A stretch of DNA of 64,000 nucleotides, from contig OZ242011.1 of assembly GCA_965204755.1 (NCBI GenBank), forward strand, positions 2,164,975-2,228,974. Reading direction: 5' to 3'. A program made the translations under genes and the position numbers. Shown piece by piece: positions 1 to 64,000 of this stretch. Positions within the stretch are counted from its first letter, which is position 1. Every line of letters starts with the position of its first letter. The notes beneath the pieces were generated by a model, which was given only the letters and a program-made list of their open reading frames with translations, was not told the origin of the DNA and ran no database searches. Origin of the DNA: Candidatus Marinacidobacterium sp. (GTDB lineage: Bacteria; Acidobacteriota; Vicinamibacteria; Marinacidobacterales; Marinacidobacteraceae).

Positions 1-9
1 CCCGCGTCC

Positions 10-969
10 ATGCCGTCGAAGCGCCCCCCCGGGTACGACCCGCTCGCCTTCCCGCCGGTGGCGGTAACGGTGGACCTCGTGGTGTTCACCGTCCGCGGCG
101 GAGCGCTGCAGGCGCTGCTCGTCCGGCGCGGCCAGCCGCCGTTTCGCGGCGACTGGGCGCTTCCGGGCGGGTTCGTCCAGCCGGAGGAGGACCTGCTCGA
201 CGCCGCCCTGCGGGAACTGGAGGAAGAGACCGGGGTGGGGCGGGAGGCCGTCCACATCGAGCAGTTGCGGGCCTACGGCGCTCCCGGCCGCGACCCCCGG
301 ATGCGGGTGGTGACCGTGGCCTATTGGGCGGTGGTCGGGTCGCTGCCGCCGCTGGCCGCCGGGACGGACGCCGAGTCGGCGGCCCTCGTCCCGGTGAAGG
401 ACATCGACGAGGGGGGCGTCCGGCTCGCCTTCGACCACTTCGGGATCGTCCGCGACGCCGTCGCCTACATCCGGAGTCGGCTGGAAGACGATCCGGCGCT
501 CGCGGCGCGGTTCTGCCCGCCGGAATTCACGATCACCGAACTCCGGCGCGTCTTCGAGGCGGTGTGGCGGACGGCGGTGGAGCCGGCGAACTTCCAGCGC
601 CAGGTGCGGAAGAGCGGCGTGTTCCGGCGGCTGCCGGGGACGGCGGCGTCGGGGTCGCTGGGAGGACGGCCGGCTTCCCGGTGGGTCGCGCCGGAAGTGA
701 CCGCGTCGGCGGCGGCGCCGGAGGCGTTCGTGGGCGCGGCGCCCCCGGACGGCGCTCCGATGGCGGGCGCCGCGGAAGGCGTCGAGAGTCCGGGGGGCTT
801 CGATCCGGTGTCGGTCGGTTCCGCCCCGGAAGCGCCCGCCGCCGGCCCGGCCGACCGCGGGGACGGCGCCCCGCCGCCCGCCTCCCCGGACTCGCCGCCC
901 CGGGTGCGGTTCCCCCGGCCTCGCCGCCGCCGCCGCCCGGCGCCGCCGGACTCCGGGGGCGGCGGCTGA
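10..969 (+). CDS. NrtR-family Nudix protein (Nudix hydrolase domain plus C-terminal winged-helix-like domain) with a long Pro/Ala/Gly-rich tail
   Basis: Nudix box GGFVQPEEDLLDAALRELEEETGV. The later segment FDHFGIVRDAVAYIRSRL...FTITELRRVFEAVW resembles the NrtR wHTH. Residues after about 215 are low complexity. Confidence 0.75.
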   Translation: MPSKRPPGYDPLAFPPVAVTVDLVVFTVRGGALQALLVRRGQPPFRGDWALPGGFVQPEEDLLDAALRELEEETGVGREAVHIEQLRAYGAPGRDPRMRVVTVAYWAVVGSLPPLAAGTDAESAALVPVKDIDEGGVRLAFDHFGIVRDAVAYIRSRLEDDPALAARFCPPEFTITELRRVFEAVWRTAVEPANFQRQVRKSGVFRRLPGTAASGSLGGRPASRWVAPEVTASAAAPEAFVGAAPPDGAPMAGAAEGVESPGGFDPVSVGSAPEAPAAGPADRGDGAPPPASPDSPPRVRFPRPRRRRRPAPPDSGGGG

Positions 970-1015
970 CCGCCCGGGCCTCCCGCCGTTAGGATTTTCG
1001 CCCCCCGCCGCCGCC

Positions 1016-1798
1016 GTGGACAGCGCCCGTTACATCCTCGGTTTCGCCGCCGCGGTGTGTCTCGTGTGCGCGGTGCTGGTCTCCGGCTCCGCGGTCTCGC
1101 TCCGCTCGCTCCAGGCGGAGAACGCCGAGCGCGAACGCCAGCGGAATGTCCTGTTCGCCGCCGGCCTCGCCGACCCGGAGGAATCCCTCACCGACGAAGA
1201 GATGGCGGCGCGGTTCGCCTCCGTTACCCCCGTCGTCGTGGACCTCGAAACCGGCGCCGACCTGCCGGACGCGGACCCCGCGCAGGTGGACCCGCTGGTG
1301 GAAGCCGGCGTCCCGGACACTTCGCGCCCGGTGGCGGACAACCCGGCGCGGGTGCGGCGGGTGGAGCGGCGCTCGGTGGTGTACCGGGTCGAGGACGGGT
1401 CCGGCGGCCTCAGCGCCGTCGTGCTCCCGGTGCGGGGGCAGGGGCTCTGGGGCGTCCTCTACGGTTTCCTCGCGCTCGAAGCCGACCTCGACACCGTGCG
1501 CGGGCTCACCTTCTACCGGCACAAGGAGACTCCGGGGCTCGGCGGCGAAGTGGACAACCCCGCCTGGAAGGCGCTCTGGCCGGGCCGCCGCGTCTTCTCC
1601 GCCGGGGGCGAACCGGTCATCGAAGTCGCCCGCGCCGCCGCCGGGCCGGTCGCCTCGGACCCCCACCGGGTGGACGGGCTCTCCGGGGCGACGATGACCA
1701 GCCGCGGCGTGACGAACCTGCTGCGGTTCTGGCTCGCGGAGAACGGGTTCGGGCCTTACCTCGACCGGTTGCGCGCGGACGCGGGCGCCGGGGGCTGA
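1016..1798 (+). CDS. nqrC: Na+-translocating NADH:quinone oxidoreductase subunit C
   Basis: GTG start, N-terminal TM helix, FMN-attachment motif [12 protein letters not shown], and position upstream of nqrD/E/F. Confidence 0.9.
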
Positions 1799-1815
1799 CG
1801 AGGGGCGGAGGAGAC

Positions 1816-2442
1816 ATGGCCGACCGACCGGCGCGGCGGGTGCTGATGGACCCGCTGATCCACAACAACCCGATCGCGCTCCAGGTCCTCGGCATCTGCT
1901 CGGCGCTCGCGGTGACCACCGGGATGCAGACCTCGGTGGTCATGAGCGCGGCGGTGGTCGCGGTAACCGCGCTCTCCAACCTCTCGGTGAGCCTGCTGCG
2001 GAACCGCATTCCCACCAGCATCCGCATCATCGTCCAACTCACGATCATCGCCTCGCTGGTCATCGTCACCGACCAGATCCTGAAGGCGTACCTCTACGAG
2101 ATCTCCAAACAACTCAGCGTCTTCGTCGGGCTCATCATCACGAACTGCATCATCATGGGCCGGGCGGAAGCGTTCGCCATGCAGAACCCGCCGCTCCGCA
2201 GTTTGCTCGACGGGATCGGGAACGGTCTCGGTTACGCCGCGCTCCTGCTGGTTACCGGCGCCGCCCGGGAAATCCTCGGCGCCGGCGAGTTCTGGGGCAT
2301 TCCGGTATTGCCGCTCGCTTCGGAAGGCGGGTGGTTCACGCCGAACGGGCTCATGGGACTCTCGCCGGGGGCGTTCTTCGTGATCGGGTTCCTGATCTGG
2401 CTGCTGCGCGCGTTCCGGCCGGAACAGGTGGAAGCGGAATGA
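1816..2442 (+). CDS. nqrD: Na+-translocating NADH:quinone oxidoreductase subunit D
   Basis: ATG at 1816, in frame with track ORF 1057..2442. NqrD/RnfE-type polytopic sequence [18 protein letters not shown]...[14 protein letters not shown]. Confidence 0.9.
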
Positions 2443-2480
2443 CCGCGCGGTCGGGTGGGCCGGCGCCCCGGACGAAGTAA

Positions 2481-3098
2481 GTGCTCCAGGACTACCTGAA
2501 CATCGCCGTCCGGGCGATCTTCGTGGAGAACATGGCGCTCGCCTTCTTCCTGGGCATGTGTTCCTTCCTCGCCGTCTCGAAACGCGTTTCCACGGCGATC
2601 GGGCTGGGCGCGGCGGTGGTGTTCGTCCTGACGGTAACCGTGCCGCTGAACCAGGCGATCAACGACTACCTGCTGCGTCCGGGGGCGCTCGGCTGGCTGG
2701 GGGAAGCGCTGGGCGAGCAGGACCTCTCGTTCCTGCAGTTCCTCACCTTCATCGGGACGATCGCCGCGACGGTGCAGGTGGTGGAGATGGTGCTCGACCG
2801 CCACTTCCCGGCGCTCCACGCCGCCCTCGGCGTGTTCCTGCCGCTCATCGCGGTGAACTGCGCCATCCTCGGCGCGTCGCTCCTCATGGTGGAGCGCGGG
2901 TTGAACCTCGGCGAGTCCGCCGTCTTCGGGTTCGGCTCCGGTCTCGGCTGGGCGCTCGCCATCGCCGCCCTCGCCGGCATCCGCGAACGCCTGCGCTACC
3001 ACTCCATACCCGCCGGGCTCCGCGGGCTGGGCATCACCTTCCTGCTGACCGGCCTGATGGCGATCGGTTTCATGGCGTTCGGCGGGATACAACTGTGA
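2481..3098 (+). CDS. nqrE: Na+-translocating NADH:quinone oxidoreductase subunit E
   Basis: NqrE/RnfA-type sequence [21 protein letters not shown]...[15 protein letters not shown] start. Confidence 0.9.
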
Positions 3099-3126
3099 CC
3101 GCCCGCGGAAGGAGCGCCCGCCGGCC

Positions 3127-4356
3127 GTGAACACGGTTCTTCTCGGGGTCGCCGGGTTCTCCGGCGTCATCCTGGCGCTGGTGGCGGTGCTGCTCTACGC
3201 CCGGAGGCGGCTGGTGGCCACCGGGGAGGTCACGATCCGCGTCAACGACGACCCGCAGCACGACCTGGTGACTCCGGCGGGAGGGACATTGCTCGGCGCG
3301 CTCGCCGAGTGCGGGGTGTTCGTGCCGTCCGCGTGCGGCGGTAAAGGCAGTTGCGGCGTCTGCACCCTCCGGGTGAAGTCCGGCGGCGGCGCGGTGCTCC
3401 CGACGGAGCGGAGCCACCTCTCCCGCGGCGAAGAGCGCGAAGGCGTGCGCCTGTCCTGCCAGGTGAAGGTGAAACAGGATCTCTCCATCGAGGTGCCGCC
3501 GGAACTCTTCTCCGTCCGCAAGTGGAAGTGCCGCGTGCGCTCCAACCACAATGTGGCGACCTTCATCAAGGAACTCGCGCTCGAGTTGCCGGAAGGGGAA
3601 GAGGTGCCCTTCCGCGCCGGCGGTTACATCCAGATCGATTGCCCGCCCCACGAAGTGCGGTACCGCGACTTCGACATCGAAGAGGAATACCGCGACGACT
3701 GGGATCGCTTCGGGATGTGGGACTTCACTTCCGCCGTCGAACCCGGTGAAGAGGTGGTGCGGGCGTATTCGATGGCGAACTATCCGGAGGAGAAGGGCGT
3801 CATCCTGCTGAATGTGCGGATCGCCTCCCCGCCGCCGCGCCAACCGGAACTGCCGCCCGGCAAGATGACTTCCTGGCTTTTCCGCCTGAAACCCGGCGAC
3901 GAAGTCACGATCTCCGGCCCGTTCGGCGAGTTCTTCGCCAAGGACACCCCGAACGAGATGATCTTCATCGGCGGCGGCGCGGGTATGGCGCCGATGCGCT
4001 CCCACATCTTCGACCAGTTCCGCCGGCTGAAGACGAATCGCAAGGTGTCCTTCTGGTACGGCGCGCGGAGCCTCCGCGAGGCGTTCTACCAGGAGGACTT
4101 CGACCGGATCGCCGCCGAATTCCCCAACTTCGACTGGAAACTGGCGCTCTCGGAGCCGCTCCCGGAAGACGAATGGACCGGCCTCACCGGTTTCATCCAC
4201 CAGGTGCTCTACGACAACTACCTGAAGGCCCACCCCGCCCCGGAGGACGCCGAGTACTACCTCTGCGGCCCGCCGATGATGCTGCAGGCCTGCCTGAAGA
4301 TGCTCGACGACCTGGGCGTCGAACCGGAGAACATCGCCTTCGACGACTTCGGCTGA
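3127..4356 (+). CDS. nqrF: Na+-translocating NADH:quinone oxidoreductase subunit F
   Basis: N-terminal TM helix, 2Fe-2S motif [13 protein letters not shown] motif RAYSMAN, NAD motif GGGAGMAPM. Confidence 0.9.
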
Positions 4357-4385
4357 CCCCGGCCGCGATTCCTACCGTCGTCGTT

Positions 4386-4414
4386 CGCGGGGAACGGGAA
4401 ACCCCTTCCCGCGC
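4386..4414. terminator. GC-rich hairpin between convergent nqrF and the glycosyltransferase-like gene
   Basis: CGCGGGGAACGGGAAACCCCTTCCCGCG forms an imperfect stem-loop in the 71-nt convergent spacer. There is no clear U-tract. Confidence 0.3.
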
Positions 4415-4427
4415 CCCCGCGGCGTCT

Positions 4428-6556
4428 TCACTCCCGGCGGATCTCCGCGCTCCAGGTCTCCCCCTCGCCGCTTCGGTATCGGCCGGTGCGCACGCGGGCG
4501 ATCCCGTAGTCCGGCAGCGGGACCGTCGCCAGGCAGGCGCGCCCCCCGCCGGCGAGTTCGAACAGGACGCCCCACCGGAAGAAGTCGAAGTCCAGGTTCT
4601 CGAAACGGTGCGGCGCGCGCTCCGCCGGGAGGACCCCCGGCGCTTCGGGATAGACATGCAGGAAGAAACGCCCCTCGCGCAGCGACTCTTCCCGGCAGGA
4701 GGCCCGCCGATAGAACAGCATCGGCCCCTTCGCGGCGGAAACGGAACCGCGGTCGAAGTACACCTCGAAGTCCGCCTCCGCGTCCGGCTCCTTCGTTCGC
4801 AGGAACTCGTATGCCTCCCGGTAGCGATGCGAAGGCGGCGCGTATCCCCGGTCCACGGCGAAGACCGCGCCGTCGGCGAACTCCGCCAGCGGACGGAGAC
4901 CGGGCGTGGCGAACAACACCGCCGGGGGCCCGGCCCGGTAACGGGGCCGCAGGAAGTCCGTGCTCCACACCAGCCGGGCGCCCTCGGGTACTCCTTCCAG
5001 GAAGGCGGCGAGCCGTTCCTGCGGGAGATCGTCTCCCGGCGCCTCTCGACCGACCCAAACCCCGCGGATCGCGCGAAGGTCCGGCCCCCCGCCGAGATGG
5101 GCCAGGACCGGCGTCCACAAGTTGGTGTAGACGCGGCGGGACTCCCCGTAAGAGTCGGCCCGGGCGAACCGCAAGGTCTCCGAACTCGCCCAGGGCTCGC
5201 CGAGGTAGCCGTTGGTGAAGAGGACCTCCGCGGAGTTGGCCCGCGCGACCGCCCGCCGCTGGAGACCGACCTGCCCGACCGCCCACGCCGAGAGGAGCGC
5301 CGCCGCCGCGACGGCGCCGGCCCGCGCGAAGAGTCTCCTGCCGCTCCCGGCTTCGAGGAGCGGGTCGAGCGCCGTAACCAGAGCGAGGACGAGCGGCAAT
5401 CTGGCGGGAAACAGGTGCCTGGGTTCGACGCCGTCCTCGCTGTGACCGAGCATCAACGCCGCGAAATAGAGACCGATGAACGCGAGCGCGAAGCCGCCGA
5501 AGAGCAGAACCCGCCGCGCCGGTTTCGTCGGGGACGCGAGGCCGACGCCCGGAGCGGAGCCCCCCCCCCCCCCCCCCCCCCCAATTCTCCGAGGCCGAGG
5601 GCTCGGCGGACGGTTCCCGTCCGGGGCGAACGCAGGAGCGCCGCCAACGGAAGCAGGGCGCCGAGGGCGAGCAGGGCGCCGGAACTGCCGTCGAATCGCG
5701 CCCAGGCGAGGACCGCGCTCCCGATGTCGCTCAAGATCTCGGCGGCGGCGTAGTCCGTAGGGGGAGGACGCCCGGCCCAACTGCCGCTGACGAAGTAGTT
5801 CCTCGCAGACCAGGCGAGCATCGGCAGACCGGCGATCGCGGTGTAGGCCGCCGCGTTCCGGAAGTTCTCCCGGCCCCGCGCCCCCCGGCGCGTCAGGAGA
5901 AGCGCGCCGGCGAGGAGCAACAGGACCGCGCCGACGAACCGGGTCGAAAACGCCAAACCGGCGAACACCGCGGACCACGCCAGGCAAGCGCGCTTCCCCT
6001 CCTCGAGGAAGCCGCCCAGCAGGATCAGGGCGAGGAGCGTGAACAGTACGAAGACCGGCTCCGTGACCCCGCGCCAGGCCCACTCGGCGAACGGAAGGGA
6101 CAGCGCCGCCGCGGCCGGTGTCCACAGGCGGAGGAACCTCGACCGGAGATGACGCGCCGCATACCGGCCGACGACGAAGACGGTGAGCGCGAAGAAGGCG
6201 GCCCCCACCAGGTGGATCCCGGAGAAGAGATCCAGTCCGCCGAGGCGCGCCGCAGAAAGGAGGAGCGGATAGAACGGAGGCCCGGCATAGGTCGGGGCTC
6301 TTCGCGAAGGCCAATGCGTGAAGCCTTCGCCGTCCAGCAGGTTGTCGGTGACGCGGAGGTAGTTGATCGAGTGGATGTCCACCGCCGGCCCGTAGGTGGC
6401 GCCCCTCGCCAGCACCAGCGCGAAGGCGAGCGCGGCCAAGGCGACGACGAACGCGCCGTACCGACTCGACACAAACCGGTTCGGGCGAAGCGGGGACGCT
6501 CTCCCGCCTTCGACGCCCGGCCCTCTCCGCGGCGCCCTCGATCCGCGCAAACCCAC
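4428..6556 (-). pseudogene. ArnT/PMT-like (GT39/GT83-type) polytopic membrane glycosyltransferase, with the frame broken at a G23 homopolymer
   Basis: Track ORF 5453..6556 encodes the N-terminal multi-TM part up to ...GELGGGGGGG. Track ORF 4428..6314, in another frame, continues from GGGGGGGSAPG... with further TM helices and a soluble C-terminal domain. The two frames meet exactly at the homopolymer. A tract of 24 or 21 G would give one ~708-aa ORF. Confidence 0.6.
5560..5582 (-). repeat. Homopolymer: 23 consecutive C on the + strand (G23 on the coding strand)
   Basis: Counted directly: c at 5560, then 20 c in 5561-5580, then cc at 5581-5582. Confidence 0.95.
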
Positions 6557-6822
6557 GCTACCGGGAGTCGCCGGCCTCCGCCCGCTCGTCGAGGGAGGGA
6601 CGAATCCTCGAGTGCTCCGTCAGCGCCTCCGCGGCCCGCCGGCGCCCATGGCGACGAAAGGCGGCGTTTCCCGGGCCGCTCCCCGCCGCGCCGGCGATGT
6701 ACCGGTACCGGGCCGCGACCGGTATCCCGCGTTCTTCCGCCAACGAGTCCATTGCGAACTCGCGGGCCTCACCGAGGTCTTCCGGAGGAAAGGGAGTCGG
6801 CGAGGCGCTGTTTCACGGCTTG

Positions 6823-7359
6823 CTACGGCGCCGGTCGGTGCGGGTCCACCGCCGGGTCGGGCGGTTCCATGACGAAGGGGACCTCGATCTCGTACGGAGC
6901 GCCTTCGAAGCGGAAGTAGAGGATGGCGACCGCGTCGTCTTCCTCGACCACCGGCTCGCTGCGGGCGATCCACGCCTCGCCGAATTCGTCTATCTCCGGC
7001 CTCAGCGGTTCGAGGACCGCGTCGTCGCCTTCGCCGCGGCGGAGCGTGATGCGCACATCGTCCGCGACCGCGGCCGGCAACTCGCTGCGGACCGCGTCGG
7101 AGAAGTAGAGCCGGTGCTCGCCTTCCGGCGTGAGCACCACCTCGAAGTGCAGGTCGCCGTGCATGAACACATACCCGCCGTAACGCGGCTGGTGGTCCCC
7201 GTGCGCCATGCCGCCCATTCCCGCCATTCCGTCCATGCCGCTGTCCATGGACGAATCCGGGTCCCCGCCGCCGCAGCCGGCGAACCACAGCGCCGCCGCG
7301 GCGGCCGCGACGGCGAAGGCGCTTCGGGCGCGTCGGCGGTTCGCCGGTCGGGTACTCAT
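6823..7359 (-). CDS. Lipoprotein with a Met/His-rich N-terminal motif (possible Cu/metal binding)
   Basis: Signal peptide plus lipobox WFAGC, followed by MDSGMDGMAGMGGMAHGDH. The rest is a beta-rich acidic domain. No family recognised. Confidence 0.55.
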   Translation of the reverse strand: MSTRPANRRRARSAFAVAAAAAALWFAGCGGGDPDSSMDSGMDGMAGMGGMAHGDHQPRYGGYVFMHGDLHFEVVLTPEGEHRLYFSDAVRSELPAAVADDVRITLRRGEGDDAVLEPLRPEIDEFGEAWIARSEPVVEEDDAVAILYFRFEGAPYEIEVPFVMEPPDPAVDPHRPAP

Positions 7360-7413
7360 GCTTTCGCGGGGCGGCGGATGATACCGAGCGTTCCGCCGCC
7401 GTCCGCGCCGGAC

Positions 7414-8691
7414 TCAGCGCGGCGCCAGGCCCATCTGCAGCCGGGCGAGGTCGGCGGGCGTCAGCGCTTCGGCGGCGGCGCGGCGGACGGCTTCCCACCG
7501 CTCGTCCGGCGGCCGGGTCGGCCCGATCACAGCCTCCAGCGCGCGGCGGAACCCGGGGTCGGCGGACGGGCGAACCAGCGAGTAAGCGCCGAACCGGTCG
7601 GCGTGGCCGAGCAGGGCGTGCGGGTCGGACACCAGCGCCTCGAAGTCGAGCGCCCGGAGCGCCGACAGCCGGGGCCGCCGGCCGTCCAGGTAGTCGAAGA
7701 GGATGGAGGCGACCACCGGTTCCAGCGCGCGCAGGGCCTCGTCGGCGGGGTCGGACGGCGCGAGCGCTTCCGCCATCGCGGCCAGCCCCTCGAAGACGGC
7801 GGTGCGCGGGCCGTAGAGCGGGACGATCCCCAACTCCGGCCACCCGGTCTCCCGGAAGCGCGCCTCGGCGGCCGCCGCCTGCAGGTGGTGGCCGGGGACC
7901 CCTTCGTGGCACGCCAGCCGGCGCAACTCGCCGGCCCGGTACGGCCGCCAGCCGGGCAGCCGCAGCGCGCCCCGGCCGCCGCCGAGGTACCGGTAGAACG
8001 GCGACGCCCCGACGGGATCGCCCGCCGCCGCCTCCCGCGTGAGCCATTCGACCGCGAGCGGCTCGAGAGCGAGCGCGGCGCCCCCCTCCGGCGCCGGCGC
8101 CGAGGCGCGGCAGTCCGCGAGCGCCCGCTCCACCTCCCGCCGGGCCTCCTCCCCGGCGATCTCCCCCTTCCGGTAGCGCCGGCTCACGCGCACCCGCAGC
8201 GGCGCGAGGCCGGGAATCGCCCGCCCGACCCGGAAGTGGAGCCGCTCCAGGTCGAAGTCCGGCGCCTGCCAGTCCAGCCCGAAGACCCGGCGCAGTTCCT
8301 CGGCCACCGGAAGCCGCTCGCCGAGGAGCGAGCGGACGCGGACGAGGAGCGCGTCCGCGGTGGCGGCCAGGTAGCGGAGCCGGCCTTCGTCCTCCCCCCG
8401 CGGCAGCGAGCCCGCGCCCGCGGCGAGCCGCGCCGCCCGCCGTTCGAGGTCCGCGAGCGGCGCGGGTTCCGACGCGAGCGTCGGCCCGCCCGGGAACCGG
8501 TAGTCGAGGAACAGCGGGTCGCGTTCCGCGAGTTCGAGCGCCAGTTGCGCGAACTCCTCCCCGAGGTCGTCCGCGGTCCGCCACTCCGCCGCCGGTTCGT
8601 CCTCCGGGGCGCCGCCGCACCCGGAACCGAAGATCACCGCGCCGAGGAGGAGCGGCGTCCCGCGAACCGCCGCGATTCGGCAGGGTCTCAT
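7414..8691 (-). CDS. DUF885-family lipoprotein (metallopeptidase-like)
   Basis: HEGVPGHH motif. Start taken at ATG 8691 (MRPCRIAAV..., lipobox FGSGC). The longer track ORF would overlap rpsU on the other strand. Confidence 0.75.
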   Translation of the reverse strand: MRPCRIAAVRGTPLLLGAVIFGSGCGGAPEDEPAAEWRTADDLGEEFAQLALELAERDPLFLDYRFPGGPTLASEPAPLADLERRAARLAAGAGSLPRGEDEGRLRYLAATADALLVRVRSLLGERLPVAEELRRVFGLDWQAPDFDLERLHFRVGRAIPGLAPLRVRVSRRYRKGEIAGEEARREVERALADCRASAPAPEGGAALALEPLAVEWLTREAAAGDPVGASPFYRYLGGGRGALRLPGWRPYRAGELRRLACHEGVPGHHLQAAAAEARFRETGWPELGIVPLYGPRTAVFEGLAAMAEALAPSDPADEALRALEPVVASILFDYLDGRRPRLSALRALDFEALVSDPHALLGHADRFGAYSLVRPSADPGFRRALEAVIGPTRPPDERWEAVRRAAAEALTPADLARLQMGLAPR

Positions 8692-8784
8692 CGAGTCGGC
8701 TTCACCGGAGGACGGGCAGGCTGCCCGGCGGATTCTCCCGCGCCCGGCCCGCCGCCGGCGAACTTCGGTAGGCCGCCGCGAACC

Positions 8785-8813
8785 TTGACAACCCGCCGCC
8801 GTCCTTCTAGCGT
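8785..8813 (+). promoter_or_regulatory. Sigma70-like promoter candidate for rpsU-purD-purE
   Basis: TTGACA (8785-8790), 17-nt spacer, TAGCGT (8808-8813), about 80 nt upstream of the rpsU GTG. Confidence 0.35.
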
Positions 8814-8893
8814 TCGCGCCCCTGCCGGGCGGAATGGCCCGTCCCGGCGCCCAGTTTTCCCAGCATCCCGGAGGACGGAAAGAAAAGGCATTC

Positions 8894-9088
8894 GTGGCGG
8901 AAATCTCCATCCAGGAAGGCGAGACCATCGATGTGGCGCTGCGCCGGTTCAAGCGGCGCGTCCAGTCCGAGGACATCATCAAGGAAATCAAGCGGCATTC
9001 CTTCTACATGAAGCCCGGCGACAAGTTGCGGGCGAAGCGCGCCGCAGCCCGGAAGCGCGCCCGGAAGCGCCGGCGCCGCACGCGCTGA
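8894..9088 (+). CDS. rpsU: 30S ribosomal protein S21
   Basis: VAEISIQEGETIDVALRRFKRRV...FYMKPGDKLRAKRAAARKR matches S21. GTG 8894 gives the canonical ~64 aa. The track ORF starts at ATG 8834. Confidence 0.85.
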   Translation: MAEISIQEGETIDVALRRFKRRVQSEDIIKEIKRHSFYMKPGDKLRAKRAAARKRARKRRRRTR

Positions 9089-9124
9089 TCCGCGGAGCGG
9101 TCTCCACCCTCCTCCCCGCCTGCG

Positions 9125-10408
9125 ATGCGGGTGCTGCTCGTCGGCGGGGGCGGTCGGGAACACGCCCTCGCCTGGGCGATTGCGAAGAGCCCCGACCTCA
9201 CTGAGTTGATCGCCGCCCCGGGCAACCCCGGGATCGGGCGGCTGGCCCGGCTCGCGCCGGTGTCCGCCGAGGACACCGAAGGCGTCGCGGCCCTGGCGGC
9301 GAGCGAGCGGGCGGACCTGGTCGTCGTCGGCCCGGAAGCGCCGCTCGCCGGCGGGCTCGGCGACCGGCTCGCCGAACGGGGGATCCCCTGCTTCGGCCCG
9401 CGCCGGGACGCGGCGCTCCTCGAATCCTCCAAGGCGTTCGCCAAGGACTTCTGCGCCCGCCACCGCATCCCCACCGGCCGGCACACGGTCGTCCGGGATC
9501 CGGAGTCCGCCCGGCTGGCCGTCGCCTCCGGCGAGTTGGGCGAACGGCCGGTGGTGAAGGCGAGCGGGCTGGCGGCGGGCAAGGGGGTCTTCCTCCCGGA
9601 GAGTGACGACGAAGCGGTGGCGGCGGCGGAACGCCTGCTCGGCGGGAGTCTGGGGGAGGCCGGGGCGGAAGTCGTGCTCGAAGAGCGCCTCTCCGGGCCG
9701 GAGGTCAGCGTGTTCGCGCTCACCGACGGGAAGACGACGGCGGTCTGCGGGACGGCGCAGGACTACAAGCGGCGGTTCGAGGGCGACGAAGGCCCGAACA
9801 CCGGGGGGATGGGCTGCGTGAGCCCGTCGCCGCGCGCCGGGGCGGGGCTCCTCTCGCGGATCGGCCGCGAGGTCGTCGAGCCGACCGTCGCTGGCCTCGC
9901 CGCCGAAGGCCGGCCCTACCGGGGCGTGCTCTACGCCGGGCTGATGCTGACCCCGGACGGCCCGAAGGTGCTGGAGTTCAACATCCGCTTCGGCGATCCC
10001 GAGGCGCAGGGGCTCCTCCCGCGGCTGGACTCCGACCTGCTGCCGCTGCTCCACGGCGCCGCCGCCGGCGGGCTGCCGGCGGAGGAAGTCCGCTTCCGCC
10101 CGGAAAGCGCGGTCACCGTGGTGCTGGCGTCGGAGGGGTACCCCGGCGCCTACGCGAAGGGCCGGCCCATCCGCGGCTTGCCGGAGGGCGTCGAGGACGG
10201 CGCCGGCGGGCTGGTCTTCCACGCCGGGACCCGCGCCGAGGAGGGCGGCGTGGTAACCGCCGGGGGCCGGGTCGCCGCGGTGACCGGGCTCGGCGCCGAC
10301 CCCGCGGCCGCCCGCCGCGCCGCCTACGCCGCCGCCGACCGGATCGAGTGGGAAGGCCGCGTCCTCCGCCGCGACATCGCCGCCGCCGTTCCTTCCGACT
10401 CCGCGTAG
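9125..10408 (+). CDS. purD: Phosphoribosylamine-glycine ligase
   Basis: MRVLLVGGGGREHALAWA N-terminus, ATP-grasp body, typical 427-aa length. Confidence 0.95.
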   Translation: MRVLLVGGGGREHALAWAIAKSPDLTELIAAPGNPGIGRLARLAPVSAEDTEGVAALAASERADLVVVGPEAPLAGGLGDRLAERGIPCFGPRRDAALLESSKAFAKDFCARHRIPTGRHTVVRDPESARLAVASGELGERPVVKASGLAAGKGVFLPESDDEAVAAAERLLGGSLGEAGAEVVLEERLSGPEVSVFALTDGKTTAVCGTAQDYKRRFEGDEGPNTGGMGCVSPSPRAGAGLLSRIGREVVEPTVAGLAAEGRPYRGVLYAGLMLTPDGPKVLEFNIRFGDPEAQGLLPRLDSDLLPLLHGAAAGGLPAEEVRFRPESAVTVVLASEGYPGAYAKGRPIRGLPEGVEDGAGGLVFHAGTRAEEGGVVTAGGRVAAVTGLGADPAAARRAAYAAADRIEWEGRVLRRDIAAAVPSDSA

Positions 10409-10470
10409 TCCCGGATCGGGCCGATTCCCCCCAGCCCCGACCCCGAATCCCCCAGCAAGGAGATCCCCTC

Positions 10471-10980
10471 ATGAGTTCCCCAACCCGCCCCCGAGTGCTG
10501 ATCGTCATGGGCAGTCCCTCGGACACCGAAGTGATGCGCGAGGCGAAGAAGGTCCTCGAGTCGCTCGGCGTGTCCTGCCGGATGGGCGTCTATTCGGCGC
10601 ACCGGACGCCGGAGCGCGCCGCCGCGCTCGCCGCTTCGGCGCGGGAGAACGGCGTCCGGGCGATCATCGCCGGCGCCGGCGCCGCCGCGCACCTCGCGGG
10701 GGCCCTGGCCGCCCGCACCACGATCCCGGTGATCGGCGTCCCGCTCGCGGCGACCCCGCTCGCCGGTCTCGACGCGCTGCTGGCCACGGTGCAGATGCCC
10801 GGCGGGTTCCCGGTGGGCACGATGGCCATCGGCAAGCCGGGGGCGCAGAACGCCGGGTTCTACGCGGCGCAGATCGTGGCCCTCGAGGACGCGCAGGTGG
10901 CGGAGAACATCGCCGCCTGGCGCCGGGCGAAGGCCGCCGCCGCCGAAGCCGCTTCGGACGAACTCGAAGCCGAGGACTGA
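10471..10980 (+). CDS. purE: N5-carboxyaminoimidazole ribonucleotide mutase
   Basis: ATG 10471 preceded by AAGGAG. Motifs [22 protein letters not shown]. Confidence 0.9.
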
Positions 10981-11003
10981 CCGCCCGGCCGCCGGTCAGC
11001 CGG

Positions 11004-12221
11004 TCAGGCGGTCGCGGGCGACCGGCGGGAGGCGACGAGTTGCCCGCAGGCGGCGAGGACCTCGGCGCCCCGGCTGCGACGGAGCGTCGCCGGGAGTCCG
11101 GCGGCGGCGAGCGCCGCGAGGAAGCGTTCGGCGTCCCGCTCGGTTCCCCGCCGGTGGGGCGCGCCCGGCGCCGGGTCGCTCCAGGGGTTGAACGGGATCA
11201 GGTTCACCCGGAGGTCGAGGCCGGCCGCCGTGAGCCGGCGGAGTTCGGCGGACAGCGCGGCGGCGTCGGCCTCGCGGTCGTTCTCTCCGCCGAGCAGGAC
11301 ATATTCGACGGTGACGCGGCGGCGCGGCGCGGCGGAGAGGCCGCGCAGCGCGGCGAACACCGCCTCCATCGGGTGTTTGCGGTTGATCGGGAGGAAGCGG
11401 TCGCGCGTGGCGTCGTCGCCGGCGTGGAGGCTCACCGCCAGGCCGACTTCCGGCGCTTCCCGGCCCAGCCGGGCGATGCCCTCCGGGAGGCCGACGGTGG
11501 AGACGGTGATGCGGCGGGGAGGGATGGCCAGGCCGTCCGGGTGGGTGAGCAACTCCAGCGAGGCGAGCACGCCGTCGGTGTTCAGCAGCGGCTCGCCCAT
11601 CCCCATGAAGACCACATTGCGCCGCCCGCCGCCGGCGCCCCGGGCGCGGGCCGCCGCCTCCGCCAGCATCACTTGGCCGGCGATCTCGCCCGCCGTCAGG
11701 TTGCGGGCGAAGGGGACGGTCCCGGAACGGCAGAAGGTGCAGGCCAGCGGGCAACCCACCTGGGTGGAGACGCAGACGGTGAGGTCGGTCGGGGTTCCTC
11801 CGGCGCCGTCCGCCCCGGAGGGAACCGCCGGAGACTCGCCGGAGGGCCGGGGCGCGAAGGCCCGGCCGGCGCGGCCGCCGCTCTCGCCCCGGCGGTTCAG
11901 GATGGCTACCGCCTCCACCTCGTAGCCGTCCTCGAGCAGGACGCCGAGTTTGGCGGTCCCGTCGCCCGAGTCCCCGGTCGCCGCCGGCCGGGGCCGGGCG
12001 ATCCGGTACTTCGCGGCGAGGAGGGCGCGGAAGTCGGTCGGCAGGTCGGTCAGTTCCTCGAACCGGTCGGCGCGCCGCCGGTACAGGTGGCGGAACAACT
12101 GCCGCCCGCGGTACGCCGGGTGTCCGTGCTCCTCCGCCAGCCGCTCCAGTTGGCGACGGGAACGCCCGAAGAGGTTTTCCGGGGCGGACGGAGCGGCCGT
12201 CGCCCGGCCGCCGGCGGTCAC
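11004..12221 (-). CDS. rlmN: 23S rRNA/tRNA adenine-C2 methyltransferase, radical SAM
   Basis: Radical-SAM motif [12 protein letters not shown], plus GMGEPLLN and the C-terminal CGQL. Proposed GTG start at 12221 overlaps the tyrS stop (GTGA). The longer track ORF runs through tyrS. Confidence 0.85.
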
Positions 12222-13438
12222 TTCCGGGGCAGGACCCGCAGGAACCGGCGCTTCCCCACGCGCAGGACCGCCCCCCCGTCGGGGAGGACGACCGGCTCCT
12301 TCCAGGAGGTGATGGTTCGCCCGTCGAGTGACACCGCGTTGTTGTCCACCAGGCGGCGTCCTTCGGAGCGGCTCTTCGCGAACCCGGACCCGGTGAGCAG
12401 GTCGAGCACGCCCGCGGGCGAGTCCACGCGCAGCGCCGGCAGGTCTTCCGGCGCCTCCCGCCGGACGAAGACCGCCTCGAACCGGTCGCGCGCTTCGGCC
12501 GCCTCGGCCCCGGAGTGGAAGCCGGAGACGATCTCGACGGCGAGCGCCTGCTTCGCCTCGCGGGGATGGACTTCGCCGGACTCGATCCCGGCGGCGAGCG
12601 CGCGGACCTCCGCCGGCGTGCGGTCGGTCAGCAACTCCGCGTAGCGCAGCATCACCTCGTCGCTGACGGACATCAACTTCCCGAACATCTCGCCGGGGGG
12701 ATCGGTGACCCCCACCGCGTTGCCCAGCGTCTTGGACATCTTCTCCACGCCGTTCAGCCCTTCCAGGAGCGGCATGGTCAGCGCGACCTGGGGGGTCAGC
12801 CCGTATTCGCGCATGATGTGGCGGCCGACCAGCAGGTTGAACAACTGGTCGGCGCCGCCGAGTTCGAAGTCGGCCTTCGTCCATACCGAGTCGTAGGCCT
12901 GCGCCAGCGGATAGAGGAACTCGTGGATCGAGATCGGCCGGTTGCCGCGGAACCGGCGCTCGAAGTCGTCCCGCTCCAGCATCCGGGCGACGGTGTAGCG
13001 GGAAGCGAGCCGGATCAGCCCCTCGCTGCCGAGTTCGGAGAGCCACGAACTGTTGAACGCCACCTTGGTCCGCTCCGGGTCGAGGATCCGGAACACCTGC
13101 TCCCGGTAGGTGCGGGCGTTCTCCTCGATCTGCTCGCGGGTGAGTTGGGGGCGCGTCCGGGAGCGGCCGCTGGGGTCGCCGATGAGACCGGTGAAGTCGC
13201 CGATCACGAACCAGACCTCGTGCCCGAGATCCTGGAAGTGCTTCATCTTCCGCATGACCACGGTGTGGCCGAGATGCAGGTCGGGCGCGGAGGGGTCGAA
13301 ACCCACCTTCACCCGCAGCGGTTCGCCGGACTCGGCGGACCGGCGCACCCGTCCGGCGAGTTCGCCGGCGGGCTCGATGCGGTCGGCGCCCTTCTCCAGG
13401 TAGGCGATCTGCTCCTCGACGGGAGCGGAGCCGTCCAT
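12218..13438 (-). CDS. tyrS: Tyrosine-tRNA ligase
   Basis: HIGH motif HLGH, KMSKS motif KMSKT, C-terminal S4-like domain. ATG 13438 shares one nt with the purN stop (TGATG). Confidence 0.9.
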   Translation of the reverse strand: MDGSAPVEEQIAYLEKGADRIEPAGELAGRVRRSAESGEPLRVKVGFDPSAPDLHLGHTVVMRKMKHFQDLGHEVWFVIGDFTGLIGDPSGRSRTRPQLTREQIEENARTYREQVFRILDPERTKVAFNSSWLSELGSEGLIRLASRYTVARMLERDDFERRFRGNRPISIHEFLYPLAQAYDSVWTKADFELGGADQLFNLLVGRHIMREYGLTPQVALTMPLLEGLNGVEKMSKTLGNAVGVTDPPGEMFGKLMSVSDEVMLRYAELLTDRTPAEVRALAAGIESGEVHPREAKQALAVEIVSGFHSGAEAAEARDRFEAVFVRREAPEDLPALRVDSPAGVLDLLTGSGFAKSRSEGRRLVDNNAVSLDGRTITSWKEPVVLPDGGAVLRVGKRRFLRVLPRK

Positions 13439-14109
13439 CAGTCCGGGGCGCGCCGGGTCACGCGCCGCCCCTCGATCCAATACCCGCCCCGGCGCAGCCG
13501 CCGCACCGCTTCCGGCAGGAGGCGGTGTTCCACCTCCCGCACCCGGTCGGCCAGGGTGTCCGGCGTGTCGTCGTCCTCGACCGGGACGCTGCCCTGGAGC
13601 AGGATCGGCCCGTGGTCGAGGTATTCGTCCACCAGGTGGACGGTGGCGCCGCTGACCTTGACGCCCCGGTCGAGGGCTTGGTGGTGCGCCCTCAGGCCGG
13701 GGAACGCCGGGAGGAGCGACGGGTGGATGTTGAGCACCCGGTCGGGGAAGGCGCGGGTCACCACCGGGGAGACGATGCGCATGAACCCGGCGAGGCAGAC
13801 CAGGTCCACCCGGTGGCGGCGGAGCGCCTCCACCACCGCCCGGTCGAAGGATTCCCGGTCGGGGAACGCCCGGTGGGGGATCACCTCGGTGGGCACGCCG
13901 GCGTCCTTCGCCCGCTGCACCCCCGGCGCTTTCGCCCGGTTGCTGATGACGACGACCGGCTCGGCGTCGAGCGAGCCCTCCCGCGCCGCTTCGAGCAGCC
14001 GCATCATGTTCGTGCCCTGGCCGGAGATCAGGATGCCCAGCCGGGGGCCGGGAACCGGGAGCGCTTCGTCCCGGTGCGGGTGCTCGTGCGGCGGGAGTTC
14101 GTAACTCAC
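13438..14109 (-). CDS. purN: Phosphoribosylglycinamide formyltransferase
   Basis: LISGQGTN, NIHPSLLP, GATVHLVDE. The GTG start overlaps the purM stop (GTGA). Confidence 0.9.
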   Translation of the reverse strand: MSYELPPHEHPHRDEALPVPGPRLGILISGQGTNMMRLLEAAREGSLDAEPVVVISNRAKAPGVQRAKDAGVPTEVIPHRAFPDRESFDRAVVEALRRHRVDLVCLAGFMRIVSPVVTRAFPDRVLNIHPSLLPAFPGLRAHHQALDRGVKVSGATVHLVDEYLDHGPILLQGSVPVEDDDTPDTLADRVREVEHRLLPEAVRRLRRGGYWIEGRRVTRRAPD

Positions 14110-15281
14110 CGGAGGGCTCCCCGGAAGCGCGCGCCCGGCGGGCCGGCGCTCGCGACGACTTCGCCGAGCGGCCAGGCTCCCGGCAGTCGTCGGAGCGCCT
14201 CGTCCCGTTCGGCGGCGGGGACGACGACGACCAGGCCCACGCCGCAGTTGAAAGCGCGCAGCATCTCGTCGGCGGCGATCCCCCCGGCTTCGGCGAGCAG
14301 GCGGAAGAGCGGCGGGAGGCGCCAGGAGTCGAGGTCCACTTCCGCCGAACAGCCGTCGGGCAGCACCCGCGGCAGGTTGCCGGGGAGGCCGCCGCCGGTG
14401 ATGTGGGCCAGGGCGGAGACGAGGCTGTCCCGCAGGAGCGGCCGGACTTCCGGCAGGTAGCAGCGGTGGCGGGCGAGGAGCGCGTCGGCGGCGGACGCGT
14501 CCATCCCGGGCAGCCGATCGGAGACGGTGAGCCCCAGCCGGTCTTCGAGGACGGCGCGGGCCAGGGAGTAGCCGTTCGTGTGGAGCCCGTTCGAGGGAAG
14601 CGCGAGCAGCGCGTCCCCGGGTCGGACGCGGCTTCCGTCCACGATCCGGTCGCGCTCGACGGCGCCGACGATCGTCCCGGCGACCTCGTAGTCCCCGGCG
14701 GGGTAGAAGCCGGGCATCTCCGCGGTCTCGCCGCCGAGGAGCGCGGCGCCGAACTCCCGGCAGGCCTCGGCCATCCCGCGCACCAGCCCTTCCACGGCGT
14801 CCTCGTCGAGCGACCCCATGGCGATGTAGTCGAGGAAGAAGAGCGGCTCCGCGCCCTGCACCAGGATGTCGTTCACGCAGTGGGACACGAGGTCGTAGCC
14901 GGGCACTTCGTGCCGCCCGGCCTGCCGCGCCAGCCGCAGTTTCGTCCCCACGCCGTCGGTGGAGGCGACGAGCACCGGATCCCGGAACCGGGCCGCGTCG
15001 AACCGGAAGAGCCCGCCGAAGTGCCCGATCTCCCCCAGCACCGCCGCGCCGTGCGTCCCCTGAACCAGCGGCCGAATCCGGTCGAGCGCCCGGTCGGCGG
15101 CGGCGATGTTCACGCCGGCCGCCCGGTAGTCGAGGGCAGGCGCGGAGGGCTCGGCGGACACGGTGCGCGGATTATCGCCGGCACCGGTTCCCACACCGTC
15201 CCGCCCAGCGGGGTCGGCCCGGAGGCTTACGGCCGACCGCGACTCTGGCGAACCGCTCGCCGTTCCCTTTTCGGGGCCCAA
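14106..15281 (-). CDS. purM: Phosphoribosylformylglycinamidine cyclo-ligase (AIR synthetase)
   Basis: YRAAGVNI, VASTDGVGTKL, ITGGG. The track start is TTG 15281. GTG 15161 would give the usual ~351 aa, so the start is uncertain. Confidence 0.9.
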   Translation of the reverse strand: MGPEKGTASGSPESRSAVSLRADPAGRDGVGTGAGDNPRTVSAEPSAPALDYRAAGVNIAAADRALDRIRPLVQGTHGAAVLGEIGHFGGLFRFDAARFRDPVLVASTDGVGTKLRLARQAGRHEVPGYDLVSHCVNDILVQGAEPLFFLDYIAMGSLDEDAVEGLVRGMAEACREFGAALLGGETAEMPGFYPAGDYEVAGTIVGAVERDRIVDGSRVRPGDALLALPSNGLHTNGYSLARAVLEDRLGLTVSDRLPGMDASAADALLARHRCYLPEVRPLLRDSLVSALAHITGGGLPGNLPRVLPDGCSAEVDLDSWRLPPLFRLLAEAGGIAADEMLRAFNCGVGLVVVVPAAERDEALRRLPGAWPLGEVVASAGPPGARFRGALR

Positions 15282-15313
15282 CAGGTACTATCTTCTAGCG
15301 TCTCACCGACCGG

Positions 15314-16621
15314 ATGGCTCGTCTTCCCGGCTTCCCTAGGCCGCCGACCCCCGCCGTTCCCGTCCGCGGCCCCGGCCGGCTTGGACGACCGCTCCGCGCC
15401 CCTCGGTCCAGAGGAGAACAGTTGGCCGGCATCTTTTCCGGGCCGACTTGCGAATGGCTCCGTGCGACCGATGTGCGGTCTCGGAAGGCGCTCGGGCAAT
15501 ACATGACGCCCCGGGCGCTGCGCGAGCGGCTACTCGACCAGTGCGACCTCTGGCCGGGCATTCGCGTGCTCGATCCGGGTGTAGGCACGGGGGAGTTCCT
15601 CGCCTCCGTGCTCGAGCGGCAACCGGATGCCCGCACTTCCGGCTGGGATGTAGACACGGACATCCTCTCAGTCGCTCGTAAGGTTGTTCCCGACGCCCAC
15701 CTCGAACGGCGATCCGCCCTCGATTCCTGGGACGGAACACCATTCGACTTGGTCGTAGGGAACCCTCCGTACTTTCAGTTTCGTGCGGACACCCAAACCA
15801 GGCGTCGTTTTCGTAAAGTGATCTCCGGGCGAGTCAACATCTTCTCCCTGTTCTTCCAGATCGGCATCGAAGTTCTGCAACCCGGGGGTCAACTCGCTTT
15901 CGTCGTCCCGCCGTCAATGAACAGCGGGGCGTACTTCGATCGCCTGCGCATGTTCCTCGCACATCGGGCAGATGTGGAATTCCTGAAAGTCCACACCGCA
16001 CATGACTTGTTCGATGGCGCCCACACAGCGGTGCAACTCATCGTCCTACGAGTCGGGTCCCAATCTTCAACGAATCGCCATGTTGCGATCTTTCGCGACG
16101 AACGGAGCGGCTTTAGGCGGACGGTCTTCTGCGAAGATGCGGACGCGTTACGCCGACGCCAGACGAAGGGCAGGACGCTCTTCGAACTCGGTTACAAGGC
16201 TGCTACGGGCACCATCGTGTGGAACCAGCACCGCCACGCTCTGCGACATGAGTCTAACGGCGCTACGGTCCGTCTTATCTGGTCGCACAACATCGAAAAC
16301 GAACTCAACTTCAACGCTCATCGGCGTAAGCCTCCGTTCATCGAGACTTCGAAGAGGATTCATGGCCCGGCCATCGTCGTGAATCGCATTACCGGTGCAG
16401 TTGGTCGGGCAGAACTCCGCTGTGCGCTCGTACGCGACGAGGTTTTCGTCGCGGAGAACCATGTCAATGTAATCCGTCCGCATGGTCTCTTTGAACCCCT
16501 GCTGGAATGGGAGCATCTGTTGGAATCTCTCCGCCACCCCGATGTTGCCGACCACGTGCGACTGATAACGGGTAATACTCAGATTTCTGCTACCGAATTG
16601 ACTCATATGCTTCGCGTCTGA
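15314..16621 (+). CDS. Gamma-class (Eco57I/TaqI-like) N6-adenine DNA methyltransferase
   Basis: GQYMTPRAL, AdoMet motif LDPGVGTGEF, catalytic VVGNPPY, followed by a ~250-aa variable (target recognition) region. GC falls from about 15650 onwards. Confidence 0.85.
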   Translation: MARLPGFPRPPTPAVPVRGPGRLGRPLRAPRSRGEQLAGIFSGPTCEWLRATDVRSRKALGQYMTPRALRERLLDQCDLWPGIRVLDPGVGTGEFLASVLERQPDARTSGWDVDTDILSVARKVVPDAHLERRSALDSWDGTPFDLVVGNPPYFQFRADTQTRRRFRKVISGRVNIFSLFFQIGIEVLQPGGQLAFVVPPSMNSGAYFDRLRMFLAHRADVEFLKVHTAHDLFDGAHTAVQLIVLRVGSQSSTNRHVAIFRDERSGFRRTVFCEDADALRRRQTKGRTLFELGYKAATGTIVWNQHRHALRHESNGATVRLIWSHNIENELNFNAHRRKPPFIETSKRIHGPAIVVNRITGAVGRAELRCALVRDEVFVAENHVNVIRPHGLFEPLLEWEHLLESLRHPDVADHVRLITGNTQISATELTHMLRV

Positions 16622-16625
16622 GTTT

Positions 16626-17528
16626 CTACTGTGAGTGTGATCGATCCACTCCGATCCATATGTGAAAACATGCAGTCCGAACCCAATTCGCGGCGGGCAC
16701 GACTTCGCCGCCGGGGGCTCGCCAAGAATTCTTGTAGTGCGGATAGATTTTCGCTGTCCGTCCCGAGTGTTCTCCCCTGAGCATCACGGTAAGCCTCGGC
16801 GGTGAAGAGGAGGCGTCGGGGTGCGAAAGAGTGACTGACTCGACGAGAATCTGTTCGGTGTCTTGGAAACTGTGTTCTTCCTTCCTCCATCCGACTTTCA
16901 GGTCGGCATGAAAGATCGTCGGCGCAGCGCCGATGACATCGTCGGCAGTCTCCAGCCGTTCGATGACAGCCTTCGTAGTTATCCCGCGCGCTACGCAGCG
17001 AATGTAGTGTTGAAGGCGAGCCGGTGCGGGCTCTCCGGGAGTTAGGTGTCGTCGAAAATAGTCTCGCGCGCGACTCATCGTCTCCTGCTTCGATCGGTCA
17101 ACCTCGTCGTAGTCGCCGTTCAGGTAAGCCCTCTGCCGGTCCTTCATCGTGGCGCTCATGATCGCCTTCAGTTCCAAACTGGAATCACTCAGAGCCCATG
17201 CGATCGATGAGAGTCCGGGGTTCCCGTCCGTCACCGGTCCGCCTGATTTCAACTCAACGGTTTGTCCGGTGGACGGTATCCGCAGATCCGAGCCCCAGAG
17301 GTTGTTCTCGGAGGTCTCGAAGACTGCGGCGTCACCGTACCACTCACGAAGAAACCGTCGCCCACGATCTACCCACGCTTCCAGAGCCGTGTAGTTGAGG
17401 CTCCTGAACAGCGTGGGACGCTGGGGGTTCGGGATCAGAGACATCTCGCGGACGACTGTCGCGAGCGCTGCGGGCGTCGCGACCATGGACCGCCGGACCA
17501 GGCGCTCAAAGGAGTCGAAATTGGCCAT
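16626..17528 (-). CDS. Candidate type II restriction endonuclease, unclassified, with a PD-(D/E)xK-like motif
   Basis: Convergent with the methyltransferase (4-nt gap) and in the same low-GC segment. GSD-x10-ELK fits D...ExK. Start taken at ATG 17528 (MANFDSF...). The track ORF extends to 17693 and would overlap the next gene. Confidence 0.5.
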   Translation of the reverse strand: MANFDSFERLVRRSMVATPAALATVVREMSLIPNPQRPTLFRSLNYTALEAWVDRGRRFLREWYGDAAVFETSENNLWGSDLRIPSTGQTVELKSGGPVTDGNPGLSSIAWALSDSSLELKAIMSATMKDRQRAYLNGDYDEVDRSKQETMSRARDYFRRHLTPGEPAPARLQHYIRCVARGITTKAVIERLETADDVIGAAPTIFHADLKVGWRKEEHSFQDTEQILVESVTLSHPDASSSPPRLTVMLRGEHSGRTAKIYPHYKNSWRAPGGEVVPAANWVRTACFHIWIGVDRSHSQ

Positions 17529-17649
17529 GGAAGTCGCGCCGAGCGCTGCGTCCCCAGTGTACCGGATGCCGGCCCCGGAGATGAGCACCAGAAAGCGGGC
17601 TCGTTCCGGTTGGTATCCTTGACCCTTCTGTTTTCTGTCGGAGGCCCCA

Positions 17650-19104
17650 ATGCGCACTGTGCCCTTTCTGCTCGCGTTCTCCGCGAGCGTCACCGTTTCG
17701 GCTTACGCCCAGGATCACCCCAAACTCCAGAAGGACTTTCCCGCGGAGGAGTTCGTGGAGCGCCGCGCGCGGGTCATGGAGGCGATCGGGGAGGACGCGA
17801 TCGCCATCGTCCAGGGCGCGCCGGCGGCGCCGGGGTTCGTCGTCTTCCGCCAGTCGAACGAGTTCTACTACCTCACCGGGATCGAGGTCCCGCATTCCTA
17901 CCTGCTCATGGACGGCCGGCAGCGGCGGTCGCTCCTGTTCCTGCCCCGGCGGGATCCGCGGAAGGAGCGCGGGGAAGGCCGGATGCTCTCCGCCGAGGAC
18001 GAAGAGGAAGCCGTCGCGGCCACGGGAGTGGACGCCGTGTTCGCGATCGACCAGTTGGCCCGCCAGTTGTACGGCTTCGCGCTGCGGCCGCCGTCGCCGA
18101 CGGTCCATACCTTCCTGAGCCCCGCCGAAGAACGCCAGCAGAGCCGGGACGAGAACCTGATCGGCCACGCGCAAAGGGTCTCCGACCCGTGGGACGGCCG
18201 CGCTTCGCGGGAAGGGGCGTTCGTCGGCCACCTGCGCGCCCGGTACCCGCAGTTCGAAATCGCCGACCTGACGCCGATCGTGGACGCCATGCGCCTCCAC
18301 AAGTCGCCGCGGGAGATCGCGCTGGTGCGGCGGGCGAGCGAACTCGCCGGGCTCGGCATCATGGAGGCGATGCGCTCCACCGAGCCGGGGCTCCACGAGT
18401 ACCAACTCGACGCGGCGGCGCGTTACATCTACCTCATCAACGGCGCGCAGGGCGAGGGGTACCGCTCCATCACCGCCACCGGGACGAACGCCTACTACGG
18501 GCACTACTACCGGAACGACGCGGAACTGAAGGACGGGGAGTTGATCCTGATGGATCACGCTCCCGACTACCGCTACTACACGAGCGACATCGCGCGGATG
18601 TGGCCGGTGAACGGCGTGTTCGACCCCGACCAGCGGAAACTCTACGGGTTCATCGTGCGATACGCCGAAGCCTTGATGCGCCGCCTGGGGCCGGGCGTTA
18701 CCCCGGACCAGGTGCTCGACGGCGCCGCCGAAGAGATGGCGCCGGTCGTCGAGGAGATGGGGTTCACGAACCCGCTGCACGAACAGGCGGCGCGGGAAGC
18801 GCTCTCCTTCCGGGGCCACCTCTCCCACCCGGTCGGCCTCGCCGTCCACGATGTGGGGAGTTACCGCGGCCGCCCGATGGAGGCCGGCCTGGTGTTCGCC
18901 TTGGACCCGATGCTCTGGGTCCACGAGGAGCGGCTCTATGTGCGCATGGAGGATGTGGTGGCGATCACCGAGAACGGCGTCGAGAACTTCACCGACTTCA
19001 TGCCCCGCACTGTAGAAGAGATCGAGGCCTTCCTCCGCGAGGACGGCGCCCTGCAGCGCACGCCCCCCATGCCCGGAACGCCCCCGCCGCCCCCCGGCCG
19101 GTAG
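17650..19104 (+). CDS. Secreted M24-family Xaa-Pro aminopeptidase
   Basis: Signal peptide MRTVPFLLAFSASVTVSAYA, creatinase/prolidase N-domain, M24 pita-bread core (MDHAPDYRYYTSDIARMWP, SHPVGLAVHD). GGAGG lies upstream of the ATG. Confidence 0.85.
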   Translation: MRTVPFLLAFSASVTVSAYAQDHPKLQKDFPAEEFVERRARVMEAIGEDAIAIVQGAPAAPGFVVFRQSNEFYYLTGIEVPHSYLLMDGRQRRSLLFLPRRDPRKERGEGRMLSAEDEEEAVAATGVDAVFAIDQLARQLYGFALRPPSPTVHTFLSPAEERQQSRDENLIGHAQRVSDPWDGRASREGAFVGHLRARYPQFEIADLTPIVDAMRLHKSPREIALVRRASELAGLGIMEAMRSTEPGLHEYQLDAAARYIYLINGAQGEGYRSITATGTNAYYGHYYRNDAELKDGELILMDHAPDYRYYTSDIARMWPVNGVFDPDQRKLYGFIVRYAEALMRRLGPGVTPDQVLDGAAEEMAPVVEEMGFTNPLHEQAAREALSFRGHLSHPVGLAVHDVGSYRGRPMEAGLVFALDPMLWVHEERLYVRMEDVVAITENGVENFTDFMPRTVEEIEAFLREDGALQRTPPMPGTPPPPPGR

Positions 19105-19117
19105 CGCTTCGGCAGCC

Positions 19118-20275
19118 CTACCGGGGTCGGTCGGCCCGCAGCAGCGCCGGGATGTGGCCCGGCGAGCACACCGTCACGGTCCTTCCCCCGAAACGCCGGG
19201 CGTAGGGCTCTTCGACGAACGGGCAGCAGAGCAGGTCGGGGCCCTCCGGGTAGGCCTCGCGGAACGCGCGGATGCCGCCGGCGGAGAACGCGTCGGGTGA
19301 AATCTTCGTTTCCACCGCCGCCACGCGATCGCGTCCGCAGGGGATGACGAAGTCCACTTCGCGCCCGGCGCCGTCGCGCCAGTAGTGGAGGCGGCTCGCC
19401 GGCAACTCCGCCAGGAGTTCGTCGAGCGCCAGGTTCTCCCAGAGCGGGCCCCGGTCGGCGGGCCGCAGCCCGGTCCAGCCCCGGGCGTGGCAGACCAGCC
19501 CGGTGTCCAGGCCGTAGAGGCGCGGCCGCCGCCGCAGTTCCCGCCGCCCGCCGCCGTGGAACGGCGGCAGCCGAACCGTGATGCCGCAGAGGTCCAGGAG
19601 GTCGAGGTAGGCCACGGTTGTCGGCCGGCTGACGCCGGCGTCGCGAGCGAGCGAAGAGGCGTCCGGGAGGCCGCCGTTGTGGACGAGCGCCAGCGAGACG
19701 AGGCGGAGGAACCCGCCGCGGTTCCGGACCTCGAACAGCGCCTGGATGTCCCGGGCGAAGAAACCGTCCAGCCACTCCTCGAACCAGGCGGGGTCGGGCG
19801 CCGCGGCGAGCAACTGTTCCGGGAAGCCGCCGTGGAGCAGCCGCCGGTCGAGGTCCGCCGCCCCGAGCCAATCGGGACACTCCCGCCAGAGGATCGGGCG
19901 GAGGGGCACGGTCCACTTCCGCCCGGCGAGCGAGTCGCGGAACTTCCGGCCGGCGAAGAGCGAGGAAGAGCCGGTGGCGAGGAGGCGCGCTTCGGGGAAC
20001 TCGTCCGCGGCGATCTTGAGAAGCGAGGACGGGTCCTCCGCCCGGTGTACTTCGTCGAGGACCGCCCGACTCCCGGCCGGGAGCCCGCGGAGGAACGCCT
20101 CCGGGTCGGCGAGCCGGGCCTGCACCGCCGGCAGGTCGCAGTTGAAGTAGCCGCAGTCCTCGAGGCCCCGTCCGAGGACCGTCTTTCCGAGCCGCCGAGC
20201 CCCGGAGAGCCAGACGATGCTCCGCGTCCGCCAGGCGTCCTCGATCCGGTGACGCCAGAAAGGTCGCTCGATCAT
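19118..20275 (-). CDS. AAA+ ATPase of the AAA_14/DUF4143 type
   Basis: Walker A GARRLGKT, Walker B VLDEVH, and a C-terminal DUF4143-like region with a restriction-endonuclease-like fold signature (EVDFV). Confidence 0.8.
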   Translation of the reverse strand: MIERPFWRHRIEDAWRTRSIVWLSGARRLGKTVLGRGLEDCGYFNCDLPAVQARLADPEAFLRGLPAGSRAVLDEVHRAEDPSSLLKIAADEFPEARLLATGSSSLFAGRKFRDSLAGRKWTVPLRPILWRECPDWLGAADLDRRLLHGGFPEQLLAAAPDPAWFEEWLDGFFARDIQALFEVRNRGGFLRLVSLALVHNGGLPDASSLARDAGVSRPTTVAYLDLLDLCGITVRLPPFHGGGRRELRRRPRLYGLDTGLVCHARGWTGLRPADRGPLWENLALDELLAELPASRLHYWRDGAGREVDFVIPCGRDRVAAVETKISPDAFSAGGIRAFREAYPEGPDLLCCPFVEEPYARRFGGRTVTVCSPGHIPALLRADRPR

Positions 20276-20288
20276 GCGAAGTGGAAGT

Positions 20289-20323
20289 GTATTTTACATT
20301 TTACCGAGTAAAAAGTAAAACAT
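20289..20323 (-). promoter_or_regulatory. AT-rich operator/promoter-like inverted repeat upstream of the AAA+ ATPase
   Basis: GTATTTTACATTTTAC-cga-GTAAAAAGTAAAACAT: 13/16 inverted repeat built from four TTTTAC/GTAAAA hexamers, with TAAAAT on the minus strand. It lies in a ~55-nt AT-rich island within a ~75% GC context. Confidence 0.3.
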
Positions 20324-20374
20324 AACTTCGTTTCGGCAGCGCGGCGCCGCGGGTCGCGTAGCGGCGGCCGCCCG

Positions 20375-20887
20375 TCAGCCGGCGCCGTCCCCGCCCGCTG
20401 CGACCTCGAAGGTGACGCCGAAGCGCTCGGCGTAGTCCACGACCTGGGTGGGGTTCGGGTCCACATTCAGGATGAGGAAGGTGGCGCCGGGCGGGGAGAG
20501 GAGGTGGCGGTCGAGCGAGTGCCAGGTTCCGGTGTGATAGACGAACGGCGTTCCGGGCGCGATGAGGAAGGCGCGGACTTCCTCCGGCTTCGGGATCGCC
20601 CGCTCGTCGTCGGGATCCGTCGGCGGCGCGACGCAGACCGCGGAGGGAGGCCCCTCGAGCGGCACGAACCCCTGGGCCACGGCGAAGTGGCGCTCGAGCA
20701 GGGTGAACCGGCGGTCGTCGGCGTAGGGCTGCCAGATCACATCCAGCGTGGGGCGTCCGTCGATGGAGAAGGGCACCGGGAAGAAGAGGCGCTCGTCCGC
20801 CGGGCGCTCCGGCGCCAGGCCGAGGTGGCCGAACGGCGCGAACGCCTCGGCGGTCATCGGTTCGGCTTCGAGTTCGAGGATGCGCAT
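20375..20887 (-). CDS. Ureidoglycolate lyase-like protein (AllA family)
   Basis: 170 aa. EAFAPFG near the N-terminus, ERH..AQGFVPL, RAFL..G....YH.GTWH pattern as in AllA. Confidence 0.6.
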   Translation of the reverse strand: MRILELEAEPMTAEAFAPFGHLGLAPERPADERLFFPVPFSIDGRPTLDVIWQPYADDRRFTLLERHFAVAQGFVPLEGPPSAVCVAPPTDPDDERAIPKPEEVRAFLIAPGTPFVYHTGTWHSLDRHLLSPPGATFLILNVDPNPTQVVDYAERFGVTFEVAAGGDGAG

Positions 20888-20932
20888 CGCCGTTTCCTCC
20901 CGTCTTCGGGGCGCCGGCCCGCCGCCGCGGAC

Positions 20933-22345
20933 TCAGAACGGGCCGAGCGGAATCGCGTGCGCCACGACCAGTCCGACCGTGGCGAAGCCGAGTACATACC
21001 AGAACAGGGGCAGGTAGAACCGCAGCCAGACCCGCAGGCTGACCCGCCCGATCACCAGGGTGGCGAGGAAGTAGCCCGAGGTGGGGAAGACGATGTTGGT
21101 GATGCCGTCGCCCCAGTGCGTGGCGAGCACCACCACTTGCCGGGTGACCCCGATCAGGTCGCCTACCGGGACCAGGATGGGCAGGGTCAGCAGGCTCTGC
21201 CCCGACCCCGAGGGCACGAGGAAGTTGAACGCGGACTGGGCGTAGAGGATCCCGACGGCGGTCAACTCCTCCGGGAGCGCGGCGACGAGGGCCGCGAGGT
21301 GGAAGACCACGGTGTCCAGGATGCTCGCCTCCACCATCACCACCGAGACGCCCCGGGCCAAGCCGCAGATCAGCGCGCCGACCAGCATGTCCCGGAACGC
21401 CGAGTTGAAGTCGTCGCAGATCCGGTTGGCGCCCCGGCCGGCGACGACCGACGCGACGACCGCGGTCAGGACGAACAGCCCGCTGATCCCCTCGAAGCCG
21501 AGCCGCAGGACGACGAAGGCGGCCACCGACCCGAGGAAGAGGACGAGGGCGGCGACCGCGGCCCACGCCAGCCGGCGGGGCGCCGGCCGGGACTCGTCCG
21601 CCGCGTCCGGCCCGGCGGCCCGGCGGAGCGCGGCGTCTCCTTCCGGGTTCAGGGCGGTCTCCGGACGGGTGCGCACCCTCCGGGCATAGCGGAGCACGAA
21701 GACGGCGGCCATGGTCTGGACCGCCGCGAACGAGGCGGAGCGAAACCCCGCTCCGGAGAACATCGGCAGCCCGGCGAGGGCGTGCCCGATCCCGATGGTG
21801 GAAGGCGCGGTAACCCCGAACGCGTAGCCCAGCGAGGTCGGGACCAGGGCGACCGCGGTGGCGGTCACCGTGTCGTAGCCGAGCCGCAGCAGCAGCGGCA
21901 GGACGACCGGGAGGTAGGCGATCGCCAGTTCGGGAGTCCCCACCAGCGCGGCGACCGCGGAGAAAGCGGCCATGAGCACCGGGATGAGCAACTCCGACCG
22001 GCCCCCCAGCCGGCGGGTCAGCGCCCGGATGCCCAGGTCGAGGATCCCCGCCCGGTGGACCACCCCGACGGAACCGCCGACGAGGAGCACCAGGAAGACG
22101 ATGCTCGAGGCCTCCCGCAGCCCCTTCGGGACGGCGGTGACCAGTTCGAGGAAGCCGGCCGGGGAGGACTCGACCACCCGGTACGAGCCGGGGATCACCA
22201 CTTCCCGCCCGTCGGGGAGGACGGCGCGCTCGAACGAGCCCGCCGGGACGATCCAGGTGAGGCCCGCCGCCAGGACGATGAAGCCGAGCAGGATCAGGTA
22301 GATGTCCGGCCGGGCCGCGGCCCGGCGGGCGCCGCCGGCGGTCAG
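20933..22345 (-). CDS. YfcC/DcuC-superfamily anion transporter
   Basis: Polytopic, with the C-terminal SAFNFLVPSGSGQSLLTLPILVPVGDLIGVTRQ typical of YfcC. The frame stays open and YfcC-like (PDIYLILLGFIVLAAGLTWIVPAGSFE) upstream of the first canonical start (GTG 22201). The 5' end is provisionally set at CTG 22345. Confidence 0.7.
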   Translation of the reverse strand: MTAGGARRAAARPDIYLILLGFIVLAAGLTWIVPAGSFERAVLPDGREVVIPGSYRVVESSPAGFLELVTAVPKGLREASSIVFLVLLVGGSVGVVHRAGILDLGIRALTRRLGGRSELLIPVLMAAFSAVAALVGTPELAIAYLPVVLPLLLRLGYDTVTATAVALVPTSLGYAFGVTAPSTIGIGHALAGLPMFSGAGFRSASFAAVQTMAAVFVLRYARRVRTRPETALNPEGDAALRRAAGPDAADESRPAPRRLAWAAVAALVLFLGSVAAFVVLRLGFEGISGLFVLTAVVASVVAGRGANRICDDFNSAFRDMLVGALICGLARGVSVVMVEASILDTVVFHLAALVAALPEELTAVGILYAQSAFNFLVPSGSGQSLLTLPILVPVGDLIGVTRQVVVLATHWGDGITNIVFPTSGYFLATLVIGRVSLRVWLRFYLPLFWYVLGFATVGLVVAHAIPLGPF

Positions 22346-22528
22346 TTGGGGGTCCGTGTCCTTCGCTGTCGAGGATACCGGGGAGGGACGGCTCGGCGGT
22401 TCGCCGCCGGGGGCGGGGAAGCGCCGGGCCCGGAGACCGGATGAGACGCCGGAAACGGACGCGTCGCGCTAAACTCGAAGGGAAAGGGCTGTCGCCTCTA
22501 CGGTCGCGCGGATGCGCTGAGGGGTGCC

Positions 22529-22568
22529 TGGAAACCCAAAAGGAAGGCGCCCGGCCTCGTGCCGGGCG
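22529..22568 (-). terminator. Intrinsic-terminator-like hairpin plus U-rich tract in the leader of the YfcC-type transporter
   Basis: Minus strand: CGCCCGGC-ACGAG-GCCGGGCG (8-bp stem) followed by CCUUCCUUUUGGGUUUCC. No ORF lies upstream on this strand. Confidence 0.45.
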
Positions 22569-22655
22569 ACGGGTCTGAGCGATGCCCGTCGGCAGCCCCG
22601 CGGGACTACCAGGCGCAGTCCCACCGCCGCCTCCCGCGAGGACGGCCTGGAGCGC

Positions 22656-22709
22656 TCGGCCACAACCGGTTGTGGCCGACGGCCCTTGACACCACAAGAT
22701 GTTGTGGTG
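22656..22709. promoter_or_regulatory. Two tandem palindromes sharing the core CCACAA-N4-TTGTGG
   Basis: TCGGCCACAACCGGTTGTGGCCGA (22656-22679, perfect 24-mer) and CACCACAAGATGTTGTGGTG (22690-22709). Centres are 32 bp apart and a TTGACA sits between them. Confidence 0.4.
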
Positions 22710-22716
22710 CGCGGCA

Positions 22717-22746
22717 TTGACCGGCTTCGCGCGCCGGTGCTAATCT
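22717..22746 (+). promoter_or_regulatory. Sigma70-like promoter candidate for the MBL-fold gene
   Basis: TTGACC (22717-22722), 18-nt spacer, TAATCT (22741-22746), about 100 nt upstream of the start. Confidence 0.35.
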
Positions 22747-22848
22747 CGCCGGCTTCGGGCGGCCGGGGCGGCGTCCGTTTCCCCGGCGGCCGGCGGTCCG
22801 AGAGCGGCGCCCGGGGCGGCTCTCCGGCGCCGGTTCCGCCCGATCCCG

Positions 22849-23742
22849 TTGTCCCCAGCCATCCACCTCCGCGCCCTCGGCTCCGGGAGTTCGGGCAACG
22901 CCGCGCTGGTCACCGGCGGCGGCTCGTCGCTGCTGGTGGAGGCCGGGTTCTCCTGCCGCGAACTGGAGCGCCGGCTGGCGCGCGCCGGCTGCGAGCCGGG
23001 GTCGCTGGACGCGGTGCTCGTCTCCCACGAACACGGCGACCACTCCCGCGGCGCGTTCCGCTTCGCCGCGCGCCACGACCGGCCGCTGTTCGCCACCGAC
23101 GGCACCTGGGAGCGCCTGCTCCGGTCGGCGGGGAACGGCGCTTCCGCGAACGGTGAGGGTCTGCCCCCGCCTCGGCGGGGCCGGCTCCGCGCCGGGCTGC
23201 CGGCCCCGGTCGGCGCGTTCACCGTCGTCCCCTTCGCCATCCCCCACGACGCCCGCGAGCCGGTCGGCTTCCGGCTGGAGGCGGGTCCGGAGGCGGTGGT
23301 CCTGGTCACCGACTTCGGCCACATCTCGCCGGAGATGGAGCGAGCCATCGAGGGCGCCTCCGTGCTGCTCATCGAGTCGAACTACGACGAGCGGATGCTC
23401 TACGACAGCCGCTACCCGTTCCCGCTCCGGGAGCGGATCGCCTCCCGTTTCGGCCACTGCTCGAACGGCGCGCTCGCGCTCTACCTGCGGCGGCGGCTGC
23501 CCCGTTCCGTTACGACCCTCCTCCTCGCCCACCTCTCGGAGAACACGAACACCCCGGCCCTGGCGCTCGCCGCCGCCGAGGACGCGCTCCGCGCCGCCGG
23601 CCGCCCGGAGGTGGAAGTGCGGGTGGCCGCCCGCCGAGACCTCTCCGACCCGGTGAGCACCCCGCTGCGCCCCGTGATGCCGCCGCTTCCCCCCCGTTAC
23701 CCGCTCCCGGGCGGCGCGCCGTCGCTGTTCCCGGCCGGCTGA
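22849..23742 (+). CDS. MBL-fold metallo-hydrolase (YycJ/WalJ-like)
   Basis: HEHGDH (HxHxDH) motif, LGSGSSGNA N-terminus, later HLS...N. GTG start. Confidence 0.8.
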   Translation: MSPAIHLRALGSGSSGNAALVTGGGSSLLVEAGFSCRELERRLARAGCEPGSLDAVLVSHEHGDHSRGAFRFAARHDRPLFATDGTWERLLRSAGNGASANGEGLPPPRRGRLRAGLPAPVGAFTVVPFAIPHDAREPVGFRLEAGPEAVVLVTDFGHISPEMERAIEGASVLLIESNYDERMLYDSRYPFPLRERIASRFGHCSNGALALYLRRRLPRSVTTLLLAHLSENTNTPALALAAAEDALRAAGRPEVEVRVAARRDLSDPVSTPLRPVMPPLPPRYPLPGGAPSLFPAG

Positions 23743-23746
23743 CCGG

Positions 23747-23792
23747 CAGCCCGTGGAGAAAGTCCGGGGAGCGCCCGTCAGCGCGGAGCGCC
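23747..23792 (+). repeat. 46-nt intergenic element, copy A (upstream of purB)
   Basis: CAGCCCGTGGAGAAAGTCCGGGGAGCGCCCGTCAGCGCGGAGCGCC. It shares an identical 19-mer, GTGGAGAAAGTCCGGGGAG, and most flanking bases with 48959-49004. Confidence 0.85.
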
Positions 23793-23809
23793 CTCCCTGC
23801 GGGCGGTAG

Positions 23810-25120
23810 ATGCTCACCGACCGGTATGTCCGCCCCGAGATGGGGGCGCTCTGGACCGACGAGGCGCTGTTCTCCTCCTGGATGGAGGTCGAAGTGGCCG
23901 CCGCCGAGGCGATGGCGGCGGAGGGGATCGTCCCGGAAACCGCCGCCGCCCGGATTCGGGAACGGGCCGGCTTCGACCTCGAGCGCATCCGGGAGATCGA
24001 GGCGGTCGTCCACCACGATGTCGTGGCCTTCACCCAGGCGATGGCGGAGCGGGTCGGCGAAGAGGGCCGCTACCTCCACTACGGGCTCACCAGTTCCGAT
24101 GTGGTGGACACCGCGCTCGCGGTCCGGCTGACCCGGGCGGCGGACCTGGTGCTCCGGCGGGTGGAGGGCCTGCGCGAAGTCCTCCTCCGCCGCGCCGAAG
24201 AGCACCGGCGGACGGTGATGGTGGGGCGCACCCACGGCGTCCACGCCGAGCCCATGACCTTCGGCATGAAGATGCTCCTGTGGTGGGCGGAGATGGGCCG
24301 GAACCGGCGGCGGCTGCGCGCGGCCCGGAGCGCGGCGGCGGTCGGGAAACTGAGCGGCGCGGTGGGCACCTTCGCCCACCTGCCGCCGTCGGTGGAAGCC
24401 CGGGTGTGCGCGGCGCTGGGGCTGGCGCCGGCGCCGATCTCGACCCAGGTCGTCCAGCGCGACCGCCACGCCGAACTCGCCGCCGCGCTCGCCATCACCG
24501 CCGGCACGCTGGAGAAGATCGCCACCGAAGTCCGCAACCTCCAGCGCACCGAGATCCGGGAGGTCGAGGAGCCCTTCGGGCGGGGCCAGAAGGGCTCTTC
24601 GGCGATGCCCCACAAGCGGAACCCGGTGGGCTGCGAGCAGGTCTGCGGCCTCGCCCGGGTGATCCGCGCCAATGTGGTTCCGGCGATCGAGAACATCGCG
24701 CTGTGGAACGAGCGGGACATCTCGCATTCGTCGGCGGAGCGGATGACGATCCCGCAGAGTTTCCTGCTGCTCGACCACATCCTGCTGCGGACGACCGCGA
24801 TCGTAGACGGGCTGCTGGTGTATCCCGAAGCGATGCGCGCGAACCTGGAGCGCATGAACGGGCTGGTGTTCAGCGGCGGCGCGCTGCTCGAACTGGCCGC
24901 CCGGGGGGTGTCCCGGGAGGAGGCCTACCGGATGGTGCAGTCCTGCGCGATGCGGGTCTGGGAGCGGGGGACGCCGCTGCGGGAGGAGATGGGGCGGCGC
25001 GCGGGGATCACCGCGGTGCTCGGCGAGGCGGAACTGGACGCGGTCTTCGACCTCGACACCCATCTCCGCCGGGTGGACGAGGTGTACGAGCGCGTCCTCG
25101 GGGAGGAGGAGTCCCCGTGA
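23810..25120 (+). CDS. purB: Adenylosuccinate lyase
   Basis: YGLTSSDVVDTA and the signature GSSAMPHKRNP. 436 aa. Confidence 0.95.
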   Translation: MLTDRYVRPEMGALWTDEALFSSWMEVEVAAAEAMAAEGIVPETAAARIRERAGFDLERIREIEAVVHHDVVAFTQAMAERVGEEGRYLHYGLTSSDVVDTALAVRLTRAADLVLRRVEGLREVLLRRAEEHRRTVMVGRTHGVHAEPMTFGMKMLLWWAEMGRNRRRLRAARSAAAVGKLSGAVGTFAHLPPSVEARVCAALGLAPAPISTQVVQRDRHAELAAALAITAGTLEKIATEVRNLQRTEIREVEEPFGRGQKGSSAMPHKRNPVGCEQVCGLARVIRANVVPAIENIALWNERDISHSSAERMTIPQSFLLLDHILLRTTAIVDGLLVYPEAMRANLERMNGLVFSGGALLELAARGVSREEAYRMVQSCAMRVWERGTPLREEMGRRAGITAVLGEAELDAVFDLDTHLRRVDEVYERVLGEEESP

Positions 25121-25386
25121 AGTACCGGGTCCGGGTGGAAGTGCGGCTCCGGCCCTCGATCTACGACCCGCAGGGCGAAGCGATCCGCCGGGCGCTGGCC
25201 GCCGGCGGCGCCTCCGGGGTGACTTCGGTGCGGCAGGGGAAACTCTTCGAACTCGAACTCGAGGCCGACTCCGCCGCCGCCGCCGAAGAGCAGGCCGCCG
25301 ACCTCGCCCGCCGGGTCCTCGCCAACCCGGTGCTCGAGGACTGCGCGGTTTCGTCGCCTACGATGCATCAGGTCCCCACCGCCTGA
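25117..25386 (+). CDS. purS: Phosphoribosylformylglycinamidine synthase subunit PurS
   Basis: GTG 25117 overlaps the purB stop (GTGA). VKYRVRVEVRLRPSIYDPQGEAIRRAL...ANPVLEDC is PurS-like. 89 aa. Confidence 0.85.
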   Translation: MKYRVRVEVRLRPSIYDPQGEAIRRALAAGGASGVTSVRQGKLFELELEADSAAAAEEQAADLARRVLANPVLEDCAVSSPTMHQVPTA

Positions 25387-25467
25387 CCGGTCGATTCTCC
25401 CCGGTGATCGCCGTTCCTGCCAAGAGGTTCCTTCATGCCTCGAAGGACGAGGTTGGCGGGGGGACTC
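25359..25467 (+). repeat. Structured ~110-nt element, copy 1 (spans the purS stop codon)
   Basis: Shares three conserved blocks with copy 2. Terminal arms GTCCCCACCGCC / GGCGGGGGGAC can pair (11 bp plus one bulge). Two internal hairpins are present. Confidence 0.85.
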
Positions 25468-25544
25468 GCGGAGCGATTCCCGCCGCCGGCCCCCGGGCAG
25501 CGGCCCGCGGGGAACCGACGGGCGGGGGCCCTTCCGCGGGCGGG

Positions 25545-25661
25545 TACGATGCGGCAGGTCCCCACCGCCTGACCGGTTTGGATTTTTGCCGGTGATCGCC
25601 GTTCCTGCAGTGAGGTTTTCTTCCTACTTGGTCTCCAAGGACGAGGTTGGCGGGGGGACTC
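25545..25661 (+). repeat. Structured ~110-nt element, copy 2 (65 nt upstream of purQ)
   Basis: Same blocks as copy 1: 28/30, 20/20 and 25/25 identical. The differences fall in the hairpin loops and in one stem that changes on both sides. Confidence 0.85.
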
Positions 25662-25725
25662 CTTCGCGCTTCGCCGGCCGGCGCCGCTCTCGCCGGGCGC
25701 CGCGCCGCCGGCTCGCCGGCAACCG

Positions 25726-26436
25726 ATGAAGCCGCGCCGGATCGCGGTCCCGGTGTTCCCGGGCACCAACTGCGAGGAGGATGTGCTCCACGCGCTGCGG
25801 ACCGTGACGCCCCACCGGGCGGAACTCGTCTGGCACCGGGAGGGCTCGCTCGCCGGGTTCGACGCCGCGGTCGTGCCCGGCGGTTTCGCCCACGGCGACT
25901 ACCTGCGCGCCGGCGGGCTGGCCCGGTTCTCCCCGGTGACGGCCGCGCTCTCGGAGATGGCCGGGGCCGGGAGGCCGGTGCTGGGCATCTGCAACGGGTT
26001 CCAGATCCTCCAGGAGGCGGGGCTCCTGCCGGGAGCGATGCTGAAGAACCGCTCGCTCACCTATGTCTGCCGGGAGGTGTTCGTCCGGGTCGAGACGAGG
26101 GAGACCCCGCTGACCGCCGCCCTCGAAGTCGGCGAAGTGCTGCGGCTGCCGATCGGGCACGCCGAAGGGAACTTCCACCTGGACGACCGCGGGATCGCCG
26201 AACTCGAGGCCGAAGGACAAGTGGTGTTCCGCTACTGCCGGTCGGACGGGGCGCCCGACGAAGCGGCGGCGGAAGTGAATCCCAACGGCTCCCGGAACGC
26301 CGTCGCCGGCGTCCGGAACCGGGCCGGGAATGTGGCGGCGCTGATGCCCCACCCGGACCGGGCCTACGAAGCGGCGCTCGGCGGCGAGGACGGCGTCCGG
26401 GTGTTCGCCGGCCTGACCCGGTGGCTGGAGTCCTGA
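25726..26436 (+). CDS. purQ: Phosphoribosylformylglycinamidine synthase, glutamine amidotransferase subunit
   Basis: [12 protein letters not shown], nucleophile elbow [15 protein letters not shown]. Confidence 0.95.
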
Positions 26437-28802
26437 TGGCGCCGGCGGCGGGCCGAGCCGGGCCACCGGCGGAAGGATCTGCCGGGCCACCGGCGAAAGG
26501 TCCAGCCGGGCCACCGGCGAACGGCGCTGTCGAGCGGCCCGTCGGGCCGGGCCAGGGGTTGGCCGATGCGCTCGCGGCGGGTCTCACCGAGTCCGATTTC
26601 CGGGAGATCGAGGCCCGCCTCGGGCGCGCGCCGAACGCCGCCGAACTCGGCATGTTCTCCGCCATGTGGTCGGAGCACTGCTCCTACCGGTCCTCCCGAA
26701 GGCATTTGGCGCGCTTCCCCACCGAGTCGCCCCGGGTCCTCGAAGGGCCGGGCGAGAACGCCGGCGCCGTCGAGATCGGCGACGGGCTGGCCGCGGTGTT
26801 CAAGGTGGAGTCGCACAACCATCCCACCTTCATCGAGCCGTACCAGGGCGCGGCCACCGGCGTCGGCGGCATCCTGCGGGACATCTTCACCATGGGCGCC
26901 CGCCCGGTGGCGCTGATGAACTCGCTGCGCTTCGGCCCGCTCGCCGACCGGAACAACCGCCGGCTGTTCGCCGGGGCGGTCGCCGGCATCGCCAACTACG
27001 GGAACAGCATGGGCATCCCCACCGTGGGAGGGGAAGTGGGGTTCGAGGACTGCTACTCGCTGAACCCGCTGGTGAACGCCTTCGCGCTCGGTCTCGCGCC
27101 GGCGGACCGGTTGTTCCGCGCCCGGGCGGAGTCGCCGGGGCATCCGGTGTACTGCGTCGGCGCGAAGACCGGCCGCGACGGCATCCAGGGCGCGGCGATG
27201 GCTTCCGCGGCGTTCGACGACGAAGCGGAGGCCAAGCGCCCCACGGTGCAGGTCGGCGACCCGTTCCTGGAGAAACTCCTGTTGGAGGCCTGCCTCGAAC
27301 TCATGCGGGGCGACGCGCTGGTCGCCGTCCAGGACATGGGCGCCGCCGGGCTGACCTGTTCCACCGCCGAAGTCGCCGCGCGGGGCGGGTGCGGCGTCCG
27401 GGTGGACCTCGACCGGGCGCCGCAGCGCGAAGCGGGGATGTCCGCCTACGAAATCCTCCTCTCGGAGTCGCAGGAGCGGATGCTGTTGGTGGTGCGGCGG
27501 GGGCGGGAGGGCGAGGTGGAGCGGGTCTTCGCCAAGTGGGACCTGGACGCGGCGGCGCTCGGCGAGATCACCGACGACGGACTGCTCCGGGTGACCCACC
27601 GGGGCCAGCCGGCGGCGCTCGCGCCCTGCCGGGCGCTGACCGAGGACGCTCCGCTGGAAGACCGGCCGATGGCCGCGCCGTCTTCGTGGCCCCCGGCGGA
27701 GGTGACCGCCGCCGACCTCGACGAGCCGCGCGACTGGAACGAGGCGGCCCTGCGGCTGGCGGCTTCCCCCGGGCTCGCCAGCCGGCGGTGGGTGTACGAG
27801 CAGTACGACCACATGGTGCGGAGCGACACCGTGGCCCGCCCCGGCGCGGACGCCGGCGTGATCCGCATCAAGGGCTCGCGGCTGGGTGTAGCCATGTCGC
27901 TCGACGGCAACGGCCGCTACGCCGGCGCCGACCCCCGCCGGGGCGGGGCGCTGGCGGTGTCCGAGGCCTGCCGCAACCTGGCGGCGGTGGGGGCGGAACC
28001 CGTGGGGGCGACCAACTGCCTCAACTTCGGCAACCCGGAGAAGCCGGAGGTGATGTGGCAGTTCTCCGAGGCCATAGACGGCATGGGCGAGGCGCTGCGG
28101 GCGCTCGGCGCGCCCATCACCGGCGGCAATGTCAGTTTCTACAACGAGACCGACGACGCCGGAATCCTGCCGACCCCGGTCGTGGGCGTGGTGGGGGTGC
28201 TGCCCGATGTCCGGGCGTTGGTGCGCCAGCACTTCCGGGGACCGGGCGACGCGGCGTACCTGGCCGGAGGAGCGTCCGCCGGCGCTTCTTCCGGCGGCGC
28301 GTCGCCGACCGTCGCGCTCGGCGCGAGCGAGTACCTGAAGGTCATCCACGGCCGGACGGACGGTCGCCCCCCGGCCCCGGCGCTCGAGGCGGAGGCGCGC
28401 CTGGGCGCGTTCCTGCGCGCGGCCGCCGCCGCGGGGATCACCCGCTCGGCCAAGGACCTCTCCGAGGGCGGCCTGTTCCAGGCGGCGGTCGAGTCGGTCT
28501 TCGCCCCCGACGGTGCCCGCTGCGGCGCGTCCCTCTCGCTGGAAACCCCCGACCGGATCGAGGGCCCCCTCTTCGGCGAAGCCCCGGCCCGCGCGCTCGT
28601 CACGGCGGGGGTCGAGGACACGGCGGCCCTGGAGTCTCTGGCCGAGGAGCACGGAACCCCGCTGACCCGCCTCGGGACCACCGGGGGCGATGCGCTAAAC
28701 GTCCGGGCGAACGGCGCCGCCGTGATCCATCTGCCCACGCCCGACCTCTGGGACGCCTTCGGCATGGGCCTGGAACGCGAGATGTCGGGGACGGCGCCGT
28801 GA
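26436..28802 (+). CDS. purL: Phosphoribosylformylglycinamidine synthase subunit PurL
   Basis: ATG 26436 shares one nt with the purQ stop (TGATG). [33 protein letters not shown]. The N-terminus carries an AGPPAxGx x3 insertion. Confidence 0.95.
26457..26528 (+). repeat. In-frame 24-nt tandem repeat x3 at the 5' end of purL
   Basis: GCCGGGCCACCGGCGGAAGGATCT / GCCGGGCCACCGGCGAAAGGTCCA / GCCGGGCCACCGGCGAACGGCGCT, encoding [24 protein letters not shown]. Confidence 0.9.
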
Positions 28803-28885
28803 CGGGCGCGGGTCGCCGCGCCGCCGGGGGTGTCAGGTTTTGGCGTTTCCCTGCGCGAAATTCCCCTCCGGTCTCCGAAGCCTCC

Positions 28886-30049
28886 ATGGACCCGGCCGTT
28901 GTCCGCACCGAACGTGCGTCGTCTTCCCCGCGTCGTCGCCCATCCTCCGCGCGACTCGATCGGCTGGCGGCTTCGGCGGCGTCAACGGCGCGTTCGACCG
29001 CGGTAGGCGCACTCCCGCCGCGCCGAGTTCATCCCGGTGCGGCAGCCGCGCCGGTCCTGCTTCCCGGAAGGCGGACGCGTCCGTCGGTTCGCCGCTCCGG
29101 CGGCGCCTCGCCTCGCCGCGCGCGGCCGTGGGTGCTGCCCGAGGACTGCCGGGATGCCCTCCCCGAACTTGCGGAGAACAGCGTCGCTCTGGTCTTGACC
29201 GATCCTCCCTACTTCACGGACCGAATGGGCGCGGAATGGGACCTGCGCGCCCTCCGGTCGCGGGTGAAGAACGGGGTCGTCGGCGGCCTGCCGGTCGGTA
29301 TGAAATTCGATCCGAAACAGGGCCGCGACCTCTACGAGTTCCTGCGGCCGATCGCGGAGGAGTGGCGGCGGGTCCTCAAGCCGGGCGGTTTCGCCCTCTG
29401 CTTCTCCCATCCCCGGCTCGCCCACCGCACGACCTCGGCGATAGAGGACGCCGGTTTCGAAATTCGGGACCTGCTCGCCTGGAAGCACGAGGGGCAGGCC
29501 AAGGCGTTCACGCAAGAGCACTTCGTTCGCCGCCGCGACCTCTCCGACCGAGAGAAGGCGCGCATCATCCGCTCGCTCGGCGGCCGCAAGACCCCGCAAC
29601 TCAAGCCGCAGATAGAGATGATCGTCCTGGCGCAGGCGCCGCGCGCAGGGACTTTCGTGGACAACTGGATGGAGTACCGCGCCGGGCTGATCGATGTCTC
29701 CCGCCCGCTCCTCGATCCCGGACGCTTCCCCGGAACCCTGATCCCCTGCCCCAAACCCAAGGAGCGGTTCGGGCACATGACGGCCAAACCCGTCGCCTTG
29801 CTCCGCCACCTCATCCGCATCTTCTCCGCCCCGGGAACGAACTCGGTCGTCCTCGACCCCTTCGCCGGCTCCGGTTCGACCGGAGTGGCCGCCCGCCTGG
29901 AGAAACGCGGCTTCCTCGGCTTCGAGATCGACGCGGCCATGGCGAAGACCGCGACAGAGCGGCTTGCGAAGGAAGCCGACGCGCGTCCACCGCGGCTTCG
30001 GGCTACGAGATCGCGAACTCCGCGGATGAGGAGCCGTAGGCGTCCGTGA
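28886..30049 (+). CDS. Beta-class DNA methyltransferase (N4/N6 methylase domain, DPPY type, probably N6-adenine)
   Basis: Motif IV LVLTDPPYF precedes motif I LDPFAGSGSTGVAA, the circular permutation typical of the beta class. ATG 28886 adds an Arg-rich 80-aa leader, and GTG 29132 is an alternative start. GC is about 63-65%. Confidence 0.8.
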   Translation: MDPAVVRTERASSSPRRRPSSARLDRLAASAASTARSTAVGALPPRRVHPGAAAAPVLLPGRRTRPSVRRSGGASPRRARPWVLPEDCRDALPELAENSVALVLTDPPYFTDRMGAEWDLRALRSRVKNGVVGGLPVGMKFDPKQGRDLYEFLRPIAEEWRRVLKPGGFALCFSHPRLAHRTTSAIEDAGFEIRDLLAWKHEGQAKAFTQEHFVRRRDLSDREKARIIRSLGGRKTPQLKPQIEMIVLAQAPRAGTFVDNWMEYRAGLIDVSRPLLDPGRFPGTLIPCPKPKERFGHMTAKPVALLRHLIRIFSAPGTNSVVLDPFAGSGSTGVAARLEKRGFLGFEIDAAMAKTATERLAKEADARPPRLRATRSRTPRMRSRRRP

Positions 30050-30393
30050 TGTTCCAACTGCCTCCGGCTCCGGAATCCTGCTTGGCGGGAGATGTTGTCG
30101 GCGCGGCGCTTCGTCGCACGGAAGCGATGTGGAAGGCGGCAGGTTTCGGTTTCCGGCCGTACGACCCTCCACAGGCCAAGTACGTCCTCGACACCTTCTT
30201 CACCGAATCCCACGGCGGGCTCGAACTGCTCGACTTCGTCGTCGAGTCCGCGGAAGAGCCGTTCTCGGCGATCCGGATGCGCGTCCGGTACACGGACGAC
30301 GAGGACGGAACCGGTATGACCCGGTGGTTCGTGTGGCGGAAGGCCGACGAGGATTCGAGCGCCTGGGCCTTCCAGGAAGACGAAGGCTGGTGA
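30049..30393 (+). CDS. Hypothetical acidic 114-115-aa protein coupled to the methyltransferase
   Basis: ATG 30049 shares one nt with the methyltransferase stop (TGATG), and GTG 30046 is also possible. Trp/Asp/Glu-rich. No family recognised. It ends 4 nt before purF. Confidence 0.45.
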   Translation: MFQLPPAPESCLAGDVVGAALRRTEAMWKAAGFGFRPYDPPQAKYVLDTFFTESHGGLELLDFVVESAEEPFSAIRMRVRYTDDEDGTGMTRWFVWRKADEDSSAWAFQEDEGW

Positions 30394-30397
30394 CGCC

Positions 30398-31834
30398 GTG
30401 AAGACGGGTGGTTCGCGCCCCGACGCGCCGGATCGGTTCCATGACGAGTGCGGGGTGGTCGGGGTCTGGAATCATCCGGAGGCGGCGCGGCTCGCGTACC
30501 TGGGGCTCTACGCGTTGCAGCACCGGGGGCAGGAAGCGGCGGGGATCGTGGCGGTGTCGCCCTCCGGGCAGTCGCTGAACGAGGTGAACGGTCCCGGACA
30601 TGTCGCGGATGTGTTCGACCGGAAGTCGCTCGACGCGCTCCCGGGGCGGGCGGCCATCGGGCACACCCGCTACTCGACCTCCGGCGAGAACAGCACCGAG
30701 AACATCCAGCCGATCCAGATCGAGTGCAAGTACGGCCAGATCGCGGTCTGCCACAACGGCAACCTGGTCAACGCCCACATCCTCCGGCGGGAACTCGTGG
30801 ACCGGGGCTCCATCTTCCGGACGAGTTCGGACACGGAAGTCCTGGTGCACCTGTTCGCCAAGTCCGGGCAGGCGACGGAACTCGATGCCGTCATCGAGGC
30901 GGTGCGGCAGGCGGAAGGAGCGTTCTCCCTCCTGTTCCTGACCACGAACGCGCTCTATGCGGTGCGCGATCCCCGCGGTTTCCGGCCGCTGCTGCTCGGC
31001 CGGGTGGGCGACGGGCATGTCGTGTGCTCCGAGACCTGCGCGCTCGACCTGCTCGACGCCGAATTCGTCCGCGACATCGAAGCCGGGGAGATGCTGCGGA
31101 TCGACGACGACGGCGTCCATTCCCTCTCCCTCTTCGACGCCAAGCGGATTTCGCAGTGCATCTTCGAGCACATCTACTTCGCGCGCCCGGACAGCCGGGT
31201 GTTCGGGCGCGATGTGTACCGCACGCGCATCGCCCTCGGACACAGTCTGGCGAAGCGCACCGGAGTGGACGCCGATGTCGTGGTGCCGGTTCCCGACTCG
31301 GGCCTGATCGCGGCGATCGGGTATTCGCAGGCGACCGGCATCCCGATGGAGTTCGGGTTCATCCGCAACCACTATGTCGGGCGGACCTTCATCGAACCGC
31401 GCCAGTCCATCCGCAACTTCGGGGTGCGCGTGAAACTCAACCCGGTGCCGGCGGTGCTGAACGGCCGCCGGGTGATCCTCATCGACGACTCCATCGTGCG
31501 CGGAACCACCAGCCGCAAACTGGTGCAGATGGCGCGGAACGCCGGCGCCGCCGAAGTCCACTTCCGGGTCTCGTCGCCGCCGACTACCGGCCCCTGCCAC
31601 TACGGCATAGATACGCCGCTGGAGTCGGAGTTGATCGCCGCCTCCAAGTCCGTCGAGGAGATCCGCGAGTACCTGAACGCGGACAGTCTCGCCTACCTCC
31701 CGCTCGAAGCGCTGGAGGAGTCCGTCGAGGACGAGCCCGACCGCTACTGCATGGCGTGTTTCTCCGGCGACTACCCGCTACCCGTCCCCGAACTCGAACG
31801 CGCCCGAAGCCTCTTCGCGAAGAACCGGACCTGA
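30398..31834 (+). CDS. purF: Amidophosphoribosyltransferase
   Basis: Propeptide followed by the catalytic CGVVGV. PRPP loop VILIDDSIVRGTTS. C-terminal Cys ligands CHYGID...CMACFSG (4Fe-4S type). Confidence 0.95.
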   Translation: MKTGGSRPDAPDRFHDECGVVGVWNHPEAARLAYLGLYALQHRGQEAAGIVAVSPSGQSLNEVNGPGHVADVFDRKSLDALPGRAAIGHTRYSTSGENSTENIQPIQIECKYGQIAVCHNGNLVNAHILRRELVDRGSIFRTSSDTEVLVHLFAKSGQATELDAVIEAVRQAEGAFSLLFLTTNALYAVRDPRGFRPLLLGRVGDGHVVCSETCALDLLDAEFVRDIEAGEMLRIDDDGVHSLSLFDAKRISQCIFEHIYFARPDSRVFGRDVYRTRIALGHSLAKRTGVDADVVVPVPDSGLIAAIGYSQATGIPMEFGFIRNHYVGRTFIEPRQSIRNFGVRVKLNPVPAVLNGRRVILIDDSIVRGTTSRKLVQMARNAGAAEVHFRVSSPPTTGPCHYGIDTPLESELIAASKSVEEIREYLNADSLAYLPLEALEESVEDEPDRYCMACFSGDYPLPVPELERARSLFAKNRT

Positions 31835-31884
31835 TCGTCAAATACCCAGCGGGCCACGGAGACAGGTTGAGCGACGGGAACTCG

Positions 31885-32520
31885 TTATGGTTTCCGCCGA
31901 ACACCGTTCGGTCCGATCCATATTCGGTGTCGGCACGGATCTACGATAGGGCCGTCTCCGAATCTCGACTTGATGCGTAGAGCTGCGAAACTACGAATTA
32001 CCGTGGTGGGAAACTGTTCGCGCAAGCGCGCAACGGTCCCCATGATCGTGGCGCCTCGCCCGAGAACGTCGTCGACGACCGTTATTCGTTCGGGCACGGT
32101 GTCGGATATGCCCCTTATCTCGAGGGAGTCGTAGTGTTCTCGATGTGTGGGGCGCTCACCGGGTGCCGAAAAGGCGGACTTAGGCATGGTGTATGTTCTG
32201 CGTATCAACAGAGACACACTGATTCCGAGTCCATGGTTCTTCAACGCTTCCGCGAGGAGGAGGCCGACCCACTTCTGTTGCTCTCCCCGCCAAGGTACGG
32301 AGCCCGGGACTGGGACAAGTGTCGTCTTGGCGCCAAAGAGATCACGCAGTCCCTCATGTTGTGTCAACGCGACAACTTTTTCAGCCACTTGGTTTATGGC
32401 CCAATCGTGGCCGTTCTTCACGGCACTGCGTATCTGCCGTGACTTGCGTGCGATCTCGCTTGTCTCCTTTGACGAGTAGGCGAGAGCCGTGCCACAGACG
32501 ACCTCAGAGAAGAGACTCAT
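31885..32520 (-). CDS. ComF-type phosphoribosyltransferase-fold protein without the N-terminal zinc finger
   Basis: TLVPVPGS and PRPP-binding loop ITVVDDVLGRGATIMG. Start taken at ATG 32520 (GAGGAA 13 nt upstream), overlapping the upstream gene by 17 nt. The track ORF extends to 32700. Low GC (~57%). Confidence 0.7.
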   Translation of the reverse strand: MSLFSEVVCGTALAYSSKETSEIARKSRQIRSAVKNGHDWAINQVAEKVVALTQHEGLRDLFGAKTTLVPVPGSVPWRGEQQKWVGLLLAEALKNHGLGISVSLLIRRTYTMPKSAFSAPGERPTHREHYDSLEIRGISDTVPERITVVDDVLGRGATIMGTVARLREQFPTTVIRSFAALRIKSRFGDGPIVDPCRHRIWIGPNGVRRKP

Positions 32521-33310
32521 CGACGATCGTTCGTTCCTCAACACTCTCGCACCATCTGGAGACATCCTCTTGGCGAAGCGGTTCAGCACCGTACCGTATC
32601 TGGTCTTCAACCCAATCGATACCACTGGAAGCGAGAGGTTCCAGAATGGCGAGAGGGCGCCCCAGATTGATTGCTTCCCAGCCTTGGTGTTTCGTACCAC
32701 TTGTGGGGCTGGCAGCCACGATTACAGTGGCGTCAGAGAGGATCGCCATGGTGCGATTTCGCATCGCGAAATTTCGCCGCTGGACCGAGGAAGACTCCGG
32801 AAACTGGGAGACCACCAAGTGTTCGGTCGCGATGGTGTGCTGCAACGAAGCGTTGGATGCGGGGTAGGCACGGGAGAGCGGTGTTCCAAGGACGGCCACG
32901 GTCTTTCCGTGGAGTTCGATTGCGGTTTTGTGCGCGACGGTATCGATTCCATCGGCGAGGCCGCTGACCACAGAGATGCCGGCTTGGACGAGACACTCCG
33001 CTACGGATCGAGCGAGAGCCAAGTCCTCTGCACCCGCTCGACGTGAGCCGACGATGGAAATGCGTCGACCTTCTTGCAGCAGCGTGGGGTTTCCCGCGAG
33101 GTAGAGCGCCCGTGGCGCGTTTCGACTCTCGAACCGGTTGAGGGGGCCGAGAAAACTCTCGATCGGAGTAGCGCCGTCCGCCCTGTCGTGAACGGCTGCC
33201 CCGAAGAGCGAAGACGGGGGCGCTTCGCGGGGGCGGCTCATCGGTTCGGCCCTCGGTAGGCCGTCCGAAGCAAGCCGGACAGCCCGCTGTCGGGACGAAG
33301 GCGTGCCCAT
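32504..33310 (-). CDS. DprA/Smf-like Rossmann (SLOG superfamily) protein, core domain only
   Basis: ISIVGSRRAG, SGLADGIDTVAHKTAIE, VAVLGTPLSRAYPASN, FAMRNRTMAILSDATVIVAASPTSGTKHQ. An alternative start at ATG 33241 has a better GAGGG site. No SAM-like N-terminal or winged-helix C-terminal extension. Confidence 0.75.
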   Translation of the reverse strand: MGTPSSRQRAVRLASDGLPRAEPMSRPREAPPSSLFGAAVHDRADGATPIESFLGPLNRFESRNAPRALYLAGNPTLLQEGRRISIVGSRRAGAEDLALARSVAECLVQAGISVVSGLADGIDTVAHKTAIELHGKTVAVLGTPLSRAYPASNASLQHTIATEHLVVSQFPESSSVQRRNFAMRNRTMAILSDATVIVAASPTSGTKHQGWEAINLGRPLAILEPLASSGIDWVEDQIRYGAEPLRQEDVSRWCESVEERTIVDESLL

Positions 33311-33346
33311 CGTTGTTCGGGATTCTAGGCGACGAGTGCGACGGGC

Positions 33347-36169
33347 TCAGGCGATCGCGGCCCCGTCGGCGTCCATGCGGCTGATCGGGCCGTAGCCCAG
33401 GCGGGAGAGGCCCGGCTCCAAGCGGTCGGCGTCGCCGACCACCACCAGCGCGCCGCCCTCCGGGGAGAGGTGCTTCGCCGCCGCCTCGGCGACCTGGTCG
33501 CGGGTCACGGCGGCCACCCGGTCGGGGAACTCGCGGATGTCCGACAGCGGGCCGCCGCGGTGGAGGATGCCGCCGATGACCCCTTTCACGCCGCCCAGCG
33601 TCTCGAAGTGCTGGGTGTAGGTGCGGATGAGCGTCTTCTTCGCCTCCTCCACCTCCCGGACGAGGACGCGGCGCCGGCCGGAGGCGATCCGCTCGACTTC
33701 CGCGAGCAGTTCCGGGATGGCGGCGTCCGCCATCTCCAGGTTCACCGACGCGGAGGCGGAGAGGATCGAGCCGTCGGTCAACTGGCGGCTGCCGGCGAAG
33801 GCGCCGTAGGTCGCTCCCATCCGCTCCCGGAGGTTCAGGTTCAGCCGGCTGGAGAAACCCCCTCCCAGGATCTGGAGCGCCAACCGGAGCGCCAGCCGCT
33901 CCGGAATGTCCCGAGGCGGGCCGGCCTTCACCCAGCGCGCGACCGCCTGCGGGCTCTCGGCGGCCATCCGGTGGAGCAGGACCCCCCGGCCGGGCGGCGC
34001 CGGCAGTTCCGGCGCGGGCGGCCGCTCCGGGACTTCGCCCCGCGCCCACTCGCCGAAGAACTCGTCGAAGACCTCCACCACCCGGTCGGTCTCGATGTCG
34101 CCGCAGACGATGAACGCCGGATCGTCCGGGACGAACCGCCGCCGGTGGAACTCGGCCAGGTCGTCCACCCGCACGGCGGCGAGCGAGTCCTCGTCCGACC
34201 GCCAGCCGTACGGGTGCTCGTCGGAGAAGACCGCCCGCCGGGCGATGCGGCCGGCGACCGAGTTCGGGTTGGCCCGCGCCTGTTTCAACGCGTCGAGATG
34301 GAGCGGGATCAACTGGGCCAACTCCTTCTCCGGGAAGGTCGGCCGCCGCAGCAGGTCCACCGCCAGGGCCAGCGTCGGGCGCAGGTGCTCGGTGAGGCAG
34401 GAGAAGGAGACGCTCATCGCCTCGGCCCCGGCCCCGGCGCCGAGGTCCGCGCCCATCCGGTCGAGCGCCGCCTCGAACTCGTGCGCGGTCCGGCTGCCGG
34501 CGCCCCGGCTCATCATGGTCGCCGTGAGGCCGGCGAGACCGGCGAGCCGGCGCGGCTCGTTCACCTTGCCTCCGCGAAACCGGAGCGTGGCTTCGATCAT
34601 CGGCAGGTCCCGGCGTTCGTGGACGACCACCGGGACGCCGGCCGCCGACTCCCGGGACTCCGGCAGCGGCGCGGTGAACCGGCCGGCCGGCCCGCGGCGC
34701 GGCGGGCGGGAACGGTCCGGTTCCGGCGGCAACTCCGGAACGGGCCCGACCGGGGTGACGGTCGGCGCCCGCCAGTCCGCCGGCCCCACCGGGACCGGGA
34801 CTACGGGCGGCGCCCCGGCGGCGTCCGGCTCGCCGTAGAGCAACTCCACCCGGGGCGCGAGCAGGTAGCGGTTCGCGACGCGCGCCAGGTCCGCCTGCTC
34901 CACTTCGCGGTAGCGCACCCAGTGTTCGGAGAGTTTGTCCGGCTCTCCGAGATAAGTGGTGTACCGGGCCAGCAGGTCGGCCTTGGTGGCGAGCCGCTCC
35001 AAGGCGCCCACGAACGACACCTGCGTCTCCGCCTTGACCCGCTCCACTTCCTCCGGGGTCGGCCCTTCGGCGGCGATCCGCGCCAGTTCCTCGTCCATCG
35101 CTTCCCGGACGCGGTCGAGCGGCGTCCCCGGCCGGGCGGTAACCACCACCCCGGTCAGCCCGCCCGACTCCAGCGAGTACTGGAACGCGTTCACGCCCGA
35201 CGCGATGCGGTCCTCATAGACCAGCCGGTGGTAGAGGCGCGAGTTCAGGCCGTCCGAGAGGACATCGGACAGCATGTCGAGCGCCGGCTCGTCCGGGTGG
35301 AAGAACGGAATGGTCGGCCAGCAGCAGTAGAGGCGGGCGTGGGGCACTTCGTCCGGGGCCGTGATGCGCCGCGTCTCGGTGAGTCCGATCGGCGGGAACT
35401 CGGGACGGCCCGGGCGGTCGCCGGGCGGAATGGAACCGAAGTAGCGCGTGGCCTGGGTAAGCGCCGTCCGCTCGCCCAGGTCGCCGGCGATCACGAGGAC
35501 GGCGTTGTTCGGGACATACCACGCGCGGAAGAAGTCGTGGACTTCCTCCAGGGTGGCTTCGGCGAGATGTTCCATGTCGCCGATGACATCCCAAGAATAC
35601 GGATGCCCGGCGGGAAAGAGCGCATGGAAGATGCGCTCCCACGCCGTGCCGTACGGCACATTGTCCATGCGCTGCAGCCGCTCGTTCCGCACGACTTCGC
35701 GTTGGGTGTCGAGCCGCGTCCGGTCGAGGACATCGAGCAGCCAGCCCATCCGGTCCGACTCGGCCCAAAGCGCCAGCCCGAGCGCCTCCTTCGGGACGGT
35801 CTCGTAGTAGTTCGTCCGGTCGTGGCTGGTCGTGCCGTTCACCCCCCCCGCGGACAGGCTGGCCCCGGCTTTCTCCATCAACCGGATGAAGTGCTGGTCG
35901 TTGTTCCGCGAACCTTCGAACATCAGGTGTTCGAAGAGGTGGGCGAACCCGGTGCGCCAGGGCTGTTCGTTCTTCGAGCCCACGTGGTACCAGAGCGCGA
36001 CATGCGCCACCGGCAACCGGCGGTCCTCGTGGAACAGGACGCGGAGGCCGTTGTCGAGCGTGTGGAGACTCGAAGGGACGCTGACTTCCGCCGCCATCTC
36101 GAGCGGCGCGGCGTTTCCCCGGGCCGGGCGGGCCGATCGGGGCGGGGCGGGAAGCGGGGGTTCGGGCAT
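33347..36169 (-). CDS. Pitrilysin-type M16 zinc peptidase (two fused M16 units)
   Basis: HLFEHLMFEGS (HxxEH) and a second inactive-type half. Start at ATG 36169 or ATG 36097. The track ORF start at 36439 is an upstream read-through. Confidence 0.85.
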   Translation of the reverse strand: MPEPPLPAPPRSARPARGNAAPLEMAAEVSVPSSLHTLDNGLRVLFHEDRRLPVAHVALWYHVGSKNEQPWRTGFAHLFEHLMFEGSRNNDQHFIRLMEKAGASLSAGGVNGTTSHDRTNYYETVPKEALGLALWAESDRMGWLLDVLDRTRLDTQREVVRNERLQRMDNVPYGTAWERIFHALFPAGHPYSWDVIGDMEHLAEATLEEVHDFFRAWYVPNNAVLVIAGDLGERTALTQATRYFGSIPPGDRPGRPEFPPIGLTETRRITAPDEVPHARLYCCWPTIPFFHPDEPALDMLSDVLSDGLNSRLYHRLVYEDRIASGVNAFQYSLESGGLTGVVVTARPGTPLDRVREAMDEELARIAAEGPTPEEVERVKAETQVSFVGALERLATKADLLARYTTYLGEPDKLSEHWVRYREVEQADLARVANRYLLAPRVELLYGEPDAAGAPPVVPVPVGPADWRAPTVTPVGPVPELPPEPDRSRPPRRGPAGRFTAPLPESRESAAGVPVVVHERRDLPMIEATLRFRGGKVNEPRRLAGLAGLTATMMSRGAGSRTAHEFEAALDRMGADLGAGAGAEAMSVSFSCLTEHLRPTLALAVDLLRRPTFPEKELAQLIPLHLDALKQARANPNSVAGRIARRAVFSDEHPYGWRSDEDSLAAVRVDDLAEFHRRRFVPDDPAFIVCGDIETDRVVEVFDEFFGEWARGEVPERPPAPELPAPPGRGVLLHRMAAESPQAVARWVKAGPPRDIPERLALRLALQILGGGFSSRLNLNLRERMGATYGAFAGSRQLTDGSILSASASVNLEMADAAIPELLAEVERIASGRRRVLVREVEEAKKTLIRTYTQHFETLGGVKGVIGGILHRGGPLSDIREFPDRVAAVTRDQVAEAAAKHLSPEGGALVVVGDADRLEPGLSRLGYGPISRMDADGAAIA

Positions 36170-37388
36170 GAAGCGCGCCAATATACTGCCCCGTTCCGCC
36201 CGTTCGGCCCCCGATTTCCCGTTGCGAACCACCCCCCGGACGCGGCGTTCGGCCGCCGCTCGCCGCTTCGCCGGCGGGCTCGTTCTCGCGGCTTCCGCCT
36301 CCGGAGCGGCCCCGCCGCCCCAACCCGCCGACCCGTTCACCGCCGACCGGCCGGTCGAGGCGATGGTCGGCAAGCAGGTGGTCTTCGAGACGACCCGCGG
36401 AGACTTCGTCGTCGAGGTCCTGCCGGAGAAGGCGCCCAACCACGCGGCGTTCTTCCTGAAGCAGGCGGAGGAAGGGGCCTACGACGGCACCGCCTTCCAC
36501 CGGGTGATCGCCCGCGGCATCGTCCAGGGCGGGGATCCCCTGTCGAAGGACCCGGAGGCGGCGGACCGCTACGGGACCGGCGGGCTGCTGCGCCTCGCGC
36601 GGGAGCCGAACGACGAACGCCACACCCGGGGCGCGGTGTCCGCGGTGCAGGTCCCCGGTCAGCCGGACAGCGCCGGTTCCCAGTTCTTCGTGGTGATCAC
36701 CGACCAACCCGGGCTCGACGGCGCTTACACCGTGTTCGCCCGGGTGGTGGAAGGCCTGCGCCCGCTCACCGCGATCTCGGAGGTCGAGGCGGACGAGGGC
36801 GGCCGGCCGCTCGAGCGGGTGGAAGTGGTTCGCGCGGTCGTCCGCGACCGGCCGCCGGAAGTCGCCCCGCCGTTCACGGAGGAAAGCGACGCCGAACTCG
36901 CGAACCACCGGGTCGTCCTCGAAACGCCCTTCGGCGAGATCGGGATCGAGTTGCTCCCGGAGACCGCGCCGAACCATGTCCGCAACTTCCTCCGGCTGGC
37001 GGCGCTCGGCGCCTACGACGGTACCGCGTTCCACCGCGTCGTTCCCGGCTTCATGATCCAGACCGGCTGGATGGAGACCCGGGAGCCGCTGCTGCCGGAA
37101 TCGCTCGAAAAACACATCACCAACCTGCAGCCGGAGTTCTCCGACCTGCCGCACGAGCCGGGGACGGTCTCCATGGCGCGGCTAGCCGAACCCGACAGCG
37201 CCATGACCAGTTTCTTCATCGTCACCGCGCGGGCGCCGGCGCTCGACGGCGAATACACGGTCTTCGGGAGGGTGGTCTCCGGCTACGAGGCGGTGGAAGC
37301 GATCGAGGCCCTCCCGGCGGCGGAGGACGAGTCGCCGCTCGAACGGGTCGCGATCCGTCGGGCCCGCACCGAGCCGGTCTCCCGATGA
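36168..37388 (+). CDS. Secreted peptidyl-prolyl cis-trans isomerase with two cyclophilin domains
   Basis: Two copies of the cyclophilin signature (FHRVIARGIVQGGDP...GSQFFV and FHRVVPGFMIQTG...TSFFIV). Arg-rich signal peptide. Start uncertain. Confidence 0.85.
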   Translation: MKRANILPRSARSAPDFPLRTTPRTRRSAAARRFAGGLVLAASASGAAPPPQPADPFTADRPVEAMVGKQVVFETTRGDFVVEVLPEKAPNHAAFFLKQAEEGAYDGTAFHRVIARGIVQGGDPLSKDPEAADRYGTGGLLRLAREPNDERHTRGAVSAVQVPGQPDSAGSQFFVVITDQPGLDGAYTVFARVVEGLRPLTAISEVEADEGGRPLERVEVVRAVVRDRPPEVAPPFTEESDAELANHRVVLETPFGEIGIELLPETAPNHVRNFLRLAALGAYDGTAFHRVVPGFMIQTGWMETREPLLPESLEKHITNLQPEFSDLPHEPGTVSMARLAEPDSAMTSFFIVTARAPALDGEYTVFGRVVSGYEAVEAIEALPAAEDESPLERVAIRRARTEPVSR

Positions 37389-38413
37389 ACGCCTCCCGGC
37401 CGGCGAGTTCCCGAACGGCCGGCGGGCCGCTCGAGGTGGCCATCGTCGGCGCCGGTCCCTCCGGACTCGCCGCCGCCATCGAATGCCGGCGGCAGGGCCT
37501 CCGCCACGAAGTCTTCGAGAAGGGGAGTCTGGTGGACACCATCCGCCGCTTCCCGGTCCACATGGTGTTCTTCACCACGCCGGAACTCCTGGAGATCGGC
37601 GGGCTGCCCCTGGTGTGCCACCGGGAGAAGCCGTCGCGTTTCGAGTCGCTCATCTACTACCGGAAGGTGGCGCAGCACTTCGACCTGCGCCCGCGCCTGT
37701 TCACCCGGGTGGCCCGGTTGGAGCGGTCGAAGAGCGGTCTCTTCACGCTCCACCTGAAGAGCGAGCGGCAGGGGATCCCCGACCCGGCGCCGGTCGAGGC
37801 CGAGAATGTGGTCCTCGCCATCGGGTACTTCGACAACCCGAACCGCCTCGGGATTCCGGGAGAGGACCTGGACAAGGTCTCGCACCGGTTCGTGGAGACG
37901 CACCCCTACTTCGGCTCGCGGGTCGCGGTGGTCGGCGGCGGGAACTCGGCGGCGGAGACCGCGCTCGAGTTGTACCGGGCCGGGGTCGAAGTGACGCTGA
38001 TCCACCGGGGCGAGACGCTCTCGTCCCACTTGAAGTACTGGGTGCGGCCGGACATCGAGAACCGGCTGGAGCGGAAGGAGATCGCCGGCCGGCTGGGGAG
38101 CGCGCTCACCGAGGTGCGGAGTGACTCCATCCTCGTTCGCGGCCCCGACGGCCGGAGCGAGGAGATCGGGAACGACTTCGTGCTGCCGCTCATCGGCTAC
38201 CGGCCGGACTACCGGTTCCTCGAGTCCGTCGGCGTGCGGAGCGCCGGCCCCGACGAGGCGCCGGTGACCGACCCGGAGACCTTCGCCACCGAAGTGCCCG
38301 GGCTCTATCTCGCCGGAGGCGTGGTCGCCGGCAAACGGACGAACACCGTCTTCATCGAGAACGGACGGTTCCACGGCGAGGCGATCGTCCGCCACCTCTG
38401 CCGGGAGCGGTGA
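37385..38413 (+). CDS. YpdA-like FAD-dependent pyridine nucleotide-disulfide oxidoreductase
   Basis: VAIVGAGPSGLAAA and VAVVGGGNSAAETA dinucleotide folds. The ATG overlaps the PPIase stop (ATGA). Confidence 0.75.
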   Translation: MNASRPASSRTAGGPLEVAIVGAGPSGLAAAIECRRQGLRHEVFEKGSLVDTIRRFPVHMVFFTTPELLEIGGLPLVCHREKPSRFESLIYYRKVAQHFDLRPRLFTRVARLERSKSGLFTLHLKSERQGIPDPAPVEAENVVLAIGYFDNPNRLGIPGEDLDKVSHRFVETHPYFGSRVAVVGGGNSAAETALELYRAGVEVTLIHRGETLSSHLKYWVRPDIENRLERKEIAGRLGSALTEVRSDSILVRGPDGRSEEIGNDFVLPLIGYRPDYRFLESVGVRSAGPDEAPVTDPETFATEVPGLYLAGGVVAGKRTNTVFIENGRFHGEAIVRHLCRER

Positions 38414-40110
38414 GTCCGGGTCGGGGCCCCCGGCCCCCGGCGGCGGCTGCCCGCGCGGGGGGGCAGGGGGCGGTCGGCGCGAGGCGGGAGCCGCTCGACT
38501 GGCGGATCGAACACGCGCTCATCGTGGACGGGACCGGCGCGCCGGGCCGGTTCGGCCACCTCGGCATCCGGGCCGGCCGCTTCGCGCCGCCGGAGGCCCC
38601 GGCGCACCGCCGCCTGAATGCCTCCGGGCTGGTGGCGGCGCCGGGATTCGTGGACCTCCATTCCCACGGGGACCTGGTCTTGGCGAGCGAGGGCCCGGGC
38701 CGCTCCCGGATGATCGCCGGCCGGCTGGCGCAGGGGATCACCACCGAGGTCATCGGCAACTGCGGCCTCGGGGCCGCCCCGCTCCACGGGGAGGCGGCGG
38801 CCCTCGCTCCCCCGGTGCACGCCTGGATGACGCCGGCGGGCGTCCGCTGGCGGTGGGAGTCCCTCGCCGACTACTTCGCCGCGCTGGAGACCCTGGGTCT
38901 GCCGCTGAATGTGGCGGCGCTCGTTCCCCACGGCCTGCTCCGCCTCGGCGCGATGGGCCTCCGTCCGGGAGCGCCGGACGCCGGCGAGAAGGCGGCGATG
39001 GGCGCTGCGCTCGAACGAGCGCTCGAGGAAGGGGCGTTCGGCCTTTCCTGCGGCCTGATCTACCCGCCGGGGATGTTCAGCCCCACCGAGGAACTGCTGG
39101 GGCTGGCGCGGGACCTGGCGGCGACGGACGGGCTCTTCACCGCGCATGTGCGGGGATCGAGCGAGACCCTGCTCCCGGCGGTGGACGAACTGATCGCCAT
39201 CGGGCGGGGCGCCGGGGTACGGGTCCACCACAGCCACGCCGAGGCGGTGGGCCGGGCCCACTGGCCGCAACTCGACCGCTTCCTGGCGGCCGAAGCCCGG
39301 GCGCGCCGGGAAGGCGTGCGCGTCTCGGCGGACATGTTCCCCTACCCGGTGGCCGCCACCATGATGTACGCCATCTATCCGCCGTGGGCGCTCGAAGGCG
39401 GGACGGCGGAGTTGCTGGCCCGGTTGCGCGACCCCGGGACCCGCGCCCGGATCGCGGGGGACATCGAGACCGTCCGCCCGGAGTGGCCTCCGTGGGAGCC
39501 GGGCGGCTGGCCCCACAACCTGGTGGCGGCCGTCGGGTGGGACCGGATCCTGGTGTCCGGCGTCGGCAGCGGCGCCCCGGACGCGGTCGGCCGGTCGCTG
39601 GCGGAACTCGGCGAGGCCGCCGGGAAGACCCCGTTCGACGCGGTCTCGGACCTCATGCTGGAAGAGGAGGGCGCTGTCGGGCAGTTCGTCCTGGACATCA
39701 CCGGCGAGAGGGGTCTCGCCCGTCTCGCCGCCGAGCCGGAAGTCGCCTTCATCACCGACGCGAACGACTACGGCCGCGGCTCGCCGCACCCGGCGGCCTG
39801 CGGGGCGTTCCCGAAAGTCCTCGCCCGCTATGTCCGCGCGGAGGGGGCGCTCTCGCTGGAGGAGGCCGTCCGGCGCATGACCTCGCTGCCGGCGGACATC
39901 GTCGGCCTTCGAGACCGCGGCCGCATCGCCGACGACCTGCCCGCCGACCTGGCGCTCTTCGACCCCAACACCGTCACCGACCGCGCCACCCTCGAGTCCC
40001 CCCGCCGCCGCGCCGCCGGCATCCGCCTGACCTTCGTGAACGGCATCCCGGTGACCCGCGACGGCCACTACACCGGCGCCCTCCCCGGCCGCGTCCTCCG
40101 CCGGTCCTGA
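38410..40110 (+). CDS. N-acyl-D-amino-acid deacylase (D-aminoacylase) family amidohydrolase
   Basis: GFVDLHSHGD metal motif, ITTEVIGNCG, overall D-aminoacylase layout. The GTG start overlaps the upstream stop (GTGA). Confidence 0.8.
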   Translation: MSPGRGPRPPAAAARAGGQGAVGARREPLDWRIEHALIVDGTGAPGRFGHLGIRAGRFAPPEAPAHRRLNASGLVAAPGFVDLHSHGDLVLASEGPGRSRMIAGRLAQGITTEVIGNCGLGAAPLHGEAAALAPPVHAWMTPAGVRWRWESLADYFAALETLGLPLNVAALVPHGLLRLGAMGLRPGAPDAGEKAAMGAALERALEEGAFGLSCGLIYPPGMFSPTEELLGLARDLAATDGLFTAHVRGSSETLLPAVDELIAIGRGAGVRVHHSHAEAVGRAHWPQLDRFLAAEARARREGVRVSADMFPYPVAATMMYAIYPPWALEGGTAELLARLRDPGTRARIAGDIETVRPEWPPWEPGGWPHNLVAAVGWDRILVSGVGSGAPDAVGRSLAELGEAAGKTPFDAVSDLMLEEEGAVGQFVLDITGERGLARLAAEPEVAFITDANDYGRGSPHPAACGAFPKVLARYVRAEGALSLEEAVRRMTSLPADIVGLRDRGRIADDLPADLALFDPNTVTDRATLESPRRRAAGIRLTFVNGIPVTRDGHYTGALPGRVLRRS

Positions 40111-40164
40111 GCCGCGGGGCGCGCCCCGCGCGGCCCCGTCGCCGCCCGGTCGCGCCCGGCCCGA

Positions 40165-40554
40165 TTACGGCTCTTCCCGGCCGTCGCGCGGGACCAGAAC
40201 CGTCCGGAACCAGTCCTGACGATCGGCGGCGGCCCGCAACGCCTGACCGGCCCGTGGATCCCTCTTCTCCACTTCGCGGACCAACTGCATCAACTGCTCG
40301 TGCTTCTCGCCGGCGTCCTTCGCGAGTCGGCGCCGCAGTCCGTCGTCACGATGGGCGACTTCCGCGAAAGCGCACCAGAGGTCCTGCGCCACTTTCTCCC
40401 AGTCGTGCCGGAACGCTTCGGCGTCCGACATCACCCGGGTCCGGCGGGGGGCGAGTCCGTACAGGTCGAAGACGCTCGCCAGCCCTTCGAGGAATGCCGC
40501 CCACCGGCGCCGCTTGGGCTGCGGCGCGCCGGGCCCACCGCCGTTTCGAGTCAC
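40165..40554 (-). CDS. Hypothetical 129-aa protein translationally coupled to the S9 peptidase
   Basis: GTG 40554 overlaps the peptidase stop (GTGA). Charged helical sequence, no family recognised. Confidence 0.45.
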   Translation of the reverse strand: MTRNGGGPGAPQPKRRRWAAFLEGLASVFDLYGLAPRRTRVMSDAEAFRHDWEKVAQDLWCAFAEVAHRDDGLRRRLAKDAGEKHEQLMQLVREVEKRDPRAGQALRAAADRQDWFRTVLVPRDGREEP

Positions 40555-43055
40555 GGTTCCAGCCCCGGAGACCGATCGCTCGAGGCCCCGCTCGACTTAC
40601 TCCCCTGACCCGGCGGAGGTGAGGAGTCCGTCGGCGGTCGGTCTTCGGCGCCGCCGGTCAGGTGGCGGTCGAAGAAGTCGGTCATGCGGCGGTAACTGTC
40701 GCGGCGGGTGGGGATTTCGTCCCAGCCGTGGTCCTCCACCGGATAGACCACGAGGTCGAAGTCCTTCTGCTTCTCGATGAGGATCTGCGCCAGCCGGAAG
40801 GAGTCCTGGATCTGGACATTGCCGTCCACCAGGCCGTGCTGGATCTGGAGCGCGTCTTCCAGCCCGTCGGCGTAGTACACCGGGCTCGAAACGCGGTAGG
40901 CCTCCTCGTCGTCGAGTTGGCTGCCGTTCAGGATGCGGCTCGTGTACCCCTGGTTGTAGTGGGCCCAGTCGGTCACCGGGTAGAGGGCCACTCCCGCCGC
41001 ATACCTCCCGGGATGGCGGAAGAGGGACATCAGCGTGAAGAAGCCGCCGTAGGAGCCGCCGTACACCCCGATTCGTCCGGGGTGGACGCCGTTCCGTTCG
41101 ACGAGTCGGTCGAGCAGCGGCAGGGCGCTGTCGATGTCGGAGACGCCCATCTGCCGGTAGGCGTAGGTGCGGTTCCGGTGCCCGTAGCCGGAACTCCCCC
41201 GGTAGTCCACGGAAGCGGCGGCATACCCGCGTTGCCGGAGGAAGTTCGCATAGACGATGCTGCCGAGTCGGCTCCAGCCCTTGACCACCGCCTGCGCGCA
41301 CTCCCCGCAGCCGTGCGCGTACACCACCGCCGGCGTCTCGCCGGCGACGGCGCCTTCGGGGGTGTCCCAGATGCGCGCCCAAGCCGTGTTGCCGTCGGGC
41401 AGGTCGTACTCCACGATCTCGCTTCCCGCCCAGGCCGTCCGGTAGAAGGCGTCGGTTCCGCTCTTGGTGACGCGGACCGGTTCGGCGCCGGATTCCGCGG
41501 CGTCCAGCAGGTGGAGGTCGCCGAACTCGGTGAGCGACTGGCGGACGAGGGCCACCCGTCCGCCGTCCGGGGAGACCTCCCAGGAGTGCATCGCCTCCCC
41601 CTCGGTCAGCCGGGTGAGCGGGCCGCCCTGCGCCGGCAGCCGGTAGAGATGCTCCTCGCCCGGGTGTTCCCTGCTGGTGGTGAGGAAGAACGACTCGCCG
41701 TCCGGCGCGAGTTCGGCGCGCCGCACTTCGAACGCGCCTTCCGTGAGCGCCGAGACTTCGCCGCCTTCGGGCCTCGCGAGCAGCAACATGGCCCAGCCGC
41801 TCTCCACCGACCCGAAGACGAAACCCCGGGAGTCCGGAAGCCAGGTGAGCATTCCCGGCCGCCAGCGCCCTTCGACCAGCGGACCGCCGATCCACGCCTC
41901 TTCGGTCTGGTGGTCGAGGTGGCGGAGCGCGGCGGTGTCGAAGTCCAGCAGCGAGATCCAGCGGCTCTTGTGATCCATGGAGAGCGTCTGCATCGCGGCC
42001 CACCGGCCGTCGGGGCTCCATTCCGGGCCGTGGATGACGGTCGCCCGTTCCTCGCCGTCCTCGATCCAGCGGATGTCGATGTCTTCCTGCCGCGCGGCGG
42101 GGTCCACCTCGACGAACCCGGTGCGCCAGGACGGGAGCGCTTCGCCGACCTTGGGCCGCGCGTCCTTCTCCGTCGCCCGCCCGCTCTCGTTCACGAACTC
42201 CATGAACTCGGTCCGGCGCGGCTCCGCCGGGTCCTTCCGCGAACGGAACGCGAGGTATCGGCCGTCGGGGGACAGCCGCAGGTCAGTAATCCGCTCCCCC
42301 TTCGGGACCGGTATCCGCTGCGGCGGCGCGGTGCGCTGCATCCGGCGCAATTCCTCCCGGCGTTCTTCGCGTTCCTTCCGTTCCCGCACGACGGCGACCA
42401 GTTCGGTCTGCTGCGCCTCCAACCACGCCTGTTGTTTCGAGTCCTCCTCTTCCGCCGGAACCGCTTCGGCCACCTGGCGGACCAGCCCGGAGGCGAGGTC
42501 GTACTCCCACAGGTCGCCGTTCTCCGAAGCGGTCGGGGTCAGCCCCTCCGTGGCGAAGTGGAGGACGCTCCCGTCCGGACGCATCCGCAGCGCGCCGAGC
42601 GATCCCGCGGCGGAATAGACCGCGCGGGTTCCCCGTTCGGCGGTCCAGACGAACAGCGTCCCGTCCCGGCTCCAGGCGGTGGCGCCCGTGTCCCGGGAAC
42701 GAACCGCGTCCGCTCCCGGAACCAGCCGGACCTCGTCCGGCGCGAGTTCGCGCAGCGTCCGCCCTTCCCGGTCGGCGGCGAACCAGGGGTCGTCCTCCGG
42801 CAACTGCCCGGGGGTCGGGGATTCATTCCAGCGGAAGTAGATCTCGCTCCCGTCGGGCGCCCAGCGCAGGTCGCGCGGCGCGAGCCCGAAGACCCGGGGG
42901 CCGCCGCCGAGGTGGTCGAGCGTCAGTCGGAAGGTCGGGTCGGCGTCTTCGGGCGTCAGGGAAGACTGGGAGCGCAACTGCGCGGACGCCGGCAGGACGC
43001 CGCAGAGCGAAACGGCGGCGGCGGCCAGGGCCGGCAGGACGGGGAGTCTCGGCAT
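40551..43055 (-). CDS. Secreted S9-family serine peptidase (beta-propeller plus alpha/beta-hydrolase domain)
   Basis: ATG 43055 with GAGGAAGG upstream. Signal peptide MPRLPVLPALAAAAVSLCG. Nucleophile GGSYGG, and later VEDHGW. The 1399-aa track ORF is a read-through across the next gene. Confidence 0.85.
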   Translation of the reverse strand: MPRLPVLPALAAAAVSLCGVLPASAQLRSQSSLTPEDADPTFRLTLDHLGGGPRVFGLAPRDLRWAPDGSEIYFRWNESPTPGQLPEDDPWFAADREGRTLRELAPDEVRLVPGADAVRSRDTGATAWSRDGTLFVWTAERGTRAVYSAAGSLGALRMRPDGSVLHFATEGLTPTASENGDLWEYDLASGLVRQVAEAVPAEEEDSKQQAWLEAQQTELVAVVRERKEREERREELRRMQRTAPPQRIPVPKGERITDLRLSPDGRYLAFRSRKDPAEPRRTEFMEFVNESGRATEKDARPKVGEALPSWRTGFVEVDPAARQEDIDIRWIEDGEERATVIHGPEWSPDGRWAAMQTLSMDHKSRWISLLDFDTAALRHLDHQTEEAWIGGPLVEGRWRPGMLTWLPDSRGFVFGSVESGWAMLLLARPEGGEVSALTEGAFEVRRAELAPDGESFFLTTSREHPGEEHLYRLPAQGGPLTRLTEGEAMHSWEVSPDGGRVALVRQSLTEFGDLHLLDAAESGAEPVRVTKSGTDAFYRTAWAGSEIVEYDLPDGNTAWARIWDTPEGAVAGETPAVVYAHGCGECAQAVVKGWSRLGSIVYANFLRQRGYAAASVDYRGSSGYGHRNRTYAYRQMGVSDIDSALPLLDRLVERNGVHPGRIGVYGGSYGGFFTLMSLFRHPGRYAAGVALYPVTDWAHYNQGYTSRILNGSQLDDEEAYRVSSPVYYADGLEDALQIQHGLVDGNVQIQDSFRLAQILIEKQKDFDLVVYPVEDHGWDEIPTRRDSYRRMTDFFDRHLTGGAEDRPPTDSSPPPGQGSKSSGASSDRSPGLEP

Positions 43056-43087
43056 CGGGCGTCCTTCCTCGGGGGGATCTCCCGGGT

Positions 43088-44512
43088 TCAGCGGACCAGC
43101 AGGATTCGATCGTTCACCGGAACGAACCATTCGACGCCGCGCTCGGTGACGACGGCGTCGTCTTCGAGCGGGATCCGCACTTTCGCCCCGCCGAATTCCT
43201 CGGCCTTGGTGTACGCGAAGAGTTCGATCGCGAACATGTTGGACGGACGGATCTCGAACTCGAGCCGCGCGGGGTTGAACCAGGCGATGGAGGGGCCGAT
43301 CCCGTGTCCGAGATTGCCGACCGAGTGGCAGCCGATGGCGATGTCGGTCGTGTCGTCGTCCGTGGGTCGGTTGAACTCGATCACTTGGAAACCGGCTTCT
43401 TCCAGCGAAGCGCCGAGGCGCTCCAGCATCGCGCCGGCGGTCGGCCCCGGCCGGATCGTGCGCCGGATGACTTCCCGGGCGGCGCGGCCGCGGTCGAAGG
43501 CGTTCTGGATTCCCGGGGGCGCGGCGGTTTCGCCGTCGCGGAGGACATAGGCGATGCGCTTCATGTCCGTATAGAAGTTCAGGTAGCCGACGCCCCAATC
43601 GATCATCACCAGGTCGCCGCGCTGGATGATGCGTTCGTTCGAAGTCGCTTCGATGCCGGCGGGCCCGGTGATGTAGATTGAGGGAATGCCGAACGAGGTA
43701 TCGAGCCCGTTCTCGAGCAGTTGCTGTTCGATCCACCAGGCCACATCTTCGAGCGCGGTCACGCCGGGGACGATGACCTCGTTGGAGAAGGCCCGCTCGG
43801 CGATCTTCCGCGCCCACTCGCTCGCCTCGCCGAAGGCGACGATCTCGCTCGCCACGCGGCGCGAGCGGAAGTCGGAGATCAACTTCTCGGCGCTCACCAA
43901 CCGGTCCCGGTACGGCTCGCCGAGCGTTTCCGTGAGATGGAGCCAGGAAGTGTGCGAGAGCCCGTCGGCCGCGCCGATGCTGCGCGACATGTTCACGCCG
44001 ATGCGCTGCGGGTCCCGCTCCCGGACGAACTCGGCGAGGTCGGCGCTGCCGAGGATGCGGTCGTACACCTCGCAGCGCGCCAGTTTGTAGCCGGAGACGC
44101 CGATGGCGACGCGCTCGATCCGGTCGCCGCCCCGGTCCGTGAAGATGTAGTAGCCGGTGGAGCCGATGTAGCCGCGGCCGAGGTCCTCCCACAGCGGGTC
44201 GCGGAGTCCCTCCTTCATCACGGTGATCCACATGTCGATCCCGTTCTCGCGCATCGCCTCGGGCAGGACGAGGTCGAACTTGTCGGCGCGGATGCGGCAC
44301 ATGCGTTCCCAGCGGTTCCGCGCTTCGGTCTTCGCCGCGCCGGGCGCGGGGAAGAGCGCCGGGAGAAGCGCCGCGGCCGCGAGCAGCGGAAGGAGGGTCC
44401 GCCGGCGCCTGCCTCCGGTTCCGGCCGCGTCCCCCCGCCCGCCGGGCCGCGCCGGGCGCGGGGCGGTTTCTCGGCCGGCCGGGCCGGCGTTCCTCGTCAG
44501 GCCGATGTCCAT
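43088..44512 (-). CDS. Secreted M24-family metallopeptidase (Xaa-Pro dipeptidase-like)
   Basis: Arg-rich signal (GRRRRTLLPLL), creatinase-like N-domain, pita-bread core (DLVMIDWGV...HSVGNLGHG...FAIEL). Confidence 0.8.
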   Translation of the reverse strand: MDIGLTRNAGPAGRETAPRPARPGGRGDAAGTGGRRRRTLLPLLAAAALLPALFPAPGAAKTEARNRWERMCRIRADKFDLVLPEAMRENGIDMWITVMKEGLRDPLWEDLGRGYIGSTGYYIFTDRGGDRIERVAIGVSGYKLARCEVYDRILGSADLAEFVRERDPQRIGVNMSRSIGAADGLSHTSWLHLTETLGEPYRDRLVSAEKLISDFRSRRVASEIVAFGEASEWARKIAERAFSNEVIVPGVTALEDVAWWIEQQLLENGLDTSFGIPSIYITGPAGIEATSNERIIQRGDLVMIDWGVGYLNFYTDMKRIAYVLRDGETAAPPGIQNAFDRGRAAREVIRRTIRPGPTAGAMLERLGASLEEAGFQVIEFNRPTDDDTTDIAIGCHSVGNLGHGIGPSIAWFNPARLEFEIRPSNMFAIELFAYTKAEEFGGAKVRIPLEDDAVVTERGVEWFVPVNDRILLVR

Positions 44513-44619
44513 GCGATCTCCCTCCGGAATCGGCGCCGAAGGGTACGCGAAAGGATGCGCTCCCCGGCGAACCCGGGTCGGCCGGCGAGGCCTGCGCCGG
44601 CGACCGGGCGGAAAACCCG

Positions 44620-45138
44620 CTAGTCGGCTTCCGTCGGGTTCGCTTCCTCGTCGGGTGCGGCGCCGTCGGACGGGATGCTGTCGGACGGGACGCCGTCGGA
44701 CGGGACCGGGTTGGCCGTGGGCTCGACCGGCGCTTCGACTGCCTCCGCATCGGCTCCGGCGGCCTCCGCGCCCTCCGTGTCCTCCGGCGCTTCCGGCGCC
44801 GAAGCGTCAGCGGCGCCCTCGGTCCCGGCGGCGGCGCCGTCCTCCGGGGCCGCTCCTTCCGCGTCGGACTCGCCGAACATCCGCGCGAGCGCGGCGCGGG
44901 CCTCTTCCCTGGCGGCCTGCTGGTCCTCCGTCGGTCCGCGCGTGTCTTCCTCGATGATCTGCTCGGCTTCGTGCTTGGCGTACACCTCGATCTTCCCCGC
45001 CTGCATCTCGGCGAGGGCGACCGCGGCCGGGCGGCGCAGCGGGCTGGGGACTCTCGGCGGCGCCCCCTGGATCAGTTGCCGGGCGCGCTGCGCCAGCGCG
45101 TTCACCTGCAGGAAAGGACTCGCCTCTTCGATCTTCAA
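44620..45138 (-). CDS. rpoZ: DNA-directed RNA polymerase subunit omega with a ~100-aa acidic C-terminal extension
   Basis: NALAQRARQLIQGAPP...AVALAEMQAGKI matches the omega core. The remainder is Ala/Glu/Asp/Pro-rich. Confidence 0.8.
   Translation of the reverse strand: MKIEEASPFLQVNALAQRARQLIQGAPPRVPSPLRRPAAVALAEMQAGKIEVYAKHEAEQIIEEDTRGPTEDQQAAREEARAALARMFGESDAEGAAPEDGAAAGTEGAADASAPEAPEDTEGAEAAGADAEAVEAPVEPTANPVPSDGVPSDSIPSDGAAPDEEANPTEAD
44662..44706 (-). repeat. In-frame 15-nt tandem repeat x3 in the rpoZ tail
   Basis: gccgtcggacgggat / gctgtcggacgggac / gccgtcggacgggac on the + strand, encoding (V/I)PSD(G/S) x3. Confidence 0.9.
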
Positions 45139-45286
45139 TCGGGATCTCCTCGCTCCCGACCGCGCATCCCGGTTCTCCGGCGCGGCCGAACCGGGTAGGT
45201 TAGCAGTCCGCGGGGGTACATCGCCAACGGCAACCGGTTTCCGGGAGACGAAGCCGGTCGGCGGAAACGAGGGCCGGGTTCGGCGG

Positions 45287-45841
45287 TCAGGAGGCCGGAC
45301 TCGCGAGCAGCCGGCGGAACACCGCCAGGGACTCCGGCGCCGACCAGTCGCGCGCCCCGATGATGTGGGAGGCCAGCCGGCCGTCGCGCCCGACGATCCA
45401 GGTCTCGGGGTACTGCAGCACTTCGTAGCGGCGGGACACCCGTTTGCCCGGGTCGTGGAGCACCAGGAAGCGAAGGCCGTGCTCGGTTACGAAGGGCTCG
45501 ATGTCTGCGTACCGCTCGTCCACCGAGACCGCCACGACTTCGAGCCCCTCGGGGCCGAGGTCGTCGGCGAGTCGCTGCAGCGAGGGCATTTCGGTCACGC
45601 AGGGCGGGCACCAGGTCGCCCAGAAGTTCAGCACCACGACTTTCCCGACGAAGTCGGAGAGGCGGTGTCGATCCCCGGCGAGGTCCTCGAGTTCGAAGGC
45701 CGGCGCGGGGGCGCCGGCTTCCGGGCTCGGCGGGCGTTCGGCGCACCCGGCGGCGAGGACCGCCGGCAGCAGAGCCATAAGGACGGCGGGCCCGACCGGT
45801 GAACCCGCCGCCGCCGGTCGGCCCGGGGCTCCGCCGCTCAC
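45287..45841 (-). CDS. TlpA/ResA-like thiol:disulfide oxidoreductase lipoprotein
   Basis: Lipobox LAAGC, thioredoxin motif WATWCPPC. The start overlaps the upstream Nudix stop. Confidence 0.85.
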   Translation of the reverse strand: MSGGAPGRPAAAGSPVGPAVLMALLPAVLAAGCAERPPSPEAGAPAPAFELEDLAGDRHRLSDFVGKVVVLNFWATWCPPCVTEMPSLQRLADDLGPEGLEVVAVSVDERYADIEPFVTEHGLRFLVLHDPGKRVSRRYEVLQYPETWIVGRDGRLASHIIGARDWSAPESLAVFRRLLASPAS

Positions 45842-46416
45842 GAGCCCCCTTCTTCCGTCGCGAAGAACCTCCCCAGGGCGGCGAGGGTCTTGGCGTCCTC
45901 GATGTGTCCATGCGGGCCGGTTTCGCCGGCGAGCATTCGCCGCGCCTCCGCGACCGGAACGAGCACCGGGCGCACCGATTCACCCGATTCGGGCGCCGGC
46001 GGGCCGGCGGTGAGCCCCTCGGCCAGGAACACCCGGAGGTATTCGTCGCAGAACCCGGGCGCGGTGAAGAAGGCGCCGAACGGACGGAGTACGGCCGCCC
46101 GGTAACCGGTCTCTTCGGCAAGTTCGCGCGCGGCCGTTTCTTCCGCCGCCTCCCCGGCTTCCCGCGTGCCGGCCGGAATCTCCAGCATCGGCCTCCCCGC
46201 CGCGTAGCGGTACTGCCGCACCATCACGAGCCGGCCGGGGTCGGGCCGCGCCAGGACGGCCACCGCCCCCGGATGCCGTGCGACCTCGCGGCGGGACAGC
46301 GGGCCGTAGCCGCCCTCGCCGTCCGGTTCGCGCACCCGGTCCACCTCCACCCGCAGCAGCCGGCCGCGGAACCGGACCTGGCGATGGAACAGGTCGGCGG
46401 AGGTCGTCGTTCCCAC
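45838..46416 (-). CDS. ADP-ribose pyrophosphatase-type Nudix hydrolase
   Basis: Nudix box PAGTREAGEAAEETAARELAEETG. NudF-like N-terminal beta domain. Confidence 0.8.
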   Translation of the reverse strand: MGTTTSADLFHRQVRFRGRLLRVEVDRVREPDGEGGYGPLSRREVARHPGAVAVLARPDPGRLVMVRQYRYAAGRPMLEIPAGTREAGEAAEETAARELAEETGYRAAVLRPFGAFFTAPGFCDEYLRVFLAEGLTAGPPAPESGESVRPVLVPVAEARRMLAGETGPHGHIEDAKTLAALGRFFATEEGGS

Positions 46417-46547
46417 GGTGCTCGATGGCCTCCCGACCGAACCGGCAGTGTACCGGGGAGGCGGCCCGACGGCGTCCCTGCGGTTTCGGTTCGGAGCGGA
46501 GGAGCGGACCGCTGCGCGACAATGCCGCCCGCTTCGGCGGCCGCTCC

Positions 46548-47792
46548 ATGACCGTTCCCCGCCGGGTCGCCGCCCTCTGCCTCGCGGGCGTTGCGGCCAC
46601 CGCCGGGGCCCAGTCGGATCCCCCGGCCCTCGACGCCGCTCGGGGTGGGCCGTCTCCCTCGATCCTCGACCGGGAGGGCGTCCAGTTCCTGTTCGACTAC
46701 GACTTCGCGGACGCCGACCGGGTGTATCGCCGGTTCTCGGAGGAGTTTCCCGACCACCCGTTCGGGCCGTACAACCGCGCGGCGGTGGTCTGGACCCGGC
46801 TCGCCCAGAGGAGCGGCGGGATGCGGGGCTCCGCCCACCAGGGAGACCGGTACTGGACCCAGACCCGCAAACCGGAAGCCTCCCCCGAAGACATCGCCTC
46901 GTTCGGGCGATTCGCGGAGGAAGCCCTGGCGCGCGCCGAACGCGCTCTCGAATCCGCCCCCGGGGACCTGGAAGTCCGGTACTACCGGGGCGCGACCGAG
47001 GCGCTGCAGTCCGGCTGGAAGATCGTGGTCGAGCGCTCCTACCTCGGCGGCGCCCGCCTGATCCGCCGCGCGGTGGGGCGCCACCGGGACATCCTCGAAG
47101 CCGACTCCGGCTTCGCCGACGCCTACGCCGTGCCCGGCGCCTGGGACTACGGGGTGGCCACGCTGCCGCGGGCGCTCCGGGCGCTGGCGTTCCTCTTCGG
47201 GGTCCGCGGGAACCGCGACCGGGGGCTCGACTGGGTGGAGAAGACCGCGCGGGAAGGACATCGCGCCCGGTGGGGCGCGCTCTGGACCCTGACGGTGCTC
47301 CTGCAGCGGGAGAAGCGGTTCGACGAGGCGCTCGCGGCCCTCGGGACCCTCCGCCGCCGGTTCCCGAGGAACCCGGACTATCCGCTCGAAGAAGCGGCGG
47401 TGCTCGTTTCGCTGAAGGACTACGCCGCCGCGCGGGACGCGGCCGAGGAGTTCCTGCGCCGCCGGGAGGCCGGTTTCGGCAACTACCACCTGGCGGCCGC
47501 CGGCCTGCCCGAACTGCGGCTGGGCGAGTCGCTGCTTTTCGCCGAGGAGTGGGGCGCCGCCGAGCGCGCCCTGACCGAGGGTCTCGCGGCCGAGCCCGTT
47601 TCCGAACTCCGGGCGCTCCTCCACTTCCGCCGCGGGAACGCCCGCGACGGCGGGGGTCTCCGGCGGGCGGCGCTCGGCGACTACCTGCGGGTGGAGCAGT
47701 CGGATGCGGACCCGATCCTCGCGGATTGGGCGGCCGTCCTGCGCCGGGAACCGTGGCCGGCCGGCGCTCCCGCCGGGGCTGCGCCCGAGTAG
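46548..47792 (+). CDS. Secreted TPR-like repeat protein
   Basis: ATG 46548 gives the signal peptide MTVPRRVAALCLAGVAATAGA. The rest is helical-repeat-like. The upstream part of track ORF 46278.. is Arg-rich read-through. Confidence 0.6.
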   Translation: MTVPRRVAALCLAGVAATAGAQSDPPALDAARGGPSPSILDREGVQFLFDYDFADADRVYRRFSEEFPDHPFGPYNRAAVVWTRLAQRSGGMRGSAHQGDRYWTQTRKPEASPEDIASFGRFAEEALARAERALESAPGDLEVRYYRGATEALQSGWKIVVERSYLGGARLIRRAVGRHRDILEADSGFADAYAVPGAWDYGVATLPRALRALAFLFGVRGNRDRGLDWVEKTAREGHRARWGALWTLTVLLQREKRFDEALAALGTLRRRFPRNPDYPLEEAAVLVSLKDYAAARDAAEEFLRRREAGFGNYHLAAAGLPELRLGESLLFAEEWGAAERALTEGLAAEPVSELRALLHFRRGNARDGGGLRRAALGDYLRVEQSDADPILADWAAVLRREPWPAGAPAGAAPE

Positions 47793-47883
47793 GACGCTGC
47801 CGTCCGGGGAGCGCCGACGGCCGGGGAGCGCCGCCGGTCGGGGGCCGCCGCGCGGGCGCCCCCGGCCGAGGGCGGGTCTGTCG

Positions 47884-48690
47884 TTATTCCCCGGCGGCGC
47901 TGTAGGTGAACGAAGCGTCGGCCGTGGCGGATTCGCCGACGGTGACCTGCATCTCCATCTCGCCCAGCCGCTCGTGCCAGACCCCGACCGTGTAGTCGCC
48001 CGGCGGCACATTGCCGATGCTGTACGAACCGTCGGCGGCGCTCACCGAGAAGTACGGGTGGTCGAGTACTCCGGCGTAACTGTTCATCCACCGATGCACA
48101 TCGCACTTGAAGGGCACCATGACTTCGACCTGGTCGAAGGTGCGGGAGGTGCTCATCCCCTGCACCGGCTGTCCGATGTTGAATTCCCGGTTGGCGCTGG
48201 GGGTCGCGTGGATGTTGTGGAGGGTCTGGTCGCTGTTCAGGATCTGGAGTTCCTGCCCCACCTGGATCCCGAGGACATGGGGCACATAGACGCAACCCTC
48301 CTGGTTGAGCGTGACCGGTTCGCTCGGCGTGGGGAAGGACCTGCCTTCGAGTCCGCCCTTGATATAGACGAACGCGTTCTGCAGGCCGCCCTCCATATCC
48401 GTGACGACGAACTCGGTCATGACCGGGGAGTCGTGCATCCGGGCGCAGTTCGGGTCGGCGGCCATCTGGACGGCGTCGGCCGGCGGGGCCTCGCCGTCGA
48501 GCATGATCGCGCCGGTGATCGTCCCGGCGGTCGCCGGGTCCACCGTGGTCATCTCGGCCGCCGGCATGGCGTCCATGGCGTCGTCGGACGAGTCGGAACC
48601 TCCCCCGCCGCAGGCGGCGAGGGCCAGCGCGGCGAGCGCGGCCGGCAGGGCCGCGGGGAACGAGGGCAGGGAGCGGAAACGCTTGGTCAA
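47884..48690 (-). CDS. Lipoprotein with a cupredoxin-like domain and a CarboxypepD_reg-like C-terminal domain
   Basis: TTG 48690 preceded by GGAGG. Lipobox LAACG. Possible type-1 Cu ligands HNIH...CDVHRWM. C-terminal DGSYSIGNVPPGDYTV. Confidence 0.6.
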   Translation of the reverse strand: MTKRFRSLPSFPAALPAALAALALAACGGGGSDSSDDAMDAMPAAEMTTVDPATAGTITGAIMLDGEAPPADAVQMAADPNCARMHDSPVMTEFVVTDMEGGLQNAFVYIKGGLEGRSFPTPSEPVTLNQEGCVYVPHVLGIQVGQELQILNSDQTLHNIHATPSANREFNIGQPVQGMSTSRTFDQVEVMVPFKCDVHRWMNSYAGVLDHPYFSVSAADGSYSIGNVPPGDYTVGVWHERLGEMEMQVTVGESATADASFTYSAAGE

Positions 48691-48958
48691 GTGGGAACCT
48701 CCGTCGGAAAAGTCCTCTGGCCGAATCCCGGGTCCGCCCGGCGGCGGGCCGGCCGAGCGGGAAGGTCCGGGATATCGGCTCGCGGCCGGCCGAAGGAAGA
48801 GGATTCCGACCGCGGGCCGCCGATCCACACGGGCGAAACGCCCGTAAGTCCGCGCAATTCTAGCGGCGCGCGGAGACCGCGCCCCGCCCTTCGTCCTCGA
48901 CTTCGCGGTCGGGTCGGCGGCGCCTCGGGCGGGCGGGCGACCGGAGGGCCGCGGTCAA

Positions 48959-49004
48959 CAGCCTGTGGAGAAAGTCCGGGGAGGGCCTGTCGGCGCGAAG
49001 CGCC
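48959..49004 (+). repeat. 46-nt intergenic element, copy B (upstream of the VWA gene)
   Basis: CAGCCTGTGGAGAAAGTCCGGGGAGGGCCTGTCGGCGCGAAGCGCC. It contains the perfect hairpin GTCGGCGC-GAA-GCGCCGAC. Confidence 0.85.
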
Positions 49005-49079
49005 GACCGGGGAGGGGTGCGGGGAGGGGGTGGCGGGCTGTTGACCGGGGGCGGAGATCGTTAGAGTGAACGGCGCACC

Positions 49080-50036
49080 ATGACGGCCGGCTCCGCCCGC
49101 TCCCGGGCGCCCCGCGGCCGGCTCGCCGGCCGGCTGGTTCTCGCCGGCGCCGCGGCGCTCGTCTCTTGGTCCGGGGCGTCGGCGGCGGGGCAGGAGCGAC
49201 CGGGAAACGATCCGTTCCGGCTCCGGCTCGCCGTTGAGGCGGTGAACCTCGGCGTCGCCGTGACGGACTCCCGCGGACGGTTCGTCTCCGGGCTCACGGA
49301 GGAGAACTTCGTCGTTCGCGAGGACGGCGTGCCGCAGGAGATCAGTTTCTTCGCCAGCGAGGTCGCCCCCCTCGACATCCTGATCCTGCTCGACGCCTCG
49401 CTCAGCATGAGGGCCAGTCTCGACTATGTGAAGGAAGCGGCCTCGATCTTCGTGGATCGGCTCTGGGAAGGCGACCGGGCGATGATCGGCGAGTTCAACG
49501 ACCGCATCCGGTTCGGCGGGGAGTTCACCGACGACCGGAGGCGGCTCACTTCGAGCATCCTGGCGCTGAACCCGCTGGGCGCCACCGCGCTCTACGACGC
49601 CTCGATCCTGGCCCTCGAGCGGCTTCACCGGGCCGACGCGGAGCGGAAGGCGCTGCTCGTCTTCACCGACGGCGACGACTCCCGGATCACCGGTTTCGGC
49701 AGCGAGGCGAGTTCCCGCGACGCCATCGAAGCCGCGCGTCTCACCGAGGCGGCGATCTACGCCATCGGCTTCGAGGGGAACGGGGCGCGCGTCAACAAGC
49801 GGTTCCTGAACCGGTTGACCGAAGAGACGGGCGGCCAGGCGCTCTTCCCGGAACGCACCGGCGACCTCATCGGCAGTTTCGCCCGGATCGAGGAAGACCT
49901 CCACTCCCAGTACCGGCTCGCCTACATCCCGCGGATCGAGCAACGCGACGGGGAGTGGCGGTCCATCGAGGTAACGGTCACCGGCCGGCGCGGCCTCACC
50001 GCCCGCGCGCGCCGCGGCTACTACGCCGATCCGTAG
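49080..50036 (+). CDS. VWA-domain protein (TIGR03436 Acidobacterial VWFA-related type)
   Basis: Signal peptide and MIDAS motif LLDASLSM. N- and C-terminal beta segments as in the TIGR03436 family. Confidence 0.8.
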   Translation: MTAGSARSRAPRGRLAGRLVLAGAAALVSWSGASAAGQERPGNDPFRLRLAVEAVNLGVAVTDSRGRFVSGLTEENFVVREDGVPQEISFFASEVAPLDILILLDASLSMRASLDYVKEAASIFVDRLWEGDRAMIGEFNDRIRFGGEFTDDRRRLTSSILALNPLGATALYDASILALERLHRADAERKALLVFTDGDDSRITGFGSEASSRDAIEAARLTEAAIYAIGFEGNGARVNKRFLNRLTEETGGQALFPERTGDLIGSFARIEEDLHSQYRLAYIPRIEQRDGEWRSIEVTVTGRRGLTARARRGYYADP

Positions 50037-50104
50037 GCTCGGTCCGAGCCCGAGGCGTCTGTCTCGAGTCGCGCTTCCGTTCGGGCCCCGGAGGGGGCCC
50101 CGGT

Positions 50105-50437
50105 TCAGGCCTTCCCGCTCTCCGCGAGCCTCGGGCCGGCGGCGAATCCGGGTCGAGCGGGCGCCGGCGCAGGCGCCGGCGCGGAGGAGCGGCGGCGGGA
50201 CCGCAGGTAGATCGCGGCGAGGGCGCCGAAGACCGCATAGGGCATCAGCAGCAGGAACAGGATCGCGCGGTTGAAGCCGGCGGCGGCCCCCGGGTTCTGC
50301 TCCAGCGCCGTCCGGCACATGGAGCACTGGGCGGACGCGCTCTCGGGCGCCGCCAGCGCGAGCGCCGCGAGGAACGCCGCGGCGAGCAGACCGACCACGC
50401 GCGACCGCGGAAGAGTCGCGCGTCCGACAGCGGTCAT
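50105..50437 (-). CDS. Small membrane protein with a CxxC motif, distal end of the oxidase cluster
   Basis: Signal/anchor, AQCSMCRTALEQNP, then one TM helix and a basic Pro/Ala tail. No family recognised. Confidence 0.4.
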   Translation of the reverse strand: MTAVGRATLPRSRVVGLLAAAFLAALALAAPESASAQCSMCRTALEQNPGAAAGFNRAILFLLLMPYAVFGALAAIYLRSRRRSSAPAPAPAPARPGFAAGPRLAESGKA

Positions 50438-50474
50438 CGGCGGAGCGGAGGGCGGACCCGGGTGGACGGCCCGT

Positions 50475-50777
50475 TCAGGGGAGGCTGCTGGCCAGGATGT
50501 GGAATCCGTCGTAGGCCGGGAGCACGAACATCAGGATGCTGGTCACGAACAGGCCCACGAGCACCGTCAGGATGAGGGTCTTGTGCTCGAACCGCAGGTG
50601 CATGTAGTGGAAGATGATCAGCACTGCCTTGATCCCGGACCCGAGCAGGAGCAGGACCGCCGCCAGCGCGGCCGGCAGGTTCGCTCCCTCGATCGCGATC
50701 ATGAGCAGGGTGGTGGTGAGCAGCACCGCCCACAGGATCCAGTAGAGGCGGTAGGGATGCGCGGATTCGGTGGACAA
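50475..50777 (-). CDS. Prokaryotic cytochrome c oxidase subunit IV family protein
   Basis: TTG 50777 preceded by GGAGG at 6 nt. Three TM helices with IKAVLIIFHYMHLRFE. The upstream part of track ORF 50475..51332 overlaps subunit III. Confidence 0.7.
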   Translation of the reverse strand: MSTESAHPYRLYWILWAVLLTTTLLMIAIEGANLPAALAAVLLLLGSGIKAVLIIFHYMHLRFEHKTLILTVLVGLFVTSILMFVLPAYDGFHILASSLP

Positions 50778-50788
50778 GTGCGGCCTCC

Positions 50789-51394
50789 CTAGACCAGGTA
50801 GAAGAGGGCGAAGACGAAGACCCACACCAGGTCCACGAAGTGCCAGTAGAGGCCGGCGTTCTCCACCCCGGCGGCCGAGTAGCGGCCGAGGGCGGAGCGG
50901 ATCGCCACGACCAGCAGCACGGTCACGCCGGTGAGGACATGGAAGCCGTGGAAGCCGGTGATCACGAAGAAGAACTGGCTGAACACCGGCGAGCCCCAGG
51001 GGTTCGAGTGGAGTCCGCCTCCGTCCTGGATGAAGTGGGCCCACTCGTAGGCCTGCATGCCGAGGAAGCCGAAGCCGCCGAGGATGGTCAGCCACAGGCA
51101 CAGGGTCACGGTCTTCCGCCGCTCGAGTTCGGCGGCGGCCACGGCGCAGGCCATCGTCGCCGACGAACTGATCAGGACGAAGGTCATCGCCGCGATGTAG
51201 GTGAGGCTGAAGACCTCGCTCTGGACCGGCCACGACCCGGTGGCGATGCGCACCACGCCGTAACTCACGAGGAGCCCGGCGAAGAGCAGCGCGTCGGTGA
51301 CGATGAAGAACCACATCATCATCTTCTGCCAAGTCACGCCGAAGGGGCTGGCGGCGCCCCCCCAGTCGGCCCGGGCGATCGCTGTCTGACTCAT
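50789..51394 (-). CDS. ctaE: Cytochrome c oxidase subunit III
   Basis: Heme-copper oxidase subunit III pattern: FFFVITGFHGFHVLTGV, YWHFVDLVWVFVF. Confidence 0.9.
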   Translation of the reverse strand: MSQTAIARADWGGAASPFGVTWQKMMMWFFIVTDALLFAGLLVSYGVVRIATGSWPVQSEVFSLTYIAAMTFVLISSSATMACAVAAAELERRKTVTLCLWLTILGGFGFLGMQAYEWAHFIQDGGGLHSNPWGSPVFSQFFFVITGFHGFHVLTGVTVLLVVAIRSALGRYSAAGVENAGLYWHFVDLVWVFVFALFYLV

Positions 51395-51443
51395 GGGTCC
51401 TCCCGATTCCTTCCCGAATGCGCGTTCGGCGCCGAACGGCTCG

Positions 51444-52028
51444 TTACCCCACCCAGAACAGGACGACGAGCAGGTAGAGCCACAGGCCGCCCACGAAGTG
51501 CCAGTAGATGGCGGTCAGGGTCGGCGCGTCCGATCCTCCGGGCGACAGCCGTCCGAAGACGGCCGCCCCGAAGAGCGCGAGCAGCGCCACGACGCCGGCG
51601 AAGAGGTGCGCGGCGTGCACCCCGGTCAGCACGAAGAAGAAGGAACTCTTCGGCGTGCTCTGGAGATAGAGCCCGGCCCGGTTCAGGGCGTCCCAGGAAA
51701 GGAACTGCCCGACCAGGAACGAGATGCCCAAACCGGCGGTCACCGCGCTCCATCTCCGGAACCCGGCGAGGTCGCCGGCGGCGAACGCCCGGCGGCCGAC
51801 TTCCAGCGCGCCGGAACTCAGGGCGATGAAGGCGGTGCTCAGCCACACGACGGGAGGGATCCCGATCTCCACCCAGTCCGCGCCGCCGCTCCGGACGATG
51901 TACGCGGAAGTGAACGCGGCGAACAGCATGGTGATCGCGCCGAGCCCGACGAACAGGCCCAGCCGGTTCACCTGGCGCCGGTCCGCGGCGCCTTCGGTCC
52001 GGGGCGAAAGCGCCGCCGCTTCGGCCAT
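51444..52028 (-). CDS. Second cytochrome c oxidase subunit III-like protein
   Basis: FFVLTGVHAAHLFAGV, YWHFVGGLWLYLL. ATG 52028 shares one nt with the ctaD stop. Confidence 0.8.
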   Translation of the reverse strand: MAEAAALSPRTEGAADRRQVNRLGLFVGLGAITMLFAAFTSAYIVRSGGADWVEIGIPPVVWLSTAFIALSSGALEVGRRAFAAGDLAGFRRWSAVTAGLGISFLVGQFLSWDALNRAGLYLQSTPKSSFFFVLTGVHAAHLFAGVVALLALFGAAVFGRLSPGGSDAPTLTAIYWHFVGGLWLYLLVVLFWVG

Positions 52029-53788
52029 CAGGCCTCCCACTGCGGAATGTAGTCGCGCTTCGCCCCCGGCTTCGAGTAGTCGTAGGGCCAGCGGTGGGCC
52101 TCGGGTATGTCGCCCTCCCAGTTCCCGTGCCCCGGCCTCACCGGGGTGGACCACTCGAGGCCGACGGACTCCCAGGGGTTCTCATTCGCTTCGGCGCCGC
52201 GTTTCATGCTCGCGAAGTAGTTGTACATGAACAGGATCTGGCCGAGGAACAGGACGAAGGCCGCGAGCGTGATGAACAGGTTCACCGGCTGCAGCGGCTG
52301 CAGGAACTCGTAGACATTCGGGTCGTAGATGCGCCGCATCATCCCGGAGACGCCGAGGTAGTGCATCGGGAAGAAGACCGCGTAGTAGGCGAGGAAGGTG
52401 ATCCAGAAGTGGATCTTCCCCAGCCTCTCGTTCAGCAGGCGGCCGAACATCTTGGGGTACCAGTAATAGACCGCGGCGAACGCTCCGAACAGCCCGGCGC
52501 CGGCCATGATGAAGTGGAAGTGGCCGACGACGAAGTAGGTGTCGTGGAGTTGGATGTCCACGGAGTTCGTCCCCAGGAAGATCCCGGTGAGACCGCCGGT
52601 CACGAACAGGGAGACCACGCCCAGCGCGAACAGGCTGGCGCTGGTGAACCGGATCTTCGCCCGGGCGATGGTGAACAGCCAGTTGAAGGCCTTGACCGCC
52701 GACGGGATGGCGATGGCGAGCGTGGTCACCACGAACAGGCTGCCGAGGAACGGGCTCATCCCGCTCACGAACATGTGGTGGCCCCAGACCAGGAAACTGA
52801 GCCCGCCGATCGCCATGATCGCGTACACCATCGAGCGGTAGCCGAAGATCGGCCTCCGGCAGAAAGTGGCGAGGATGTCGGAAGTGAATCCCATCGCCGG
52901 CAGCATGATGATGTACACCTCGGGGTGGCCGAGGAACCAGAACAGGTGCTGCCAGAGCAGCGGCGTGCCGCCTTCGTGGGGCATCAGGGTGTCGCCGATG
53001 TAGATCCCGGCGGGAAGGAAGAAACTCGTCCCGAGCGAGCGGTCGAAGGTGAGCAGCAGCGCGCCGGCGGCGAGCGCCGGGAACGACAGCAGGCCGAGGA
53101 TCCCCACGACGAACTGCGCCCAGGTGGTGAGCGGCATCCGCATCATCCGGAGCCCCTTGGTGCGCAGGTTCAGGATGGTGACCACGAAGTTGAGTCCGCC
53201 CATCGTGAACGACGCCACGAAGAAGATCATCCCGATGAGCCACAGGGTCTGCCCGGCGTCCGAGCCGGGAATGGCGCTTCGGATGGCGGAGAGCGGCGGG
53301 TAGGCGGTCCAGCCGGAAGCCGCGGCGCCTCCTTCCACGAAGAAGGAGATGACGATGATGATCGCGCCGGGAACGACCGTCCAGAACGAGAGCATGTTCA
53401 GGAACGGGAACGCCATGTCCCGGGCGCCGATCTGCAGCGGGATGAGGAAGTTCCCGAAGCCGCTCACCGGCAGGAGCGACAGCAGGAAGAACACCATGAT
53501 CGTCCCATGCATCGTGAACAGCGACACATAGAACTCCGGCGTCATGATGCCGCCGGCCATCCCTACCGGGAACAGGTTCTCCAGGAAGGGCCAGGGACGG
53601 GAGGGGAACCCGAGTTGCAGCCGGATCAGGACCGCCAGGATTCCACCGATGAGCCCCATCGTCATCGCCAGCGTGAAGTACTGCTTCCCGATCATCTTGT
53701 GATCGAAACTGAAGATGTACCGGCTGATGAAGGACTGCTTGCCTCCGTGTTCCATCGTGGTTCCTCCGGTCTGGACGCCGGTCGTCAA
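52028..53788 (-). CDS. ctaD: Cytochrome c oxidase subunit I
   Basis: WFLGHPEVYIIMLP, HHMFVSG, 12+ TM helices, 586 aa. Confidence 0.95.
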   Translation of the reverse strand: MTTGVQTGGTTMEHGGKQSFISRYIFSFDHKMIGKQYFTLAMTMGLIGGILAVLIRLQLGFPSRPWPFLENLFPVGMAGGIMTPEFYVSLFTMHGTIMVFFLLSLLPVSGFGNFLIPLQIGARDMAFPFLNMLSFWTVVPGAIIIVISFFVEGGAAASGWTAYPPLSAIRSAIPGSDAGQTLWLIGMIFFVASFTMGGLNFVVTILNLRTKGLRMMRMPLTTWAQFVVGILGLLSFPALAAGALLLTFDRSLGTSFFLPAGIYIGDTLMPHEGGTPLLWQHLFWFLGHPEVYIIMLPAMGFTSDILATFCRRPIFGYRSMVYAIMAIGGLSFLVWGHHMFVSGMSPFLGSLFVVTTLAIAIPSAVKAFNWLFTIARAKIRFTSASLFALGVVSLFVTGGLTGIFLGTNSVDIQLHDTYFVVGHFHFIMAGAGLFGAFAAVYYWYPKMFGRLLNERLGKIHFWITFLAYYAVFFPMHYLGVSGMMRRIYDPNVYEFLQPLQPVNLFITLAAFVLFLGQILFMYNYFASMKRGAEANENPWESVGLEWSTPVRPGHGNWEGDIPEAHRWPYDYSKPGAKRDYIPQWEA

Positions 53789-54693
53789 CTGGCCGAAGCC
53801 GGCCCGTCGGAATCTGGGGGATTCGCCGCGGGCGCTTCCTCGTCGGAGTCCCCGTCGTCGGAATCCCCGTCATCGGCCACCGGAGGCGCCGGGGCGTTTT
53901 CCCGCTGCCACTCCAGGTAGTCCGCTTCCTCCATCACTTCGAGGAACGCCCGCATCCGGTAGTGGCCGAGGCCGCACAGTTCGGCGCAGGCGACCTCGTA
54001 ACTGCCGGTCTTGACCGGCGTGAACCAGACCTCGGTCGTCATCCCGGGAACGAGGTCCTGTTTCACCCGGAAGTTGGGAAGGAACAGGGCGTGCTGCACA
54101 TCCTTCGACCGCATCAGGATCCGGGCCGGACGGTTCACCGGGAGCACCAACTGGTTCGTCAGCACCCAGTCGTCGCCGGCGGCGGGGTCGCTCTCGTCGA
54201 GCCCGATCTGGTTGTCGATGGCGTAGAGCGTCGGGTCGAAACTCCCGAACTCGCCGTCGGCGCCCGGATAGTGGAAGTCCCACTGGAACTGCGCGCCGAC
54301 CGCCATCACGGTGACCGCGTCGTCCGGCGCCGGCGAGCGCACCCGCTCCCAGTACGCGAGCCCGGTGAAGACGATCGGGATCAGGATGAGCCCGGTGCCG
54401 AGCGTCCAGGTCATCTCCAACTTGTGGCTCTCGTGCCAGTGGCTCGCCGCCGCGTTCGGCCGGTCGCCCCGGTAGCGGTAGATCACATAGCCGAGGACGA
54501 GTTGGTACAGGACATACGCGACCCCGGTGATGCCGAGGATCACATAGTAGAGCGTGTCCAGGTAGCCGCGGTCCGAAGCGAGTTCGGGGACGCCGTAACG
54601 GAAGAAGTAGAACACCGAAACGACGACGATCACCCAGATCGACGCCGCCATGGCGATCCCCTGGAGGCTGCCGCCTCGCTTCTCGTCAGCCAC
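53785..54693 (-). CDS. ctaC: Cytochrome c oxidase subunit II (CuA, no fused cytochrome c), acidic C-terminal tail
   Basis: Two N-terminal TM helices and the CuA site CAELCGLGHYRM. The stop overlaps the ctaD start. Confidence 0.9.
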   Translation of the reverse strand: MADEKRGGSLQGIAMAASIWVIVVVSVFYFFRYGVPELASDRGYLDTLYYVILGITGVAYVLYQLVLGYVIYRYRGDRPNAAASHWHESHKLEMTWTLGTGLILIPIVFTGLAYWERVRSPAPDDAVTVMAVGAQFQWDFHYPGADGEFGSFDPTLYAIDNQIGLDESDPAAGDDWVLTNQLVLPVNRPARILMRSKDVQHALFLPNFRVKQDLVPGMTTEVWFTPVKTGSYEVACAELCGLGHYRMRAFLEVMEEADYLEWQRENAPAPPVADDGDSDDGDSDEEAPAANPPDSDGPASAS

Positions 54694-54758
54694 TTCGGTT
54701 CCTCCGGTGGGTTCTCACGCGGCCCCGCGGGCCGAGCCGGACTCCGCTTCCCCGCCTG

Positions 54759-57566
54759 TCAGCGGTCGTACTCCATGATGTAGGAAGCGACCGCGCGCAT
54801 CTGCGCCATCGAGTCGCCTTCCAGGATGTCCGGGAGGGCGGTCAGCAGGTTGCCCTCCTGGTCGGTGGGCCAGAACTGCGGCATCTGGGTGCCGGGCGTG
54901 ATGGTCTGCGGATCGAGCAGCCAGTCCACGATCCACTCGTGGGTGAGCCGTTCCCCGGAGAGCCGGAAGGAGGGCGCGAGTTGCGACGCTTCCATGGTCC
55001 CGGCGGCGGAAGCGATGTGGCACCGCTCGCACTGCAGGCGGTCCAGCAGGTCGGCGCCGGCGCGAAGTTCCGCCCGGTCGTAGACGCGCTCCCCTTCCGT
55101 GTCGAACGGTTGCCCTCCGTCCATCGCCAGGAAGCCGGACACCAGGGTATTCGCCTCGTCGGCAGTGAACGGGAAGGTCGGCATCCGCGCCTCGAGCCAG
55201 AAGCGCACCTCGTCCGGCTCCCTCAGGAAGTGGTAGAGCCAGTCGGCCTGCGTCCGCTTGCCCTGGGTGTGGAGATCCGGCGGGCGCATCCCGGTGTCTT
55301 CGATCGTCTCGTAGATGCCGCCGCCGACCCCGTCCACCAGGTGGCAGCCCCGGCAGTTGTAGTTGCGGATCAGGGCGCGGGCGTCTTCCGCCACCGCTTC
55401 GGGGCCGGAGAGCGTCTTCACCCCTTCGAGCGGGAACTCGTCGCGCACCTGGCCGAGGACATTCCGGACGATGTGCCGGCGGTCGCTGTCGGTGAAGTCG
55501 AACTGCGGCATCCGCAACTTCTCGCCCGGACTCCGGACCTTGCCCTCGTCGTAACTCCGGGGAGCGGCGATCTTCTGCTCCAGCCAAGCCTGGCGGGTGT
55601 GCGGGATGTCCACATACCCGAAGTCGAGCCGCGTGACCATCTTGGAGCCCCAGGAAGACAGGTCCACCCCGATCTTCTGCGCCTCCTCGAACCCGGCGAT
55701 GTCGTGGCATCCGAAGCAGCCGTAGCGGAGGATGAGCCGCTCGCCCGAGAAGAGCAGTTTCTCTTCTTCGGACATCGCCGCGAGGCGTTCGTCCGCGAGC
55801 GCGTCCGGCAGGTTCGTCTTGAGGAACTCCCGGGTGAGGGCGTCGAGTTCGGCGCCGTCCGCCCGGGGCGTCTCCGAAGCGGAGAACGCCTCGTTCCCGA
55901 GGCCCGTCAGGAACGCGGTGATGTCCGCGGCCTCGCCGTCGGTGAGCCGCAGGCTGGGCATGAAGGTCTCGTCCCAGTAGTGGCGGGGGTCCTTCACCCA
56001 CTCGTACAGGAACCCGGCGTCCAACTTGGCGCCGGTCCCGGCGAGGGCCGGCCCGCGCCGCCGGTAGATGCTGGCCCGGTCGAACCCGGACTCGTCGAGC
56101 AGGTGGCAACCCTGGCAACCGAGGGCCGCCACGAGGGTCTCGCCCCGGGCCGCGTTCCCGCGGGGCGGGGCGGCGTACGCCCGCGCCGGCTCGGACTTCG
56201 CGAAGACATATTCGACGATCGCCGCGACTTCGGTGTCGTTCCTGGCCTGATGGGTTTCGTCGGCGTTGTTGCCGAGATCCCAGAAGGTCGGCATCCAGGT
56301 CGAGGGACGGAAGGCCTTGGGGTTCTTCACCCAGCGGGCGGCGAAGGCCTTGTCGGTCTTGCTCGCGATCCGCTCCAGGGACGGTCCGCGCTTCCGGCGG
56401 TCTTCGTAGCCGGTCGTGTTGTGGCACCCCCAGCAGCCGGCCAACTCGTAGGTCAGGCGGCTCTGGTTCAGGTCCCGGGCCTGGGGCAGGAAGACCTGGT
56501 CCCGGTGGCACTTGATGCAGCCCGCTTCCGTGATGTTGGCCGGGTACATCGGGCTGTCCCAGTAGTGGTCTTCCTTCCAGCCGTAGCGCTCCACCCATTC
56601 GCGCTCCTCCTCGGGAGACTCCGGGGTGTGGGTCGCGCCGCTGAAACTGAGTTTCAGACCGCGGCCCAGGTGGCAGGAGGTGCAGCCGAAGTCGTCCACC
56701 GGATGGAAGGACTCGCGGCTGACGAAGGCCTCGAGGTTCGGATGGGCGGTGAACGGCTGGGGCGCGTCCGCGTAGTCCGGGTTGTCGATCCCGAGGTGAC
56801 AACTCTGGCACCGGTCTATGCGGGGCACCTGCGCGAAGTTGAGTTCGCGGGTCACATTCCGGACGAGCACCTGCTGGACCTCGATGGACGGGTCGATGAA
56901 GTCCACGATCGGGAGGTTCCGGAAGGTGTTGGGGAAGTTGTCGGCGAGGCTGTCCAGTTTGCGCCGGGCCAGGGTCACCGCCTGCGTGAGCCGCTCCCGC
57001 TCGGAGGTCATCTCGGTGACCCGCGAACGCAGGGCCCGGCGGGCGGCGCGCTTCTCGGTCAGTTCGTGGTCGAGGGACACCCGGGCGTCGCGGGCCTCGA
57101 AGAAACCGTTCTCCAGCGCCGTGAACTCCTCCTCGGACACCGCCCGGCCGAGCGGCGTGCCGCGCACGCGCGTCTCCTCGAAGTAGAACTTGTCGGAGTC
57201 GTACACCGCCTTGATCTCCCGCTCGCGGATGTCGGCGAGAGTGCGTTCCTCTTCGAGTCCGGCGATCTCGGCCTCCACCGCGTCGAGCGCTCCCTGCTCC
57301 GAGGCGAGAGCGGCCTCGGCCTCGGCGAGTTCCGTCTGCACCCGCTCGAACTCCGTCCGATCGATCCCCGCCTGCGCTTCCTGCATCTGCCGCGCGGTCA
57401 GGTCCCGCTCCATCTCGACGAACTGCCGCTGGTAGGTCTTCCATTCCCGCGAGTAGTCGGCCCAGACCATCCAACCGGTGGAGAAGAGCAGGAGCACGCT
57501 GGAGGCCGCGAAGAGCACATGCAGCCGGCTGATGTCGTGCGCGTGGCCCGGCTTCACATTCGACAC
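54759..57566 (-). CDS. Membrane-anchored octahaem c-type cytochrome with an N-terminal coiled coil
   Basis: Eight CxxCH motifs: CQSCH, CTSCH, CIKCH, CWGCH, CQGCH, CFGCH, CRGCH, CERCH. One N-terminal TM helix. GTG start with GAGGAA upstream. Confidence 0.85.
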   Translation of the reverse strand: MSNVKPGHAHDISRLHVLFAASSVLLLFSTGWMVWADYSREWKTYQRQFVEMERDLTARQMQEAQAGIDRTEFERVQTELAEAEAALASEQGALDAVEAEIAGLEEERTLADIREREIKAVYDSDKFYFEETRVRGTPLGRAVSEEEFTALENGFFEARDARVSLDHELTEKRAARRALRSRVTEMTSERERLTQAVTLARRKLDSLADNFPNTFRNLPIVDFIDPSIEVQQVLVRNVTRELNFAQVPRIDRCQSCHLGIDNPDYADAPQPFTAHPNLEAFVSRESFHPVDDFGCTSCHLGRGLKLSFSGATHTPESPEEEREWVERYGWKEDHYWDSPMYPANITEAGCIKCHRDQVFLPQARDLNQSRLTYELAGCWGCHNTTGYEDRRKRGPSLERIASKTDKAFAARWVKNPKAFRPSTWMPTFWDLGNNADETHQARNDTEVAAIVEYVFAKSEPARAYAAPPRGNAARGETLVAALGCQGCHLLDESGFDRASIYRRRGPALAGTGAKLDAGFLYEWVKDPRHYWDETFMPSLRLTDGEAADITAFLTGLGNEAFSASETPRADGAELDALTREFLKTNLPDALADERLAAMSEEEKLLFSGERLILRYGCFGCHDIAGFEEAQKIGVDLSSWGSKMVTRLDFGYVDIPHTRQAWLEQKIAAPRSYDEGKVRSPGEKLRMPQFDFTDSDRRHIVRNVLGQVRDEFPLEGVKTLSGPEAVAEDARALIRNYNCRGCHLVDGVGGGIYETIEDTGMRPPDLHTQGKRTQADWLYHFLREPDEVRFWLEARMPTFPFTADEANTLVSGFLAMDGGQPFDTEGERVYDRAELRAGADLLDRLQCERCHIASAAGTMEASQLAPSFRLSGERLTHEWIVDWLLDPQTITPGTQMPQFWPTDQEGNLLTALPDILEGDSMAQMRAVASYIMEYDR

Positions 57567-57603
57567 GGGAGTTCCTCGGTTCTCGGATGGCCCTTCGACG
57601 GCG

Positions 57604-58725
57604 TCAGATGTTGAAGAAGATCTCCGGGAAGGCGACGATGTACTTCAGGTTGAACGCCCACCGCAGGTACATCTTGATGGGGAGGCTCATCATCATCAGG
57701 AACAGGCTGACACCCACATAGTAGCGGGGGGCGCCCATCTTCTCGTAGTACTTGCGGAGGCTCAGCCACTTCAGCCCGGTCGGGAAGCGTTCCTTCGGCC
57801 AGGACATCACCACGGGAAGCGCGAACACATAGGCCCCCACCAGGAGGACGCCCAACCACTCCCTCATGAGCGCGGCGGCGAATCCGCCGGAAGGCAACGG
57901 CCGCCCGAGCAGTTTCACCCAGAAGAAGTCGGAGACATTGACATTCAGGAGCGGCTCGACCCGGTGCACATCCCAGTACTCGTAGGGGCCGAAGAAGTTC
58001 CAGTTCGGCCCCCTCAGGAAGGTGCCGGAGATCACCAGCAGGCTCCAGAGGATCAAGAAGCCGTAGAGGAAGACCACGATCTCCGCCTTGCGCTCGCGGA
58101 AGGTGTAGTAGCCGTTGCCCTTCGGGTTCGTGTCGATGTAGGGGATCGCGATCAGCCCCACGATGATGAGCGTCGGATAGACCACGCCCGCGAGCCAGGG
58201 GTCGAAATAGACCAGCATCTCCTGGAGCCCGAGGAAGTACCAAGGCGCCTTCGAGGGGTTCGGGGAGTCCGCCGGGTTGGCCGGCTGTTCGAGCGGCGCC
58301 GCCGCCAGGATGGACCACACCAGCAGCACGATGCTGAGCAGCACCATCGCCAGCATCTCGGTGTACACCAGGTCCGGCCACACCCAGACCTTCCCGGACT
58401 CCTTCTTCTCGAGGACTTCGCCGCCCCCCCCGCTCCGCTCGTCGTTGCGGGTTCCTTGGTACATCGCGAACCAGGTGAAGAAGAGGACCAGGAACAGGAC
58501 GCCGGTGATCGGCACATTGTCCGGTTTGGCGACGATCAGGAAGAAGTTCGGATCCCACATGCTCGCCACATAGAACACGGCGAGGACGGCGAAGAAGATC
58601 CGGGCGGAGGTGAGGCTCCAGACCTGGGTGAACCGGAATGCGGCCAGCAGGCCCACGGTGGTGATCGTGAACAGCACGGTGGGCCCGGAGGCCCAGTTCA
58701 CGAGGTCCCGGAAGAGGTCGAGCAC
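57604..58725 (-). CDS. Cytochrome b C-terminal part (b6f subunit IV-like) with extra TM helices
   Basis: PEWYFL-equivalent motif APWYFLGLQEML. Polytopic, and directly downstream of the b6-like gene. Confidence 0.85.
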   Translation of the reverse strand: MLDLFRDLVNWASGPTVLFTITTVGLLAAFRFTQVWSLTSARIFFAVLAVFYVASMWDPNFFLIVAKPDNVPITGVLFLVLFFTWFAMYQGTRNDERSGGGGEVLEKKESGKVWVWPDLVYTEMLAMVLLSIVLLVWSILAAAPLEQPANPADSPNPSKAPWYFLGLQEMLVYFDPWLAGVVYPTLIIVGLIAIPYIDTNPKGNGYYTFRERKAEIVVFLYGFLILWSLLVISGTFLRGPNWNFFGPYEYWDVHRVEPLLNVNVSDFFWVKLLGRPLPSGGFAAALMREWLGVLLVGAYVFALPVVMSWPKERFPTGLKWLSLRKYYEKMGAPRYYVGVSLFLMMMSLPIKMYLRWAFNLKYIVAFPEIFFNI

Positions 58726-58782
58726 GCGGCTGCGGTGGGTCTTCGGCGGGTCGCTGAGCGGTTTTCGGACGGATCTCCCCGG

Positions 58783-59583
58783 CTACATCGGGCCGGAGAT
58801 TCCCCCGTCCTTCCGCACGCGCCAGAAATGCACCGCCATGAGCACGGCGGCGATGAGCGGGAGCCCGACGCAGTGGAGCACATAGAAGCGCAGCAGCGTC
58901 GGTTGGCCGACGGACTGCGCGCCGAGCAGCGCGAAACGCGCGTCGTTGCCGGCGTTGATCAGGTTGATGTCCCCGAGCGTGAGCGACGCCGAGAGCGGCC
59001 CCTCCGTGCCGAGCAGCGGCGTCGCCCGCGCCATGTTGGAGCCCACGGTGATCGCCCAGATCGCCAGTTGGTCCCACGGCAGCAGGTAGCCGGTGAACGA
59101 CAGGAGCATGGTGAGCACCAGGAGCACGACGCCGACTCCCCAGTTGAACTCGCGCGGCGGCTTGTACGAGCCGGTCATGAACACCCGCAGCATGTGGAGC
59201 CAGACGGTGATCACCATCGCGTGGGCGCCCCAGCGATGGAGTTCCCGCATGATGCCGAGCGGCACATGCTCCTGGAGGTCCACGATGTCCGCGTACGCGT
59301 ATTCCACCGTGGGCCGGTAGTAGAACATGAGGAGCAGCCCGGTGAAGGTCAGGACCAGGAACAGGAAGAAGGTGATCCCGCCCATGCACCAGGTGTAGCG
59401 CAGTTTGATGCCGGCTTTGCGCGACTTGACCGGGTGCAGGTGCAAGAACACATTGCTCATCATCACCAGCGCCCGGTTCCGGTTGCTGACCGGCTTTCCG
59501 TGGCGGAAGACGGACGACCAGATCTGCGAGTCCGTCGCTTCTTTCCACGCGGCGCCCAAGGCGTCCGTGATTCGTTTCAGCAC
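58783..59583 (-). CDS. Cytochrome b6-like N-terminal cytochrome b
   Basis: Four-helix haem-b core with His ligands ([10 protein letters not shown]...WLHMLRVF, and later FYVLHCV). Confidence 0.9.
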
Positions 59584-59608
59584 TCTCTCGCCTTGCGGTT
59601 CGCGCCGA

Positions 59609-60256
59609 CTAGATCAGCGGGAGGAAGGAGGCCGGGTCCTCCCATTGGCCGGCTTCGAACTTGAACAGCCGCGACTTGTCGATCAGGAGTTGTCCGTCGT
59701 CGGCCAGACCGACTCCCACCCGCTCGAGCGGACGGGGCGCCGGCCCTTCGAAGTTGATTCCGGTGGCGTAGAAGCCGCTCCCGTGGCAGGGGCACTTGAA
59801 CTTCGCTTCCGCTTCCAGCCAGTTGGGAGTGCAGCCCAAGTGGGTGCAGATCGTCGAGAGGGCGTAGATCTTCTCCTCGTCGCGGACGATCCAGACCTGG
59901 TAGCGCTCCTTGAAGCGGGTGTCCACCACGCCGATGGCGAAGTCGTCGGGGAGGCCGGCCTTGAAGGTGGACGGCGGCTCCGTCAGCACATTGGGGAAGA
60001 GGAACCGCCCGACCGCGGTCAAGCCGAGCGCCATGGCGCCGGTGAACACCCCCCACGCCACGGCGAGGAACGGGAATTCCCGCCGGGTGACCTTCTTCGC
60101 GGCGGGCTTGGCGCCCGGTTTACCGGCCGCGGGCTTCGCCGCCGCGGCTGCGCCGGGCTTGGCCCCCACGGCGCCGGCGGCCTTCTCCGCGGGCGCTGCG
60201 GCCTTCGGCGCCGCCTCCGACCCGGAGGCCGAAGAGGGGTTCGGAGCGTCCGGCAT
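59609..60256 (-). CDS. Rieske 2Fe-2S subunit with an Ala/Lys/Pro-rich N-terminal extension
   Basis: CTHLGC and CPCHGS boxes. ATG 60256. The track ORF 59609..61330 reads through upstream. Confidence 0.9.
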
Positions 60257-60375
60257 GATCGAGAAGGATCCGGCCGGCCAGAGCGCCGGCGGGCCGCCGA
60301 TTTTACCCAACTCCCCGCCGTTCCGGTACCCGGCGGCCGGAGCGGAACCCGGTCGGTCCGCCCGGCGCCCGGGGG

Positions 60376-61269
60376 CTACCGGGGCGTCGGACGGTCGCCG
60401 GCGAGCGCCGCGAGCGCCGCTTCGCGCACGCGCAACTCGGGGTCGGAATCCCCGACGCGCCGCAGGGCCTCGCGGACCGCCGGGGAGTCCAGCGCCCCGG
60501 CGGCGCGCACGGCGGCGAGCCGGGCCGCGGCCCGTTCGCCGTCCGTCATGCCGGGCGCCGCGGCCCAGAAGTCCGGCGCCATCATGCCCAGCAGTCGGCC
60601 CTCGCTTGCGGGGTCGCCGAGCCGGGCGAGCGCCACCACGGCGTTCGTCGAGACATCGAGCACCGGGTCGTCGGCCGCCCGGAGCAGGGCCTCGCGCGCG
60701 CCGGGGCCGCCGACCGCGCCGAGGCCGTACACCGCCATGGTGCGGAGTCCGGCGTCCTCCGCCCGGCTGGCTTCGACGAGCGCCGCGGAGGCCGGTTCGC
60801 CGCCGACCGCGCCGAGGGCCCAGGCGGCATAGACCCGAACGGTGTCGTCCGGATCGGAGAGCGCCGGGACGAGCGCCGGCGCGGCCGCCGGATCGCCGAG
60901 GGTTCCGAGCGCGAGCGCCAGGTACTGCCGGAGGAACGGCTCGGCGCCCGAGTCCGCCGAGGCCTCGAGGAAGGCGTCCACCAAGTCCGGGCCCAGGGCG
61001 GCGAATTCGGCGGGCTCGCCGTGCTGGATGCGGTTCGCCAATTCGAAGGCCGCCTGCCGTTTCTCCCGGCTGCCGCCGCTGCGCAACTGCTGCAGGTAGT
61101 CCGCGGCGGTGGTGTCGTCCGACACCAGCCAGGCGAAACCGAGGAACAGGCCGACGCCGATGACGACCACGCCCATCGGGATGACGAAGAACTGGAGCAG
61201 CGTCCGGGCGAAGGACGCCGCCGGCGGTCCGGTCTCGGCCGGCGGCGGCGGGGGGGAGGATTCGGTCAC
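60376..61269 (-). CDS. Membrane-anchored HEAT-repeat (PBS-lyase-type) protein
   Basis: One TM helix followed by repeated ...D..VR..AA.ALG.. units. GTG 61269 overlaps the DAHP synthase stop (GTGA). Confidence 0.65.
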   Translation of the reverse strand: MTESSPPPPPAETGPPAASFARTLLQFFVIPMGVVVIGVGLFLGFAWLVSDDTTAADYLQQLRSGGSREKRQAAFELANRIQHGEPAEFAALGPDLVDAFLEASADSGAEPFLRQYLALALGTLGDPAAAPALVPALSDPDDTVRVYAAWALGAVGGEPASAALVEASRAEDAGLRTMAVYGLGAVGGPGAREALLRAADDPVLDVSTNAVVALARLGDPASEGRLLGMMAPDFWAAAPGMTDGERAAARLAAVRAAGALDSPAVREALRRVGDSDPELRVREAALAALAGDRPTPR

Positions 61270-62270
61270 AGCGGGTCGAGTTCCCGGAGGACCGCCAAGT
61301 CGCCCAGGATTCCGGAGAAAGTCGCCACATCCACCGTCTGCCGGGGATCGGTGTACGCGGTGTCGGGGTGGGTGTGCACTTCGATCAGCAGCCCGGAGGC
61401 CCCGGCGCCGGCCGCCGCCCGGGCCAGCGGGCGCACGCGGTCGCGCTCGGCGACGGCGCGGGAGAGGTTCACGAACACCGGCAGGTGGGACATCCGGCGG
61501 ACGACCGGCACCACATGCAGGTCGAGCAGCGTTCGGGCCTGCCCGGCGGTCCGGACACCGCGTTCGCAGAGGACGACATCGCGCTTTTCCCGCGCCAGCA
61601 GCGACTCCGCGGCGAGCAGCCACTCCTCCACGGTGGCCGATGGCCCCCGGTCCACGATCACCGGCTTCGAGAGGCTCGCGGCGACTTCGAGCAGCGGCTC
61701 GTTCTCCATGTGCCGGGCGGCGACTTCGACGGCGTCCACATGGTCGGCGACCCGTTCCGCGGACCGCGGGTCCACGATCTCGGTGACCACCGGCAGGCCG
61801 GTCTCCTCCCGGACGCGCTCCAGGGTGTGGAGTCCCTCGTCCCCGAGGCCGGCGAAGCGGTAGGGCCCGATCTGCTCCGACCACAGCCGCGCCCGGAACA
61901 GGTGGGCGCCGGCGTCGCGGACCGCCCGCGCGATCGCCAGGGTGCGGGCCTCGGTCTCGACGCTCCCCGGCCCGGCGGCGACGACCGGGTGGGGCCCGCC
62001 GACGGTCACGCCGCCGATTTCGACCACGGTGTCCTCCGGATGCACCTCCCGGCTCACCAACTTGAAGGGCTTGGTCACCGGGATGCAGCGGGCCACCCCG
62101 GGCAGCCGCACCAGGTAGGAGTCCTCCACCGGCCCGCGGTTCCCGGTGACGCAGATCGCCGTGCGGTCGGCGCCGGGCACCCGGAGCGGGGTGTAGCCCA
62201 TTCCGCGGATCGCCTCTTCCACCCGGGCGTACTCCGGCTCCCCGGAGTCGGGGCTCATGATGACCAGCAT
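61266..62270 (-). CDS. 3-deoxy-7-phosphoheptulonate (DAHP) synthase, type I-beta, with an N-terminal regulatory domain
   Basis: The N-terminal ~70 aa looks like a ferredoxin-like domain, followed by a KDO8P/DAHP-I-beta barrel (GPGSVE, KPVIVDRGPSAT, LLIEVH.PD.A.TD). Confidence 0.8.
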   Translation of the reverse strand: MLVIMSPDSGEPEYARVEEAIRGMGYTPLRVPGADRTAICVTGNRGPVEDSYLVRLPGVARCIPVTKPFKLVSREVHPEDTVVEIGGVTVGGPHPVVAAGPGSVETEARTLAIARAVRDAGAHLFRARLWSEQIGPYRFAGLGDEGLHTLERVREETGLPVVTEIVDPRSAERVADHVDAVEVAARHMENEPLLEVAASLSKPVIVDRGPSATVEEWLLAAESLLAREKRDVVLCERGVRTAGQARTLLDLHVVPVVRRMSHLPVFVNLSRAVAERDRVRPLARAAAGAGASGLLIEVHTHPDTAYTDPRQTVDVATFSGILGDLAVLRELDPL

Positions 62271-62294
62271 GGCTTCGGCGCTCGGGGCCGCCGA

Positions 62295-63092
62295 TTATCC
62301 GGCCTCGGTGAGTTCGCGCACGGCCTTCGAGTACTCGGCCAGGAGATCGCCCTCCCCGGCGGGAGACCCGAAGAGCCGCTCCACGAGCCGCGCCAGGTGG
62401 CTCCCGACCACCGCCACGCGGGCGCCCGCGGAGAACGCGGCCGCCACCTGGCTGCCGGTGGAGATGCCGAAGCCGAGGCAGAGCGGGCGGTCCACCGAGC
62501 CCGCCACCCCGCGAAGGCGTTCGAGGACTCGGTCGAAACCGCCCTCGCGGACCCCGGTGACTCCCTGGAACCCGGCGAGATAGACCAGGTCCGAGGCCCG
62601 CGAGAGGCGGCGGAGGCGGTCCCCCGGCGTGATCGGCCCGGCGAGCGCCACGCGGGCGAGGCCCGCTCGGCGGCAGGCGCTCCGGATCGGCCCGGCCTCG
62701 TCCACCGGAATGTCGGGGACCAGCAGCGAGGAGCCGCCGCAGGCCGCGGCCTCCGCGCAGAACCGCTCGTAGCCGAGGCGGTGGACCAGGTTCCCGTAAA
62801 CCATGAGGTTCAGCGGGGTGTCCGGGCAGGCCTCGGCGATCCGGTCGAGCAGGGGGAACGCGGACCTGGTGGACACGCCGGCGGCGAGCGCCCGGCGGGC
62901 GGCCTGCTGGATCGCCGGGCCGTCGGCCACCGGATCGCTGTACGGGAACCCGATCTCCAGCATTCCGGCGCCGGCGGCGACGGCCGCGCGCGCGAGTTCC
63001 ACGGAAATCTCCGGGGTGGGATGGCCGAGGACTACGAAGGGCGAAACGGAGGGCCCCCGCCGCAGCGCGGCCCGGAGGCGGGCGCGGCTCAC
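62295..63092 (-). CDS. trpA: Tryptophan synthase alpha chain
   Basis: [26 protein letters not shown] 63092 overlaps the trpB stop (GTGA). Confidence 0.9.
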
Positions 63093-64000
63093 CGGGCCGG
63101 CGCCCCGGACTTCCGGCGCGGCCGCCGCCGCCCGAGAGTGAAATAGGTCTCGAGGTCCTTGTCTCCCCGGCCGGACAGGTTGAGGAGCACCCGGGAACCG
63201 GCCGCGAGTTCCCCCCGGCGCACCGCCCGGAGCGCGAACGCGAGCGCGTGGGCCGGCTCGAACGCCGGAACGATGCCCTCCGTCTCGCAGAGGACCTCGA
63301 ACGCCTCGAGCGCCTCTTCGTCGGTGGCGGCCACATACCGGGCCCGCCCGGTCGCCTGGAGATGGGCGTGCTCCGGGCCGACGCCCGGGTAGTCGAGCCC
63401 GGCGGAGATGCCGTGCGGCTCCAGGATCTGCCCGTCCTCGTCCTGGAGGACCATCGTCCGGGCGCCGTGGAGCAGTCCGGGAGTCCCCCGCGCGAGCGTG
63501 GCCCCGTGCCGCCCGCTGTCGAGGCCGGCGCCTCCCGGCTCCACGCCGACGAGGGCCACCGACGGTTCCGGGACGAAGGCGTGGAAGATGCCGATGGCGT
63601 TGCTCCCGCCGCCCACGCAGGCCGCGACCGCGTCGGGCAGCCCCCCGAATTCCCGGCGCCACTGCCGTTTCGCTTCGCGGCCGATCACCGCCTGGAAACC
63701 GCGCACCAGGAGCGGGAAGGGATGCGGCCCGGCCGCGGTCCCCAGCAGGTAGTGGGTGGTCTCGAGGCTCGCCGTCCAGTCCCGGAGCGCCTCGTTGATC
63801 GCGTCCTTGAGCGTCGCCGCGCCGGTCCCGACCGGCGTCACCCGGGCGCCGCAGAGTTCCATCCGCCGCACATTGGGCGCTTGGCGTTCCATGTCCTTCT
63901 CGCCCATGTAGATGACCGCTTCCATCCCGAAGCGGGCGGCGATCATGGCCGTCGCCGTCCCGTGCTGGCCGGCGCCGGTCTCCGCGATGAGCCGGGTCTT
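63089..64000 (-). CDS. trpB: Tryptophan synthase beta chain (5' end outside the window)
   Basis: [24 protein letters not shown]. The frame stays open to the window edge, where it reads [18 protein letters not shown]. Confidence 0.9.

Follow-up and report, generated by a model that had tools for sequence, protein, structure and literature searches.

The window, by which we mean the entire 64,000-nt stretch of DNA analysed here, carries the genes purB, purS, purQ and purL on its forward strand (Table 1). The stop codon of purB overlaps the GTG start of purS, and purS (TGA at 25384-25386) and purQ (start at 25726) are separated by 339 nt. The gap had been flagged as unusually long in a preliminary description of this DNA, and a survey of 59 more distant relatives (those in which both purS and purQ were found) bears this out, as their gaps mostly range from about -13 to +26 nt. 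The sequence preceding purQ has no Shine-Dalgarno-like or GGAGG-like motif. Further downstream, the N-terminal part of purL contains a strain-variable 24-nt tandem repeat (26446-26521).

The purS-purQ region accommodates two copies of one element, which the preliminary description had located with correct coordinates and sequences. Each unit (109-119 nt over all types) is assembled from four blocks that together make up some 80-90 nt. Three blocks are common to copies 1 and 2 at 94% (33 nt), 100% (20 nt) and 97% (29 nt) identity, with spacings of 186, 188 and 194 nt between the copies, and each of them occurs exactly twice in the 64 kb, against 0.00-0.03 occurrences expected by chance. The two-copy element with near-identical blocks is hence real, and it lies on the sense strand of the pur operon. 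Its GC content (60-63%) contrasts with that of the window (71%) and of the linkers that follow each copy (86-87%). A third element type, c2', whose loops are unlike those of copy 2, was found in related loci (L186-L195, L197 and L198). The element also reaches into coding sequence: in the PurS alignment, the homology of the window protein to its relatives stops after ...VLEDCAVS, and the last ~9 codons plus the TGA stem from copy 1, which replaces a variable tail. The translated tail (...SPTMHQVPTA*) confirms the earlier statement that copy 1 encodes the end of PurS. Copy 2 contains a mini-ORF (ATG CGG CAG GTC CCC ACC GCC TGA).

Table 1. Genes and features at and around the purS-purQ junction, in window coordinates.
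Feature	Position	Strand	Basis or remark
purB (adenylosuccinate lyase)	23810-25120	+	open reading frame; Pfam Lyase_1 and ADSL_C on the identical gene in locus L081
purS (89 aa)	25117-25386	+	translation; Pfam PurS; alignment to the PurS of relatives (86-100 aa)
Element copy 1 (109 nt)	25359-25467	+	63% GC (window 71%)
Block A of copy 1	25359-25391	+
Predicted P1 5' arm (GGUCCCCACCGCC)	25371-25383	+	in the last purS codons; pairs with 25455-25466 (RNAalifold)
Block B of copy 1	25401-25420	+
Candidate relay ORF-1 (63 codons)	25404-25595	+	GTG in block B, 17 nt past the purS stop
Hypervariable site CCA[A/C/T]GAGG	25423	+	just 5' of the SD-like GAGG; allele alignment
GAGGTT of copy 1	25424-25429	+
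Block D of copy 1	25439-25467	+
Linker 1 (77 nt)	25468-25544	+	87% GC; missing in single-copy strains
Element copy 2 (117 nt)	25545-25661	+	60% GC; blocks of copy 1, other loops
Candidate relay ORF-2 (45 codons)	25592-25729	+	GTG in block B of copy 2
Linker 2 (64 nt)	25662-25725	+	86% GC; evolves approximately neutrally, being 86% identical in the single-copy clade
purQ (FGAM synthase glutaminase subunit, 236 aa)	25726-26436	+	homology search
purL (FGAM synthase II)	26436-28802	+

Loci of relatives were recovered by PurQ homology search and contig look-ups. In the nearest ones (PurQ 73-85% identical) purS and purQ either overlap (TGATG) or lie 12 nt apart, and the element is absent from the purS-purQ junctions of the relatives with PurQ identities of 83, 83, 79 and 73% (L088, L090, L092 and L093, respectively). 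PurS measures 86-100 aa in the element-free relatives, while every strain with a PurQ identity of at least 93% has an 89-aa PurS that ends in the element. The element is therefore a lineage-specific insert, confined to one uncultured acidobacterial species that probably belongs to class Vicinamibacteria.

Searches for family members and for additional copies gave little. Rfam 15 yielded no match at gathering score across the whole window (ZTP, purine, PRPP/ykkC, glnA, Acido-1 and Acido-Lenti-1 included), and lowering the threshold to E<=10 over 25000-25900 produced just two spurious matches, both outside the element; the preliminary description had likewise found no convincing riboswitch class. 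ARAGORN predicted no tRNA or tmRNA in 25000-26000. A covariance model run with filters off recovered no third copy in the 64-kb window (the next best match scored 11 bits), nhmmer found neither a further copy in 2 Mb of sequence nor a link to the purS-purQ junctions of relatives, and the element was not encountered in 0.87 Mb of sister-species and Vicinamibacteria loci. Exact scans of genome contigs returned no match for block D and eight chance matches for block A (none with another block nearby), nulls that say little, since close relatives of the source are missing from those contigs (where the best match of a neighbouring gene is 43% identical). Block B had five chance matches in metagenome contigs, all inside coding DNA, and blocks A and D had none in viral contigs. 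The six-frame translation of both copies retrieved nothing from 5.8 billion protein clusters, a weak negative as low-complexity words may fill the candidate list, and the literature on purS/purQ intergenic elements offered nothing relevant. At the insertion junctions no clear target-site duplication was seen, only loose TTCG/CGCC-like similarities, and the imperfect inverted repeat of 11-12 bp is not terminal but starts 12 nt inside the conserved 5' end. The genome does hold at least one other short intergenic repeat family.

Several candidate origins were tried and rejected. A decayed duplicate of the purS-end/purQ-start junction found no backing in a six-frame window scan with an HMM of the PurQ N-terminus, nor did nhmmer link the element to such junctions. 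Suggestively, though, block B shares 12-13 nt (GATCGCCGTTCC) with codons 4-9 of sister-species purQ, collinear with the preceding CCTGAC (p about 0.01-0.07). A simple tandem duplication that gave rise to copy 2 and included the purQ start would fit the period, but linker 1 shows no significant resemblance to linker 2 plus the purQ 5' end (p = 0.18-0.99). A small protein gene was dismissed on account of the absence of Pfam matches and of homologues in six frames, a substitution pattern unlike that of proteins, and tails that are not conserved.

We made use of strain variation to follow the element within the species. The PurQ cluster at 90% identity has 43 members, of which the 14 compared are 93-99.6% identical to the window protein; look-ups on six cluster members and on the window PurQ (contigs from many metagenome samples) gave eight spacer alleles, window included, with one copy or two depending on the strain. 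Alleles 1 (the window), 2, 5 and 8 have spacers of 339-342 nt (copy 1, linker 1, copy 2, linker 2), and alleles 6 and 7 have spacers of 366-367 nt, in which copy 1 is followed by a 107-nt linker 1', c2' and linker 2. The shortest spacers consist of copy 1 and linker 2 only (allele 3, 145-146 nt; allele 4, 124-125 nt, with an in-frame 21-nt deletion in linker 2). The 89-aa PurS is kept in all alleles, and copy 2 is missing from a whole strain clade. In these single-copy alleles the loops are of copy-1 type and linker 2 follows directly, just as one would expect had the identical 3' blocks of a two-copy ancestor recombined. The divergence between the two copies in loops and linkers far exceeds that between the strain clades, so that the duplication, if there was one, would predate the clade split, and we infer from this that having a single copy is the derived condition. 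Linker 1' matches linker 1 at about 76% identity in the first 58 nt and is unalignable past that point; the linker 1'/c2' segment is 24% diverged, as compared with 5.5% at 4-fold degenerate sites of the same strain pair (4-5 times more), which suggests an old allele or an import from an unsampled two-copy lineage.

The same strain comparisons allowed us to gauge selection on the element. The window and the single-copy clade are 14-16% diverged at 4-fold degenerate sites in purB, purS and purQ, 5.6% over the coding sites as a whole and 14% in linker 2; of the 109 nt of copy 1, only 1-2 have changed, against about 15-17 expected if it were neutral. Among strains, copy 1 is 98-100% identical, its substitution rate being about 10 times below neutral. 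We stress that the block columns were defined solely by identity of copies 1 and 2 in the window and were tested on independent, within-type variation: 7 of the 91 block columns vary within a type, as opposed to 12 of 29 outside the blocks (Fisher p = 8e-5), and a comparison of copy 2 with c2' finds mismatches in 6 of 91 columns within the blocks and in 9 of 27 elsewhere. These substitution patterns point firmly to purifying selection on the blocks of both copies, and selection of such strength makes a cis-acting role plausible. In the block-encoded part of the candidate reading frames (discussed below) variation is limited to a single site, a second codon position (AAG/ACG/ATG, 25423), which carries one distinct base in each of three strain groups, and no synonymous change was seen there among the alleles. 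With the lone variable site nonsynonymous and synonymous changes at zero, the constraint acts on the nucleotides and not on a protein. The preliminary description had held that an element with neither homologues nor covariation would be a recent neutral duplication. Homologues outside the species and covariation are indeed both lacking here (see below for covariation), yet the duplication was neither recent nor neutral; the yardstick was too strict.

The consensus fold, obtained with RNAalifold on eight distinct copies, comprises four predicted helices (P1 to P4). The pairing of the element's ends, proposed beforehand, was recovered as the 12-bp P1, which joins the region of the purS stop to the 3' end of the element (GGUCCCC.CCGCC with GGCGGGGGGACU); all of its pairs are invariant, and hence without covariation. 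P2 is the ACCGG/CCGGU hairpin that the preliminary description had also recognised; it recurs in all copies, its stem unchanged and its loops variable. P3 is predicted to form between block B and the purine-rich 5' half of block D, and P4 between GAGG and CCUC. Another hairpin had been described as changing on both sides in a compensatory manner: its two versions (CCUUC..GAAGG and CUUGG..CCAAG) both exist, but they occupy different alignment registers, and no aligned pair is altered on both sides. The actual content of that observation is a register-shifted pairing, in which the variable pyrimidine stretch of all three element types can pair with the invariant AAGGACGAGG, each in a register of its own.

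Of the 31 predicted pairs, 29 never vary and none is altered at both positions, and shuffled alignments score identically; with 29 of 31 pairs invariant, this outcome neither supports nor opposes the fold. Nearly all of the variation falls in unpaired columns, the conserved blocks pairing with each other and the variable stretches residing in loops, a pattern that is partly circular as RNAalifold favours conserved columns. With -46 to -48 kcal/mol predicted for each copy from the purS stop onwards, the stability is mostly unremarkable for the base composition (z-scores: copies 1 and 2, -1.2 to -1.8; c2', -2.8). The plus strand (-45.8 and -46.1 kcal/mol) folds better than the minus strand (-41.6 and -38.3 kcal/mol) by 4-8 kcal/mol. 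Taken as a model, the RNA fold of the element is plausible. No intrinsic terminator-like site was predicted in 24800-26000. A promoter-like site on the minus strand of copy 1 was discarded, for the hypervariable position falls within its -35 hexamer and the promoter-like site has no conserved counterpart in copy 2.

The spacer can also be read as a chain of overlapping frames. The stop codon of candidate ORF-1 overlaps the GTG of copy 2 (GTGA, 25592-25595), from which candidate ORF-2 runs to a stop codon that overlaps the purQ start (ATGA, 25726-25729); in one-copy alleles a single frame of 43 or 36 codons leads from the GTG to the same ATGA. The succession of purS TGA, 17 nt, GTG-initiated frame (with GTGA and ORF-2 in two-copy alleles) and ATGA is intact in six of the eight alleles, and there are length changes that stay in frame (the 21-nt deletion, a net +27 nt in linker 1'/c2' and +6 nt between the copies). 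In alleles 2 and 5, +T and +A indels create a TAA that breaks the chain; an in-frame TTG lies 1 nt further on, and the chain survives in these two alleles only given a restart at that codon. The argument from frame preservation is marginal (roughly p = 0.05 by our own count), and as open frames are common in DNA of 70-87% GC, the chain is suggestive only. The GTG starts have no obvious Shine-Dalgarno sequence, Pfam matches neither of the candidate frames, and their peptides are not conserved outside the nucleotide blocks.

We reason that the element may be a structured intercistronic mRNA module, which took the place of a stop/start overlap and passes ribosomes from purS to purQ by way of short frames; this is the reading that we favour, tentatively and with somewhat less than even confidence. 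A sequence of ~110 nt entered the 3' end of purS in an ancestor of this one uncultured species and abolished the original overlap of the purS stop and the purQ start. The second copy probably arose by an old local duplication (period about 190 nt), and it was probably deleted again in the single-copy clade when the identical 3' blocks recombined. Provided that transcription runs through it, the module would act in cis on the purB-purS-purQ-purL mRNA: it would supply the stop codon of purS, and its helices P1-P3 would bury the GUG start located 17 nt past that stop until a ribosome completing purS opens them. The short, non-conserved frames, with their GUGA and AUGA overlaps, would then bring ribosomes to the purQ start, which is devoid of a Shine-Dalgarno sequence, so that the net effect would be a restored, probably attenuated, translational coupling of purQ and purL to purS. 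Several observations fit this proposal poorly, namely the lack of any covarying base pair together with the modest z-scores of copies 1 and 2, the chain broken in alleles 2 and 5, GTG starts with no evident ribosome-binding sequence, and a copy 2 that one clade can dispense with; moreover, a protein that recognises the sequence would account for the strict invariance of the long GC stems no less well than a simple helix would.

A mobile origin would account for much of the same evidence. The clean lineage-specific insertion, the polymorphic copy number, the imperfect inverted repeat near the ends, the GC content below that of window and linkers and the occurrence of another short intergenic repeat family in the genome are all in line with a MITE- or REP-like non-autonomous repeat, inserted in the purS tail once or twice and with copies elsewhere, whose effect on purQ is incidental or a later exaptation. 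We consider this explanation unlikely, though not negligible, given that no further copy turned up in the window (covariance model, nhmmer) or in the relatives' 0.87 Mb, that the exact blocks were absent or at chance level in the genome, metagenome and viral collections (the first of which lacks the source clade), and that no predicted protein overlaps a translated copy (again a weak negative). Furthermore, the inverted repeat is preceded by 12 conserved nucleotides, no clear target-site duplication is visible, both copies share one orientation, and a dead insertion would drift neutrally instead of evolving about 10 times more slowly, as copy 1 does. A mobile repeat is possibly the element's origin. 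Distinctly less likely, to our mind, is an intercistronic stabiliser or processing element with a REP-like function, whose hairpin blocks 3' exonucleases or directs cleavage, such that the purB-purS message outlasts that of purQ-purL and PurS is made in excess. PurS is reportedly needed at two copies per PurQ and PurL in the FGAR-amidotransferase complex, and a predicted hairpin of this strength, beginning at the purS stop, on the sense strand and inside the operon, also speaks for it; yet a barrier hairpin should tolerate compensated changes, while the blocks are invariant in sequence, its stability is ordinary for the base composition, and the frame-preserving indels and the GTGA/ATGA overlaps would be left unexplained.

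The remaining explanations appear to us more remote. The preliminary description had proposed, as the alternative to a small TIR-bearing repeat, a duplicated cis-regulatory RNA, of which the duplication and the selected blocks stand and a cis-acting role is plausible; its riboswitch or tandem-aptamer version is not supported, with no Rfam match at E<=10, no homologue outside one species, no covariation and copy 2 absent from a clade. We therefore hold it very improbable that purQ-purL is tuned to the purine status by a tandem riboswitch that senses a ligand, or by a leader to which a specific regulatory protein binds: the Rfam search was empty at gathering score too, the closest relatives are devoid of the element, which sits inside the operon, 3' of purB-purS, and not in a 5' leader, a whole clade lacks the second 'aptamer', and no terminator-like expression platform is predicted, even if the highly conserved cores with variable loops, the tandem layout, the purine-gene context and, in each of the three element types, the potential pairing of the SD-like AAGGA/GAGGU with CCUC-like pyrimidine stretches are what one would look for. 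A site that functions at the DNA level (an operator array, a recombinase site or another protein-binding site) receives equally little credence from us. Strictly invariant blocks of 20-33 nt, the inverted repeat and the ACCGGT palindrome would suit it, but G·U pairs make the fold strand-specific and the plus strand folds better, both copies are oriented with the operon, the reading-frame relations would have no explanation, and neither a recombinase nor a regulator gene was noted among the neighbours. The least credible is neutral debris, that is, a decayed local duplicate of the purS-end/purQ-start junction or a small protein gene. Aside from the short match of block B to sister-species purQ and the existence of open frames, everything bearing on this explanation is adverse to it: a rate about 10 times below neutral, the missing HMM and nhmmer links to purQ and to the relatives' junctions, the lack of significant similarity between linker 1 and linker 2 plus the purQ start, frames with neither Pfam matches nor homologous proteins, and a lone block-encoded variable site that is nonsynonymous.

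A bolder version, which we deem improbable, would see here a young, species-specific regulatory RNA soon after its birth: a captured insert turned into an essential, sequence-specific switch of purQ/purL translation relative to purS (through a protein, a metabolite or the ribosome relay), with tandem copy number as a tuning knob at the strain level. Should either the ribosome relay or such a regulatory role be true, the locus would offer a dated natural case of a coupled operon junction that survived an insertion and then came to depend on it (a reading that rests on the selection on the insert, the fast turnover of loops and linkers and the copy-number variation among strains), and the origin of a cis-regulatory RNA would become directly testable. 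Were it one copy of a dispersed repeat, it would be an ordinary exapted or tolerated one. Either way, we are not dealing with a new widespread riboswitch class, and the reach is limited to one uncultured lineage.

Among known systems, tandem riboswitches of purine metabolism (purine RF00167, ZTP RF01750, PRPP/ykkC and glnA RF01739, besides the tandem glycine one) resemble the element in purine-gene context, in two adjacent related units and in conserved cores with variable loops. It differs from them in having no covariance-model match, no covariation, no terminator or clear sequestering platform, in not being a 5' leader, in a second unit that is dispensable and in its restriction to one species; the cross-species conservation and covarying helices that generically characterise riboswitches are thus not seen. 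With MITEs it has in common the size of ~110 nt, an inverted repeat near the ends, a GC content below that of the host and presence/absence between close lineages. It departs from them in the strong purifying selection to which its copies are subject, and the terminal inverted repeats and target-site duplication that define MITEs are not found, the repeat being internal, with no other copies seen in the window or in the relatives' loci either.

Intercistronic repeats such as REP/BIME, BOX, ERIC and Correia (e.g., the malE-malF REP in E. coli) are dispersed in tens to hundreds of copies per genome, REPs being 20-40 nt long. Like REP/BIME, the element is a predicted stable sense-strand hairpin between cistrons, with modular blocks and variable parts, a copy number that differs by strain and a possible effect on the relative expression of the flanking genes. 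Unlike a 20-40-nt imperfect palindrome with many intergenic copies, however, it is a four-block unit of 109-119 nt, found only between purS and purQ in the sequence searched, overlapping a coding end and far more conserved than its neutral flanks. Translational coupling, for its part, is known by stop/start overlap (ATGA/TGATG) and by the unmasking of structure (coat-replicase/lysis of phage MS2). As in coupled cistrons, the stops of the element's frames overlap the next starts (GTGA and ATGA) and purQ has no Shine-Dalgarno sequence of its own, so that successive frames display the overlap or proximity by which coupling is recognised; the 5' arm of the main predicted helix is located within the final purS codons, where it would be opened by a ribosome that terminates. 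In place of the direct overlap of such cistrons, a recently inserted, sequence-invariant module is proposed here, and coupling would have to bridge 125-367 nt by way of one or two short ORFs. No known family includes the element, which is, in kind, like intercistronic repeats and coupling devices.

In the same-species strains L186-L195, L197 and L198, the linker between the two copies of the element and the third element type that accompanies it (linker 1' and c2') have diverged strongly, their sequence and loops differing from the window versions at ~24% of positions in addition to large indels. The flanking genes of the same strains are only ~5.5% different at 4-fold sites, and this sequence divergence points to either an ancient allele or an import from an unsampled element-carrying lineage.

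Copy 1 is invariant apart from a single position (25423), which is occupied by A, C or T according to strain group (three groups) and lies directly 5' of an SD-like GAGG; where it is T, an ATG is created. This hypervariable site also falls within the -35 hexamer of a match to a sigma-70-like promoter (TTGGCA, 18 nt, GAGAAT); the match is oriented antisense to purS and not kept in copy 2. Within block B, a conserved 20-nt part of the element, GATCGCCGTTCC (12-13 nt; window 25401-25417) is common to codons 4-9 of purQ in the two sister-species loci (L088 and L090, PurQ 83%), and the preceding CCTGAC is collinear with this match. The derivation of the element from an old junction duplication, at which the match hints, found no support from the HMM scan or nhmmer.

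The tandem repeat at the start of purL is translated into 8-aa repeats of the AGPPA(E/K/N)G type at the PurL N-terminus, which are missing from strain L094. As called in the strain contigs, PurL ranges from 753 to 782 aa (788 aa for the window purL ORF); given these repeat and length differences among strains, the purQ-purL junction is length-polymorphic too.

Directly 3' of purL, three strain loci (L094, L097 and L100, 13070-15930) carry two N6/N4 DNA methyltransferase genes on either side of a BglII-like endonuclease gene. Since no Pfam match was found at E<=0.01 for the window ORF 28840-30036, the region downstream of purL may differ between strains.

Features located in the window
Feature	Position	Strand	Remark
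46-nt repeat CAGCCYGTGGAGAAAGTCCGGGGAGSGCCYGTCRGCGCGRAGCGCC	23747-23792, 48959-49004; partial 47802-47832		
Sigma-70-like promoter match	25394-25423	minus	within copy 1
24-nt tandem repeat	26446-26521		~3 copies; purL start
Region in the place of the strains' methyltransferase/endonuclease genes	about 28840-31600		3' of purL

In the 73% relative (L093, Vicinamibacteria MAG OY729431.1), a 77-aa ADSL_C fragment (2511-2744), adjoining a tricorn protease gene, is all that is called 5' of purS; this relative may have a truncated purB or one at another position. In the window, the 46-nt repeat (89% identical) is found directly 5' of purB and recurs 5' of the gene at 49080-50036, which encodes a VWA domain. 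The repeat may belong to a second family of short intergenic repeats, or be a common promoter or leader.

Follow-up and report, generated by a model that had tools for sequence, protein, structure and literature searches.

Two genes lying between an M16 peptidase gene and purF in Candidatus Marinacidobacterium sp. most probably constitute a minimal type IV toxin-antitoxin / abortive-infection module of the ShosTA family. They were found in a 64,000 nt stretch of DNA (GCA_965204755.1, contig OZ242011.1, positions 2,164,975-2,228,974 of the forward strand), here called the window. Profile and fold establish the family membership of the pair, and its annotation shifts from a 'DprA + ComF-like' pair to a ShosTA defence/toxin-antitoxin module in an uncultured Vicinamibacteria-like acidobacterium. 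The original prediction had correctly seen a module of the defence type but knew of no named defence system with such a composition; a DprA-like protein with a PRTase is the composition of ShosTA, and both proteins match PADLOC ShosA/ShosT models. Kimelman 2012 is reportedly the original shosTA paper. Millman 2022, Rousset 2022, Pu 2025 and Yang 2026 describe ShosTA as a type IV toxin-antitoxin / abortive-infection system. In E. coli, the toxin is a PRPP-dependent PRTase and the antitoxin binds ssDNA and RecA but not the toxin (PMC11961720, PMC12961424), which runs counter to the nucleotide-signal or DNA-modification logic that had been derived from the SLOG superfamily, and members of the family from E. 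coli give protection from T7 and lambda (PMC9122126, PMC11961720). Toxicity, antitoxin mode, trigger and phage defence are attributed to the present pair presumptively, on the model of this E. coli work.

The features of the region, in positions of the window, are:

33322-33327, minus strand: TAGAAT, resembling a -10 hexamer, 11 nt ahead of the shosA ATG
32504-33310, minus strand: shosA, predicted DprA-like antitoxin, 268 aa, ATG at 33310 and TGA at 32506-32504
32504-32520, minus strand: 17-nt overlap of the end of shosA with the beginning of shosT
31885-32520, minus strand: shosT, predicted PRTase toxin with a single domain, 211 aa, ATG at 32520 and stop at 31887-31885
31840-33320, no strand assigned: exchangeable cassette, sliding DNA identity to contig L005 falling from 95-100% outside to 35-70% inside

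The two overlapping minus-strand ORFs, and the DprA and PRTase motifs quoted for them at the outset, are all present. Direct reading gives the overlap, the hexamer and a GAGGAA sequence at 32539-32534, upstream of the shosT ATG, and shosA and shosT are probably translationally coupled through the overlap and this sequence. An internal ATG at 33241 would, if used as the shosA start, give a protein of 245 aa. The 211-aa start of shosT is correct, as all eight of the closest homologues (209-217 aa) begin at the same methionine; a maximal ORF of 271 aa was rejected, being contradicted by the homologue starts and having an upstream stretch that overlaps the conserved ShosA C-terminus. TAGAAT sits in the 37-nt spacer that follows the M16 peptidase stop codon, but a consensus promoter scan gave no full sigma-70 match and the hexamer is therefore only a lead. 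shosT and purF are convergent, and a terminator scan found no terminator between them. There is no second DprA-like ORF within the 64-kb window, and an exact-sequence look-up of its ShosT returned no existing record.

ShosA matches the PADLOC ShosA model PDLC03961 (E 3.1e-64, from profile position 94), PADLOC PDLC02997 (1.5e-19) and Pfam DNA_processg_A (2e-48). By sequence, its best PDB match is SpDprA (3uqz), with ShosA 9vzo/8zva also found at 1e-17, and a Foldseek search with the AF2 model (pLDDT 89) gave 3uqz at 3e-18 and 8zva at 1e-14. In this model a disordered N-terminus (residues 1-45, pLDDT 51-61) leads into the DprA Rossmann core (residues 46-258), after which comes a short, low-confidence tail; a SAM domain and a winged helix are both absent, bearing out the description of a core-only DprA. 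Many relatives, of ~226 aa, are without the N-terminal extension. The GSR (R90) and RNR (R184/R186) motifs are invariant or nearly so across the family alignment and correspond in 9vzo to GTR and RRNR, although the third of the E. coli ssDNA arginines (R139, R234 and R261) is not confidently placed in the ShosA described here. The E. coli counterparts of the GSR/RNR arginines are required for ssDNA binding and for antitoxin activity (PMC12961424). Deletion of the SAM domain destabilised E. coli ShosA (PMC12961424), and a SAM-less ShosA may therefore work somewhat differently. Scores against the NCBIfam dprA equivalog TIGR00732 (135.5, cut-off 191.15) and NF008007 (107, cut-off 495) are below threshold.

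ShosT matches the PADLOC general model PDLC03962 (E 1.6e-16, profile positions 62-209 of 237) and not the E. coli-specific model PDLC03012, the ShosA and ShosT assignments being matches to the individual PADLOC models. The experimentally studied E. coli pair, from phage 10W, matches the same general models (PDLC03961 2.4e-85, PDLC03962 1.8e-53) and has the same adjacent, co-oriented DprA-like and PRTase genes in the A-then-T order; the short pair of the Burkholderia P2-like phage PhiBP82.2 also matches them (ShosT 4e-42, ShosA 9e-105). The AF2 model (pLDDT 95.6) is a single PRTase domain, with no N-terminal pyrophosphatase/hydrolase domain. Foldseek confirmed the PRTase fold that had been proposed, with ComF 7p0h at TMq 0.51 and ShosT 8zvc/8zvd at TMq 0.44-0.45 (probability 1.00), so that E. 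coli ShosT is among the best structural matches but the superposition on H. pylori ComF is slightly closer. Pfam gave no match. NCBIfam returned APRT/OPRT loop matches only, all sub-threshold, and no ComF match, and a PDB sequence search, with the single protein or with a 102-sequence profile, found APRT/OPRT PRPP-loop matches and no ShosT or ComF. The ComF four-Cys finger is likewise absent, as had been noticed from the sequence; there are two cysteines only, C9 and C196, both kept in the eight closest homologues. Alignment of the family profile to E. coli ShosT by hhalign reached a probability of 11%, over the PRPP loop only, and at this low confidence sets the loop against VIDDFCTEG of the E. 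coli protein and K114 against K280. Since direct similarity to E. coli ShosT is weak, it is through the PADLOC general model and the fold that the protein is assigned to the ShosT family. The PRPP loop is ITVVDDVLGRGAT, with D150/D151, and reads VVDDVLGRGAT; its GRGAT segment and both aspartates are conserved in the family. An alignment of 102 sequences shows no variation at K35, P70, R108, D151 and G156, and at least 90% of these sequences have D150. Toxicity in E. coli requires D331/D332, the counterparts of D150/D151 (PMC11961720, PMC12961424).

The short form is common, with 534 matches in species-representative genomes and about 1000 ShosT clusters at E<1e-10, the best-scoring 150 of which are mostly 200-235 aa long. 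One hit, H14, was discarded as an ordinary Salmonella dprA. In 80 genome loci picked by ShosA alone as bait, a ShosT gene lies directly downstream of ShosA in 76, and the genes overlap in 67 of the 72 intact pairs of other genomes, most often by 17 or 11 nt. Pairing, gene order and overlap are conserved across phyla, conservation of the pairing and the overlap in homologues having been one of the checks proposed at the outset. Among these ShosA-picked loci, where a gene has been lost or has decayed it is the toxin gene, and in no case just the antitoxin gene (L012, L014, L067), as expected of a toxin-antitoxin pair. A lone DprA-like gene occupies the same slot in Ca. Marinacidobacterium. In several contigs intact shosT genes were missed by gene callers, and ShosTA is therefore probably under-counted. 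The pair is also found on P2-like phages, where short-form pairs occupy defence hotspots, on one plasmid, and twice within one chromosome. A literature search found no experiment on short-form pairs, all mechanistic work being on E. coli ShosT (424 aa) and ShosA (328 aa); given how common the short form is, neither the PPase coupling nor the SAM-mediated contacts suggested for the E. coli system can be required throughout the family.

The cassette is compositionally foreign. The two genes have 59-60% G+C, with GC3 of 65% and 63%, against 72% (GC3 92%) for the M16 peptidase gene and 67% (GC3 90%) for purF; the low-GC cassette originally described is therefore real, but purF is not at about 75%. 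The immediate neighbours are housekeeping genes, with a type II methyltransferase nearby but no large defence island. purF encodes the enzyme that consumes PRPP in the first step of purine synthesis, and the position of the cassette against its 3' end is long conserved. In the near-identical contig L005, the flanking proteins are 97-99% identical and the same slot holds a ShosA 59% and a ShosT 45% identical to those of the window. Sharp breakpoints, with divergent alleles in near-identical flanks, point to cassette replacement at a fixed locus and indicate that ShosTA is swapped as a unit at the slot adjoining purF. Neither end of the cassette carries direct or inverted repeats of any significance. 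The unit is probably exchanged through recombination within the conserved flanks formed by the M16 peptidase gene and purF. This clean swap shows in nature how alleles of a defence module can turn over at one fixed place in the chromosome without leaving mobile-element scars. The original prediction of a horizontally moving module, rather than housekeeping genes, finds support in the low GC3, in the swap between near-identical genomes and in the scores below the dprA equivalog cut-off.

By analogy with E. coli, ShosT would be a stand-alone non-canonical PRTase that binds PRPP through its DD/PRPP loop and moves phosphoribose to some acceptor, perturbing purine/nucleotide pools and leading to replication damage and cell death. 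ShosA, a DprA-core protein presumably translated first and coupled to ShosT via the 17-nt overlap, would counter this damage indirectly, through ssDNA binding and RecA-dependent recombination/repair and with no binding of the toxin. Should a phage stop host expression or fill the cell with ssDNA, ShosA might be lost or titrated, and the pre-made ShosT would then kill the cell.

It is unlikely that the cassette is instead a purely selfish addiction element, or a decaying remnant, with no phage-defence role in this organism. The module is set among housekeeping genes, the toxin is lost or frameshifted in several genomes (L012, L016, L014 and L067), and the defence role of the short form is argued by analogy with E. 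coli alone, all of which would fit such an element. Both ORFs are, however, intact and their catalytic motifs kept in the window and in six syntenic relatives, allelic turnover at the fixed site is strong, as is typical of phage-driven selection, and the protection that E. coli relatives give against T7 and lambda and the placing of short-form pairs in P2-like phage defence hotspots also argue for defence. We consider it quite improbable that the short ShosTA, SAM-less and PPase-less, is a functionally distinct subfamily marked by the GWEA motif of its DprA-core protein, with ShosA perhaps enzymatically reversing or else sequestering the ShosT product via its SLOG pocket and not recruiting RecA, and with the position at the purF 3' end possibly coupling the toxin to purine metabolism.

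Very improbable, too, is the reading in which the SLOG-fold protein is an enzyme that processes the PRTase product or a nucleotide signal, making the pair a modification/signalling module or a toxin with its enzymatic antidote. We know of no enzymatic activity recorded for any DprA; the LOG PGGxGTxxE motif is absent from the ShosA family alignment by direct reading, the motifs that are conserved are those with which DprA binds ssDNA, GSR and RNR, and the nearest relatives are DprA proteins that bind DNA. E. coli antitoxin activity, moreover, requires ssDNA and RecA binding (PMC12961424). Consistent with an enzyme are a weaker Pfam match of ShosA to SLOG LDcluster4 (2e-05), the LOG and MCP proteins that are its next structural neighbours after DprA in the Foldseek search, and a GWEA motif (G210, E212, A213) that is invariant in the short ShosA family and absent in E. 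coli ShosA and SpDprA; the acceptor of ShosT is, in addition, still to be identified (PMC12961424). That the two are housekeeping competence genes, namely a truncated DprA that loads RecA onto ssDNA entering the cell and a DNA-uptake PRTase of the ComFC type, is scarcely credible: the Pfam DNA_processg_A match, SpDprA as best PDB match of ShosA, H. pylori ComF as best TM-score match of the PRTase and the DprA-like gene alone in the same slot in Ca. Marinacidobacterium agree with it, but ShosA is below the dprA equivalog cut-offs, the PRTase has no Pfam/NCBIfam ComF match and no four-Cys finger, GC3 is 25-30 points under the neighbours, replacement of the allele is seen among genomes whose flanks are 97-99% identical, P2-like phages and a plasmid also carry the pair, one chromosome has it twice, and the ShosA/ShosT models fit better.

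The ShosTA module of the window can be compared with four groups of known systems. Competence DprA (SpDprA 3UQZ, HpDprA 4LJK) and ComFC (H. pylori ComF 7P0H) have the same folds, and HpDprA is also nearly core-only, but the window genes are sub-cut-off, without a zinc finger, paired, overlapping, compositionally foreign and cassette-exchanged. In PsyrTA / RqlHI the antitoxin is likewise DprA-like, and PsyrA is the second-best PADLOC match of ShosA (1.4e-31), far weaker than the ShosA match; the partner matches ShosT only and not PsyrT. E. coli ShosTA (APEC O1 / KTE181; P2-like prophage hotspot; ShosT 8ZVC/8ZVD, ShosA 8ZVA/9VZO) has the same two-gene order, DprA-like then PRTase, matches the same PADLOC general models, and shares a PRTase fold whose PRPP loop bears the DD pair, a DprA Rossmann core in which the ssDNA-binding arginines are conserved, and a mobile, hotspot-borne character. 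It differs in having a ShosT of 424 aa with an N-terminal pyrophosphatase/hydrolase domain (residues 1-164) that the 211-aa protein lacks, a SAM domain (residues 1-94) where ShosA of the window has a disordered N-terminus, and a 1-nt gap (phage 10W) in place of the 17-nt overlap; sequence identity is low, with ShosA at E 1e-17 and ShosT detectable through profile and fold only. The short pairs on P2-like Burkholderia, Ralstonia and Pseudomonas phages (PhiBP82.2, Mana and Riah among them) have the same order and a ShosT of ~208-227 aa with no PPase domain. The one ShosA of these that was scanned, that of PhiBP82.2, has 294 aa and keeps the profile N-terminal region (19-293), whereas the match of the window ShosA begins at 94, and the phage pairs adjoin integrase/attP, whereas the pair in the window is chromosomal and lies between housekeeping genes.

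The two overlapping genes form a divergent, minimal-architecture member of the already known ShosTA family. In searches against PADLOC-DB, the DprA-like protein matches the general ShosA model (PDLC03961, 3.1e-64) and the phosphoribosyltransferase (PRTase) the general ShosT model (PDLC03962, 1.6e-16). The original prediction, that the pair is an acquired nucleotide-processing or defence module, is partly supported: it took the right general direction but knew of no named defence system with this composition, whereas ShosTA, a DprA-like protein with a PRTase, had already been published and named. ShosTA is a toxin-antitoxin and anti-phage system, which Millman et al. (bioRxiv 10.1101/2022.05.11.491447) list among phage-defensive systems, Rousset et al. 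(PMC9122126) found in the P2 hotspot, and Pu et al. 2025 (PMC11961720) and Yang et al. 2026 (PMC12961424) characterised structurally. Its toxin, ShosT, is a PRTase that binds PRPP and requires the D331/D332 pair for toxicity; it disturbs purine metabolism and brings about DNA damage and filamentation. The antitoxin, ShosA, is a DprA-like dimer that does not bind ShosT and must bind both ssDNA and RecA in order to neutralise it; the triggers proposed are T7 Gp0.7 with ShosA instability, and phage ssDNA (PMC11961720, PMC12961424).

The genes and their neighbours in the window are:

25647-28802, purL, neighbour of the cassette
29132-30049, type II N6/N4 DNA methyltransferase (PADLOC MTase_II, 5e-37)
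30046-30393, 115-aa ORF with no family match, overlapping the methyltransferase
30398-31834, purF, convergent with shosT
ATG 32520 to stop 31887-31885, minus strand, shosT, PRTase-like ORF, 211 aa in the best reading
ATG 33310 to TGA 32506-32504, minus strand, shosA, DprA-like ORF, 268 aa
33347-36439, M16 peptidase, on the far side of the cassette

The two minus-strand ORFs are present as originally described, with a 17-nt overlap and the sequence GAGGAA at 32539-32534. An in-frame ATG at 33241 would shorten ShosA to 245 aa, the form picked by gene callers in the closest relatives. All eight close homologues of ShosT examined have 209-217 aa and a common N-terminal MSxFSEV; a 271-aa, GTG-initiated ORF was rejected because it would overrun the conserved C-terminal part of ShosA. 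The composition of the cassette is clearly atypical, with shosA and shosT at 59-60% G+C (GC3 65% and 63%) next to the M16 peptidase gene at 72% (GC3 92%) and purF at 67% (GC3 90%); the earlier estimate of about 75% for the flanks thus holds for the former and is too high for purF. A TAGAAT hexamer (33322-33327, minus strand) precedes the shosA ATG by 11 nt, within a conserved 37-nt spacer that follows the M16 stop codon. This spacer has no Shine-Dalgarno sequence for shosA and no full promoter by consensus scan, and the shosA transcript may be near-leaderless. The stop codons of purF and shosT are 50 nt apart (31835-31884), with no terminator-like hairpin detected between them, and read-through or antisense overlap of the two transcripts is possible.

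Pairs of this short form, in which ShosA has no SAM domain and ShosT no N-terminal pyrophosphatase domain, are widespread. The short ShosT family has 999 clusters at E<1e-10 in a 50%-identity library, the best-scoring 150 being mostly 200-235 aa, and a word-indexed search returned >2000 short ShosA relatives, with 534 in a species-representative genome collection, from Acidobacteriota, Rhodobacteraceae, Flavobacteriales, Planctomycetota, Gammaproteobacteria, Eisenbacteria and others. When 80 genome loci were picked by ShosA alone and checked for a following same-strand ShosT-family ORF, one was found in 76, and the start of ShosT overlaps the end of ShosA in 67 of the 72 intact pairs, mostly by 17 or 11 nt, so that both the pairing and the overlap are conserved elsewhere. 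ShosT is absent from four loci (L012, L016, L044 and L083) and truncated or frameshifted in two (L014 and L067), the one-sided loss to be expected if the two genes are a toxin and its antitoxin. At L012 (5001-5726, Ca. Marinacidobacterium sp. OZ251549.1), a lone ShosA occupies the M16-purF slot only ~70 nt from purF, so that the toxin gene is missing. That the pair is a purely selfish or decaying module, a reading compatible with membership of the ShosTA family, seems improbable.

Across 79 loci, the module G+C departs from that of the flanks by as much as 11 points, downwards in high-GC hosts and upwards in low-GC Bacteroidota, a regression toward the middle that fits frequent horizontal, inter-phylum transfer. 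One Vicinamibacteria MAG (OY729431.1) has two separate short pairs (L010 and L023) at different sites on one 2.9-Mb chromosome. The pair at L004 (Roseibium polysiphoniae, as is L027) adjoins a relaxase and a BrnA antitoxin and that at L015 is on Rhizobiaceae plasmid 2, both consistent with carriage by conjugative elements. Intact ShosT ORFs of ~210 aa at L005 (6800-7432), L092 (5731-6363) and L004 (6665-7300) escaped gene calling in the source collections, where a 53-aa fragment or nothing was called, so short ShosT genes are probably under-represented in public annotations.

The order M16, shosA, shosT and opposite-strand purF recurs in metagenomic contigs and in one Ca. Marinacidobacterium chromosome, which places the window in the Vicinamibacteria. 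Across these loci the similarity of the cassette is uncoupled from that of its host.

Amino-acid identity of related loci to the window
L005, the near-identical contig: M16 99%, purF 98%, methyltransferase 99%, purL 97%; ShosA 59%; ShosT 45%
L090: M16 96%; ShosA 88%; ShosT 90%
L001, L092 and L094: M16 79-80%; ShosA 64-69%; ShosT 59-63%
L012: M16 79%; ShosA 57%; ShosT absent

Sliding DNA identity between the window and L005 is 95-100% up to ~33320 and again from ~31830, and 35-70%, nearly gap-free, in between; no flanking repeats were found at the cassette ends. This sharp, almost gapless drop indicates that a ~1.5-kb cassette has been swapped for a divergent homologous allele by recombination in the conserved flanks, a turnover of alleles at one fixed slot. 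A second variable islet occupies the purL-purF gap, with the methyltransferase and overlapping 115-aa ORF in the window (29132-30393) and in L005, a HTH-methyltransferase, a BglII-like endonuclease and two further methyltransferases in L001 (4394-9624), and a methyltransferase with 224-aa and 116-aa ORFs in L092 (7849-9752). With the ShosTA slot, this gives purF defence-type variable slots on both sides.

ShosA has a Pfam match to DNA_processg_A (2e-48) and a weak one to SLOG LDcluster4, and scores well under the curated cut-offs of the NCBIfam dprA equivalog models. In its AF2 model (pLDDT 89), residues 1-45 are disordered, 46-258 form a confident Rossmann core and the last few residues a low-confidence tail. 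Foldseek returned S. pneumoniae DprA (3e-18), E. coli ShosA (8zva, 1e-14), H. pylori DprA and then MCP and LOG proteins; this core and these neighbours bear out the description of a core-only DprA of the SLOG superfamily. The suggestion that the SLOG fold makes ShosA an enzyme gains some room from an invariant GWEA motif that the short ShosA family has of its own, but the conserved ShosA residues are those with which DprA binds DNA, and we regard catalysis as slightly less probable even than a selfish module.

The PRTase has no Pfam match. Its AF2 model (pLDDT 95.6) is a single type-I PRTase domain, with H. pylori ComF (7p0h, TMq 0.51) and E. coli ShosT (8zvc/8zvd, 0.44-0.45) having the best Foldseek TM-scores, alongside many HGPRT and APRT structures. 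As predicted, it has no ComF zinc finger, since only two cysteines are present. Within the family D151 is invariant, D150 is conserved in at least 90%, and G156, K35, R108 and R123 vary little or not at all. Compared directly, the family shows marginal similarity to E. coli ShosT (hhalign probability 11%, with the PRPP loop alone aligned), and the family profile did not retrieve ShosT from the PDB by sequence. The case for membership of ShosTA is thus based on the general PADLOC model, the fold and a bridging phage homologue. The E. coli pair, recovered from the P2-like phage 10W, has the gene order of the window, with shosA first, and matches the E. coli-specific models PDLC02997 and PDLC03012 and also the general models (2.4e-85 and 1.8e-53). 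The Burkholderia P2-like phage PhiBP82.2 has a short pair (ShosA 294 aa, ShosT 227 aa) that bridges the E. coli and window forms, with matches to the ShosA model (9e-105), the ShosT model (4e-42) and the window-family ShosT HMM (2e-11). Housekeeping competence genes are very unlikely, given the sub-threshold profile scores, missing zinc finger, foreign composition, exchange of the cassette between genomes and the same kind of pair on phages and plasmids.

The analysis thus provides an annotation of the pair as ShosTA, evidence that an uncharacterised short form of the system is widespread, and a clean case of cassette replacement. The 424-aa E. coli ShosT has an N-terminal pyrophosphatase/hydrolase domain (1-164) whereas the window ShosT is the PRTase alone, and in place of the N-terminal SAM domain of E. 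coli ShosA (1-94) the window protein carries a disordered leader and nothing more. In E. coli ShosT, the pyrophosphatase-domain point mutation R56A lowers toxicity only marginally (PMC11961720), consistent with a family whose toxin is the PRTase by itself. The functional motifs of E. coli ShosTA are retained in the window, as D150/D151 in ShosT and as GSR (R90) and RNR (R184/R186) in ShosA.
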